Assembly: GCF_035084215.1 (NCBI RefSeq)
Contig: NC_090363.1
Coordinates: 5,208,001 to 5,272,000 of the forward strand
Origin: Heptranchias perlo
Lineage: Eukaryota
Direction: 5' to 3'
Length of the DNA: 64,000 nt
Shown here in pieces: positions 1 to 64,000 of the stretch. How positions within the stretch are numbered: the stretch's first letter is position 1; each line of letters starts with the position of its first letter. The translations under genes and the position numbers were made by a program. A model generated the notes under the pieces. That model worked only from the letters and a program-made list of their open reading frames with translations. It was not told the DNA's origin and ran no database searches.

Positions 1-112
1 AGATTTTAAATGGCGCCGCCGCCGCCGCCCCCTTCGGAGAATCGGTCACCGCGGCGTGGAGCGCGGACGAGCCGGAGGGAAAAGGTGCTGAACGTCGCGC
101 CGTCACAACCAA

Positions 113-802
113 ATGGGCTGGGGCGATCCGGCCGGAGACCCCTCCCGAGGCAAGAAGGCGAGGAAGAGGAGGAGCCCGCCCCGGGCGCGGCAGGCGGGCG
201 GGCGCGCCTCCGCCACCCTGGCCGGTCAGATCATGGAGGCGGTGGCGTCTTCCAAGGAGCGCCGCGGCCTGTCGCTGGTCGCCGTCAAGAAGGTGCTGTC
301 GGCCGCCGGCTTCGACGTGTCCAAGAACAACTCGCGGGTGAACCAGACGGTGAGGAGCCTGGTGACCAGCGGCTCGCTGCTGCAAACGGCGGGCACCGGG
401 GCCAACGGCTCCTTCAAAGTCAACCGGCGGCGGTACGTGAAGACCAAGAGCCGCCTGGCGGCCGGCAGGAGACGGGCCGCCTCCCGGGGCCGCTACCAGA
501 GGAAGGCGGCGGCCGCCAAGAGGAGCAGGAGGAAAAGGAGTCCCGCCAGGAAGAGCAAGCCGAGGATTCAGAGGAAGAACGGGAGAGCCGGCGGCGGTCC
601 TGGCCAGAGAAGGGTCAGGATCAAGGGTGGCGGTGGTGTCCGGAAGGCGGTGAGGAGGGGAGTCGGGCGGCCCAGGAGAGCGGCCAAGGAGCTGCCGCCA
701 GCGGACGGTCAACTCCGCAAGCAAGAAGCCCAGCAATACCCAAGTGATGAAACGGCCAAGGCGGATAACCGCGAGGGCGGAATCCGAGCGGAAACAATCT
801 GA
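113..802 (+). CDS. Arg-rich histone H1-derived / protamine-like (PL-type) protein, 229 aa
   Basis: Has the H1 winged helix ([66 protein letters not shown]) and an Arg-rich tail. Intronless, TTTAAAT near 5-11, histone stem-loop at 831-846. Confidence 0.9.
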   Translation: MGWGDPAGDPSRGKKARKRRSPPRARQAGGRASATLAGQIMEAVASSKERRGLSLVAVKKVLSAAGFDVSKNNSRVNQTVRSLVTSGSLLQTAGTGANGSFKVNRRRYVKTKSRLAAGRRRAASRGRYQRKAAAAKRSRRKRSPARKSKPRIQRKNGRAGGGPGQRRVRIKGGGGVRKAVRRGVGRPRRAAKELPPADGQLRKQEAQQYPSDETAKADNREGGIRAETI

Positions 803-830
803 GCAAAAATATTGTGGGAACAAAAAAAAA

Positions 831-846
831 GGCTCTTTTCAGAGCC
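831..846 (+). terminator. Histone 3' stem-loop
   Basis: GGCTCTTTTCAGAGCC, preceded by an A-run, followed by ACCA and a purine-rich downstream element (GAAAAAGA). Confidence 0.95.
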
Positions 847-1176
847 ACCAAAGTCCTTCAGAAAAAGATTGTTCCAAAAAGATACAATAGATATCCATTT
901 TAAAATAAAGCTGCGGACGTGGTTTCTATTCAACGTTCTCGACGTTTTGAAGAAAAACCTGAGAATCTTGACTTGTCCTCCAGCAACTTACGAACACAAA
1001 ACACTCGAGAGCCTTTCGAACAGAAGTGGCTGCGGTCATCGTGAAACATCTTACAGACTGAAATGAGTTAGGCAAAAATATTATCAATAGAAATTATTAG
1101 TGAATAATGAAACGGTTAAGAGTTGGAATTTTGCTCCCACCTCAGATACATTGCAATGAGAAGTCACTAATCTTCC

Positions 1177-1360
1177 AGCACAGGAGGAGGCCATTCGGCC
1201 CATCGTGCTTGTGCCGGCTCTTTGAAAGAGCTATCCAATTAGTCCCACTCCCCCTGCTCTTTCCCCCATAGCCCTGCAAATTTGTCCTTTTCAGGTATAT
1301 ATCCAATTCCCCTTTTGAAAGTTATTATTGAATCTGCTTCCACCACCCTCAGGGAGTGCA
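1177..1360 (-). mobile_element. CR1 LINE 3' end fragment
   Basis: GGAGGCCATTCGGCCCATC 3' motif, recurring in the other CR1 copies. Confidence 0.75.
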
Positions 1361-1742
1361 GTATGTTTAAGGAAAGCAAGAAGTTCTGAGAACAAATTCA
1401 GCGCCCGTAGGATGGGGAGTCACGCGGTCCTCACCATTTTTCAGCATCACTCGTTAAGTCAAGTATTGTAAGCTAATCTTTTTTGGCCATCCTGTTATCA
1501 CTTCCCTTTGATCTCATTTCATAAGGCGATTTAGTTGCAATTTTATTCATTGTTTTTTTCTCCCTCAAAATTTGAATAACGCTGGAATTAACGCAACTGT
1601 TTGAAGTCTGGCAGCTTGTTTCCTTCTCTCTCTGGCGCGTCCCCTCTAAGCTCACCTCAGCTAGGTCTGCACAAAATGTATAACAACAAGATGTGAAAAT
1701 TAGCATTTTTCATTGACTGAGGTTTGATTTTGGGTGCTGATA

Positions 1743-2764
1743 ATGAGTGGTAGAGGGAAAGGTGGTAAGGGACTGGGAAAAAAGCAGGACAAATCCAATC
1801 CGGCCAATTACCGCCCCATCAATCCACTCTCAATCATCAGCAAAGTGATGGAAGGTGTCGTCGACAGTGCTATCAAGCGGCACTTACTCACCAATAACCT
1901 GCTCACCGATGCTCAGTTTAGGTTCTGCCAGAACCACTCAGCTCCAGACCTCATTACAGCCTTGGTCCAAACATGGACAAAAGAGATGAATTCCAGAGGT
2001 GAGGTGAGAGTGACTGCCCTTGACATCAAGGCAGCATTTGACCGAGTGTGGCACCAAGGAGCCCCAGTAAAATTGAAATCAATGGGAATCAGGGGGAAAA
2101 CTCTCCAGTGGCTGGAGTCATACCTGGCACAAAGGAAGATGGTAGTGGTTGTTGGAGGCCAATCATCTCAGCCCCAGGACATTGCTGCAGGAGTTACTCA
2201 AGGCAGTGTCCTAGGTCCTACCATCTTCAGCTGCTTCATCAATTAACATCCCTCCATCATAAGGTCAGAAATGGGGATGTTCGCTGATGATTGCACAGTG
2301 TTCAGTTCCATTCGCAACCCCTCAGATAATGAAGCAGTCCAAGCCCGCATGCAGCAAGACCTGGACAACATCCAGGCTTGGGCTGATAAGTGGCAAGTAA
2401 CATTCGTGCCAGACAAGTGCCAGGCAATGACCATCTCCAACAAGAGAGAGTCTAACCACCTCCCCTTGACATTCAACGGCATTACCATCGCCGAATCCCC
2501 ACCATCAACATCCTGGGGGTCACCATTGACCAGAAATTTAACTGGACCAGCCATATAAATACTGTGGCTCGTCGAGGGGGTGTAAAACGCATCTGTGGTT
2601 TGATTTACGAATAGACCAGCGGAGTGTTGAAAGTTTTCTAAGAGAATATTATCAGAGACTCAGTCACCTACACGGAACACGCCAAGTGCAAGACAGTCAC
2701 TGCTCTGGATGTGGTGTATGCGCTGAAACGCCAGGGGCGACCCCTCTATGGGTTCGGTGCCTGA
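1743..2764 (+). pseudogene. H4: Histone H4 pseudogene split by a LINE fragment
   Basis: 1743-1781 encodes [13 protein letters not shown]. 2567-2764 encodes [63 protein letters not shown], with two premature stops. Stem-loop retained at 2792-2807. Confidence 0.95.
1782..2566 (+). mobile_element. Internal RT fragment of LINE family A (CR1/L2-group non-LTR element, clade unresolved)
   Basis: NYRPI, DIKAAFDRVWH, QGSVLGP and FADD motifs. Near-identical to the copies at 13.6, 28 and 33-34 kb. Confidence 0.93.
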
Positions 2765-2791
2765 ACGTCTGCAATGTGATAATAAACCAAA

Positions 2792-2807
2792 GGCTCTTTT
2801 CAGAGCC
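2792..2807 (+). terminator. Histone 3' stem-loop of the H4 pseudogene
   Basis: GGCTCTTTTCAGAGCC followed by ACCA. Confidence 0.93.
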
Positions 2808-3059
2808 ACCAACTTCATCAATGTGAAGGGCTTTTAATAAGAAAGCCTATTAATCTGGTCAGTGAAAAGAAATTAAATATTGGATGTCAGCCATCCTCTT
2901 AATCGACCAGTTGTAAATCAAGGAATTGTAAAGAGACTTTGGCTTGAAGGGCAAACTAAAGATAGTCACTGGTGTAAATTTTTCAAACATGCAGGCTGGA
3001 CAACTTGTTGGTTGTGGATAAAAAGGACATGTACATATTCATTGGGTCCAGGAAGGCAG

Positions 3060-3870
3060 CAAGACTTGGACACATCCAGGCTTGGGCTGATAAGTCGCAA
3101 CTAACAATTGTGCCGGACAAGTGCCAAGCAATGTCCATTTCCAACAAGAGAGAGTCTAACCATCTCCCATTGACATTTAATTGCATTACCATCACCGAAT
3201 CCCCCACCATCAACACCTTGGGGTTGCCATTGATCAGAAACTCAACTGGGCCAGCCACATAAATTCCATGGCTAATAGTGATGCATATTCTGTGGCAAGT
3301 GGCTCATCACCTGACTCCTCAAAGCCTCTCCACCACCTACCTATAAGGCACAAGTCAGGATTGTGATGGAATACTGTCCAATTGCCTGGATGGCTGCAGC
3401 TGTAACAACGTTCAAGAAGCTCAACACCATCTAGGACAAAGCAGTCCGCTTGATCGGCACTCCATCTACCAGCTTAAACATCCACTCCCTCCACCACTGG
3501 TCCACCATGGCTGCAGTGTGTCCTATCTACAGGATGCATTGCAGCAACCTATCAAGGCTTCTTCGGCAGCACCTCCCAAACCCTCAACCCCGACCATCCA
3601 GAAGGACAAGGGCAGCAGGTGCACGGGAACACTATCACCACCAAATTTCCTTCCAAGTCACACACCATCCCGACTTGGACATACATGAGCTGTTCCTTCA
3701 TCATAGCTGGATCAAAATCCTGGAACTCCCTACCTAACAGCACTGCGGGAGAACCTTCAATGGTCTGCAATGGTTCAAGAAGAAGGCTCACCACCTCCTT
3801 CTCAAGGAGCAGCTAGGGATGGGCAATAAATGCTGGCCTTACCAGTGACGCATATATCTCGAGAATGAAT
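3060..3870 (+). mobile_element. Degenerate 3' part of LINE family A
   Basis: IQAWADK...SWNSLP, plus the family 3' end GGGATGGGCAATAAATGCTGGCC. Confidence 0.85.
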
Positions 3871-4054
3871 ATACAGAAAGGCCAAGGGAAGTGTCTCAGG
3901 TTCAACATTTGTTTAATATGCTGTAAGGGTTTTTAGTAAATGACTATTATTGCAGTGGCCTTTCTGAGGCAGAAGAGATTAGGCCTAGATTTTCCTCAAA
4001 GACAATCTCTTTTGTAGCTTCTTGGATCAGCCTAGTTTGAATATTCAGGAGAGC

Positions 4055-4510
4055 TGCAAGTATTGCCTGTATCCTAACTCACACCAAGTCCCGTTCAGCC
4101 ATCACCACTGTGCTCGCTGACCTACATTAGCAAACGGTCCGGGAACACCTCGACTTTAAAATTCTCGTCCTTGTTTTCCCTATCTTTACCTCCTCCAGCC
4201 TTATGACCCATCGGGGTCCCTGCACTCCTCCAATTCTTGCCACTTGTGTATCCTGAATTTTAATCGCTCCACCATTGGCAGTCATGCCTTCACCTGCCTA
4301 GGTCCCAAGCTCTGCAATTCCCTCACTAAATCTCTCTCCTCCTTTAAGATGCTCCTTCAAACCTAAGTCTTTGACCAAGTTTTTGGTCACCTGTCCTAAT
4401 ATCTCTTTATGTGGCTCGCTGTCAAATTTTGTTTGATAATGTTCCTTTGAAGCTCCTTGGGATGTTTTACTATCTTTAAGGCATTATATAAATGCAAGTT
4501 GTTGTTGAAG
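4055..4510 (+). mobile_element. L2-type LINE 3' fragment
   Basis: Homologous to 44370-44825 (LADLHWL..FKILILVFK). Tail TATATAAATGCAAGTTGTTG. Confidence 0.75.
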
Positions 4511-5345
4511 TGTGAGCTGTGCCATTTATGGTGCTTGTCCATTGGGGGAGCATGCTACTGGAGTATTTATAGGCCATTAGCAGCTTAAATGGACAGTCAT
4601 GTATAGTAACAGCTCATGAGCAAAGGGTGACTGGCTTGGATTTTCTGTCTCATACGAATATAGGAAAATGACAGGCAGGAATAGACCATCTGGTCCATCA
4701 AGCCTGTCCCACTCGTGCCTGAAGCATCGTGATAGACATCCTTACCCACCAGCAGCAATATGATCTCCTGGGAGAGGCACAAGAACAAATTTTGAAAAAA
4801 ACCTAAGGAAAATTAGGGAAAAATATCTGGAAAATTCCTCTCCGACCCCTTTAGGCGATGGAAACTTGTCTCCTTCATGATCCTGACAAGTGATCACGTG
4901 GCTCAGCTGGCACAACTAATTCATAAGCCAGTAGGAACAGGAATAGTCCATTCAGCCCCTCGAGCCTGTTCCGCTGATCAATTCGATCGTGGCTGATCTG
5001 TATCTTAATTTTATCTACCCATCTTGGTTCCATAATCCTTAATACCCCTGCCTAACAAAAACAGTAGAGGTGAATTGCACGTATGCGGCGTGAAGCGGGG
5101 AATTTGTTGCGCTGCTCCATAAATGAACAATTATGTCAGTAACAACAATTGGCAACCAGGCTAACTCATGCCTTAAGCGCAGTAGCGCACGTCGGCCCTC
5201 AGCCTTTTCAGCAATTTCAGAGCAGGCCGAAACTGGGCAACACACAGACCCACACAGATGACATTACAGGCCACCACTGCACATTTGCCAAAAGGGTGGC
5301 CATTATCACCAACAGCAATTTCTAAGCTTTACTAAGGGATTTAAA

Positions 5346-6420
5346 ATCATAGAATCATAGAAAGTTACGGCACAGAAGGAGGCCATTCGGCCCATCGTGT
5401 CCGTGCCGGCCGAAAAAGTGCTCTCCAGCTTAATCCCACTTTCCAGCTCTTGGTCCGTAGCCCTGTAGGTTACGGTACTTCAAGTGCACATCCAGGTACA
5501 TTTTAAATGAGTTGAGGGTTTCTGCCTCTACCACCCTTTTAGGCGGTGAATTTTTTTCACCCAGAGGGTGGTGGGGGCCTGGAAAAAATTTTCCTCAGCT
5601 CCCCTCTAATCCTTTTACTAAATACTTTAAATCTATGCCCCTGGTCACTGACCTCTCTGCTAAGGGGAATAGGTCCTCCCTGTCCATTCTATCAAGTCCC
5701 ATCATAATTTTATATACCTCAAATAAATCTCCCCTCAGCCTCCTATGTTCCAAAGAAAACAACACCAGCCTATCCAATCTTTTCTCATGGCTAAATTCTC
5801 CAGCCCTGGCAATATCCTCGTAAATCTCCTCTGTACCCTCTCCAGTGCAATTACATCTTTCCTGTAATGTGGTGATCAGAACTGTATGCAGTACTCAAGC
5901 TGTGGCCTAACCAATGTTTTACACAGTTCTAGCATAACCTCCCTGCTCTTATATTCTATGCCTCGGCTAATAAAGGAAAGTATCCCGTATGCCTTTTTAA
6001 CCACCTTGTCTACCTGTCCTGCTACCTTCAGAGATCTGTGGACATGCACTCCAAGGTCCCTTTGTTCCTCTACACCTCTCAGTATCCTCCCATTTATTGT
6101 GTATTCCCTTGCCTTGTTTGCTCTCCCCAAATGCATTACCTCACACTTCTCTGGATTGAATTCTATTTGCCACTTTTCCGCCCACCTGACCAGTCCATTG
6201 ATACCTTTCTGCAGTCTACAGCTTTCCTCCTCACTATCAACCGCACGGCCAATTTTTGTATCATCTGCAAACTTCTTGATCAAACCACCTATGTGCAAGT
6301 CCAAATCATTAATATATACCACAAGAAGCAAGGGACCTAGTACTGAGCCTTGCAGGACCCTACTGGAAACGGCCTTCCGTTCGCAAAAACACCCGTCAAC
6401 CATTGCCCTTTGCTTCCTGA
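5346..6420 (-). mobile_element. CR1 LINE, 5'-truncated
   Basis: QGSVLGP, KFADD, FNPEKCEVMH and RRLRGDL motifs. (ATAGAATC)n tail at 5346. Confidence 0.92.
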
Positions 6421-6716
6421 TTTTTGTGGCTGCCATGAATTTATTTTGCACAAGCGATTTGCTCGTCCTTGAATTTACGTCTTGTGGACTCGTCACACGA
6501 GCGATGGCGATTTGAAAAATGTATATAAAAATAAAATATAATTTTGCTTCGGAGCTTCGGGATTTTGCGCCGGCAAATTAAGGTTTCCCGCCTATTGCGT
6601 GGCAGCGGCTCCTGACAAACTTTAAAAAAAAAGTGATACCTGACTGTGATTTGTGCGGATTGAACACGAGGTTTCTCAAGGATCAGTCAATTGGAATGGA
6701 TGATTTTGAATCCTTC

Positions 6717-6741
6717 ATTTGCATACAACTGTGTATATAAA
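6717..6741 (+). promoter_or_regulatory. H2B promoter: octamer and TATA
   Basis: ATTTGCAT at 6717-6724 and TATATAAA at 6734-6741, the established vertebrate H2B arrangement. Confidence 0.85.
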
Positions 6742-6825
6742 GGAGGAGCTAGGGGGTGCCTCCTGTAAGTTCCTTCATGTTTTGATAAGGCAATTAACAT
6801 TAAGAAGGAATTGGAAGATTTTGCA

Positions 6826-7239
6826 ATGCCGACGGCTGTTTCGGCTGTTTCCACCAGTAGCACCACAGCCGGTGCCAAGAGCGCCGTTTCGAAGAAGGGC
6901 TCGAAGAAAACCGCTATGAAAATGACCAGGAAAGGCGACAAGAAACACAGGAGGAGCAGGAGGGAGAGTTACAGCATCTACATCTACAAAGTGCTGAAGC
7001 AGGTCCACCCGGACACGGGCATCTCCTCCAAGGCCATGAGTGTCATCAACTCCTTCGTCAGCGACATCTTCGAGCGCATCGCCTCCGAGGCTTCCCGCCT
7101 GGTCCATTACAGCAGGCGGCACACCATCTCCTCCAGGGAGATCCAGAGCGCCGTCCGCCTCCTGCTGCCGGGGGAACTGGCCAAACACGCCGTGTCGGAA
7201 GGGACGAAGGCCGTCACCAAGTACACCAGCTCCAAGTAG
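6826..7239 (+). CDS. H2B: Divergent histone H2B variant, 137 aa
   Basis: [25 protein letters not shown]...[25 protein letters not shown] at 6826, stem-loop GGCTCTTTTTAGAGCC at 7287-7302. Confidence 0.95.
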
Positions 7240-7286
7240 AGCCCCAAGACCTGCGATTTCTCTTTGATCTCAAAACACCGCCCAAC

Positions 7287-7302
7287 GGCTCTTTTTAGAG
7301 CC
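7287..7302 (+). terminator. Histone 3' stem-loop
   Basis: GGCTCTTTTTAGAGCC followed by ACTC. Confidence 0.93.
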
Positions 7303-8745
7303 ACTCACAAAGTCTTTAGACGGGGCTTTAAATCGTTTCTAATCTTATCAAAATAAACTTTTTTTTATTAGTATATGGGATGTGGGCGGCATTAATTGCC
7401 CTTGAGAAGGTGGTGATGAGCCGCCTTCTTGAACCGCTGCAGTCCGTGTGGTGAAGGTTCTCCCACAGTGCTGTTAGGAAGAGATTGACCCAGCGAGACC
7501 TTTCAACAAATATTAAACTAGCTCATGTTTTACAATGTTGTGTTTTACTGCTTCGGCTTAGTTACGCAACTACCTAAAACTAGTTGGGGCGACTCTTGTT
7601 GGGACATTGGTGTAGATTTTCCATTCAGTCGCCTCCTGCAAGCCATTTTCACTAATGCAGTGACTATCCTGTCGAAGGAGCGTTTGCCCTGGAGTCCGCC
7701 ACAGGGTGGATTATGGTTTCAATCTACTATTTAACCACAAGATTTCTCCCATCACCGTGTGCAGTCGTTGATTTCAGCAGTGAATTTCCAAATCAATATT
7801 TCAATTCACATCTGATCTATCTCTTTTAATTCACATTTCTTACTTTGATAAGATTCCCTGAAGAGAATGGGAAATTCACTGAAAAGAGGCGGGGGGAGAG
7901 GGCATCCACGCTCAATAAACAGCTTCGCTCACTGAAACATCTGAGAACAATGAGCGATTTCAGTTGAAACCAAGGATCTTCTCTACCAATTGAAGAATTT
8001 ACTCTTATATAGAAGCCCAGGTGAAGAGCGAAGATCCATGGTGCCGGATCTCCCAAGATTGTGTAAAAAAGGGGAAAGAATATTGGATAGATCAAGAAAT
8101 AATGGTTAAGTGACACCAAGTTTAGGTCTTCAAGGCCTGTATTTTGTACGAGGAAGGAAAGAAATTATTGAGATCGTGACTTGGAGTAGGAGATAAGCAT
8201 CGATAACAATAACTTGCATTTTTCAGAGCGCCTTTAAAGTAGCAAAACGTCCTAAGGCGCTTCACAGAAGCGATTATCAAACAAAATTTGACACCGAGTC
8301 ACATAAGACAGCCAACTTTCCCAAATTAAGAAATCTCCACAACTTGCATTTATAAATAGCGTCGAAGGTAGAAAAACTTCGCTTCACAGAGGAAGCGATA
8401 ACGGGACGCCCGAGTCTACACGGAAAATTAAGGGGTAACCAAAAGTTTAATGAAAAGATTGGTTTTCAGAAGAATTTTAAAGGCGGAGAGAGAATGTATC
8501 TGAAAAATATCATCGCTCCAATGTGACACACACTCTGGAATTAAGCGCACTAACTTTTTAGTGTGTTTCTTTTTCAGTCATTTGAGGAGATGAGATGACC
8601 CCGGATCCTTTGAGCTGGAGGAGACCTTTGGGCTGCTTTGGCTCTGTAACGTCCGGCCCACTCGGTTAAATAGCGCCGGCTGGTGGAAACTTTTCATTTC
8701 CCACAGAATCTGTGAGAGACACAGGAGGTAAATTTCAACCCAGCC

Positions 8746-9405
8746 ATGACCGACACTCTGTCTGCCAAAAGCCCCAGGAAGAGGACCAAGGCTTCCCACT
8801 CCGCCAGAAGAACCGGCACCACCGTGTCCGAGCAGATCATGGAGGCGGTGGCGACCACCAAGGAGCGCCGCGGGCTCTCGCTGTCGGCTCTCAAGAAGAT
8901 CCTCTCGGGCGGCGGCTACGACGTGGCCCGAAACAACTGGCGGGTCAACCAGGCGGTCAGGAGCCTGGTGAGTAAAGGCTCACTGATGCAGACCGCGGGC
9001 ACGGGCGCCTCGGGTTCCTTCAAAGTCAGCAAGACCCAGAAGGACAAGGCGATCAGGACGGAGGAGAAGCCGAAGACGGAGTCCACCGGCACCAGGAGAA
9101 GGAGGAAAGGTTTGGCCAAGAGACCCGCCGCCGCCAAGAAGCCCAAAAAGCCCAAGAAGAGAGGGGCTCCCAAGAAGACCAAGAAACACGGCGCTTCCAG
9201 GAAGGTGGCGAGGGGGACTCGCAAGGAGAAAATCACCAAGGGGAGGAAGCCGGTGAGGAGTGGCCGAAAAGGGAAACACACAAAGCCGAGAAAGTTGGCC
9301 AAACACCCGGAGAAGGCGCAGGAGGCGGACAAGCCTCCCGCTCATGAAGAGACCTCCGTCTCTGAGAAAAAAAGTAAAGTTTGCTCGGAACACGACAGTG
9401 CCTAA
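8746..9405 (+). CDS. Histone H1-derived basic protein, 219 aa
   Basis: Winged helix [68 protein letters not shown], then a K/R tail. TTAAATA near 8666, stem-loop at 9446-9461. Confidence 0.92.
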
Positions 9406-9445
9406 GTGGAGGCGAAACAGATGATGAATACCTTATATATAAAAC

Positions 9446-9461
9446 GGCTCTTTTCAGAGCC
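9446..9461 (+). terminator. Histone 3' stem-loop
   Basis: GGCTCTTTTCAGAGCC, with AAAGAG downstream. Confidence 0.95.
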
Positions 9462-11864
9462 ACAAAACATTCACAAAGAGCCGGACCAGTCCTTCTAAAG
9501 AGGGTTGGATGTTTAAAAAATTGCAATTGTCTCGATAGCATATTACCAAATGTTATCTTTATTAATAATAGGATCGAGTTTTCCACCCATTACAATACTG
9601 GAAATTATTAAAAATGCTGTTGTTTTTTTTCCTGAAGTTTACTTTAGAGAAATCGCAAAGTGCGTGAATTAATATTGATTTATTTCGTGTGTTATAAAGG
9701 TGGTCGAATTATGGACAACAGCAGATTTGTACAGACCGTGGGCGGGAGAATCGGAAAACCACGAGTCCTTGTGATCGCCACTTTCAGCTGTCCTCAGCCA
9801 GGTCCGCAACTGCAGTTTTAGCCTCAGTTTGTTAATTACCTTCTTCATTTCAATAATAACGTCTATTTTAAAATCGTAATTGTATTAAATTCTATCGCTC
9901 TGCTTATCGATGTTACTGCAAATATTTCATGCAATGTGCATATCGTAAAACTATGAACGTATATATGAAGCGATGTTCTGGTAATGCTTTGTTTCCATTC
10001 GGTTTGTAGCATCTGTACGCACATTCCGTTAGTTATTGGTACAGGGAGATAGCTAAGTTGCTTTCACTATTTGAATGTGTGAGACTCAACGTTGAAACAA
10101 AAATAATGAGATATTTTCGCTCCCATCTTGTGCTTCCAATGCATTTTTTAAATAGCCTGACTGAGATTACCTTTATCAAGACCACAAATTTTGGATTTTC
10201 ACGGAAGAAAATGAATGGAATCACCGAATGCAATCTGGCAAAATTCCTACAAAACCCCGTGGTGCCTTGGTAATAAAATGCAGTCACCATAAACCGGCTG
10301 GCTCTACTTAGAAATACATGGAATTTTAGAATGTGGTCACCAAAGTACTGGTAAAAATCATGGCAAATCCCATCATCCCAGGTAATAGAATTTGATCACC
10401 AACAACCATTGTGTGATTATGAAGAAATTGAATTGCAGGATTCAATATGCCAAACACTAGTTTTAAAAATCCTGTAATGAAGCGTAATAAAAATAGTATT
10501 TGATTTATTAGATTTGATTCCGCAATCAGGGGTTCTCAGAAAGGGAGGTAAATAATGAAAGAGCCTTTTGGGGGTTTGGAGAGAGCCATTTTTAAGGAAA
10601 AGAGTAAGAAATACCCTGTTTTGGTGGAAGGCACGACCCGACTGGAGTTGGGGGTATATTTACATTTCTTACATTTTCCCCTCACAGCCATTATCTTCTC
10701 AGTCAGTAGGAGGACAGCAGGGCCAAGGTGTACACTGAGGTATAGGAGTCGAATCAGTGTAGGGACGGAGGGGCAAGGATGTGTTTGGGGACTGCAGTTC
10801 TTAGTAGAAACTTCAGCCCCAACATCAAACAGTAAAAGACGTGCAACAACTCGAGGCTTAAAAAACTGGCACAAATACAGTGAAATGGAGAAGAGGGGGT
10901 GGGCAGGGGACAGTGGCGAGGGGGGGGGGGATCTCAGAGGACAAGAAGGGAAGAAATTGTTTAACCCCTGAGATTTATTTATTTAACTTCTTATTTGTGA
11001 ACACCGCCATGGGACATCACGAGTGCTATTGGCTCTAATATTACACTCGTTCTTACCGTGAAGAATTCTGACGACAATTTGAATTGGTTTGGTGGTCCTC
11101 AGTCAAGTCCATTTGCCTCTATGGTAACGTTATCTTAAGAAGGTAACGGCGGGAGGTTGTTATCCTCCTCCGGTGTTATCTGATGTTGGCGGTATCACTG
11201 GACCTCCATGTCTTCATCATCCTCTAATTAGCGTAAATGAATAGGGATTCCCATAGGAGCACTCATCGTTCCAATTAATAGGTTGGTAACTATGAATGAG
11301 CGAGCAGAAACCCGAGAACAGTGAGGAGCCCCACCTCCTGTCAACAAAATTGAACATAGTACTCGAAAATGAAAGTTGCAGCCTGTCCTTTTAAATGTTT
11401 ATTTTCAAAAGCACAACCCAGCGATCATGGCCGAAATATATCGGTCTAATTAAGAATCACGCTACCCCTGGGGTAAAGGCCAGAAGATTGCGTCGACATC
11501 TAAATTTCATTACCAATGCTTCATTAACACATTGAAACGAAGATGCTGCTTATTTCTAGTTGGAGCTTTGTGCCAGGGGTCGACATTCTAGGAAATGCAC
11601 ATCATGTGCATGGTGGCCTCAGATATATCAGACATGATCTCTGTAAAAACTTGCAATGGGCAGTGCTCTGATTATCGCCATTGATGGGATGTGGCCAACT
11701 CAAAAATGTACCCTCCTGTGTACTCAAAAACTTCAGGTGTTTACAATTTCTCCCCCACCACAACTTGAATTTATATAATGCCTTTAGCGTCCTCGGGATA
11801 TCCCGATCCCCTTCAATGAATGAACAGTCAGACAATCTGGCTGAGAAATGAAATGTTGGTTATA

Positions 11865-12660
11865 CAGGAACAGGAGTTGGCCATTCAGCCCCTCGAGCCT
11901 GCTCCGCCATTCAAGTGGATCACGGCTGATCTGTACCTCAACTCCATTCACCCGCCTTAGCTCCGTTTCCCTTTATATCCTTATCTAATAAATCAAGAGT
12001 GTTTGGGACACAGGGAGAACCCTTTTCTTCTTCAAGCAGTCCCAGGGTTTTTTTTTTACATCCGCCCGAACTTAAGGTCTCATCCAAAAGACGGTGTCTC
12101 ACTCAGCATTATACTAAGATGATGTGCTCAAGTCAGCAGTGGAACTTCAGCCTGCAACTTTCTGGTTAAGAAGCAAAGCAACAATGACATCGAATTTTAC
12201 AGCACAGAAACAGGCCATTCGGCCCAACAGGTTCATGATGGTGTTTATGCTCCACACAAGCCTCCTCCCACCTTATTTCATCTCACCCTATCAATTTCTA
12301 TTCCTTTCTCCCTCATGTACGTATCTAGCTTCCCCTTTAAATGCATCCTTGCTATGCGATTCAACCCTCTCATGTGGTAGCGAGTTCCACATTCCCACCA
12401 CTCTCTGGATAAAGACGTTTCTCCCGAATTCCTTACTGTATTTCTTAGTGACTATCATATATTTATGGCGCCGGGCTTTGGACTCCCCTCCACACACAAG
12501 TAGGAACATCTCCTCTACGTTGACCCGCTATCAGGTCACCTCTCAGTCTTCTCTTTTCTGGAGAAAAGAGCCCCAGCCTGTTCAATCTTTCCTGATAGTT
12601 GCACCCTTTCAATCCTGGCATCATCTTTCTAATTTTTTTTTTGCACTTTCTCTAGTGCTT
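11865..12660 (-). mobile_element. CR1 3' fragments with an interspersed SINE remnant
   Basis: RNVFIQRVVGMWNSLP peptide, GCCATTCAGCCC motif, SINE-like sequence near 12000-12180. Confidence 0.7.
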
Positions 12661-12992
12661 ATTTGATGGCGAGGGGTATTTTTCATGCAGACGTGGAGAG
12701 GATGGATTTTTTTTTTTTGCCGGACGACGCAAATGTTGAGTGTTTTTTCTCTAATGCTGCAAGAGCTAGTAGTATTAATTCTGCAGGATGTGTCGAATCT
12801 CCAGAATTAATGTGAGGTGCAGGTTTCGAAATTGGGAATTAATCACTTTATAATTCAATGAGGCATTTTTTTTTGCAAAGAGGAGGAGGAGCCAGGAAAT
12901 GGGTCGTCTCTATTGCGTCCGTCTCGAGTCTTTAAGTAGAAATGCGGCTGCGGCTTTCGCATCATGTGATCATTTCGCATCAGCCGAAAACC

Positions 12993-13469
12993 ATGCCCAA
13001 GGTGCGCAGAGCCGCTCCCGGCGTCAGCCACGCCCCGCCGAAGAAGACTCGACAGCACCGACCCTACCGGCGCCAGAGGAAGAAAGAGCTGCGGATCTCC
13101 CAGCTCATCCTGCAGGCGCTGTCGGCCCGCAAGCAGCGCGGCGGCCTCTCGCTCGCCTCCCTCAGGAAGGCGCTGCTGGCCAACGGCTACGACGCGGAGA
13201 AGAACAAGGCCCGCGTCCAGCTGGCCGTCAAGAGCCTGGTGAGCAACGGCTCGCTGGTGCAGACCAAAGGTAAAGGCGCCACGGACTCCTTCATGCTCAG
13301 CAAGAGGCAGGAGCAACAGTCGAAGGAATCCGGGGCCGGGGTCAAGGCCAAGAAGGAAACCACCGCGAGCAACGACGAGGCCAAGAATGCCGTCAAGAAT
13401 CCGAAGAAAAGACGGGCTGAGAAGAAAGCAACTCCCAGTAAAGCTAAAGCGAGAAGACCTAGGAAGTAA
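12993..13469 (+). CDS. Short divergent histone H1-like protein, 158 aa
   Basis: [75 protein letters not shown] start at 12993, stem-loop at 13508-13523. Confidence 0.9.
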
Positions 13470-13507
13470 ATTAATTGTAACAATGAACTTAAAACTCTAA
13501 ACACAAA

Positions 13508-13523
13508 GGCTCTTTTGAGAGCC
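13508..13523 (+). terminator. Histone 3' stem-loop
   Basis: GGCTCTTTTGAGAGCC. Confidence 0.9.
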
Positions 13524-13617
13524 ACAATGTCTCCAGAAAGCGTTGGACTAACCATTCAGTTTACCGCTAAATGCAGAATGAAGGTGATCAGGAAAGTTTA
13601 TGTTTTTTAATACAGAG

Positions 13618-14790
13618 GGTGAGAGTGACTGCCCTTGACATCAAGACAGCATTTGACTGAGTGTGGCACCAAGGAGCCCTAGTAAAATTAAAGTCAATGG
13701 GAAGCGGGGGGAAATCTCTCGAGTGGCTGGAGTCATACCTAGCACAAAGGAAGATGGTAGTGGTTGTTGGAGGACAATCATCTCAGCCCCAGGACATTGC
13801 TGCAGGAGTTCCTCAGGGCAGTGTCCTAGGCCCAACCATCTTCAGCTGCTTCATCAATTAACATCCCTCCATCATAAGGTCAGAAATGGGGATGTTCGCT
13901 GATGATTTCACAGTGTTCAGTTCCATTCGCAACCCCTCAGATAATGAAGCAGCCTGTGCCTGCATGCAGCAAGACCTGGACAACATCCAGGCTTGGGCTG
14001 ATAAATGGCAAGTAACATTCATGCCAGACAAGTGCCAGGCAATGGCCATCTCCAACAAGAGAGAATCTAACCACCTCCCCTTGACATTCAACAGCATTAC
14101 CATCGCCGAATCTCCCACCATCAACATCCTGGGGGTCACCATTGACCAGAAACTTAACTGGACCAGCCATATAAATACTGTGGCTACAAGGGCAGGTCAG
14201 AGGCTGGGTATTCTGCAGTGAGTGACTCACCTCCTGACTCCCCAAAGCCTTTCCACCATCTACAAGGCACAAGTCAGGAGTGTGATGGAATATTCTCCAA
14301 TTGCCTGGATGAGTGCAGCTCCAACAATACTCAAGAAGCTCGACACCATCCAGGACAAAGCAGCCGGCTTGATTGGCACCTCATCCACCACTCTAAATAT
14401 TCACTCCCTTCACCACCGGCACACAGTGGCTGCAGTGTGTACCATCTATAGGATGCACTGCAGCAACTCGCAAAGGCTTCTTCGACAGCACCTCCCAAAC
14501 CCGCCACCTCTACCATCTAGAAGGACAAGGGCATCAGGCATATGGGAACAACATCACCTGCACGTTCCCCTCCAAGTCACACACCGTCCTGACTTGGAAA
14601 TATATCGCCGTTCCTTCATCGTCACTGGGTCAAAATCCTGGAACTCCCTTCCTAACAGCTCTTTGGGAGAACCTTCACCACACGGACTGCAGTGGTTCAA
14701 GAATGAGGCTCACCACCACCTTCTCGAGGGCAATTAGGGATGGGCAATAAATGCTGGCGTTGCCAGCGAAACCCACATCGCATGAACAAT
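13618..14790 (+). mobile_element. LINE family A, 5'-truncated
   Basis: RT motifs (PQGSVLGP, FADD), the C-terminal domain and the family 3' end. Confidence 0.92.
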
Positions 14791-14879
14791 TTTTTAAAAA
14801 GTAAATATATAGATATCTTCAAAACGTTTGACAGGGTATGGCACCAGGCAATCAAATTACCAATGATATGGTTTAGAAG

Positions 14880-15210
14880 GGTTTTGATAGAGTAAATAAG
14901 AAGAATCTTTCTAGTGGCAGAAGGTTGGTAACCAAAAGACAAATTTTTAAGGTAATTGGCAAAAGAACGAGAGGGGGAGATGAGAATTTTTTTACACAGC
15001 ACGTTGTTATGATTTTGAATGAACTGCCTGAAAGGATGGTGGAAGCAGATGCAATAGTAACTTTCAAAAGAGAATTGGATAAATACTTGAAAAGGAAAAA
15101 TTTGCAGGGCTATGGGGAAAGCAGGAGAGTGGGACTAATTGGATAACTCTTTCAAAGAGCCGGCATAGGTTTGATGGGCCGAATGGCCACCTTCTGTGCT
15201 GTATGATTCT
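14880..15210 (+). mobile_element. CR1 3' fragment
   Basis: NFFTQHVVMILNELPE..FKRELDKYL and GGGCCGAATGGCC. Confidence 0.8.
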
Positions 15211-16094
15211 ACCAAAGCTATGTTTATAGTTATCTACTTTCTTCTCAAATCACTATCTATACTGTATGTAGCAATGCTTCCTCTGCCACAATCTCAGGGG
15301 TTTGCCATCACTCACTTCACAGCAACAACCTCCTTCACTCATACACATCTTAACCAGATTCATCCCTTTTCACTTTATGTTCCTCAAATTTCTTTACACT
15401 CTGTGGACACAACCTCCATTTCTCATGTTGTGTAATGTCGGGGTTCTTAATCCCTTGCTCACCCTCTGATGGAGAAATTAGAATCTATCTTTCATTTCAG
15501 GGAACAGTTTCTTCACGTCTCTCCATCTTTGAGTGACCGCAATCATCATCTTTTAGATGATGCCAAAGGTTTTGAAGATGTCCAAGGCAGAGTTCGAAAG
15601 CATCTAGTTTCATGTTGTCTGCCATGGCTAAATGATGCCCCGAGAGGGTTATTCCATAATTTTGGCACTAATGCAGAATCAAGATTTGACAGAGGTGCAG
15701 AAAGTGTGCTCCACCCTGTTTGTCAATGACGATTATATATTGTTTGCCTGGAGATACAAGAATTTGCACTGCACCAGTCTGAAAATGCCCGCCTAGACGT
15801 ACTGTTCACAGTTCGACCTAATCCTTTATCTATTGACACTCTTGGCCTCATAGTCCCAAATACCCAGCATCTGAATTGTTAAAGCCATCTTTCCGATACT
15901 TGGCCAGTCACCACAGCCCCAGGACGTAATTGCAGGAAATATCTTCAGCATTTATCAATGGCCTTCCCTCCATTACAAGGTCAGGTGTGGGGCAGTTCAG
16001 GATTCAAGCCTGTTAGCAAGTCCTACGATAATGAAAGAGCCTGTGCAAACCCACAGTGGGATCTGGATAACATCCAGGCTCGGGCTGACAATTT

Positions 16095-16385
16095 AGGAAC
16101 ATAGGAACAGGAGTAGACCATTTAGCCCCTCGACCCTATTCCGCCATTCAATGACATCGTGCCTGATCTGTATCTTAACTTCATTTACTCTCCTTGGTGT
16201 CGCAACCCTTAATACCCTTTGCCTAACAAAAATCTTGCAATCTCAGTTTTGACATTTTCAATTGACCCCCAGCCTCAACAGCTTTTTGGGGGAGAGAGTT
16301 CCAGATTTCCACCACCTTTTGTGTGAAGAAGTTCTTCCTAACATCACCCCTGAACGGCCTGGCTCTAATTTTAAGTTTATACCCT
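16095..16385 (-). mobile_element. CR1 3' fragment
   Basis: GGAACATAGGAACAGGAG tail. Homologous to the copies at 24925 and 59880. Confidence 0.75.
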
Positions 16386-16663
16386 AGGCTTGAACTCTCT
16401 CAAATGGAATTTCCGTGATTCAAGCAAAACCATCTCAATGCCAGGGCCACTGGATTCAAAACTCCTTAGTAAAAGGATTGTTATAGTCATGCAGAACGTA
16501 ATACAATCATTGTATATTAAAGGGTAGTCTTGCACCCATTATGCGCCTTTAAGTCACCCAGAAGTAACTCACTATGAATCACTTTGCTGTAGTGTGACAC
16601 AGGCAAATGTTTTAGGCGTTATAAATAAGGGCGATTAATAGCTCAATCTTGTTTCTGTTTGGT

Positions 16664-16679
16664 GGCTCTGAAAAGAGCC
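16664..16679 (-). terminator. Histone 3' stem-loop
   Basis: Reverse complement reads GGCTCTTTTCAGAGCC followed by ACCA. Confidence 0.95.
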
Positions 16680-16733
16680 GTTGTATAGAGAACTTTTCAA
16701 CGATGTTATTAAACCAGCAAGAGCAATTTCCCT

Positions 16734-17537
16734 TTACCACCGCCTAAAACCAATGGTCCGCGGACGCCCCGCCGGCCGTTTTGATTTGGTGGCCGGAGGC
16801 CGCCCACGGTAGGTTTTGGCCCCCTTCCTGCCTCTCACGGGCTTGTATTTCCGATAGATCCGCACCGCCCTGCCCTTGGCGGCTTTGGGCTTGAGGCGGA
16901 TGCGCACGGTCCTAGGAGTGGCCCGCCGTGCGGCGAATTTCGGCTTGCGGCGGGTTTGCGCCGCTTTCCTGGGCTTCGCCACTTTGCGTTTGGACGTGTA
17001 TCTCCTCTTGGTCTGGGGCGATTTCCTGGAGGGCGCCGGGGTGAGTTTCCGGGTTGCAATTTTCTTCTTGGCGGTGTCTTTCTTTTCCCTTTCACGTTTG
17101 GGCGCCGCCGCCGCGGTGTCCGGGTGGGTCTTGGACCTGTTGAACCTGAAGGAGCCCGCGGCCCCGACGCCCGCGGTCTGCACCAGCGAGCCCTTCTTCA
17201 CCAGCTGCTTGACGGTCTGGTTGACGCGGGTGTTGTTGCGGGACACGTCGTAGCCCTTGGCCGACAGAGCCTTCTTGAGGGCGGCCAGCGAGATGCCGCG
17301 CCGCTCCTTGGTGGCCGCCGCCACCTGCAGGATCCGCTGGGTCACCGTGGGGCCCGTCTTCTTGCGGTTCCGGGGAGGCCGGTGCTGTTGCTGCTGCTGT
17401 TGTTGCTGCTGCTGCTGCTGTTGCTGTTTCTTCTTCTTGGCCGTCGCCGCTGCCTTGTCGGGCGCCGTTCGGGCCTGGGGCGGGGTGGCGCCGCCCGAAT
17501 CTCCGGCATCGTCTGCCTTTGGATCGCTATCCGCCAT
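16734..17537 (-). CDS. Long Arg/Lys-rich H1-derived (PL-like) protein with a poly-Q tract, 267 aa
   Basis: ACCATGG start at 17537. Winged helix TQRILQVAAATKERRGISLAALKKALSAKGYDVSRNNTRVNQTVKQLVKKGSLVQTAGVGAAGSFRFN. Q14 in the N-tail; stem-loop at 16664-16679. Confidence 0.92.
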   Translation of the reverse strand: MADSDPKADDAGDSGGATPPQARTAPDKAAATAKKKKQQQQQQQQQQQQQQHRPPRNRKKTGPTVTQRILQVAAATKERRGISLAALKKALSAKGYDVSRNNTRVNQTVKQLVKKGSLVQTAGVGAAGSFRFNRSKTHPDTAAAAPKREREKKDTAKKKIATRKLTPAPSRKSPQTKRRYTSKRKVAKPRKAAQTRRKPKFAARRATPRTVRIRLKPKAAKGRAVRIYRKYKPVRGRKGAKTYRGRPPATKSKRPAGRPRTIGFRRW

Positions 17538-20509
17538 GGTCAGCTCGGGGTTGCCGGGCCCCCGGGGCAGTTCTTTCTCTCTCTCTCTCTCCCTGTCCCA
17601 GTCTCGCACCAAACGCGGCTGAGACTAAAGGGCAGCGACCGCGGAGGAGCCGCTTTTATCGATCGAAGGCGGACGGACTGGAACCAACCCGCCGCCCGCC
17701 TCCTCTCCCCCTCAGCCTCCCTTTCTCCTTTTGTGTTTCTCCCTTTTGCAAAACCCCCTTATTCCTGCAAAACCAACCCGCTCCGACCCCATAAACCAGG
17801 GCCATTCCAACGCATCAGCTACAAACTTTCTAAAGGCAACCACGTTTTGCACAAACGGTCAGTTAAAAGCGACAGAATTTCCAAACGCGAAGCAAAATCA
17901 ACCTAGTCTTATTGGGTTTTATCCCTTCCTTTTTTGAAATGAATCAGCAATTTTGAGGCTTTTTGAAAAGGAAAAGTTTGGTCCAAAGCAGAGTTCTTAA
18001 AAGTAAAAGTTTCCGAAAGAAAACGTTATCTTACAGTTTACGTTGCTTTTAAATACCTTCATAAATCTGGCCACAATAACACAGGTCATCCAAAAATTGG
18101 GACACACAAATTAAGCCAATGGGATCGCTTGGTTTAATAAATGTCTGCGTTGGGGTTTTTGATCCCAAGAATGGGATGCACTATTTTGAAATGAATTTGC
18201 GTTTCTTATTTTCGTGATAAAATACAGGGTACTCATAAAATGCCAACATTTTTAAAACTTCGTTTAAAATACTCTTCTATATGAACTCTTTTTGAAGGGG
18301 GAAGGAAACTTGAAATTGAATTTCTTGTTCAGAATTGGTGTAAGCCATTTTCGTTGTAAATACAAACTTTAGTTATTAATTACACAAACTTTTCAATCAA
18401 TAGGCCATCGTATATTATTTTAATACAGGTCTCCGGCTGTGCTACTTAGAGTAGTGGTGATATCTTTATCTACGGTCCAATTGCATCTTTCAGCATTCAG
18501 CTCTCACCTACTGGTGCAAGTATCTGACAGACGAAACCAGATGAAGAGGTAAATATGGAAGAAAGTTCGTTGTCAAGCGCATAATATTACAGTACCGAAT
18601 CCAACAGGTGAAGTTCCCTCTTCTTACTTCAATAGTTGTGAAGATATTGTAGCGAGGTGTTGCAGAGAACACAAGACAGTTGCTCAAGCACATAAGATGT
18701 CGATGAATATCTACTGCAGCCAAACATGTTTCTAGTCATCCTGGCTCTATCTTATTACTGGAACTTGACATATGACAATAATGTATTTTCCTTCTCTTAT
18801 CTTCCTTACTAATAATCACCTGCAGGTTCTTGATTCAATGGGGTCCTGTGAGTCATCCAGGTGTTTGACATATATGGAAAACCATCACTATAGGGGGTAA
18901 TTTTAACCTAACCCGCCCGCCGGGAAACTGACAGGATCAGGTGTAACGTTGGTTTTACACCGTGCCGGATTCTACCCTCCATTGAAGTCAATGGAAGCAC
19001 AATTTTAGCTATGGGTTTCTTCATTAGACTTTATCAGAATAAAACAGATCAACAGACGGTTGATCTTAAGGAAAGAATTTGGCACATTATAAAATACCTG
19101 GACGTGCATTGTAATAAATCTTAGGGCTACATCTTCCAGGCATATTATACATGGGGCAGGTGTAAATCCACATCAAGTGATGCACTTCAACACATAGGTC
19201 TTGATAGCCTGAGATGTTCCTGGTTCCTGGAGTACTTTGATATCCACTTGGGTTATCCCAAGTTATAGACCAGACTTCAAGAAAAAAAACGGGGCTGAAA
19301 ATGTAGCATTCTTGTTGCGTGAGTATTTGACTGAGTGCCCAAAGCTTTTATAACAGAATTCGCGTTCTTAGTTTATTCCGCTGGCTCAATTTTCAAGATA
19401 CTTACGTGGCCATATTAGTATTCGACTCTTGCCGCTGTTTCCCTCAGTGTTACAAAGCGTTTAGACTTTTTTTGTCAATTGAATGTAATTTCGTTTCTGT
19501 TAGCGAAATTTTGACAAAACTGGTCATGTTTATAGTCTTCAATGAGCTTATTGGTGCTGTCAGTTATAGTTTCAATTATTTAAATCCAATGGGGGGTGCG
19601 GGGGAACATTAAATTCGAACTAATCCAGATTTGGAAACGGCTGTCACTTTAAGCGAGTTTCTCATTTCTCGAAAGTAAGAAACAAAGGAGTATGGTGCTA
19701 ATTCTAATAGGACAGCTACGGCTGCGGTAAATCGCCAAATGCAACAACGATTCTGAGTTATGTGGGATATTAGGATATTCAGAAGAAAGGGGCACAGAAA
19801 TATACGGAGAAAACAATTGGTCAAATGAACTGTGGGTGATATTTAACACAGAGAAATGTAATGCAAAATACACCGATGCTAGAACATTAGGTAGAATTTA
19901 TATTGTTAAATTAGGCGGATGATTTAAGTGGCGTAGCAGTTCACCAAACATTACAAGAAGGATCACAATATAGAATTTTTTAAAATATTGTTAAAGAGAA
20001 TGAATAGATCAATATAATATGCCCAAGGAAGTGATTGGATATCTCATGAAACAGCTAAAAGAACATATGTATTTTACATTCCTTTCTGCTAACATAAATT
20101 AAGTGAAGACGCAATCTGAGTTTCCGATAATATTATAATAATGGCTAGCTAATTGTTGGAACTCACAACATCAGTAATGTTTCACAATAACAGTGTGAAG
20201 CAGAAGGCACGATTTTGTACATTAGAATTAACCTTAAGTGTTCTAAACAGAAGACATTTATGAATATTTAATTGGGAAAGCGGAGATTTCGCTCTAATTA
20301 ACTATGACAGGTGGGAAATTTTCAAAGTTTGGAAACAAGTGTTGTATTTAGCGATATGGCTCACCTCAGTACCGTAGACTTGTTTTTTTGTTCTCGATGA
20401 TATGATATTATTAAGCACATCACAATCTGTAAAAAACATCAAAACAGATGTTTTGAGGGTCTAAAGTGCTCTATCCAAGAAATAGACATGTTTTTAAAGT
20501 TGAGCGTTT

Positions 20510-21025
20510 TGATGTATTTTTAAAATTCTCATCCCTAGTTCCAAATCCTTCCATGGCCTCCCTATCTCTATAACCCCCTCCACCCTCCGAGATCTCTGCG
20601 CTCCTCCAATTCTGGCCTCTTGTGCACCCCCGATTTTAATCGTTCCACCAATGGCGGCCGTGCCTTTCACTACCTGAGCCTTAAGCTCTGGAATTCTCTT
20701 CCCAAACCTCTCCGCCTCTCTACCTCCTTTAAGACGCTCCTTAAAACCTACTTCTTTTACCAAACTTTTGGTCACCTGTCCTAACATCTTCTTACGAAGG
20801 AAAAAGAAATACAAGGATATGCTGATAAATGAAGTAGGGAGGAAGGAGGCTCGTGTGGAGCATAAACGCCGGCATAGACCAGTTGGGCCGAATCGCCTGT
20901 TACTGTGCTGTAGACTCAATGTAACTTATGCGGCTCAATATGAAAATTTGTTTGATAATCGCTCCTGTGAAGCGCCTTGGGATGTTTTACTACGTTAAAG
21001 GTGCTATATAAATGCACGTTGTTAT
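20510..21025 (+). mobile_element. L2 3' fragment with a nested CR1 3' end (about 20795-20930)
   Basis: Homologous to 44370-44825 and interrupted by a GGGCCGAAT-containing CR1 tail. Confidence 0.75.
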
Positions 21026-21734
21026 ATTTAAAGTTACAAAATTGGGGAAGGATAATTACATTACGTTCTAAAATGATGCATATTTGGATAGAGCAATGAA
21101 GACCGGCCGTTGTCCAACTGTCCTGATTTCAATACTATAAAGGTGAATTCATCTTAATGGTGCAGAGTGATGTTTTAGACAAAAAACAATTGGTTCATCC
21201 AGCCTACCCTACCAACAACATATATAGCGCCTTTAACGTAGTAAAACCTCCCAAGGCGCTTCTAAATCTCATATCAGTTTCCATACCGTCAATTTGGAAC
21301 TAACAGTCCTGTATCTTCCTTTGAATCGGTAATGTCCGTTCACTACTGTTCTGATTTCAATATTAAGCTATGAATTACGAGGCCGAATTGTGTTCTTGTG
21401 CCAATAGTAGGCAAGGCATCTAAACGTGCACAATTCCAATGAAAAATATTCCAGATATACGTTAACCATTTTAATTTTGCAGCAGAGTGCCAATTACACG
21501 CTTAATGTTACAGGTCTCTATTATAATCTGACAAATAAAGGAGTACAATTTTAAATCAATGGCTACACTATGCGGTCAGTGTGATTGCTCAGTCATTTAC
21601 CAAACTTGCATTTAGCTCAATTTGGGTCTAATTTGTTTGGCATCAACAGGAACTTTGGCCTTCGAAATGATAGACATGTATAATTTCAAGATAAGTGATG
21701 TGCGCGAAATTAAGAACTACTTTCTAAAAGAGAG

Positions 21735-21824
21735 AAACACAAGCCCGGTGGGCAGAGGGAGCAGGGGGCGTGGTCGAGCGGCAGGCTGACTCTACCTCGT
21801 CCGCTTTTTGCCTTTATATAAAAC
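21735..21824 (+). promoter_or_regulatory. H1-type promoter: AC box, GC box, TATA
   Basis: AAACACA at 21735-21741 (H1-specific AC box), GGGGGCGTGG near 21764, TATATAAAA near 21816. Confidence 0.8.
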
Positions 21825-21881
21825 GTCGCCGCTGCGGCTCCGCCACATCTTTAGGTGGCGTCTTGTAGCTGATTGAGCGTA

Positions 21882-22481
21882 ATGGCTGATACAGTTCCTG
21901 CGAAAGCAGATGTCCCCGCACCTCCCGTTCCCACCTTTCCACTTTCCGCCGCCCCAGCCCCGGCCGTGCCCCCGTTAGCCACCAAGAAGAAGGCCGCTTA
22001 TCGGCCGCAGAAAGGCGGTGCCGCGGTGGCCGAGCAGATCCTGGAGGCGGTGGCCGCCACCAAGGAGCGCCAGGCTGCCAAACTGGGCGCCGTGAAGAAA
22101 ACCATCTCGGCCCCCGGCTACGAGGTAGAGAAGAGCGGCGTTCGGCCCAACCAGTCGGCCAGCACCCTGGCCAACAAGGGCTCCCCGGTGGAGACCGGCG
22201 CCGGCCCGTCCTCGGCCTCCCTCAACCTCAATCAGGAGGAGGAAGAGGAGGAGGAGGTCGAGGACGGGACCAAAGGAGGCGCCAAGAGGAAACGACGAGC
22301 CAAGAAACCGGCTAAGAAGAGAGCGGCGGCCGAGGCTAAACTTGCTGCAAACAAACGCGCCAAGAGGTCGGCGCCCAAGAGCCCCCGGAAGGGGAGAGTG
22401 GCCAAGGCGAGAAAAACACCCACGCGCCCCGCAGCACCCGGGGCCCTGGGGCGTAAGCGTCGGGCCCCGAAGAGGAGGTAG
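21882..22481 (+). CDS. H1-derived protein with a degenerate globular domain and poly-Glu linker, 199 aa (copy 1)
   Basis: AEQILEAVAATKER..KKTISAPGYEVEK is recognisable. QEEEEEEEVED is followed by a K/R tail. H1 promoter upstream, stem-loop at 22517-22532, paralog at 53251-53859. Confidence 0.85.
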   Translation: MADTVPAKADVPAPPVPTFPLSAAPAPAVPPLATKKKAAYRPQKGGAAVAEQILEAVAATKERQAAKLGAVKKTISAPGYEVEKSGVRPNQSASTLANKGSPVETGAGPSSASLNLNQEEEEEEEVEDGTKGGAKRKRRAKKPAKKRAAAEAKLAANKRAKRSAPKSPRKGRVAKARKTPTRPAAPGALGRKRRAPKRR

Positions 22482-22516
22482 ACGGGACAGGAGCGGCAAA
22501 CCATCTAAACCCAAAA

Positions 22517-22532
22517 GGCTCTTTTCAGAGCC
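22517..22532 (+). terminator. Histone 3' stem-loop
   Basis: CCAAAA-GGCTCTTTTCAGAGCC-ACCCA, with AAAAGGAGCT downstream. Confidence 0.95.
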
Positions 22533-22917
22533 ACCCACATATTTCTAATAAAAGGAGCTAAAGAACTTGAGGGCAATTTTCACAGCAATGCTGTAAAGTA
22601 CACTTAACACCTCCAAAATTGTATTTCCATTAAAATCAAACAGTTTGACCACAACCTGCTGACCAAAAAAAAATCTAATTTGAATAAGTGAAGCGGAATG
22701 TATCAATTTTCTGTGCTGGGAGTTTTATTTGACACATTGAAACATTGACAAAGTTTACAGAAGTTACTTGAATAATGGGAAATCTCAACCCTAATCTGCC
22801 AGTGCACAGATCCCAACTTCTCATTGGTCCAATTCGTTTTAGCACGTTTAGCCAATCATAAAGCTGTTTTTCAATTCCCCGAAAAGGTATAAAAGCAGCA
22901 GCTGAAACCAGCGTTGA

Positions 22918-23346
<429 letters not shown>

Positions 23347-23387
23347 AACGACAAAAGAAAGAAAAAGTCACTCAAACAAACCACAAA

Positions 23388-23403
23388 GGCTCTTTTAAGA
23401 GCC
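23388..23403 (+). terminator. Histone 3' stem-loop
   Basis: GGCTCTTTTAAGAGCC. Confidence 0.93.
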
Positions 23404-23950
23404 ACTCACTCACTTTCTTAAGAGCTGAACCCGGGTTATTCGCAATAGCTTTGATACAGGTTTTCTGAATGTGAGCACGACGGCTGGTCCTGCTTTTGAA
23501 CTTGGAGAATTCAGCCTCTCGAACCTGTTCCATTCGCCAGGTTGCATCTTCACCAGAATTTCATTAGGTTTTTAAAGGGATTTGATATGGTAGAGACAGA
23601 GAAACAATTTCCTCTGATGGGAGAATACAGAACAAGGGGGCACAATCTTAAAATTGTGTTATTGTGCCAATAGGAGTGAAAGCTTCATCAAATTGAAATC
23701 AGGAGGTGCTTTTTCACAGAAAAGGGTAGTGTAAATCTGGAATTCCCTCCCCCAAAAAGGCTGGGGGGGGGGGATCAAATTTTGCAAAATTGCTCGTCTT
23801 GAAAGCGGCACCCGCAGCCTTTTCGGGGTGGCTCGTTGACGGGAGTCAAGACCGACTGGCGGAATTTTAAAGCTTAGTTGCAGTGTTGTAAGAAATGCCC
23901 TTTAGCCCACTTCGTATTTTAAAATCACAGCATTTTTAACAGATTTAAGT

Positions 23951-23966
23951 GGCTCTTAAAAGAGCC
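23951..23966 (-). terminator. Histone 3' stem-loop of H3
   Basis: Reverse complement reads GGCTCTTTTAAGAGCC. Confidence 0.93.
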
Positions 23967-24015
23967 TTTTGCTATTTTTACCAGCTTAGACAAAAAAACA
24001 CTGCAGCAGAAAATT

Positions 24016-24459
<444 letters not shown>

Positions 24460-24564
24460 TCACCGTCAGCGGACTCGCACTGTCGCTGCTGAGACTTTTA
24501 TAGCATAAGCCGTCCCTATGGTTCATTCTTATTGGCTGGATACTCTGGAGCTAAGGGACTCCAA

Positions 24565-24870
24565 CTTTTTTTTTCGGAATAACGCTTTTTTTTCGTGTTT
24601 TAGGCCCCCCCTTTTTTTTAAAGAAGTGGGGGGGGGGTGGTTAGGGTGTGTTCATGTCCAAAAAAACCAATAAACCCAAAATAAGTGTCAAATTTAAATT
24701 TTATTATATCCATCCAGGATGCACTCCAGCCCCTGCGGTGCCCACCGGTCCCTGAAAGCCTCAAGCGTACCGGCAGACGCCGCGTGCTCCCTCTCCAGGG
24801 CCACCCGGGCGCGGAGAATGCCGCGGAAGAGAGGCGGACAGTCCGAGCGACCGCCCCCACGGGCCGAGCC
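24565..24870 (-). mobile_element. L1/Tx1-clade retrotransposon 3' end
   Basis: Minus frame reads DCPPLFRGILRARVALEREHAASAGTLEAFRDRWAPQGLECIL, resembling a Tx1-type ORF2 C-terminus, then AATAAA and A-rich runs. Repeated at 30910 and 37741. Confidence 0.65.
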
Positions 24871-24924
24871 TAACCTGGACCTGTGGATACCTCAGCTTGA
24901 TTGAAGTCGTTTTCACTCCTCTCG

Positions 24925-25830
24925 CAGGAACAGGAGGAGGCCATTCAGCCCCTCGAGCCTGTTCTGCCATTCAATTAGAACATGCCCCTCAACTTTATTT
25001 ACTTGCCTTTGATCCATAATCCCTTGATACCCCTACCTAACAAAAATCTATCAATCTCAGTCTTGAAAATTTCAATTGACCCCCAGCCTCAACAGCCTTT
25101 TGGGGGAGGGAATTCTAGATTTCCACTACCCTTTTGTGTGAAAAAGCACCTCCTGATTTCACTCCTAGCTCTAATTTTAAGATTGTGCCCCTTTGTTCTG
25201 GATTCTCCCATTAGAGGAAATAGTTTCTCTGTATCTACTCCATCAAATCCCTTTAAAACTTAATAAAATACTGGTGAATCTGTGTTATACCTTCTTTAAT
25301 ATCTACCCTGACGTTTTGTGCCCAAAACTGAGCACAGTACAACAGATTTTTTTTTAAAAATTCATTCTGGGGATGTGGGTGCTGCTGGTAAGGCCAGCAT
25401 TTATTGCCCACCTCTAGTTGCCCTTGAGAAGATGCTGGGTCTGATCAAGGCTGTCTGCAACTGAAGCATCACTTCCTCACCTTTTATATTCCAACCCCCT
25501 TGAGATCAAGGCCCAACATTCCATTAACCTTTTTTAATTACTTTTTCTACCTGTGCGCTAGCTTTTAATGGTTTGTGTACATGGACTCCTAAATCTCCTT
25601 GCTCTTCTACAGCCCATGGTCTTCCACCATTAACAAAATATTGCAATTTTTCTTTCTCAGATCCAAAGTGGATGACCTCAAAGTTTTCCACATTGAACTC
25701 CATTTGTCATGGTTTTTCCCTCTTAGTCTGTCTACTTCCCATTGTGACTTCCTGCTTTCATCTACACAATTTACTGTGCCTCCTAACTTAGCGTTATCTG
25801 CAAACTTGGATATACAACTCTATTCCTTCA
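24925..25830 (-). mobile_element. Degenerate CR1
   Basis: CR1 3' motifs and RT C-terminal remnants. Confidence 0.75.
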
Positions 25831-25982
25831 TCCAAGTTTTATATATATATATATATATAGCTCTAGAACAGATCCATGACTCTCTTTGATCAGCTCAGTC
25901 ACTCTCTCTCTCTCTCTCTCTCTCTCTCATGATAGATTGCAGTAACTTCCCCAGAACTGATGTTAAACTGATAGGTCTGTAC

Positions 25983-26019
25983 TCACCTGACGAAGGAGAT
26001 AATCTCCGAAAGCTTGTGA
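25983..26019 (+). ncRNA. Minimal hammerhead ribozyme motif in a Penelope LTR fragment (about 25980-26070)
   Basis: tcac-CTGACGA-A-ggaga(taa)tctcc-GAA-AGCT-T-gtga. The same fragment follows the GIY-YIG ORF at 51445. Confidence 0.75.
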
Positions 26020-27545
26020 TTTTCAAATAAAACTGTTGGACTATAACCTGGTGTTGTAAGATTCCTTACATTCATCCCTTCTTAAATAGCAGAATGACAT
26101 TTGCAATTTTCCAATCCAAAGACACAATTCCTGAATTGAGAGAACTTTGGAAAATTCTGACTAACGAAGCTGCAAGTTCCTCACCTAGAATCATAGAATC
26201 GTTACAGCACAGAAGGAGGCCATTCAGCCCATGCCGGCAATCCAGTTGGTCCCATTCCCCCACTCTTTCCCCGTATCGCTTCAAATTTTTTTCCATCAAA
26301 TATTTATCCAATTCCTTTTTGAAAGCCACAGTTGAAGCTGCATTCAGCACCCTTTCAGACAATGCATTTCTTTTACTACTCTGGGGTGGAAACCATCTGG
26401 TCCTGGAGATTTGCCCTGGTTATTACTATTTTCTTACTTATATTAAATCCATTAAGTTCTTTCTCCTTGATGTTTATTTAGGTTCCCTTGTGCCACTATA
26501 GTATTTTGTCCTCTTCCTCCATTGTGAAATGTAAGGAGTCATTTGTAAAATCACAAACTGTTGGACTATAACCTGGTGTTGTAAGACTCCTTACATTTGT
26601 CCACCCCAGTCCATCACCGGCATCTCCACTACATTGTGAAATACAAAGTGTTCATTTAACAAGTCTGCCATTTTTTTTGTCCTTTCTAATCTCGCCTGCT
26701 TCTATCTTTAATGATCCTACATTCCTTTATAGCGTTACTCTTAATATACTAGCTTTGATTTGTCTTGCAAGTTTTTTTTTTAATAGTCCCTTTTTGCACC
26801 TCTTATTACTTTCAAAATCCCAATGAAAGGCCTACATCCATAATGCAGGAAACCAAAGAAGTTGAATATCGGAGAAAAGATTACACAAGTCAGGCGGTGA
26901 TTATGTGACACCAAGTTTAGGGGTTGAGGCCCAGATTTTCTGCTTCAATATTCTGAGCGCACACTGTGGGTGCATTTAGGGAAATTTCACACTCCCATCT
27001 GGTTATTTCCTGACCAAGACTGGGAGTGCGGAATTTCCTGTTATTTACACTTAGGGGCTAATTTTAACTTTTGCCGATGGTCAATGGAAAGGTAAAAGGT
27101 AAAATGGAGAGGTGTATAATGAGAGGCTGATCTGATAAGGCCCATTTTACACTATCACCAAAAGTTACAATTACCCCCTCAGTGTGTATCAGGGGTACCG
27201 AAGCAGCAAATCCCACCCTATCAGTCTGTAGAAGGAAATTGAGACAGGAATAGGTGAGGAGATTCAGTTCTGAGGTCCTACAAGCTAATGAGTTAGAGCA
27301 TGAGGTGGTGTGACGAGTGTTGGTTTCAAGACTGAATATTGATAAAGACAGTTTATACTGAGTACAGTTATTTCCTTTGAGGGTCTGTGCTGCTCTCAAA
27401 GAAGCCTTTCCGTCTCACTTTTTATATTCAAGTAGATCGCTTCAGCTTTCTAAGCACCAAACCAATGGAGGGCCCTTCCCTGGTGTTTCAGTGCATACAT
27501 CATGTGCAACAACAATTTGCATTTATATAGCAACTTTTAATGTAG

Positions 27546-30500
27546 TTATTGCCCATCCCTAATTGCCCTCGAGTAGGTGGTGGTGAGCCGCCTTCTTGAA
27601 CCGCTGCAGTCCGTGTGGTGAAGGTTCTCTCACAGTGCTGTTCGGAAGGGAGTTCCAGGATTTTGACCCAGCGACAATGAAGGAACGGCGATATATTTCC
27701 AAGTCGGGATGGTGTGTGACTTGGAGGGGAATGTGCAGGTGGTGTTGTTCCCATGCGCCTGCTGCCCTTGTCCTTCTAGGTGGTAGAGGTCGCGGGTTTG
27801 GGAGGTGCTGTCGAAGAAGCCTTGGCGAGTTGCTGCAGTGCATCCTGTGGATGGTGCACACTGCAGCCACAGTGCGCCGGTGGTGAAGGGAGTGAATGTT
27901 TAGGGTGGTGGATGGGGTGCCAATCAAGCGGGCTGCTTTATCTTGGATGGTGTCGAGCTTCTTGAGTGTTATTGGAGCTGCACTCATCCAGGCAAGTGGA
28001 GAGTATTCCATCACACTCCTGACTTGTGCCTTGTAGATGGTGGAAAGGCTTTGGGGAGTCAGGAGGTGAGTCACTCGCCACAGAATACCCAGCCTCTGAC
28101 CTGCTCTTGTAGCCACAGTATTTATATGGCTGGTCCAGTTAAGTTTCTGGTCAATGGTGACCCCCAGGATGTTGATGGTGGGGATTCGGCAATGGTAATG
28201 CCGTTGAATGTCAAGGGGAGGTGGTTAGACTCTCTCTTGTTGGAGATGGTCATTGCCTGGCACTTATCTGGCGCGAATGTTACTTGCCACTTATGAGCCC
28301 AAGCCTGGATGTTGTCCAGGTCTTGCTGCATGCAGGCTCGGACTGCTTCATTATCTGAGGGGTTGCGAATGGAACTGAACATTGTGCAGTCATCAGCGAA
28401 CATCCCCATTTCTGACCTTATGATGGAGGGAAGGTCATTGATGAAGCAGCTGAAGATGGTTGGGCCTAGGACACTGCCCTGAGGAACTCCTGCAGCAATG
28501 TCCTGGGGCTGAGATGATTGGCCTCCAACAACCACTACCATCTTCCTTTGTGCTAGGTATGACTCCAGCCACTGGAGAGTTTTCCCCCTGATTCCCATTG
28601 ACTTCAATTTTACTAGGGCTCCTTGGTGCCACACTCGGTCAAATGCTGCCTTGATGTCAAGGGCAGTCACTCTCACCTCACCTCTGGAATTCAGCTCTTT
28701 TGTCCATGTTTGGACCAAGGCTGTAATGAGGTCTGGAGCCGAGTGGTCCTGGCGGAACCCAAACTGAGCATCGGTGAGCAGGTTGTTGGTGAGTAAGTGC
28801 CACTTGATAGCACTGTCGACGACACCTTCCATCACTTTGCTGATGATTGAGAGTAGACTGATGGGGCGGTAATTGGCCGGATTGGATTTGTCCTGCTTTT
28901 TGTGGACAGGACATACCTGGGCAATTTTCCACATTGTCGAGTGGATGCCAGTGTTGTAGCTGTAATGGAACAACTTGGCTAGAGGCGCAGCTAGTTCTGG
29001 AGCACAAGTCTTCAGCACTACAGCCGGGATGTTGTCGGGGCCCATAGCCTTTGCTGTATCCAGTGCACTCAGCCGTTTCTTGATATCACGTGGAGTGAAT
29101 CGAATTGGCCGAAGACTGGCTTCTGTGATGGTGGGGATATCGGGAGGAGGCTGATGGATTATCCACTCGGCACTTCTGGCTGAAGATGGTTGCAAACGCT
29201 TCAGCCTTGTCTTTTGCACTCACATGCTGGACTCCGCCATCATTGAGAATGGGGATGTTTGCAGAGCCTCCTCCTCCCGTTAGTTGTTTAATTGTCCACC
29301 ACCATTCACGACTGGATGTGGCAGGACTGCAGAGCTTTGATCTGATCCGTTGGTTGTGGAATCGCTTAGCTCTGTCTATAGCATGTTGCTTCCGCTGTTT
29401 AGCATGCATGTAGTCTTGAGTTGTAGCTTCACCAGGTTGGCACCTCATTTTTAGGTACGCCTGGTGCTGCTCCTGGCATGCTCTTCTACACTCCTCATTG
29501 AACCAGGGTTGATCCCCTGGCTTGTTGGGAATGGTAGAGTGAGGAATATGCCGGGCATGAGGTTACAGATTGTGCTGGAATACAATTCTGCTGCTGCTGA
29601 TGGCCCACAGCGCCTCATGGATGCCCAGTTTTGAGCTACTAGATCTGTTCTGAATCTATCCCATTTCGCACGGTGGTAGTGCCACACAACACGTTGGATG
29701 GTATCCTCAGTGCGAAGACGGGACTTCATCTCCACGAGGACTGTGCGGTGGTCACTCCTACCAATACTGTCATGGACAGATGCATTTGCGACAGGTGGAT
29801 TGGTGAGGACAAGTAAGTTTTTCCCTTGTGTTGGTTCGCTCACCACCTGCCGCAGGCCCAGTCTCGCGGATATGTCCTTCAGGACTCGGCCAGCAGTGGT
29901 GCTACCGAGCCACTCTTGGTGATGGACATTGAAGTCCCCCACCCAGAGTACATTCTGTGCCCTTGCTACCCTCAGTGCTTCCATCCAAGTGGTGCTCAAC
30001 ATGGAGGAGGACTGATTCATCAGCTGAGGGAGGGTGGTAGGTGGTAATCAGCAGGAGGTTGCCTTGCCCATGTTTGACCTGATGCCATGAGATTTCATGG
30101 GGTCCAGAGTCAATGTTGAGGACTCCTGACTGTATACCACTGTACCGCCACCTCTGGTGGGTCAGGACATACCCAGGGATGGTGATGGAAGAGTCTGGGA
30201 CGTTGGCTGAAAGCTATGATTCTGTGAGTATGGCGATGTCAGGCTGTTGCTTGACTAGTCTGTGGGACAGCTCTCCCAATTTTGGCACAAGTCCCCAGAT
30301 GTTTTGCCGTTGTCGTGTCCGGTGCCTCGTGGTCCGTCCGGTTTTATTCTTATGACTTTTCGTAGCGAGATTTTACAACTGAGTGGCTTGCTAGGCCATT
30401 TCAGAGGGCAATTAAGAATCAACCACATTGCTGTGGGTCTGGAGTCACATATAGGCCAGACTGGGTAAGGATGGCAGGCTTCCTTCCCTAAAGGACATTA

Positions 30501-30672
30501 GTGAACCAGATGGGTTTTTACGACAATCCGGTAGTTTCATGGCCATCATTACTGATTAATTAATTGAATTTAAATTCACCAGCTGCCGTGGCGGGATTTG
30601 AACTCGTGACTCTGGATTTTAGTCCAGGCCTCTGGATTACTAGCCCAGTAACATAACCACTATGCTACCGTA
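27546..30672 (-). mobile_element. Near full-length LINE family A (tRNA-like head, AP endonuclease, RT), frameshifted
   Basis: Endonuclease motifs (VGDFNVHH, SDH), RT ORF 28122-29219, 3' end at 27546, A/B boxes at 30594-30667. Confidence 0.92.
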
Positions 30673-30677
30673 CCCCT

Positions 30678-30780
30678 GGAGCATCAGCCTAGATTATGTG
30701 CTCAAGTCTCTAGAGTGGGACATGAACCCACAACCTTCTGACCAGGGGTGAGAGTGCTCCCCACTGAGCCAGGGCTGATA
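30678..30780 (-). mobile_element. tRNA-derived SINE head (Deu/SacSINE1-like)
   Basis: Minus strand TGGCTCAGTGGGAGCACTCTC..GGGTTCATGTCCCACTC, matching 45600-45680. Confidence 0.7.
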
Positions 30781-30909
30781 CAAGATTCAGCTATATTGTG
30801 TGAGGACTGAGGTATGAGGAAATATGGAAGGAAACAAAATAGTTTTCATGATCAGCTTGAAACCAAACAGCAAAGTTTGTCCCACTGGCTGGAGTTTTTC
30901 TTTGTGTTC

Positions 30910-31000
30910 CAATGGCTGGAGTGCATCCTGGATCATCACAATAAAATTATAATTTGACACTGTTATTTGTTTTTTGATTTGTTTAAAAAAAAGAAAAAAA
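30910..31000 (+). mobile_element. Tx1/L1-like 3' end, short
   Basis: GGCTGGAGTGCATCCTGGAT..AATAAAATT..TTTGACAC and an A-tail, homologous to 24565-24870. Confidence 0.6.
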
Positions 31001-31227
31001 CTTTGTCCCACTATCGAGCTGCAATAATATGCTAATGAAGGATGGACAATGCGACGATTCCCATTCGCCGAATCAAGAATTTGGAATGTTTAGCGTGTCC
31101 TCGTGTAATTAAGACCAATTAGAAACAAAAGTAACAGAATTAACCAATGAAAAACCACTGCGTGCCTATCCTTCGAAAAGGTATAAAAGCGGAGGATACC
31201 GGTAGCGTTGGCTTATTGTCATTGTGA

Positions 31228-31632
<405 letters not shown>

Positions 31633-31662
31633 AACAAACAATTCACTGAAACAAACCACAAA

Positions 31663-31678
31663 GGCTCTTTTAAGAGCC
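31663..31678 (+). terminator. Histone 3' stem-loop
   Basis: GGCTCTTTTAAGAGCC. Confidence 0.93.
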
Positions 31679-32269
31679 ACTCAACTCACTTTCCAGAGAG
31701 GCTCATCCAGATTGTTTCGTACACTCCGGAGATTGTTCTCAAAAGCCATCTTAAACCTTCCATCTCTTTCAAGGACGTCTGCATTTCAGATAAAATATTG
31801 GATTTGTACCAGTTACGAATTTAAAGGAGAAAAGGTGCTGAGAAATGGGTGGTTGACTCGTAGCCAACAGTTAGCAAACACGCTGGTTCGTCAGATTCAA
31901 CTGGTGTACAGGACACTTGGGCTTTGCAATTAATGTCATTAAAAGTTGTTATTTTAATTAGCCGTCTCAATTCTTTATAGCGTCTACATGGACTTTTTGG
32001 TGAATACCTTTATCTCTAGCTTTAAACTAAGCTATAAAATTTAGGCAAGATACTATAATTTTGAAGTCAATCATGATTTTTTACGGGATTGATTCATTGA
32101 AACAATATTTCTCGAAAGAGACGATAAACACTATCCATTGATGTTACAATGAAGGGCAGGAGGTCTGGGAAGGCAGCCGGACCGAGGGGGGAATTATGAA
32201 GAGTTGACCGGGTTTGTGACCAGAGAGGAAAAAAAACAAACTGTCGTTTCCCACCAAAACATGTCACCC

Positions 32270-35200
32270 TGCAAAGTCCTCCTCCACCAACATCTGGGGA
32301 CTTGTGCCAAAATTGGCAGAGCTGTCCCACAGACTAGTAAAGCAACAGCCTAACATAACCATGCTCACAGAATCATACCTTTCAGCCAAGGCCCCAGACT
32401 CTTCCATCACCATCCCTGGGTATGTCCTGTCCCACCGGCAGGACAGACCCACCAGAGGTGGCGGTACAGTGATATACAGTCAGGAGGGAGTGGCCCTGGG
32501 AGTCCTCAACATTGACTCTGGACCCCATGAAATCTCATGGGATCAGGTCAAACCTGGGCAAGGAAACCGCCTGCTGATTACCACCTACCGTCCTCCCTCA
32601 GCTGATGAATCAGTCCTCCTCCATGTTGAATACCACTTGGAGGAAGCACTGAGGGTAGCAAGGGCACAGAATGTACTCTGGGTGGGGGACTTCAATGTCC
32701 ATCACCAAGAGTGGCTCGGCAGCACCACTACTGACCGAGCTGGCCGAGTCCTGAAGGACATAGCTGCCAGATTGGGCCTGCAGCAGGTGGTGAGCGAACC
32801 AACACGACGGGAAAAACTTATTTCATCTCGTGCTCACCAGTCTACCTGTCGCAGATGCATCTGTCCATGACAGTATTGGTAGGAGTGACCACCGCGCAGT
32901 CCTTGTGGAGACGCAGTCCCATCTTCGCACTGAGGATACCATCCAACGTGTTGTGTGGCACTATCACCGTGCTAAATGGGATAGATTCAGAACAGATCTA
33001 GCAGCTCAAAACTGGGCATCCATGAGGTGCTGTAGGCCATCAGCAGCAGCAGAATTGTATTCCAGCACAATCTGTAACCTCATGGCCTGGCATATTCCTC
33101 ACTCTACCATTCCCAACAAGCCAGGGGTTCAACCCTGGCTCAATGAGGAGTGTAGAAGAGCATGCCAGGAGCAGCACCAGGCGTACCTAAAAATGAGGTG
33201 CCAACCTGGTGAAGCTACAACTCAAGACTACATGCATGCTAAACAGCGGCAGCAACATGCCATAGAGCAAAGCGATTCCACAACCAACGGATCAGATCAA
33301 AGCTCTGCAGTCCTGCCACATCCAGTCGTGAATGGTGCTGGACAATTAAACAACTAACGGGAGGAGGAGGCTCTGTAAACATCCCCATCCTCGTTGATGG
33401 TGGAGTCCAGCACGTGAGTGCAAAAGACAAGGCTGAAGCGTTTGCAACCATCTTCAGCCAGAAGTGCCGAGTGGATGATCCATCTCGGCCTCCTCCCAAT
33501 ATCCCCACCATCACAGAAGCCAGTCTTCGGCCAATTCGATTCACTCCACGTGATATCAAGAAACGGCTGAGTGCACTGGATACAGCAAAGGCTATGGGCC
33601 CCAACAACATCCCGGCTGTAGTGCTGAAGACTTGTGCTCCAGAACTAGCTGCACCTCTAGCCAAGCTGTTCCAGTACAGCTACGACACTGGCATCTACCC
33701 GACACTGTGGAAAATTGTCCAGGTATGTCCTGTCCACAAAAAGCAGGACAAATCTAATCCGGCCAATTACCGCCCCATCAGCCTACTCTCAATCATCAGC
33801 AAAGTGATGGAAGGTGTCGTCGACAGTGCTATCAAGCAGCACTTACTCACCAATAACCTACTCACCGATGCTCAGTTTGGGTTCCGCCAGGACCACTCAG
33901 CTCCAGACCTCATTACAGCCTTGGTCCAAACATGGGCAAAAGAGCTGAATTCCAGAGGTGAGGTGAGAGTGACTGCCCTTGACATCAAGGCAGCATTTGA
34001 CAGAGTGTGGCACCAAGGAGCCCCAGTAAAATTGAAGCCAGTGGGAATCAGGGGGATAACTCTCGAGTGGCTGGATTTATACCTAGCACAAAGGAAGATG
34101 GTAGTGGTTGTTGGAGGTCAATCATCTCAGTCCCAGGACATTGTTGCAGGAGTTCCTCAAGGCAGTGTCCTAGGCCCAACCATCTTCAGCTGCTTCATCA
34201 ATGACCTTCCCTCCATCATAAGGTCAGAAATGGGGATGTTTGCTGATGATTGCACAGCGTTCAGTTCCATTCGCAATCCCTCAAATAATGAAGCAGTCCG
34301 AGCCCGCATGCAGCAAGACCTGGACAACATCCAGGCTTGGGCTGATAAGTGGCAAGTAACATTCGTGCCAGACAAGTGCCAGGCAATGACCATCTCCAAC
34401 AAGAGAGAGACTAACCACCTCCCCTTGACATTCAACAGCATTACCATCGGCAAATCCCCCACCATCAACATCCTGGGGGTCACCATTGACCAGAAACTTA
34501 ACTGGACCAGCCACTTAAATACTGTGGCTACAAGAGCAGGTCAGAGGCTGGGTATTCTGCGGTGAATGACTCACCTCCTGACTCCCCAAAGCCTTTCCAC
34601 CATCTACAAGGCACAAGTCATAGAGTCATAGTTATACAGCACGGATAGAGGCCCTTCGGCCCATCGTGTCCGCGCCGGCCATCAAGCCCTGTCTAATCTA
34701 ATCCCATATTCCAGCATTTGGTCCGTAGCCTTGTATGCTATGGCATTTCAAGTGCTCATCCAAATGCTTCTTGAATGTTGTGAGGGTTCCTGCCTCCACA
34801 ACCTTTTCAGGCAGTGAGTTCCAGACTCCAACCACCCTCTGGGTGAAAAAGTTCTTTCTCAAATCCCCTCTAAACCTCCCGCCTTTTACCTTGAATCTAT
34901 GCCCCCTTGTTATAGAACCCTCAACGAAGGGAAAATGCTCCTTAGTATCCATCCTATCTGTGCCCCTCATAATTTTGTACACCTCAATCATGTCCCCCCT
35001 CAGCCTCCTCTGCTCCAAGGAAAACAAACCCAATCTTCCCAGTCTCTCTTCATAGCTGAAGCGCTCCAGCCCTGGTAACATCCTGGTGAATCTCCTCTGC
35101 ACCCTCTCCAAAGCGATCACATCCTTCCTGTAGTGTGGCGACCAGAACTGCACACAGTACTCCGGCTGTGGCCTAACCAGTGTTTTATACAGCTCCATCA

Positions 35201-36740
35201 TAACCTCCTTGCTCCTATATTCTATGCCTCGGCTAATAAAGGCAAGTATCCCATATGCCTTCTTTACCACCTTATCTACCTGTTCCGCCGCCTTCAGGGA
35301 TCTGTGAACTTGCACACCAAGATCCCTCTGACCCTCTGTCTTGCCTAGGGTCCTCCCATTCATTGTGTATTTCCTTGCCTTGTTAGTCCCTCCAAAGTGC
35401 ATCACCTCGCACTTTTCCGGGTTAAATTCCATTTGCCACTGTTCCGCCCATCTGACCAACCCATCTATATCGTCCTGCAGACTGAGGCTATCCTCCTCGC
35501 TATTTACCACCCTACCAATTTTTGTATCATCAGCGAACTTACTGATCATACCTTTTACATTCATATCCAAGTTGTTAATGTAGACCACAAACAGCAAGGG
35601 ACCCAGCACCGATCCCTGTGGTACCCCACTGGCCACAGGCTTCCAGTCACAAAAACAACCTTCGACCATCACCCTCTGCCTTCTGCCACTAAGCCAGTTT
35701 TGTATCCAAAGTGCCAAGGCACCCTGGATTCCATGGGCTCGTACCTTCTTGACCAGTCTCCTGTGCGGGACTTTATCGAAGGCCTTACTGAAATCCATGT
35801 ATACCACATCCACTGTGTTACCCTCATCCACACGCCTCGTCACCCCCTCAAAAAATTCAATCAAATTAGTCAGACATGATCTTCCCTTGACAAAGCTATG
35901 TTGACTATCCCTGATTAATCCTTGCTTCTCCAAGTGGAGACTACTTTTGTCCTTCAGAATTTTTTCCAATAATTTTCCTACCACTGATGTTAGGCTCACT
36001 GGCCTGTAGTTCCCCGGTTTTTCCCTACTCCCCTTCTTGAATAATGGTACTACATTAGCGGTTCTCCAGTCCTCTGGCACATCCCCTGTGGCCAGAGAGG
36101 TTCTGAATATATGTGTTAGAGCCCCCGCAATCTCCTCCTTTGCCTCACACAGTAGCCTGGGATACATTTCGTCCGGGCCTGGGGATTTATCCATTTTTAG
36201 GCCTGCTAAAACCGCCAATAGTCAGGAGTGTGATGGAATACTCTCCACTTGCCTGGATGAGTGCAGCTCCAACAACACTCAAGAAGCTCAACACCATCCA
36301 GGACAAAGCAGCCCGCTTGATTGGCACCCCATCCACCACCCTAAACTTTCACTCCCTTCCCGACCGGCACACAGTGGCTGCAGTGTGTACCATCCACAGG
36401 ATGCACTGCAGCAACTCGCCAAGGCTTCGCCAACAGCACCTCCCAAACCCGCGACCTCTACCACCTAGAAGGACAAGGGCTGCAGGCACATGGGAACAAC
36501 ACCACCTGCACGTTCCCCTCCAAGTCACACACCATCCCGACTTGGAAATATATCCCCGTTCCTTCATCATCGCTGGGTCAAAATCCTGTAACTCCCTTCC
36601 TAACAGCACTGTGGGAGAACCTTCACCACACGGACTGCAGCGGTTCAAGAAGGCGGCTCACCACCACCTTCTCAAGGGCAATTAGGGATGGGCAATAAAT
36701 TCCGGCCTCGCCAGCGACGCCCACATCCCATGAATGAATT
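32270..36740 (+). mobile_element. LINE family A (endonuclease and RT) interrupted by a nested CR1
   Basis: ORFs 32304-32870 (EN) and 33414-34565 (RT). The element resumes at 36220 and runs to the family 3' end near 36735. Confidence 0.93.
34621..36219 (-). mobile_element. Young 5'-truncated CR1 with an uninterrupted 506-aa RT reading frame
   Basis: KSPGPD, NYRPVSLTS, DFSKAFD, PQGSVLGP, KFADD, EQRRLRGD. Flanked by an AGTCA duplication (34616-34620 and 36220-36224). Confidence 0.96.
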
Positions 36741-36849
36741 TTAAAAAACGATGTTCAAAGATGGAGTTTATTGCAGTCTTCCATTGATTTCCATCAGCAA
36801 AACAAATTTCCAGAGGCAGTGTAGCCACACGGAAGATGACCTTGCACAA

Positions 36850-37050
36850 ATATCTGGAAAAACTCAGCAAGTGAGGTAGCACATGTGGAGAAAGAAAGAA
36901 TTAATGTTTCAGGTCGATGACCTTTCGATAATTCGACCTTTTGAATCGTTAACTTTCTTTCTCCACAGGTGCTGCTTCACTTGCTGAGCTTTTCCAGCAC
37001 TTTCTGTTTCGTATTTCGGATTTCCCGCATCCGCAGTATTTTGCTTTTGC
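36850..37050. repeat. Inverted pair of short Penelope-LTR-like repeats
   Basis: Homologous to 54440-54655, 60420-60578 and 62085-62175. Confidence 0.6.
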
Positions 37051-37321
37051 CCAAATCTCTGGTGGGTTCTGACTCCCAGCTTCACTCATAAACAGCACAA
37101 GATATCGAACCGCGGGCGCTGTTTAATAGTTTACTGCCTCTTAATATAAAATATAAGGGCCTACTGTTGTCAAATTTCCCTTATCAGCATTTTAGCTGCA
37201 ATTATGAAGATTTTAGCATTATAATTTGAGGATATTAGGGTTAGTGACGGTTTCAAACCGTTAGCTCGCTCTTCTGCCAGATTTGAAAATTCAAATCTCG
37301 CGCCGCCTAACGGCACTGTTG

Positions 37322-37490
37322 TGACGTCATGATTGAATTTGCATAAAGGGATTGAAAAAATGCCAGCGTCATCCAATCAGAACGTGGAATTTCAACCAAT
37401 GAACACGACGCTGTCTGACGCATGCGCGGGAGGGATTTGTAATTGGCGGGAAGGGTGGGGCCCGGTTCACCGCCACAATGTCTTTAAATT
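37322..37490. promoter_or_regulatory. Orphan histone-type promoter motif cluster
   Basis: TGACGTCA at 37322, ATTTGCAT at 37337, CCAAT at 37373 and 37396, TGACGCATGCGC at 37416. Confidence 0.5.
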
Positions 37491-37740
37491 TAGAGGTGAC
37501 CTATTGATAAGGCGGCAAACTGCATCAATTAATGCTTACAGTAAACAATTAGGCTAAAGGCCAGGATTATATATAGAAAAAACACCAAGGGATTGAACAA
37601 TAAAAGGCTCTTTTTTAAGTAATGCATTTTCGTAATCACAATTTCGACGATATTCGAGTAGCTACACCGTTCTTGTCGGAACACAGATCCCCGCTGTCCA
37701 GTGTTCAATAATTCCCGTTTCTTTTTCAATCCCGGGCGAA

Positions 37741-37990
37741 TTCTTTTTTTTTTCTTACGTACAAAAAACCCAAAGAAAAACCAAAACCAAGTGTCAAACT
37801 AAGATTTTATTATTTTTATCCAGGATGCACTCCAGCCCCTGCGGTGCCCACCGGTCCCGGAAAGCCTCAAGCGTTCCGGCAGACGCCGCGTGCTCCCTCT
37901 CCAGGGCCACCCGGGCGCGGAGAATTCCGCGGAAGAGAGGCAGACAGTCCGAGCGACCGCCCCCACCGGCCGCACCCAGCCTGGACCCGG
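37741..37990 (-). mobile_element. Tx1/L1-like 3' end
   Basis: Near-identical to 24700-24870 (DCLPLFRGILRARVALEREH..). A-tail near 37741-37755. Confidence 0.65.
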
Positions 37991-38599
37991 GCGAATTCTA
38001 ATTCCAGCGCCAGGTCCCCGCCGGCTGCTTTGTGTCACGTGTTGTTTTCTTGAAAATTGGCAGCAGGAACGACCTTGCTGGGACCCCAGAGGTGTCGGTA
38101 AAATCCGGTGCCTGGCACCATAACCAATTTCCCAAACACAATATTTGTGCAAACGACCTCAATGTTAATGCATTTTGTGCTGTAACACATTTCCCCAGAT
38201 ACCAAGCCAGACTGACTGACGAAACTTCTAAACTGATAAGAAGGTTTGTACAGGGGAATCGCGGTAACACCCACTGTTATAATGATATCCTGATGGTATT
38301 TGTTAAAAATATATATTTGGAATTATATTGAAACGTCATTTAAGAGAAATCGGACGTCAGTTTTAAGGGGCAAAGCACTTGGCACTTTCAATCCTTCATT
38401 ATACTGTACTTAAGATAATTGGCAAAAAAGCCAGAGGGGAGATGTGGAGACATTTTTTCTCGCAGCGAGTTGTTATGATCTGGAGTTTCGTGTCATCCGC
38501 AAACTTTGAAATTATACCCTGTATACCCAAGTCCAGCTCATTAATATATATCAAAAAGAGCAGTGGTCCTAATACTGACCCCTGTGAAACACCACTGTA

Positions 38600-41190
38600 T
38601 TACATGGAATGTACAGCACAGAAACAGGCCATTCGGCCCAATAGATCCATGCCGGTATTAATGCTCCACATGAGCCTCCTCCCTCCCTACTTCATCTAAC
38701 CCTATCAGCATATCCTTCTATTCCTTTCTCCCTCTGTGTGTCTAGCTTCCCCTTAAATGCATGTATGGTAATCACCTCAACCACTCCATGTGGTAATGAG
38801 ATCCACATTGCAACCACTGTCTGGATAAAGCAGCTTCTCCTGAATTCCCTGTTGGATTTATTAGTGACTATCATATTTGTGGCCCCTTGTTCTGGTCTCC
38901 CCCACAAGTGGAAACATCTTCTCTACATCTACCCTATCAAACCCTTTCATTATCTTAAAGACCTCTCTCAGGTCACCCCTCAGTCTTCTCTTTTCCAGAG
39001 AAAAGAGACCCAGCCTGCTCAATCTTTTCTGATAGGTATAACCTCTCGGTTCTGGTATCATCCCAGTAAATCTTTTTTGCACCTTCTCCAGTGCCTCTAT
39101 ATCCTTTTTATAATACGGAGACCAGATCTCTACACAATACTCCAAATATGGTCTAACCAAGGTTCTATACAAGTTTAACATAACTTCTCTGCTTTTCAAT
39201 TCTATCCCTCTAGAAATGAACCCCAGTGCTTGGTTTGCTTTTTGTTATGGCCTCATTAACTTGCGTTGTTACTTTTAGTGATTTGTGTATCTGTACCCCC
39301 AGATCCCTCTGCTCCCCTACCCCATTTAGACTCTTATTATCCAAGCAATATGTGGCATCCTTATTCTTCCTACCAAAATGTAATCCCTCTAGTCTGAAAA
39401 ACAACTGTTCACCACTGCTCTTTGTTTTCTGTCCCCCAGCCAATTTAAATCCACGCCTCCACTGTCCCTTCAATCCTATGGGCTTTAATTTTGCTAATAA
39501 GTCTATTATGTGGTCCTTTATCAAATGCCTTTGGAAAGTCGATATGCACAACATCAATCGCACTACCCTCATCAACCCTTTCCGTTACTTCATTAAGGAA
39601 CTCAATCAAATTAGTCAAACACGATTTTCCTTTAACAAATCCGTGCTGACTTTCATATATGAGTCCATACTTTTCCAAGTGCCAATTAATTTTGTCACAG
39701 ATTATTGTCTCTAGACGTTTCCCCACCACCACTGACCTATAATTGCCGGGTTTATCCCTCTCCCCTTTTTTGAACAGGGGTGTAACATTTGCAATCCTCC
39801 AGTCCTCTGGCACTGTCCCCAGATTTAAAGAAGATTGGAAGTTTGTGGCCAGATCCTCCACAATTTCTACCCTTCCTTCCCTCAGTGGCCTAGGATGCAT
39901 CCCATCTGGACCGGGTGACTTTTCTACTTGGGGTACTGCCAATCTTTTAAGTACCTCCTCTTTATCTATTTTTATCCTATCCAATATCGTCACTGCCTCC
40001 TCCTTTACTGCATCTCTAGTGAAGAAAAGTATTCATTTAATACCTGAGCCATACCCTCTACCTCCACAAGATTTCCTTTTTTGTCCCTAATTGGTCCCAC
40101 CCTTCCTTTGACTGCCTTTTTACTATTTATATGTTTATAAAAGACTCTTGGGTTCTTTCCTACGTTTGCCACTAATCTATTCTCATATTCTTTCTTTGCC
40201 CCTCTTATTCCCTTTTTTAGGTCTGCTCTGTACTTTCTGTATTCAGCCTGGTTCTCTACTGTATTATGAGCTTGACATTTATCGTAAGCCTCCTTTTTCT
40301 GTTTCATTTTAATCTCTATATCTTTAATCACCCAGGGAGCTCCAGCTTTGGAAACTGCTCCTTTCCCCCTCATGGGAAAGTGTCTACTCTGTATCCAAAC
40401 CAGCTCCTCCTTGAAGGCCTCTCATTGTTCAATTACTGTTTTGCCTACCAATTTCTGATTCCAATCCACCTGGGCAAAATCCCTTTTTAACTCACTGAAA
40501 TTAGCCCTCTTCCAGTTAAGTATTTTTACACTTGATTGTTCCTTGTCCTTTTCCATAACTATTCTGAACCTGATGATATTGGTCTCTGTTCCTTAAATGC
40601 TCCCCCATTGAAATATGCTCCATTTGCCACACTTCATTCACCAAAATTAGGTCCAGCACTGGTTCCTTCCTCATTGGGCTGGAAACACACTGATCAAGAA
40701 AGTTCTTTTATACACATTTCAGGAATTCCTCCCCCTCTTTGCCCTTTACACTGTTACTATCCTAGCCTATATTGGGATAATTGAAGTCTCCCATTGTTAC
40801 TACTGCATAATTCTTATTTCTTTCTGTAATTTGCCTACTTAATTTGCTCCTCTATCTCCTTCCCACTATTTGGTGGCCTATAGTATACACCCAGTAGTGT
40901 AATAGCTCCTCTATTGTTCCTTAATTCTAACCAAATAGATTCTGTCTTTGACCCCCCAACTACATCATCCCTTTCCAGTGCTATAATAGTTTCTATGATC
41001 AGTACTGCTACCCCCCACTTTCTTTCCTTCCCTATCTCTCCTCAATACCTTGTAACCAGGAATATTAAGTGCCCAATCCTCCCCTTCTTTGAGCCAGGTC
41101 CCTGTTATTGCCACTATATCATAGTCCCATGCGGCGATTTGTGCCTGCAGCTCACCAACCTTATTTACCATGCTATGTGCAAACTCATCT
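38600..41190 (-). mobile_element. Degenerate long CR1 (EN and RT remnants)
   Basis: WDYDIVAITGTWL, KSPGPDGMHPR, SQHGFVKGKSCLTNL and EKRRLRGDL in broken frames. Confidence 0.9.
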
Positions 41191-41379
41191 AAGACTGCCT
41201 CGCATTTGTCCCCTGTCTGATCCTTCCTATTTGATGACCCCAAACACGTTATTTCCTAAATTAGATTTGTGTTTGTAAATGCCAGAGTTAAGCATCTATA
41301 TCTTATTCATACATTGTGCTTATGGACACATTTTTAGCTTGTCCATCATTTTTGTTTCTGTTTGACCTCATGATCCATA

Positions 41380-44300
41380 CTTAAGGGGAGATTTGAAAGA
41401 GGTGTTCAAAATCATGAAAGGTTTTGATAGAGTAAAGAAGGAGAAACTGTTTCTCGTGGCAGAAGGGTCGGTAACCAGAGGGCGCAGATTTAAGATGATC
41501 AGTGAAAGGGGCAGAGGCGACATGAGGAAACATTTTTTATGCAGCGAGTTGTTCTGATCTGGAATGCACTACCTGAAAGAGTGATGGAAGCAGATTCAAT
41601 TGTAACTTTCAAAAGGGAATTGGATAAATACTCCAAGGGAAAAAATTTACAGGGCTATAGAGAAAGAGCAGGGGAATGGGACTAATTGGATAGCTCTTTC
41701 AAAGACCCGGCATAGGCACGGTGGGCCGAATGGCCTCCTCCTGTGCTGTACCTATTATGATACTTATTCTACAGTTTTGACATCACAAAAAAGAATTACA
41801 TAGTGTTGGGACCACTGCTGTTTTTGATGTATATCAATGACCTGGACTTGGGTATACAGGGTATAATTTCAAAGTTTGCAGATGACATGCAATTCGGAAA
41901 TGTAACAAACAGCGATGAGGATGGTGAAAGACTTCAGGAGAACATGGACAGACTGGTGAAATTGGCAGACACATGGCAGGTGAAATCTAACGTTGAGAAG
42001 TGTGAAGTGATTCATTTTGGTGGGAACAATGAGGAGAGGCAATATAAACTAAATGGTACAATTTTAAAGGGGGTGCAGGAATAGAGAGACCTGGAGGTGT
42101 ATGTGCACAAGTCTTTGAAGGTGGCAGGACAAGTTGAAAAGACTCTTAAAAAGGGATACAGGATCCTTGGCTTTATGAATAGAGGCGTAGAGTACAAAAG
42201 CAAGGAAGTTATGCAAAACTTTTATAAAACACTGGCTAGGCCCCAGCTAGATTATTATGGCCAATTCCGGGCACCGCACTTTAGGAAGGATGTCAAGGCC
42301 TTAGAGAGGGTGCAGAGAAGATTTACTAGAATGGTACCAGGGATGAAAGAGGTGTAGAGACTGGAGAAACTGGGATTTTTCCCCTTGGAGGAGAGAAGGT
42401 TAAGGGGAGATTTGATAGAGGTGTTCAATATCATGAAGGGTTTTGATAGAGTAAATAAGGAGAAACTGTTTCCAGTGGCAGAAGGGTCGGTAGCTAGAGG
42501 ACACAGATTTAAGGTAATTGGCAAAAGAACCAGAGGCGACATGAGGAAAAAAATATTTACGCAGCGAGTTGTTATGATCTGGAATTCACTGCTTGAAAGG
42601 GCGGTGGAAGGAGATTCAATAGTAATTTTCAAAAGGGAATTGGATAAATACTTGAAGGTAAAAATTTAGAGGGCTGTGGGGAAAGAGCAGGGGAGTGGGA
42701 GTAATTGAATAGTTCTTTCAAAAAGCCGGCACAGGCACGATGGGCTGAATGGCCTCCTTCTGTGCTGTATCATTCTATGATTCAATAAATTACATAGAAT
42801 TTACAGAAACAGGCCATTCGTCTCAACTGATCTATGCCGGTGATTAAGCTCCACACGAACCTCCTCCCACTCCGCTTTACCTATACTCTATCAGCATATC
42901 CTTCTGTTTCCTTCTCCCTCATGTGTTTATCTAGCTTCCCCTTAAATGCATTTGTGCTATTCGCCTCAACCACTCCATGTGGTAGTGAGTTCCACATTCT
43001 AAAATAAAGAAGTTCCTCCTGAATTCCTTATTGGAGTTAAAAGCGACTATTTTATATTTATTTCCCTTAGTTTTGGACTCATTAAACTTATTAGTGAGTT
43101 GGAGTGGAAAAGTTAACTTCAACACTGAGAATGCAAGGAAGCTGGAGTGGTACATAGAATGCTGTATTTGGAACTGAGGCCATATCATTAAAGGAAATAG
43201 CAGAGGAGCAATGACCATAGATGGTGCAATAAAATAGAGAAGGGCAGAAAGAGGAGGCTGGAGGTGAAAGGTGGAACACCTAACAAATGGCAGGATATTT
43301 GTTTTGTATCTTTTTTCGAGACTGTAGAAAGGTGGCCGGGGTATTTAAGCGTCAGAAAGACTTAGGCTTTGGGTACACAGGGTATAATTTCAAAGTTTGC
43401 AGGTGACACAAAACTTGGAAATGTAGTAAACAATGTGGAGGATATTAACCGACTTTCAGGAGGACATAGACAGACTGGTGAAATGGGCGGACACATGGTA
43501 GATGAAATTTAACGCAGAGAAGTGTGAAGTGATACATTCTGGTAGGAAAAATGTGCAGAGGCAATCTAAACTAAATGGTACAATTCTAAAGAGGGTGCGG
43601 GAACAGAGAGACCTGGGGATGTATGTACACAAATCTTTGAAGGTGGCATGACAGGTTGAGAAGGCTGTTAAAAAAGGGATATGGGATCCTGGGCTTTATT
43701 AATAGAGGCATAGAGTACAAAAGCAAAGAAGTTATAAAACACTGGTTAGGCGTCATTGGAGTATTGTGTCCAATTCTGGGCACCACACTTTCGGAAGGAT
43801 GTCAAGGCCTTAGAGAGGGTGCAGAGGAGATTTACTAGAATGGTACCAGGGATGAAAGACTTTAGTTATTTGGAGAGACTGGAGAAGCTGGGGTTGTTCT
43901 CCTTAGAATAGAGGAGGTTAAGGGGCGATTTGATAGAGGTGTTCAAAATCATGAAGGGTTTTGATAGAGTAAATAAGGAGAAACTGTTTCCAGTGGCAGG
44001 AGGGTCGGTAACCAGAGGACACAGATTTAAGGTGATTGGCAAAAGAGCCAGAGGCGACATGAGGAATCATTTCTTTACGCAGCGAGTTGTAATGATCTGG
44101 AATGCGCTGCCTGAAAGAGTGATGGAAGAAAATTCAATAGTAACTTTCAAAAGGGAATTGGATAAATACATGAAGGGAAAAAATTACAGGGCTATGGGAA
44201 AAGAGCTGGGGAATGGGACTAATTGGGTAGCTCTTTCAAAGAGCCGGCACAGGCATGATGTGCCAAATGGCCTCCTCCTATGCTGTACCTACTATGATAT
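41380..44300 (+). mobile_element. Three co-oriented CR1 3' portions (about 41380-41760, 41800-42785, 43360-44300) plus a minus-strand fragment near 42790-43080
   Basis: Repeated RLRGDLIEVF..GFDRVNKEKLFPVA..TRGHRFKV peptides. Confidence 0.88.
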
Positions 44301-44369
44301 TATGATACTGTAATAGCTAAGAGATTGTTCAGGGAAAGAATTGCTTGTCTTTGGTCTCCGCCAAACTCT

Positions 44370-44825
44370 ATTCTAACTCACACCAAGTCCCGTCCACCCA
44401 TCACCACCAATGCTCGCTGACCTACATTGGCTCCAGGTGCTGCAACATCTCGATTTTAAAATTCTCATCCTTGTTTTCAAATCCCTCCATGACCTCGCCT
44501 CTCCCTATCTCTGTAACCTCCTCCAGCCCTACAACCCTCCGAGATCTCTGCGCTCCTCCAATTCTTGCCTCTTGCGCATCCCCAATTTCCATCACTCCAC
44601 CATTGGCGGCCGTGCCTTCAGCTGCCTGGGCCCTAAGCCCTGGAATTCCCTCCCTAAACCTCTCCGCCTTTAAGACGCTCCTTTAAACCTACCTCTTTGA
44701 TCGAACTTTCGGTCACCTGTCCTAATATCTCCTTAGGTGGCTCGGTGTCAAATTTTGTTTGATAATCGCTCCCGTGGGATGTTTTACTACGTTAAAGGCA
44801 CTATATAAATGCAAGTTGTTGTTGT
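44370..44825 (+). mobile_element. L2 LINE 3' fragment
   Basis: LADLHWLQVLQHLDFKILILVFKSLHDLASPYL..GGRAFS..WNSLP. Confidence 0.85.
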
Positions 44826-45269
44826 TCTTGCTTAGCTCAAAAGAGGAAGCCAAGCTTCTTGGAGCCAACTTTAGTTAAAGGATATGGGATTTCCATACAA
44901 GATCAGGGGAACAATGGGGCCAAGAATGACAAATGAATCAGTAAAAACAGAGTCCCACAATTGAATAATATAGCTAACAAGATTACCACCAAAACGGCCA
45001 TTTCAAACAATACATTGGCCATCATGGATAAGCCCAGTACTTGCAGGTTGATGGATAATTTGACAGGTAACATCTTTTATCTTTAGACTGTAGATGTAAG
45101 AGCGACGGGATAACTGTTGGAATGGCTGGGGGAATCACCCATCTTAGGAATCGAATGAATGCAAGAAGGGGAGATGGACACATTTCATCCATTATATTCT
45201 GATTTCACTCTATGATATTGAAATGATTAGGGTTGCATTCCATCAAAAATGTTATGTTCAATTGAAAAG

Positions 45270-45680
45270 AAAAGGACATTCCAAAGTTCTTTACAGCCAA
45301 TTAAGGGTTTTTGAAATGTAGTCACTGTTATAATGTAGAAAACACTGCGGCCAATTTGTGTACAGCTAGCTCCCACAAACAACAATGAGATACCAGTCAG
45401 ATAATCTGTTTTTAGTGATGATGGTTGAGGGTTAAATATTGACCAGGTCACCAGGGAAACTCCCCTGCTCTTCTTTGAAATAGTGGCCGTGGGATCTTTT
45501 ACACCCACCTGAGAGGTCAGACGGGGCCTCGGTTTAATCTCTCACCTGAAAGACAGCACCTCCGACAGTGCAGCACTCCCTCAGTGCTGCGCTGGGAGTG
45601 TCAGCCTAGATTACGTGCTCAAGACTCTGGAGTGGGACTTGAATCCATAGTCTTCATGACTCAGAGGTGAGAGTGCTACC
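45270..45680 (-). mobile_element. tRNA-derived SINE (Deu/SacSINE1-like)
   Basis: A-box TAGCTCAGTGG and B-box GATTCAAGTCC, with a conserved body shared with the copies at 46440, 49720 and 61300. Confidence 0.75.
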
Positions 45681-46439
45681 CACTGAGCTATGACTGATAC
45701 TTGAAACAATTTTATTGTGGTTTTTTTGGTTTTATTGTCCAGGAAATGGTTGAAATTGTAATGACGTGATGCCCATGGATATTAAAAGATGTATATCCAT
45801 TGATATTCCTCCACAGCAGCATTATAATCAGATTATGCTTAAGGGTATATGTAAAACTGTGTGATGGTTCATGTGGCTTACAACATTTTTTGTTTTCTCA
45901 GAAATGTTGCATGTGTGGATGCAGGTAGAACCAGTGAAGTATAGTTCTGCTCCCAAGTTTCCAATTTAACTGTGACCAGGTGAGTCTCAAAGTTCATCTT
46001 AGGTTACTTACTGATGATTTTAAATTCACTGTTACATCAATGTTGTATGTACACTGGAGTCATTGATCTGAGAATGGTGGCTGTGGTTCGGTTTTCAGCC
46101 AGGCACTGCTCAGCTCTGGCTTGGGCGTAAGTTTGACTAGTTTAGAAGAGAGATACAGGCATGGGCAGAAGTCTATCCCAAAAATTAGAAATTAAAATAA
46201 TTTGGAGATGGGAGAATCTCTGCTCTCTAAACATCTAAATTGAGGTCAGATATGTTTACAAAAGTACGCAAAGGATCCACTAGAACCCAGGGTACTTTTA
46301 CAAACCAGCTTTGACAGCGTGCTGAATTTACAGTCCATGTGATGTGAAATCAAAGCAATTTGAGATTATCCCTCCAGGGAGTCAAGAGTCCGCTTTCCTC
46401 TGGAGTCAGTTGCAGATCTGATTACCATTTTATACATCT

Positions 46440-46745
46440 TTGGAATGAGGCGTTAAACCAAAATCCCGTCAGCCCTCTCGGGTAAATGTAGAAGACCTCA
46501 TGGCACTATCCAAAGAAGAGCAGGGGAGTTCTCCCAGTGTCATGGCCAATATATATCCCCCAACCAACATCACTAAAGACAGATTATCTGGCCATTTATT
46601 TCATTGCTGTTTGTGGGACCTTGCTGTGTGCAAATTGACTGCTGTATTTCCCTACATTACAACAATGACTACACTTCAAAAGGCTATGAAGCCTTTGGGA
46701 CGTCCTGAGGTCGTGAAAGGTGCTGTATAAATCCAAGCCCTTTCT
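46440..46745 (+). mobile_element. SINE body and 3' fragment
   Basis: Homologous to 45270-45540. Confidence 0.7.
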
Positions 46746-47196
46746 TTTCACAATTTAGCAAAGCAATTTCTGATAAACTTGTAGTGTAAATTCATCCTAC
46801 ATTTAATAGATTGCTGACAAAGCAGAGGAAATATATTTGGTCCCCAAGAATGATTCATTTTCCACCCAGGTTATTTGAAATAACCTATGATAGTTCAACA
46901 GAAACTATTTTTTGTTTTAATTGTGACTAATAATGCATAATTGCAAAAAAAACTACATATAAGTACAAAGAAGTATGTTTTCCTTTTTCGCGAGGCAATG
47001 AAAAGTACCCAACTTTACCTTTAAACTTACATTCGGATAGATTGGTTTAAAACTGATGGGGGGGGGGGTGCAGAAACTGAGTCACGTGATGTACTCGGGC
47101 GCCACCCCTTCCGCCGTTCTTCACCCAGGTCCGCGCAAATGGTATAAAAAACCGGGCTGAAGTTACTATCTTTGCTTGTTATAGGAGTAATAGTGA

Positions 47197-47511
<315 letters not shown>

Positions 47512-47546
47512 AGATAGCCGGAAAAAATACTGATTAACAAACCAAA

Positions 47547-47562
47547 GGTTCTTTTAAGAACC
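47547..47562 (+). terminator. Histone 3' stem-loop with a compensatory base pair
   Basis: GGTTCTTTTAAGAACC followed by ACCA. Confidence 0.92.
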
Positions 47563-48789
47563 ACCAAAATATCCTTCAAAAGATATGTAACTGGTTATTT
47601 TTTCATTTAACATTTTATAACTCATGGGTGGTTTGGAAAAGTATCGGATTTATTTACATTAGATTTTCTGCTCCACTCTTCAGTGCGCGATTTTCCGTCC
47701 ATTAACCCTAATTGACAGAAAATTGCAGGTCGGCCAAGGCAAAAGCAGAGAACTAATGTAGGTTACACTATATAATTACATTTCATAATAGGATACCAGT
47801 GGGGGAAGGGGTTCACTTTAAACCTTAACTGGTGACAATGAAGGTGCTTGCCTGATGGTGTACATTATATTTACTGATTTAAGGATTAGTTTTCTGACAG
47901 TCCTGCGCTCATTCAATTATGGGCTGTGTGGCAGAAGTAGGTTCTTAAGATTTTGGGATCGGCTGTTGGGCACCAGCATTTCTCTGCGAGCTGGCCACGG
48001 TGACTGAGTGCTATGCTTTCAGCAGCAAATTGTCAAACTGGAAAGGACAAACTTAATAAACCACAACAGTACTGACTAGGAATTATAAATCCAAAGCTCC
48101 AAGATGGTAAGAGTGACTGGAAAAAACCTTATTTAAAGACACCTAAATGAGTATAGTTGGAATTACAGGCTTTTTTTATAGAACCAACACTGTAGACGTT
48201 GAACCGCATCGCTGACATTGCCATTTCGCTATTGAATCTAAGAAAATGCAACAAAAATGGAGTTGGGTATTGCAAGTAACAAGTGGAAATTTGAAGGTCA
48301 GTCCGGGCATATCAAAAGGAGACACATAACCCGAGCCCAACCAAGTCAGGTTTTCTAACATTCCTACAATGTAGGTTCCAACTCCCATTATAATCGATCG
48401 ATTTGACTCGGCAATCTTCACCATGGAAATGGCTTTAACTGCAGAGGCTTGATGGTAGAAGCTAAACTTTAATATAATAAGGCCTTGCCCACCCTGAGGA
48501 GAGATCATTATTGACAGCTGCTATAACTTAAGATAACAATATAATGTGATAGTCATTTAAAATCCTTGACCACCAGGTGTATTTTGTTCTAATATGTATA
48601 CTATTCTAAACCAGGGTAAAAGGTGACTGAGTTTATATCGAAGATTTCTACTTGCCTTTGCACTTTGGAAAATATCTTGCTTTATTTTTCAAGGGTTTTC
48701 CCCAAGTGTTAATGGGATATCGCTCAGTAAATTGGTTCCTACCATCAAGAATGCATTATGAATTTTGGCCTGGTGCACTAGCAAGACAC

Positions 48790-50000
48790 GATAGAAGTGA
48801 GAGTAACTGCCCTTGACATCAAGGCAGCATTCGATGTACCAAGGAACCCTCAACAAACTGAGATCGGAGGGATCAAGGGGACAAGCCTTGAATGGATGGA
48901 GTCATATCTTATACAATGGCCTTCACCAATCATATCTCTATTTCAATCACCATAGCTCTCGGACATGACTGCAAATTCCTCAGGGCAGCATCCTTGGCCT
49001 GACCATCTTCAGCCCCGTTATCAATGACCTTTTCTTGACAAGGTCAGTAGTGAAACTGTTTGCTGACAATTCTCCAGTGATCAGTTCCATTCACAACCCC
49101 TCTGATAATGAAACAGCCCACAACTGCCTAAAGCAGGACCTGGGAAACAGCCAGGCTTGGGTTAACACGTGGAAGGTTAAATTTGTACCACACTAGTGCC
49201 AGGCAATGGCCATCCTTGACACACACAAAACCAAACACCTCGCTCTGAACTTCAAATGAACCACCATGGCCGAGTCCCCAACCATCAACATCCTGGGTTG
49301 TGGGGTGGGGGAATCACCATTGAGCAAAAGCTTAAGTGAACCAGCCACATCTACATTGTAGCTACAAGAGCACAGTAGACTCTCCACTATCTACATAGAT
49401 CAAGTCAGTCTGGAGTTTAATAGAATACTCACCATTTGTTTGGATGGAGGTAGCTGAAGCAACACTCAAGAAGATCAACACCATCCAGGACATTGAAGTC
49501 CACATGCCTGGCTTCCATGGCAATGGACTTAATATTCACCACCTCCAACACTGGCACACAGTTGTCTGCAGTATGCACTATTTACTGCATGCACTGCATC
49601 AAATCACCAAGCTTACTTCGATGGTACCTGCCACCCTCTCAATCTCTGACACCAAGAAGGACAAAAGCACCAAAAACATGGGCACACCATTACCTCTAAG
49701 TTCCCCTCCAGGTCACACACTGCCCTCTCAGGTGGATGTAAAAGATCCCATGACACTATTTCGAAGACTAGCAGAAGAGTTCTCCCTCGGTGTCCTCGCC
49801 AATATTTATCCCTCAACTAACAACACTAAAAAACAAAGCATCTGGTCATTGTCACATTGCTGTTGGTGGGATCTTGCAAATTAGCTGCTGCATTTCCTAT
49901 ATTACAACAGTGACTACACTTCAAAAAGTACTTCATTTTCTGTAAAGGGTTTTGGGATGTCCTGAGGTCATGTAAAGGGCTTTGTAAATGCGATACTTTT
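48790..50000 (+). mobile_element. Old degenerate LINE family A fragment followed by a SINE fragment (from about 49720)
   Basis: GCCCTTGACATCAAGGCAGCATT and other diverged family A motifs. Confidence 0.75.
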
Positions 50001-50443
50001 TTTTCTTTACATATCGCCATTCCTTTGTTGCTGGATCAAAATGTTTGAATTTCTTGCCTAACACAAGAACTTCAAGAGTTTATGAAGGTGATCGAAGAAT
50101 GGGCAATAAGTACAGCTTTGCTGGTATTATCGACATCCCAAGAACAATTGATTTAAAGTTTTTGTTGTTTCATGTTACACTTGAGAAAGTAGCAAGAAAG
50201 TTGCCTGATGGTATGTTCCAAATTAATCTACCGTGTCACTAATGTTAACGGTATTTCAATTGTTTAATGGTTTGGACTTCTTAAATACAAATTACTAATT
50301 CAAATGTCCTTACTTGCTGGTCTACTTAATTTCTTAAAGATATGTACTCTGCTATGTTGATGAAGGATATATTGTGAGCGAATTTCTATTTGTTGAAGTC
50401 AAGCTTGTAGCCAGTTATCTTTTGTATTTTCCTTTTCCTGATG

Positions 50444-51532
50444 TGACGCTGAAAGACGCCCTCGTAAGAACGGGATATGATGCTCGACTTGTCGATCAAC
50501 AGTTCCGATGGGCCACAGCAAAGAATCGCATAGACCTCCTCAGAAGACGAACACGGGACGCAACCAACAGAGTACCCTTCGTCGTCCAGTACTTCCCCAG
50601 AGCGGAGAAACTACGCTATGTTCTCCGCAGCCTTCAACATGTCATCGATGACGATGAACACCTAGCTAAGGCCATCCCCACGCCTCCACTACTCGCCTTC
50701 AAACAGCCACCCAACCTCAAACAGACCATCGATCGCAGCAAATTACCCAGCTTTCAGGAGAACAGCGTCCACGACACCGCACAACCCTGCCACGGTAACC
50801 TCTGCAAGACATGCCAGATCATCAACACAGATACCACCATCACACAAGAGGACACCACCCACCAGGTACATGGTTCATACTCCTGTGACTCGGCCAATGT
50901 TGTCTACCTCATACGTTGCAGGAAAGGATGCCCTGGAGCATGGTACATTGGCGAGACCATGCAGACACTGCGACAACGGATGAACGGACACCGCGCAACA
51001 ATCGCCAGACAGGAGGGTTCCCTCCCAGTCGGGGAACACTTTAGCAGTCAAGGACATTCAGCCTCCGATCTTCGGGTAAGCGTTCTCCAAGGCGGCCTTC
51101 GAGACACATGACAACGCAAAATCGTCGAGCAGAAATTGATAGCCAAGTTCCGCACCCATGAGGACGGCCTCAACCGGGATCTTGGGTTCATGTCACGCTA
51201 CACGTAACCCCACCAGCAGGGAGAAAAAAAAAGTTATCTTTTTAATACAACGGGACATTCTCTCTCTCTCTCTCTCTCTCTGCCTTTCGGGTCTCTTTCT
51301 CTCTCTGGCTTTGTAATCTGACCCATTGTGTATTCAGTACTGTTTTCCGTGGCTAACCTGTCTGAACACCAACGACACCTTTGATTGGTGTGAGCGTGTC
51401 CCAGCCTAATATAAGATATGCGATTTGAGAACCTTTCACTCACTCACCTGGCGAAGGAGATAATCTCCGAAAGCTTGTGATTTTAAAATAAAACTGTTGG
51501 ACTATAACCTGGTGTTGTAAGATTCCTTACAT
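50444..51532 (+). mobile_element. Penelope-like element 3' part (GIY-YIG endonuclease and LTR)
   Basis: C..CKTC..SCDSANVVYLIRC..WYIGETMQTLRQRMNGH. The LTR carries a mutated hammerhead core (CTGGCGA) at 51445-51479. Confidence 0.9.
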
Positions 51533-51619
51533 CATTTCCAATCAGCAGTGGGAAACATTTGGTTCAATGTCAACAATGTCAGTAATCACCTAACCCGGAG
51601 CATGAGATGACCTTACATT

Positions 51620-52040
51620 GAATTACATAGAATATATAGTACAGAAATAGGCCATTCGGCCCAACTGATCCATGCAATGTTTATGCTTCATGCGAGCCTC
51701 CTCCCTCCCTACTTCATCTAATCCTTTTTCCCTCATGTGTTTATCTAGCTTTCCCTTAAAGGCATCTATGCTATTCGCCTCAACTACACCTTGTGGGAGC
51801 GAGTTCCAATTTCTAACCACTCTCTGGGTGAAGAAGTTTCTCCTGAACTCCTTAGTAGATTTATTAGAGACTGTCTTATATTTATGGCCCCTAGATTTGG
51901 TCTCCCCCACAAGTGTAAACATTATCTCTATGTCTAACCTATCAAACCCTTTAATTATCTTATAAAGACCCCTATCAGGTCACTGCTCAGCCTTCTCTTT
52001 TTTAGAGAAAAGATCCCCAGCCTGTTCAGTCTTTCCTGAT
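51620..52040 (-). mobile_element. CR1 3' fragment
   Basis: RRNFFTQRVVRNWNSLP..FKGKLD. Confidence 0.85.
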
Positions 52041-53199
52041 AGTTGGAACCTTTCAGTTCTGGTGGCAGAACACAAATTCAGTGGCGGTCTTCTGGTTTTC
52101 ATATTTATGTTCAGTGCAGCTGATAAACTTTTGTTTACATTTGCTGCTTATCTCCAGTTATCCGGATTATTGCTACTTTGAAAAGACAAGTTGACCGTTT
52201 AACCCCATATTCTCTCTCCAGTTGCATGCTGATCTGTTGTATATTTCCAGTATTTTCTGTCTCAATTTTTGCTTTCTTTTTGATACCTGAGGCGATTCCC
52301 TATCTTTGTTGCACATTATCCCTTCAACCTTCTTGAGAAACACCTCATTATCTTTGGTGTCAGCTAACCACTACTGCTCGATCTACCTCGCCCTTTCCTT
52401 TACTGCCTACTTGACCGAGGTGTCCGATATTAAACTAATCCTCAATGGTACAGGCCTTCAATTTTTGTGCGACGTCCGGGAACATTTGACTAGCAAGCAA
52501 ATGTTGAAACATCACTCTTCCCGCACTCAGCTTCCAAGGGTCCTGAAATTTCAAACAATTGATTCAGAAAAATGACCAAGAAAAACAATGCAGTATAACT
52601 TCAGGTTCAAATCGCACTTTTCATTAATTAAATTTAAACTATCTCAATAGGTTGGCTCTGTGCTCAATTGTCAAAAAAAAAATCCAAATTTTAAGAATTG
52701 ACCCATTTCACGCCGGAGTACGTTTGAAGATAACGAAAAGGTTTATTTCGACGTGATTGTCAATCAATTCTCTTGTAGCAGTGCCCAATATTCCAGATCT
52801 TTTATAAGAAAATCCCCACATTAAGATTATTTCTATTGTCTGTGGACATCTTCACTGACTAGGGGGTTGCAAATGAACTATTGGAAGAATCAATATCCGA
52901 GTTGCAACCAAGTACGGACCATAAATTATAATTTATTTTAATTATTGGTTTTAATTATGTTATTGGGACGTCCTGAGGTCGTGAAAGGCGCTATGTAAAT
53001 TCAACTCTTTTTCTTTTTAACAATGTTCCCAAGTAAATGCTGAATACATTTCGTCACATAAAAGTGATGCGGTTATAGGTTCATTAATAATTAGACACAA
53101 CCGACAAAATGTGATACAGTTCAAGTGAAAATCGGTGAAGAGTGAGTGGTGGGGACATTATTCGATGTCTTTAGCTTCTTTTATTGGAAATCTGTGAGT

Positions 53200-53215
53200 G
53201 GCTCTGAAAAGAGCC
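53200..53215 (-). terminator. Histone 3' stem-loop
   Basis: Reverse complement reads CAAAA-GGCTCTTTTCAGAGCC-ACTC. Confidence 0.95.
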
Positions 53216-53250
53216 TTTTGTGTTCAGATGGTTTGCCGCTCCTGTCCCGT

Positions 53251-53859
53251 CTACCTCCTCTTCGGGGCCCGTCGCTTACGTCCCACGGCCTTGGATACTG
53301 CGGGACGTTTGGCCGCTTTCCCCTTCCGGGGGCTCTTGACCGCCGGCAACTTTTTGGCGGCTTTTCGCTTCTTGGCGGGTTTGTGGGCAAGTTTGGCTTC
53401 CGCCGCCGCTCTCTTCTGGGCCGGTTTCTTGGCTCGTCGTTTCCTCTTGGCGCCTCCTTTGGTCCAGTCCTCGACCTCCTCCTCCTCCTCCTCCTTCTCT
53501 TGGTTCAGAAGAACGGAGGCCGAGGACGGACCGGGGCCGGCGCCGGATTCCACCGGGGAGCCCTTGTTGGGCAGGGCACTGGCCGACTGGTTGGGCCGAA
53601 CGCCGCTCTTCTCCACCTCGTAGCCGGAGGCCGAGATGATCTTCTTCACGGCGCCCAGTTTGGCAGCCTGGCGCTCCTTGGTGGCGGCCACCGCCTCCAG
53701 GATCTGCTCGGCCACCGCGGTGGCGCCTTTCTGCGGCCGGTAAGCGGCCTTCTTCTTGGCGGCTCCCGGGGGCACGGCCGGGGCAGCGGCGACGACAGCG
53801 GCAGCATCGGGAGGAGTGGGTGCGGAGACATCGGCTTTCGCAGGGACGATATCGGCCAT
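53251..53859 (-). CDS. H1-derived protein with a degenerate globular domain and poly-Glu linker, 202 aa (copy 2)
   Basis: Paralog of 21882-22481, including the TATA/GC-box promoter and 3' UTR. ATG at 53859. Confidence 0.85.
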   Translation of the reverse strand: MADIVPAKADVSAPTPPDAAAVVAAAPAVPPGAAKKKAAYRPQKGATAVAEQILEAVAATKERQAAKLGAVKKIISASGYEVEKSGVRPNQSASALPNKGSPVESGAGPGPSSASVLLNQEKEEEEEEVEDWTKGGAKRKRRAKKPAQKRAAAEAKLAHKPAKKRKAAKKLPAVKSPRKGKAAKRPAVSKAVGRKRRAPKRR

Positions 53860-54024
53860 TGAGCAAAGTCCAAGCTCATGGACGTCGCGCAAAGATGTGG
53901 CGGAGCCGCGGCGGCGACATTTTATATAAGGGCGAAAGGCGGACGAGGTAGAGTCAAGCTCCCGCTAGGCCACGCCCCCAGCCCTGGGTTATTTATTCTC
54001 TGTCTGTCTTCATTTCCAACAACG

Positions 54025-54063
54025 TTCACCTGAGGAAGGAGGAAGCCTCCGAAAGCTTGTGAA
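54025..54063 (+). ncRNA. Minimal hammerhead ribozyme motif in a Penelope LTR fragment (about 54020-54112)
   Basis: ttcac-CTGAGGA-A-ggagg(aag)cctcc-GAA-AGCT-T-gtgaa. Stem II covaries with the copy at 25983. Confidence 0.75.
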
Positions 54064-54439
54064 TTTAAAATAAAATTGCTGGACTATAACTTGGTGTTGT
54101 AAAATTGTTTACAAAACACAGCGCACACAACGCTACAGCGTAGCACCATATGTTGCTATAAAGAGCCATAAAGAATGCAAACAAATTACTGGGGTTCATT
54201 TCTAGAGAAACAGAATTTTAAAATGGCAGGCAGGACATGTTAAATTTTATCCGGGCACAGGCACGATGGGCCGAACGGCCTCCTTCTGTATTGTATCATT
54301 CTATGAAAATGAGGTCTGATTTGCTGCTCATCACTTATCCTGAAATTGTACAATGTCTCTCGTTTCAAAGGGCAAAAATTCCTGCTTTAGTATCAAACTA
54401 ATTATGATTCTTAATCAGCCCCTAAGTATAACGAAAAAA

Positions 54440-54655
54440 AATCAAAATACTGCAGGTGCTGGAAATCTGAAATTTAAAACGAAAAATAAATAAATGCTGA
54501 AAACACTCAACGGGTCAGGCAGCATCTGCGGGGAGAGAAACAGAGTTAAGGTTTCAGATCGATGACTGAGATCTGACCTGAGACGTTAACATCATGTTTC
54601 TCTCTCCACAGATGTTGCCTGACCTGCTAAGTGTTTCCAGCATTTTCTGATTTTG
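54440..54655. repeat. Inverted pair of short Penelope-LTR-like repeats
   Basis: GTCAGGCAGCATCTG..GAGAGAAAC is mirrored by GTTTCTCTCTCCACAGATGTTGCCTGAC. Confidence 0.65.
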
Positions 54656-55419
54656 AGCTAAATATAAGCTCGGTAACTCACTCAGCAATTGGTGTGGGTC
54701 TCGTAAACTAACCCACTGATTTAAAATGTCATTCATTTATTTGTTTTATATGTATTCCAGAAGTGTAACGGTAAGCGAATCATTGGCAGTCCATTTGCTG
54801 CAGAATGAAAGTGGCAATATATGTTTTCATTCCAATGTTCCAATTTTAAAGGCCTTGTAACTATTGGCACAATAACACAATTAACACGTAATAAAAGGTT
54901 GAATTTGCATATTGAAATCCGGACAGTTGATGACACAATATCAAGTGAAAAGGAAATACAGGGCTACTAGTTCCAGAATCACAATAAGGAAATGATAGGA
55001 GGTTTGGAATGGTAGGCAAGAGAAACCAATGGTATTCTTCGCTAAACATCACATTATAGTAGTGGCATCACGTCAGTTGGACAATAGGCAATATTCAATG
55101 CGCTTCACAAACCGCATTTGCAGTGTTTCTATCCAAATATGCATCGCTTTACAAAGTGATAGAATTCCTCTCCTCGTTATTTTTAACCTTTAAATACATC
55201 AAGGGTTACCCCAACCATGTCTACTTCTTGAGTGAGAAACTCCAGTTCTGATCTTTTTATATATTATTATAAACGATTAACAATCTGGATCAGAACGTTT
55301 CTACAATAGTGAAGTGCCTTAATGTTACTTAAATACATTATTTTTTCACCGGTCACAAGTATTCATAATGAACACTTCGAATTTATATGTAAACTAGCAG
55401 ATGCCCCGTGGCATTGCTC

Positions 55420-55890
55420 AGATTCTACAATTGCTGAACAGTATCCTTATCAAGATTATGAGCAACAGAGATCTCAGGAACATAAGAACATAAGAAATAG
55501 GAGCAGGAGTAGGTCATACGGTCCCTCGAATCAGATCATGGCTGATCTTTGACCTCAACTCCACTTTTCCGTCCTATCCCCATATCCTTTGATTCCACTA
55601 AAGTCCAAAAATCTATCAATCTCAGCCTTGAATATATTCAATGAATCAGCACCCTCAGCCCTCTGGGGTAGAAGATTCACAATCCTCTGCGTTAAGAAGT
55701 TCATCCTCATCTCAGTCTTGAATGGCCGTCCCCTTATCCTGCGACAATGCCCCCTAGTTCTAGACTCTCTAGCCAGAGGAAACAGTTTCTCAGCATCTAC
55801 CCTGACAAGCCCCCTCAGAATCTTCTATGTTTCAACGAGGTCACCTCTCATTCTTCTAAACTCCAGAGAGTATAGGTCCATTCTACTCAA
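55420..55890 (-). repeat. CR1 3' fragment plus flank, duplicated at 57321-57835
   Basis: About 60 bp of shared flank (AGATTCTACAATTGCTGAA..) precedes the GAACATAAGAAC tail in both copies. Confidence 0.75.
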
Positions 55891-57320
55891 TGAGTCAGGG
55901 GGGAACGTTTGTGTATTGCAGAGATGCCATCAAGGCCCTGATATACAGTGATTGAATGAGTCAAGGTGGAGAACTTGGAGTTAGATTGCTGCTATGTAGC
56001 GCTGCTTGGCAGAAGTAATGGAGCTTAGCTGCACGGTGTGCTCTTGCACTTTGACAGCACAGGTTTGGAGGTCCTGTGGTTTGATAGTGGAGCTGCTGGA
56101 ATTTGGCAGCTTGAGCATACTTTGCTATGACATTACTGTTAGGGGAGGAGCCTGTGGTTCAGTGAAATTGTGGAGGGGGAGCCTGGAATTTGGCTGAACT
56201 AGTGGGCAGAATGTGGGGCTCAGCTGAGTTGCCGGTGTCTGTCGGCAGTGAGGGGAGGAGGAATGCATGGGCCTGATATCAGGGTTGGAGTTGGGGATGA
56301 GGTAGTGGGATCCCAGTTCTAGTTGTACTGCTTTGTAACTTTATGAGGTCTCTGCAAACATTAAAATTGGTGTCTTTAAGATTGGGTCCCAGACATGTAT
56401 CCACAAATCTATCTCCCTCTATCCGCCTCTCTTTTTCTCTGCCAACATCCCTGTCCCTCTCTATGATGCATAGGTGTCAGTAATTAGAAGGTTTAAATTT
56501 TCTTACTATCGATAAACATAGGTGATAATCAAAAATAATTAGAGGCTTTGTTTGTTTTTGAAATGCAATTCATATTTTTAAAACTCAAATTAAGATGAGG
56601 AAGGACTCTCTCTTAGCTTAATGTGCTGCTTGAATTTGAACACCAACTAAACCTGCAACAAGTGTGGCATCAGTTTAGTCTGACATACTCTCCTTCTATC
56701 TCTCTCTTTCTATCTTTCTTGCTCACCCACACACACTCTATAAAATCATTATAAATTGTATGCATATAAAGCTTTTGAAACTTTTCCTCTAGCTTTTCTT
56801 CAAATCGTTTTGAAAAGCAACCAAATAGATTTAGTTGGAAACTGCGAAGGAAGTATTCTTTCATTTAACTAGTTTAAATGCTATTGATGCATCTTGGAAG
56901 ACTGTGCACATGGTTCATCCTCAGACTGCAAGGTCTTCCTTTGGTTAACAGTCACCAACCTGAATAAAGATATCAATTCCAGGCCAAGCTTTCGGGACAA
57001 GCTAAGGCTTTGAAATACATACTTTAAGGTATTAAAAGACACAAACAAAGCAGTGGATAAATCTAATCTTGGTATTGTGAGGTTTGTGAGCCTTATCTTT
57101 TTTTAACCATTTGGTTCAAAACCTTATTTTGGATGTGAAAAAAAACTAGTGGATTTTTTTTCCTCAAAAAGGTAGGCAGATGGAGTTAAGATCTAATTGA
57201 ATGGTGGAACAGGCACGAGGAGCTAAATGGTCTCCTCCTGTTCCTAAAAGCCCTTTGAGTGATTCGAATGGTTCACCAACAAACCATGACAGTGAGATTT
57301 AGAGATTCAGTGAGATTTAG

Positions 57321-57835
57321 AGATTCTACAATTGCTGAATAATATCCTTATCAAGATTGTGAGCAACAGAGACCTCAGGAACATAAGAACAAAAGAAATA
57401 AGAGCAGGAGTAGGCCATACCTCCGCTCGAGCCTGCTCCGTCATTCAATAAGATCATGGCTGATCTTTTACCTCAACTCCACTTTTCCGTCCTATCCCCG
57501 GAGCCCTTGATTCCTTTAGTATCCAAAAATCTCAGTTTTGAATATACTCAATGAATGAGCATCCTCAGCCCTCTGGGCTAGAGAATTCCAAGGATTCATA
57601 AACCTCTGAGTGAAGAATTCTTTCCTCATCTCAATCCTAAATGGCCGATCCCTTATCCTGAGTCTATGACCCCTAGTTCTGCCTCTCAGCATCTACCCTG
57701 TCAACCCCTCTAAGAATTTTATACGTTTCAATGAGATCACCTCTCATTCGTCTAAATTCCAGAGAATATAGGCCCATTCCACTCAATCTCTGCTCATAGG
57801 ACAACCCTCTCATCCCAGGAATCAATCTAGTGAAC
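57321..57835 (-). repeat. Second copy of the CR1 fragment plus flank
   Basis: Same flank and junction as 55420-55890. Confidence 0.75.
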
Positions 57836-59309
57836 ATAACGATTCTCCACTGGCCACATCTGTCCATTAGAATTGGTGCCATCAATCCTTTCCTAATCTC
57901 AACAGGAGCATTCCACTTAAACAAACACCTCCAATTTTATAATCGCCTGAATTTGTATGTATTTTATCTCCTACCCCCTCCCCGCCATTGTATTTAAGTC
58001 ACTATTGTTACTATAACTGATAGTACTAATAAGCTCATTGAAAGATTTAAAGCTTTTAATGCTGTAAGTGAATATAAGCATTTTCAATTTTTAAGAACAT
58101 AAGTTGAAAACTTTTGCATTTGGTTTCGTTAAAATTCTATGCTCGAAGGAAAGATAAATTAAATTTGATCGAAAAAAAAGTTTAATTCTTTAAAATGAGC
58201 AATTTGTGACGTTGACTAAAGCACATCGATTGGTATCGGATAGTAAATGGACCGGGGAAATTTCTGTAAAATTGAGCCAGCCAAATGATCAAAAAACATG
58301 AATTTTGTTATAAAATCTTTGTCCCTCACCCAAATACTCATGCACAAGAATGCAAGATTCAGCAGCCGGATTTTTCTTGAAATCTGCCCTGGAACTTAAT
58401 CCAAGACGATACCAAAATACTCCTTGGAAATCCTAAACCATCAAGACAACGTAGTTTAGCTCTGGGTTAAAGCGCCTCAGTCTTCATAGCACCGAATGTG
58501 ATGAGATCATCTAAAAAGTGGAACATTAGAGGTTCAACCGTAATTAACTTGAAACGGTCTCAGAATACCACAGCCATTCTTACATTTTACACACAGTCAG
58601 GCAGAAAAAAATAACACTTACTTGTTACTTCTCCATACATCGGCAGGCAGGTGTCTAAGGGAATAGTGAATAGTATAATCGACGTTTTAAACCTGTCGGA
58701 TGCCAATCATATATCAATAAGAGTCCCTAACTACACACTTACGACGAAATTACATATTCTGCAAATATTGTCATTGTGATCTAACCCTTTCTTGCTCGTA
58801 GAAACTATTCATTAGCAGGTAAACGCAAAATACTTGTACGGGTCATTTTCGGATGCAAAGGATTAACTCGATGGAAGTGGAGATAACGAAAAAGACCTCA
58901 TCACATAACTGGTCTCCGCTTCCTAAATTTGCAACATTTAGAATACCCCTGGAAGATGTGGCCTTATGATTTATTATTCTACACGTCCAGAGATTTTGTA
59001 ATGTAACAAAGTCTTGTTAAAACTGTTCGTTGTATTCTGCAACTGTCCAATTAAGTAACCTTTGGTTATAATTACGCTTCTTGTTTCTTTCCAAAGAAAA
59101 TCACTTACAAACACTGTAGGATTAATATGACTACGAATGGAATTGGTACTTTATGAGACGCAGTTAGAAAACAAAACCCAAGTTGGCCTGGAGACACCAG
59201 AAAAATGTTTAGTGTCCACCGTTGGACATGCGAGTTGTATAATGGAAACTGATACTTCCCTGTTCCAAAGTTGTATTTATGTGAGTCAGGCTGATTTTAA
59301 TCTCCATTA

Positions 59310-60210
59310 CAGTGTGAGAGGTGAGATGAGATTTCTTTTTACACAATGTGTTACTATGATCTGGAATGCACAGCCTGAAAGGGTGGTGGAAGCAGATTCA
59401 GTAGTAACTTTCAAAAGGGATTTGGATAAATACTTAAAGGGGAGGCAATTTGCATGGCTATATAGATAGAGCAGGGGAGTGGGATTAGTTAGATAGCTCT
59501 TTCAGAGAGCTAACACAGGCAAGATGGGTCGAATGGCCTCCTTCTGTGCTGCAAGATTTTATAGTTCTATTTTCGACCTGATGAACATTGCAGGCAGCAA
59601 AGACGCCAAAACATAAACCGGGCTAGTCTATAACAAGGTAAAAAATCGTTCAGCCTAGCTGAAATTCTCCTGATGTCTGGAAGCATTGATTCCCTTTCAG
59701 ATGTACCAGTGAAGGCGTTTTCAGCGCATTCCGAGCACAGTTCGGGTTTAGCTGTAATATTCTGACCAGTTTCTTCCTGACACAATTGCTATTTTTCGAT
59801 CTTCTGCAGATGAAAGCATCAATTTGAGGCAATGACTAGTACAGAAGGGATTGTTTAGTCGATTAAGGCATGATCAGCTGTTTAGAATGATTAAAGGAAT
59901 TGAAAGGGTAGAGAGAGAGAAGCCATTTCGGCTGGTGGGGGGAGTCCAGAACAAGGGGGCATAACCTTAAAATTAGAGCTAGGCCGTTCAGGGGTGATGT
60001 CAGGAAGCACTTCTTCACACAAAGGGCAGTGGAAATCTGGAACTCTCTTCCCCCAAAAAGCTGTCGAGCCTGGGGGTCAACTGAAAATTTCAAAACTGAA
60101 TTTGATAGATTTTTGTTAGGTAAGGGACTTAAGGCGGGTAGATGGAGTTAAGATATAGATCAGCTATCATCTAATTGAATGGGGCTGAATGGCCTGCTCC
60201 TGTTCCTAAT
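59310..60210 (+). mobile_element. Two CR1 3' fragments (about 59310-59570 and 59880-60210)
   Basis: FTQCVTMIWNAQPERVVEAD peptide and GGCTGAATGGCC motif. Confidence 0.78.
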
Positions 60211-60419
60211 AAGAAAGAGAAAGCTGAAGGGCTAGACCACTCCACTATCGCGGTGGTTTGCTAAGGCTCCAGCTGTCAAATCGAGAACCCCACTGGAGCT
60301 GAGCTGAGTGAACTGCACCCCGCAAGAAAGGTTGGTCTGCGTGTTTTGGAAAAGAAAGACCTCGGTGATTTCAGGAGTGGTGTGAATCCAGGGGCATTTC
60401 AGATAAATCAGAAACACTA

Positions 60420-60578
60420 AAGCAAAAGCACAATATTGCGGATGCTGGAAAAACTGAAGTTTAAAAAAAAAACAGAAAATGCTGGAAAGCACCCAGCAGG
60501 TCAGGGCAGCATCTGTGGGGAAAAAAAGAGAAAATAAAAGAGTTAATGTTTTCAGGTCGATGAGATTTCATCAGAACT
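60420..60578 (-). repeat. Short Penelope-LTR-like repeat with a degenerate hammerhead
   Basis: Minus strand AGTT-CTGATGA..GACCT-GAAA..TTAACT. Confidence 0.6.
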
Positions 60579-60705
60579 CAATCCATTGTTGCTCTGGTTT
60601 GGAGGAGAGGGAACCTGGCGGACTTCACCCTGCACCGTCCACCTTGCGCCTTTAAATAGCGTTCCCCGGCGGCAATCTCGCCCACTTCCCCGGCGCTTGC
60701 GGGGG

Positions 60706-61140
60706 ATGAACGTGCGGGGGAAGGTTGTCCGGACGGCCAATACTGTCCATGGGAAAGGTGCCAGGGACACGTCGGCCGGGTCGGATCAGCCCCCGGCCCG
60801 CCCGCCCGCGGCAAGCGGCATCCAGCCGCTGTCCGCAAGGCGCGCTCGGCCGGCGGCTACGACGCGGACAAGAACAGCGCCCGCGTCCGGCAGGCGCTCA
60901 ACCACATGGCCCCCAGCGGGCGGTGGCGTCGCCGTCTCGGCCCCGCGCCCTTCCGTCGCCCCCAACAGCCGGAGCGAGGCGGAGGCGGCGGTGGGGGACC
61001 AGGAGATGTCGACCCGCAGTCCGAGAGCGAAGGCCCGGAAGCCGAGTAAAAAGACCCGGAGAAAAAAAACTAGTGAGGCAGAAGAGAAGGGCGTCAGGCG
61101 TCCTGTCAAAACCAAGAGAAAATCGCCCAGGAAGAGATAA
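60706..61140 (+). CDS. H1-derived 144-aa basic ORF whose globular domain is out of frame (frameshifted gene or pseudogene)
   Basis: TTTAAATA at 60651, ATG at 60706, K/R tail ending KSPRKR*, perfect stem-loop at 61175-61190. An alternative frame from 60825 reads AAVRKARSAGGYDADKNSARVRQAL. Confidence 0.6.
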   Translation: MNVRGKVVRTANTVHGKGARDTSAGSDQPPARPPAASGIQPLSARRARPAATTRTRTAPASGRRSTTWPPAGGGVAVSAPRPSVAPNSRSEAEAAVGDQEMSTRSPRAKARKPSKKTRRKKTSEAEEKGVRRPVKTKRKSPRKR

Positions 61141-61174
61141 AATAAAAACAAATCCTGAAGAAACAAAATTCAAT

Positions 61175-61190
61175 GGCTCTTTTCAGAGCC
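61175..61190 (+). terminator. Histone 3' stem-loop
   Basis: GGCTCTTTTCAGAGCC. Confidence 0.93.
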
Positions 61191-61299
61191 ATCACATATT
61201 TAAAGTAAGAACTACATTAACCTATCACGTAAAACGGTTGAGATAAGTGGAAATACTCAAAAAAAATGTTAGATAATAGCAAAATATTCCTTAAAAGAA

Positions 61300-61710
61300 A
61301 ACTTGCATTTATTATAGCGCCTTTCACGACCGGTGGACGTTCCTAAGTGCTTTACAGCCAATTAAGTATTTCTGAAGTGTAGTCACTTGTAATGTAGAAA
61401 ACGCAATAGCCAATTTGCGCACAGCAAGATCCCACAAAGTGCAATGTGATAAACAGATTTGCAAAATCTGTATTTTTAGTGGTGTTGGTTGAGGGATAAA
61501 TATTAGCCAGGACATCAGGGAAAACTCCCCTGCTCTTAGAAATAGTGCAGTGGGATCTTTTATATCTGCCTAAAAACTGGTTTAACGTCTCGTTTAAAAG
61601 ATGGCACCTCCTAAAGGTGTCAGCCTGGATTATGTGCTGAAGTCTCTGGATTGGGACTTGAACCTACAACCTTCCGACTCAGGCAAGCTTGCTACCACTG
61701 AGTTAAGGCT
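61300..61710 (-). mobile_element. tRNA-derived SINE (Deu/SacSINE1-like)
   Basis: Homologous to 45270-45680, with an L2-like tail. Confidence 0.75.
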
Positions 61711-62084
61711 GAGATGCTGAAGGGTGAAAAATTGGGCTCCTTATAAGCACCGATTTCCATTGAAAGGGTGGAATTAATTCTTAAATGTACTTCCTGAGCT
61801 TGCAGGTTTTGGATAGTACGGATACATTTTGCAATTGTTTCCAGATAAGTTCAAACTAGCGACTGAAGAACCATATTCGTTAGAGACTTATGGCATGTGG
61901 AATTTTTTTTAAGAGTTTTCAAATGGATTTTATTACATGGCTCAACTGATTTTACACTTGAAGACTCCCCAAAGAATGCTTGAAACATGTGGCGAGCATA
62001 GAGGAGAAGCCTAAAGATAACGTAAGTCATTTGCTTGACCATGAAGACTTATAGTCTATAAATCAGGCTCTTCATTTGTTATAA

Positions 62085-62175
62085 AAATAGAAAATGCTGG
62101 AAACACTCAGCAGGTCAGGCAGCATCTGTAGGGAGAGAAAGGATCGTTTCAGGTCGATGACCTTTCATCAGAACT
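62085..62175 (-). repeat. Short Penelope-LTR-like repeat with a hammerhead core
   Basis: Minus strand AGTT-CTGATGA-A-aggtc(atc)gacct-GAAACG. Confidence 0.65.
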
Positions 62176-62539
62176 CACTCTTCATTTGTTATTCTCTGTG
62201 TAACTGAAGACTGGAGATACAATGAAACTATCAGTGAAATTAGTATTGCCATGGTTTAATGTTAAGAGGGCCAAGTGTGCAGACACATGCATTGACCCAG
62301 CTTAAATGCTGCAAACAGTGAATTCCTGTGCACCTTAGGTGGCAATTCAGAAATAGTTAAATTAATTTTCACCCAGGTTACTGGCTGTGTTGGACAGAAT
62401 TGATGTGCATGTGATGCAGTTACTGCCAAAAGTGTGCAACCTGTAGTGGCTTTAACCTCCCGTCCTGAAATCAACCATTGGTTACCATGTGGGAAGAGTG
62501 GTAACATAACTTTCACAGCGGGCAGTGACTTAATCGGAA

Positions 62540-63125
62540 GAACATAAGAGCATAAAAAAACAGGAGCAGGATTAGGCCAGACGGCCCCTCGCCATTCAGT
62601 AAGATCATGGCTGATCTTCAACCTCAACTCCACTTTTCCACCCAATCCTCATATCTCTTGATACCCCTAGAGTCCAAAAATCAATCTCTCTCAGCCTTGA
62701 ATATACTCAATGACTCAGCATCCACAGCTGTTTGGGGTAGAGAATTCCAAAGACTCATAACCCTCTGAGTGAAGGAATTCCTCCTCATTTCAGTCCTAAA
62801 TGGCCGACCCCTTATCCTGAGACTATGCCCCCTAGTTCTAGATTCTCCAGCCAGGGGAAACAATCTCTCAGCATCTACCCTGTCAAGCCCCCTTAGAATC
62901 TTATGTTTCCATGAGATCACGTCTCATTCTTCTAAAATCCAGAGAATATGGGCCTAGTTTACTCAATTTCTCATCATAGGACAACCCTCTCATCCCAGGA
63001 ATTAATCTAGTGAACCTTTGCTGGACCATCTCAAGGCAAGTATATCCTTCCTTAGATAAGGAGACCAAAACTCTACACAGTACTCCAGATGTGGTCTCAC
63101 CAAGACCCTGTACAATTGTAGTAAG
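62540..63125 (-). mobile_element. CR1 3' fragment
   Basis: GLDRVDAERLFPLAGESRTRGHSLRI..FTQRVMSLWNSLP. Confidence 0.88.
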
Positions 63126-63802
63126 ACTTGCAGCAGCTGGAGTGTTTGTCATTTTGGATGCGAAGACATGGGTTGCTCCATACATTGCACTCAGACCAGG
63201 ACATTCATCTCCTTCAGGGAGTTTGCCTGCATATTAGCGCAAGATGTCGTCTTCGAGAGGTTTAACCAGACCCTGACTCCCAATCCTATATGTTGGGTTT
63301 AACTTCCCTGCTTTCTGAATGATTTGGTTTGAACTTTCCAGTGATTTTCCTCCATTCATATTAATGGACGGAAGAGAGATGAGGCTAGAAATTTATCTTT
63401 GGCCGTAGTGCACAACAGGCGGAATATCAGTGGCTGCCTGCAATACGCCCCGCCCAATATTCAGCAGTTGGGCAATTTCAACCTAACTCTTTGGTCGGGA
63501 AACTGATAGTAAAATCGGGTGCCAGTGTTGCACCCGATCCTCTCATTGAAGTCAATGGAGAGTAATATTGCGAGGGGTGTAAAACCAGCGTTCCATCCGT
63601 GGATATTCCGCCCGGCGAACTAGGTTAAAATTACCCTCTCACCTGTCAGGTAAAGATAGTTGGCAAGACGTGACCGCCACCACTACACCGGCAGCTATAG
63701 ATGAGAGCTTACTGCTAAATGTGGACCCGTATTGATGCCACCAAAGGGTGCGTCCGTGGACACCATTCTAAACATCCCATACATCCCAGATCGAAGCCTA
63801 TA

Positions 63803-63878
63803 TATTAATTGGAAGATTTCTTATGTATTAATTGGAAGATTTCTTCCAATTAATACATAAGATTTCTTCCAATTAATA
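63803..63878. repeat. 76-bp near-perfect AT-rich palindrome
   Basis: 37-bp arms with 2 mismatches around a TT loop. Confidence 0.85.
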
Positions 63879-64000
63879 GCTGCCATTTGTTGTTACAAAG
63901 GAAAGAACTTATATCAATTACGAAAAACGTCAATGGAGTTGTTATTGAAAAGTATTTAAAACGAAATTAAACGTTAGACATGTTGAGAACACCCAGTATT

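Follow-up and report, generated by a model that had tools for sequence, protein, structure and literature searches.

A probably recently disabled H1 gene with an open basic reading frame in a shark histone cluster

An H1-like gene in a histone cluster of the shark Heptranchias perlo has lost its start codon and carries helices 2 and 3 of the globular domain off frame, and it keeps its tail in frame together with the promoter core and the 3' stem-loop. We consider it probable, at roughly 0.6, that this focal gene is a recently disabled, single-copy divergent H1 variant. The start codon of an H1 gene would have changed to ACG, deletions would have thrown the globular domain off frame, and the reading frame between an upstream ATG and the old stop likely stayed open by chance and not by selection. 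Positions are those of the window, the whole 64,000-nucleotide stretch of DNA that was analysed (C42:5208001-5272000 of a 3.25-Gb genome); all features of the focal gene lie on its plus strand. The 404 kb scanned piecewise (C42:4968001-5372000) contain, besides the focal gene, 15 intact H1-like genes and 15 core-histone genes, of which two core-histone genes are broken. The comparison set of intact paralogs comprised 13 of the 15 H1-like genes; the duplicates of 113 and 8746 were omitted.

Start, promoter and tail of the focal gene

The open reading frame starting at ATG 60706 (60706..61140) comprises 144 codons and ends with a stop at 61138-61140, 34 bases 5' of a perfect histone stem-loop at 61175-61190. 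This reproduces the first-pass annotation, which had described a frame from ATG 60706 with an SPRK tail and a stop just before the stem-loop. The product, which had been called rich in Arg, Ala, Pro and Thr, contains 16.0% Arg, 9.0% Lys, 15.3% Ala, 11.1% Pro and 9.0% Thr, and its SPRK motif is at residue 140. A Pfam scan of all three frames of the gene returned no family, PF00538 included, in agreement with the absence of a winged helix noted earlier; the PF00538 cut-off was passed by four of the six other H1-like genes of the window. The globular domain that characterizes linker histone H1 is thus absent from the product according to Pfam; a single-sequence structure model, uninformative by itself, had no secondary structure (pLDDT 57, pTM 0.10). 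A basic C-terminal tail with an S/TPKK-type motif is present (20 Lys plus Arg in the best 40 residues, SPRK), and so are the hallmarks of a replication-dependent histone gene, i.e., a 3' stem-loop, an intronless layout and a place within a histone cluster. Two other starts were considered and rejected, for neither matched the layout of the gene: the 165-aa frame of ATG 60749 reads across the stem-loop, and the H1-frame product of ATG 60906 would be a 47-aa peptide.

The promoter core, made of a CGTCCA motif and the TATA-like TTTAAATA, was located at 60636..60658. In 12 of 13 intact paralogs a CGTCC(G/A) motif immediately precedes the TATA-like box; the focal gene has its CGTCCA form in common with one intact paralog, and this form was therefore dismissed as a sign of promoter decay. 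When the opening 25 bases of each paralog were compared with the focal gene, those of 21882, of 53859 and of the copy of the latter (L004) matched best at 60733 (18/25, 19/25 and 19/25, respectively), with 0/300 shuffles reaching the score in each case; those of the remaining 10 paralogs gave no comparable match. The ancestral start codon position, 60733..60735, now reads ACG, and the in-frame ATG at 60706..60708, 27 bases 5' of it, thus belongs to the former 5' UTR and is not the ancestral start. In the start-region alignment this ATG faces an ACG in the UTR of the H1 gene at 53859, and it probably arose by a CpG transition. An ATG is present in the UTR of only two of 12 paralogs, out of frame in both. 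The gene at 53859 has an out-of-frame ATG at 53879 (minus strand), 20 bases 5' of its start, which recurs in its copy L004; catshark relatives of this gene have predicted in-frame upstream starts.

At the other end of the gene, the stem-loop (61175..61190) scored 35.9 bits with the Rfam model RF00032, for which the cut-off is 34 bits. Its stem is perfect and its flanks are atypical, AAT before and AT after: all 12 paralogs with a pattern-matched stem-loop have AAA or AAC before it and AC after it, so the focal gene departs at both flanks. The stop-to-stem-loop spacing of 34 bases compares with 35 in the sister 21882/53859 family. An acidic stretch followed by the K/R tail (60976..61137) is in the ancestral frame and colinear with that family, with 12/43 and 10/43 residues identical.

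Remnant of the globular domain and the frameshifts

The helix-1 region at 60790..60824 is damaged: 35 bases, with GCCC repeats, stand in place of the 48 found in paralogs. The first frameshift, one shift or two, lies somewhere in this segment. It is followed at 60825..60918 by an H1 helix 2/helix 3 remnant, which the open reading frame reads in the +1 frame. Read in the H1 frame, the remnant shares 12-16 of 32 residues with nine ungapped paralogs and has a GC3 of 31/32; the block AAVRK..MAPSG begins at 60825, and the H1 frame closes with a stop at 61047. A Leu to Arg change has occurred in the remnant at a position that is hydrophobic in 8/8 paralogs. In a tblastn comparison with the 710-base region, the H1 genes of the window matched with E values of 2e-7 to 2e-9 (three paralogs among the matches listed), and a genome-wide DNA search matched the focal gene to the H1 gene at 12942 (83% over 65 bases, E 1.6e-7). 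A frameshift-tolerant profile alignment scored 95.7, compared with 50 ± 7 (maximum 67) for 40 local shuffles.

The zone of the frame-restoring shift, as delimited by single-paralog and profile alignments, is 60897..60993, with 60918 as the best estimate. Alignments to 11 single paralogs placed the shifts variously, and those with one shift back put the return at 60897-60993; all four family-profile settings that permit shifts put it at 60918, two of them adding at least one shift 5' of 60825. By these alignments the focal gene carries at least two shifts, perhaps three. The open reading frame keeps to the ancestral frame as far as about 60789, passes the damaged helix 1, takes helices 2 and 3 in the +1 frame, and then continues in the ancestral frame. 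The earlier view that compensating frameshifts skip the globular domain and leave a basic frame open is therefore borne out. Helix 2/3 and wing remnants had both been placed in another frame that begins at about 60825 and later stops; the helices and the stop stand, but GPAPFR (60939) may not be a wing remnant, since the return to frame is placed at 60897-60993 by single paralogs and at 60918 by the profile.

The parentage of the gene appears to be mixed, the start and the tail pointing to the 21882/53859 family and the helix 2/3 DNA to the H1 gene at 12942. A tree built on 96 bases, with one gapped paralog omitted, gave the latter kinship a support of 63, with weak support overall. On the same weakly supported tree the branch leading to the focal gene is long (0.44 per site), which sits less easily with a very recent loss. 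No recent duplicate that could serve as the parent gene was found in the genome search (two matches) or in the 404 kb of the cluster.

Function or chance

It is possible, if unlikely, that the gene has been remade and is functional, its product being a 144-aa disordered basic chromatin protein, likely of the male germ line, that would bind DNA through the K/R tail and the new Arg/Ala/Pro/Thr segment and would do so with no winged helix. What speaks for this is the frame itself, uninterrupted between the new in-frame ATG and the ancestral stop, together with the retained promoter core and stem-loop. To judge such openness, we simulated frameshifting indels in the 13 intact paralogs (two or three random indels at least 90 bases apart, 0-5% substitution, 19,500 trials per setting); with an assumed mix of indel lengths, and the start switch outside the model, 2.3-25.8% of trials ended with the frame restored and free of internal stops. 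The inverse of this simulated openness gives a factor of roughly 4-40 by which the open frame speaks for function; an outcome that chance yields in 2-26% of cases also weakens the argument for function. The +1 frame, open in the focal gene, is stop-free in only one of 13 paralogs, a point in favour of function; each codon that opens it occurs in some paralog, so the open +1 frame is explicable without selection.

Substitutions within the 96-base block gave no excess of silent changes in either frame, which stands against a functional new frame. The comparison used eight paralogs of the set of 13, near-duplicates and a gapped gene being omitted; the block has five private changes, among them the Leu to Arg change noted above, and intact genes scored alike have 5-17. 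Silent changes made up two of five in the H1 frame and two of four scorable ones in the new frame, about 25% and 32% being expected. Codon-position tests could not tell the models apart, as the differences between pairs of intact paralogs are likewise spread evenly over the three codon positions. The H1-frame codon signature (GC3 31/32), taken with the presence of only five private changes, indicates that the shift is recent. The CpG observed/expected ratio of the focal gene, 1.08, exceeds that of all 13 intact paralogs (0.79-1.00) and is the highest of the set, in keeping with a functional gene. The ratio fell from 0.77 to 0.60 in an H2A pseudogene of the cluster and is 0.47 in a dispersed H1 copy on C4, while an interrupted H4 pseudogene, at 0.79, has undergone no fall. 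Of the earlier proposal of a decaying pseudogene, the old, methylated form is opposed by the lack of CpG loss and by the kept promoter core and stop spacing, and a recently disabled gene is favoured.

The first-pass annotation had further suggested a frameshift-born protamine-like protein of the kind proposed in tunicates. In the available text of PMC13148410, protamine-like (PL) proteins of spermatid and sperm chromatin combine a winged helix with a stretch of 30-50 Arg/Lys-rich residues, and protamines are very Arg-rich proteins of 50-110 aa. The focal product has no winged-helix head by Pfam, and at 144 aa and 16% Arg it is neither short nor very Arg-rich. Its Arg content falls within the 7.3-17.9% of the 13 intact paralogs, and its net charge per residue of 0.19 (27/144) within their range of 0.14-0.30. 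The 40-residue segment richest in basic residues is the ancestral tail, with 20 Lys plus Arg and 9 Arg against 16-23 and 7-14 in the 13 intact neighbours; the shifted block contains 7 Arg in 31 residues, compared with 4 Arg and 2 Lys in 32 in the H1 frame. A protamine was thus not produced by the frameshift, since Arg lies within the neighbours' range and the basic tail is ancestral. This, the lack of any relative of the shifted frame in the searches below, and the fact that chance leaves a frame open not so rarely make the suggestion of a protamine-like, frameshift-born protein an unsupported one, possible but unlikely. The lack of Arg gain over the neighbours is also a point against a functional remade gene.

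Relatives of the product were sought in several collections, in searches whose sensitivity was limited by low complexity. Among proteins of near lengths, the 144-aa product had no match in 375 candidates or in 1.84 billion representatives, and the H1-frame stretch had none at E≤1 in 377 candidates; an Atlas search with the 144-aa sequence returned only one unrelated match, at 0.76. The exact protein is absent from a collection of 15 billion that includes four of six neighbouring H1 genes tested. A four-sequence profile retrieved, among the best 8000 candidates scored, eight proteins, all of the 21882/53859 family and none with the focal layout. The absence of a homolog among the searched proteins argues against a functional remade gene, as does the destruction of helix 1, the most conserved motif of the sister family. 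On its other side are the conservation of that family, whose globular domain is degenerate, in at least five other cartilaginous-fish proteins (six matches, five named species), by which weak-cored H1-like proteins are seen to endure in this lineage, and the existence of compensating pairs 99 bases apart in RAB36, as given in the available text of PMC8935012. The stretch is in no sequencing run recorded as RNA, and three runs guessed as RNA share 0.00 of the focal gene's words, which has no bearing on expression either way.

Lesions of the kind that mark a pseudogene are present in the ancestral frame, the start being lost and the globular domain off frame. On the side of recent disabling we count these, the truncated helix 1 and the shifts, at least two in number, as well as the chance openness, the two atypical stem-loop flanks, the pseudogenes with perfect stem-loops and the missing homolog; on the opposite side we count the CpG ratio, the open +1 frame, the in-frame new ATG, the kept promoter core and 34-base spacing, and one silent variant described below. 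Taken as a whole, the evidence is compatible with both a recently disabled gene and a working remade one and does not decide between them. Recent disabling was weighed above function because validated compensating pairs are rare and because two of 15 core-histone genes in the cluster are broken, both of which keep perfect stem-loops. A recently disabled gene would have worked as a short H1 variant through most of its history, the shifts coming late. The upstream ATG may have taken over from the old start when the gene was still functional, in which case its being in frame would be a coincidence that needs no later function. The gene may still be transcribed, giving a disordered basic peptide with no selected role. 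We doubt the stronger proposition that the start switch and the compensating frameshifts made a working, domain-free basic chromatin protein, an intermediate between H1 and sperm basic proteins that would have been reached, within a cluster of 15 H1-like genes in rapid divergence, by erasing the winged helix and not by recoding the tail.

The reading path was checked, as had been asked, in four DNA runs. In each (4/4), one 852-base contig spans 60500-61327 with 0 gaps and 0-1 mismatches, the path being identical in all; all four runs come from one sample, possibly the source of the assembly, and the contigs drop rare variants. The frame-disrupting indels that restore the frame, making two or three shifts, are therefore present in the contigs as well. 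The single variant site seen, 60741 T/C, occurs in one run and is silent in the 144-aa frame. Since only one sample is represented and rare variants are dropped, and since the H1 frame is little decayed, the frameshifted sequence could be a segregating null allele, i.e., a frameshifted haplotype or recent variant with an intact H1 allele in other individuals. This is improbable, for several independent lesions (the start, at least two shifts and Leu to Arg) would have to lie on one haplotype, and the four contig sets share the gapless path despite their SNP difference. Assembly or sequencing indels, an alternative raised earlier and suggested by the 68% GC content and short repeats of the region and by the possible origin of the assembly from the same runs, are highly improbable, as the contigs are gapless in 4/4 runs and as a 13-base deficit and a substituted start codon are among the lesions. 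Of the readings considered, an assembly error and an old, methylated pseudogene are excluded by the evidence.

If the focal gene is a young pseudogene, it exemplifies ordinary gene turnover in histone clusters and warns against taking an open frame and an intact stem-loop as proof of function. Should it prove to be both expressed and conserved, it would rank among the rare examples in vertebrates of compensating frameshifts replacing a whole folded domain, and the H1-to-protamine hypothesis would become testable in sharks.

The surrounding cluster and known systems

The 15 intact H1-like genes of the cluster (C42:5010000-5278000) are strongly divergent and fall into six sequence types. In the window they occupy 113-802, 8746-9405, 12942-13469, 16734-17537, 21882-22481 and 53251-53859, and others lie in L017, L083, L084, L063 and L088. 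The tblastn scan of the cluster did not show the focal gene itself, so other worn relics could be missed. Several of the H1-like genes are Arg-rich (up to 17.9% Arg) or contain poly-Gln tracts, whereas the H1 copies in the rest of the genome, where more than 150 further H1 matches were found, are Lys-rich. Proteins at least 90% identical to neighbouring genes are named 'histone H1-like [Heptranchias perlo]' by their sources. The cluster genes are candidates for germ-line H1 or protamine-like variants, and this group of 15 may be a better lead than the focal gene. Our literature searches found no description of a divergent, partly Arg-rich H1-like cluster, and a term search of the main text of a catshark sperm proteome (PMC11083954) found no mention of histones or protamines.

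The sister family, represented by 21882-22481 (plus strand), 53251-53859 (minus strand), L004, L006 and P0007-P0013, has a conserved helix 1 and an acidic stretch before the basic tail. Its helix 2/3/wing region is degenerate, with a Pfam score of 15.7 bits, below the cut-off, or no match. Members are present in Heterodontus, Pristiophorus, Scyliorhinus and Rhinoraja, where they are named 'histone H1-like' or uncharacterised. A model built from eight sequences, run with no positive control and of little information, showed helix 1 only (pLDDT 52). The family is possibly a conserved elasmobranch H1 derivative with no working winged helix. L007 (C4:133674122-133674448) is a dispersed, decayed copy of it, with 23 CpG transitions in 351 aligned bases.

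Other histone genes of the cluster are also unusual. Divergent H2B variants (6826-7239 of the window, plus strand; L085; L088) have unusual N-terminal tails and substitutions in the fold, and the H2A genes share an unusual C-terminal end. An H2A pseudogene (L084:4336-4599, C42:5052336-5052599) has deletions of 1 and 47 bases that, summing to 48, restore the frame; a stop lies in the segment between the two, and the stem-loop is perfect. The H4 gene at 1743-2807 of the window (plus strand) is broken after codon 13 by about 760 bases of repeat, which we take to be reverse-transcriptase-like; two stops lie in the 3' remnant of the gene, whose stem-loop is perfect. A 245-247-codon alternative frame at 10-747 (plus strand), which overlaps the H1 gene at 113 and is open both there and in a copy in L088, is probably untranslated, because its ATG sits inside the TATA-like box.

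Among known systems, the focal gene resembles replication-dependent H1 genes (PF00538, RF00032) in being intronless and clustered, in its TATA-like box, stem-loop and SPRK K/R tail, and in its helix 2/3 DNA. It differs from them in that its product has no globular domain by Pfam in any frame and in that the start codon has moved. With the elasmobranch H1-like family (21882, 53859; P0007-P0013) it aligns in the start region, promoter, acidic stretch, tail and stop spacing. That family keeps helix 1 in frame and has helices 2 and 3 eroded by substitution, whereas the focal gene has lost helix 1 and keeps, off frame, a more H1-like helix 2/3 that is closest to the H1 gene at 12942.

The analogy with the tunicate route from H1 to protamine is a loose one. 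Lewis et al., in 2004, reportedly described there a frameshift in the tail that turned Lys runs into Arg runs and left the winged helix in place. An H1 origin of tunicate sperm basic proteins is cited in the available text of PMC9917458 and PMC11607694; PMC13148410, too, cites Lewis et al. The focal gene would share with PL proteins and this route the H1 origin, a basic disordered tail and, if the tunicate shift is as reported, the involvement of a frameshift. PL proteins keep the winged helix, according to the available text of PMC13148410, and the focal gene has lost it; its Arg gain is small and lies in the core. With the tail untouched and the core scrambled, its geometry appears to be the opposite one.

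Compensating frameshift pairs offer a further comparison. Validated pairs were found in five of 21,208 vertebrate genes, and the genes that have them are typically young and less well conserved (Biba, Klink and Bazykin 2022, PMC8935012, available text). As in those cases, two nearby frame-disrupting indels restore the frame in the focal gene, over a span near that in RAB36 (99 bases). The trusted cases given in the same text are found in several species or are backed by transcripts, whereas the focal case comes from one sample, with its only folded domain removed and its start lost.
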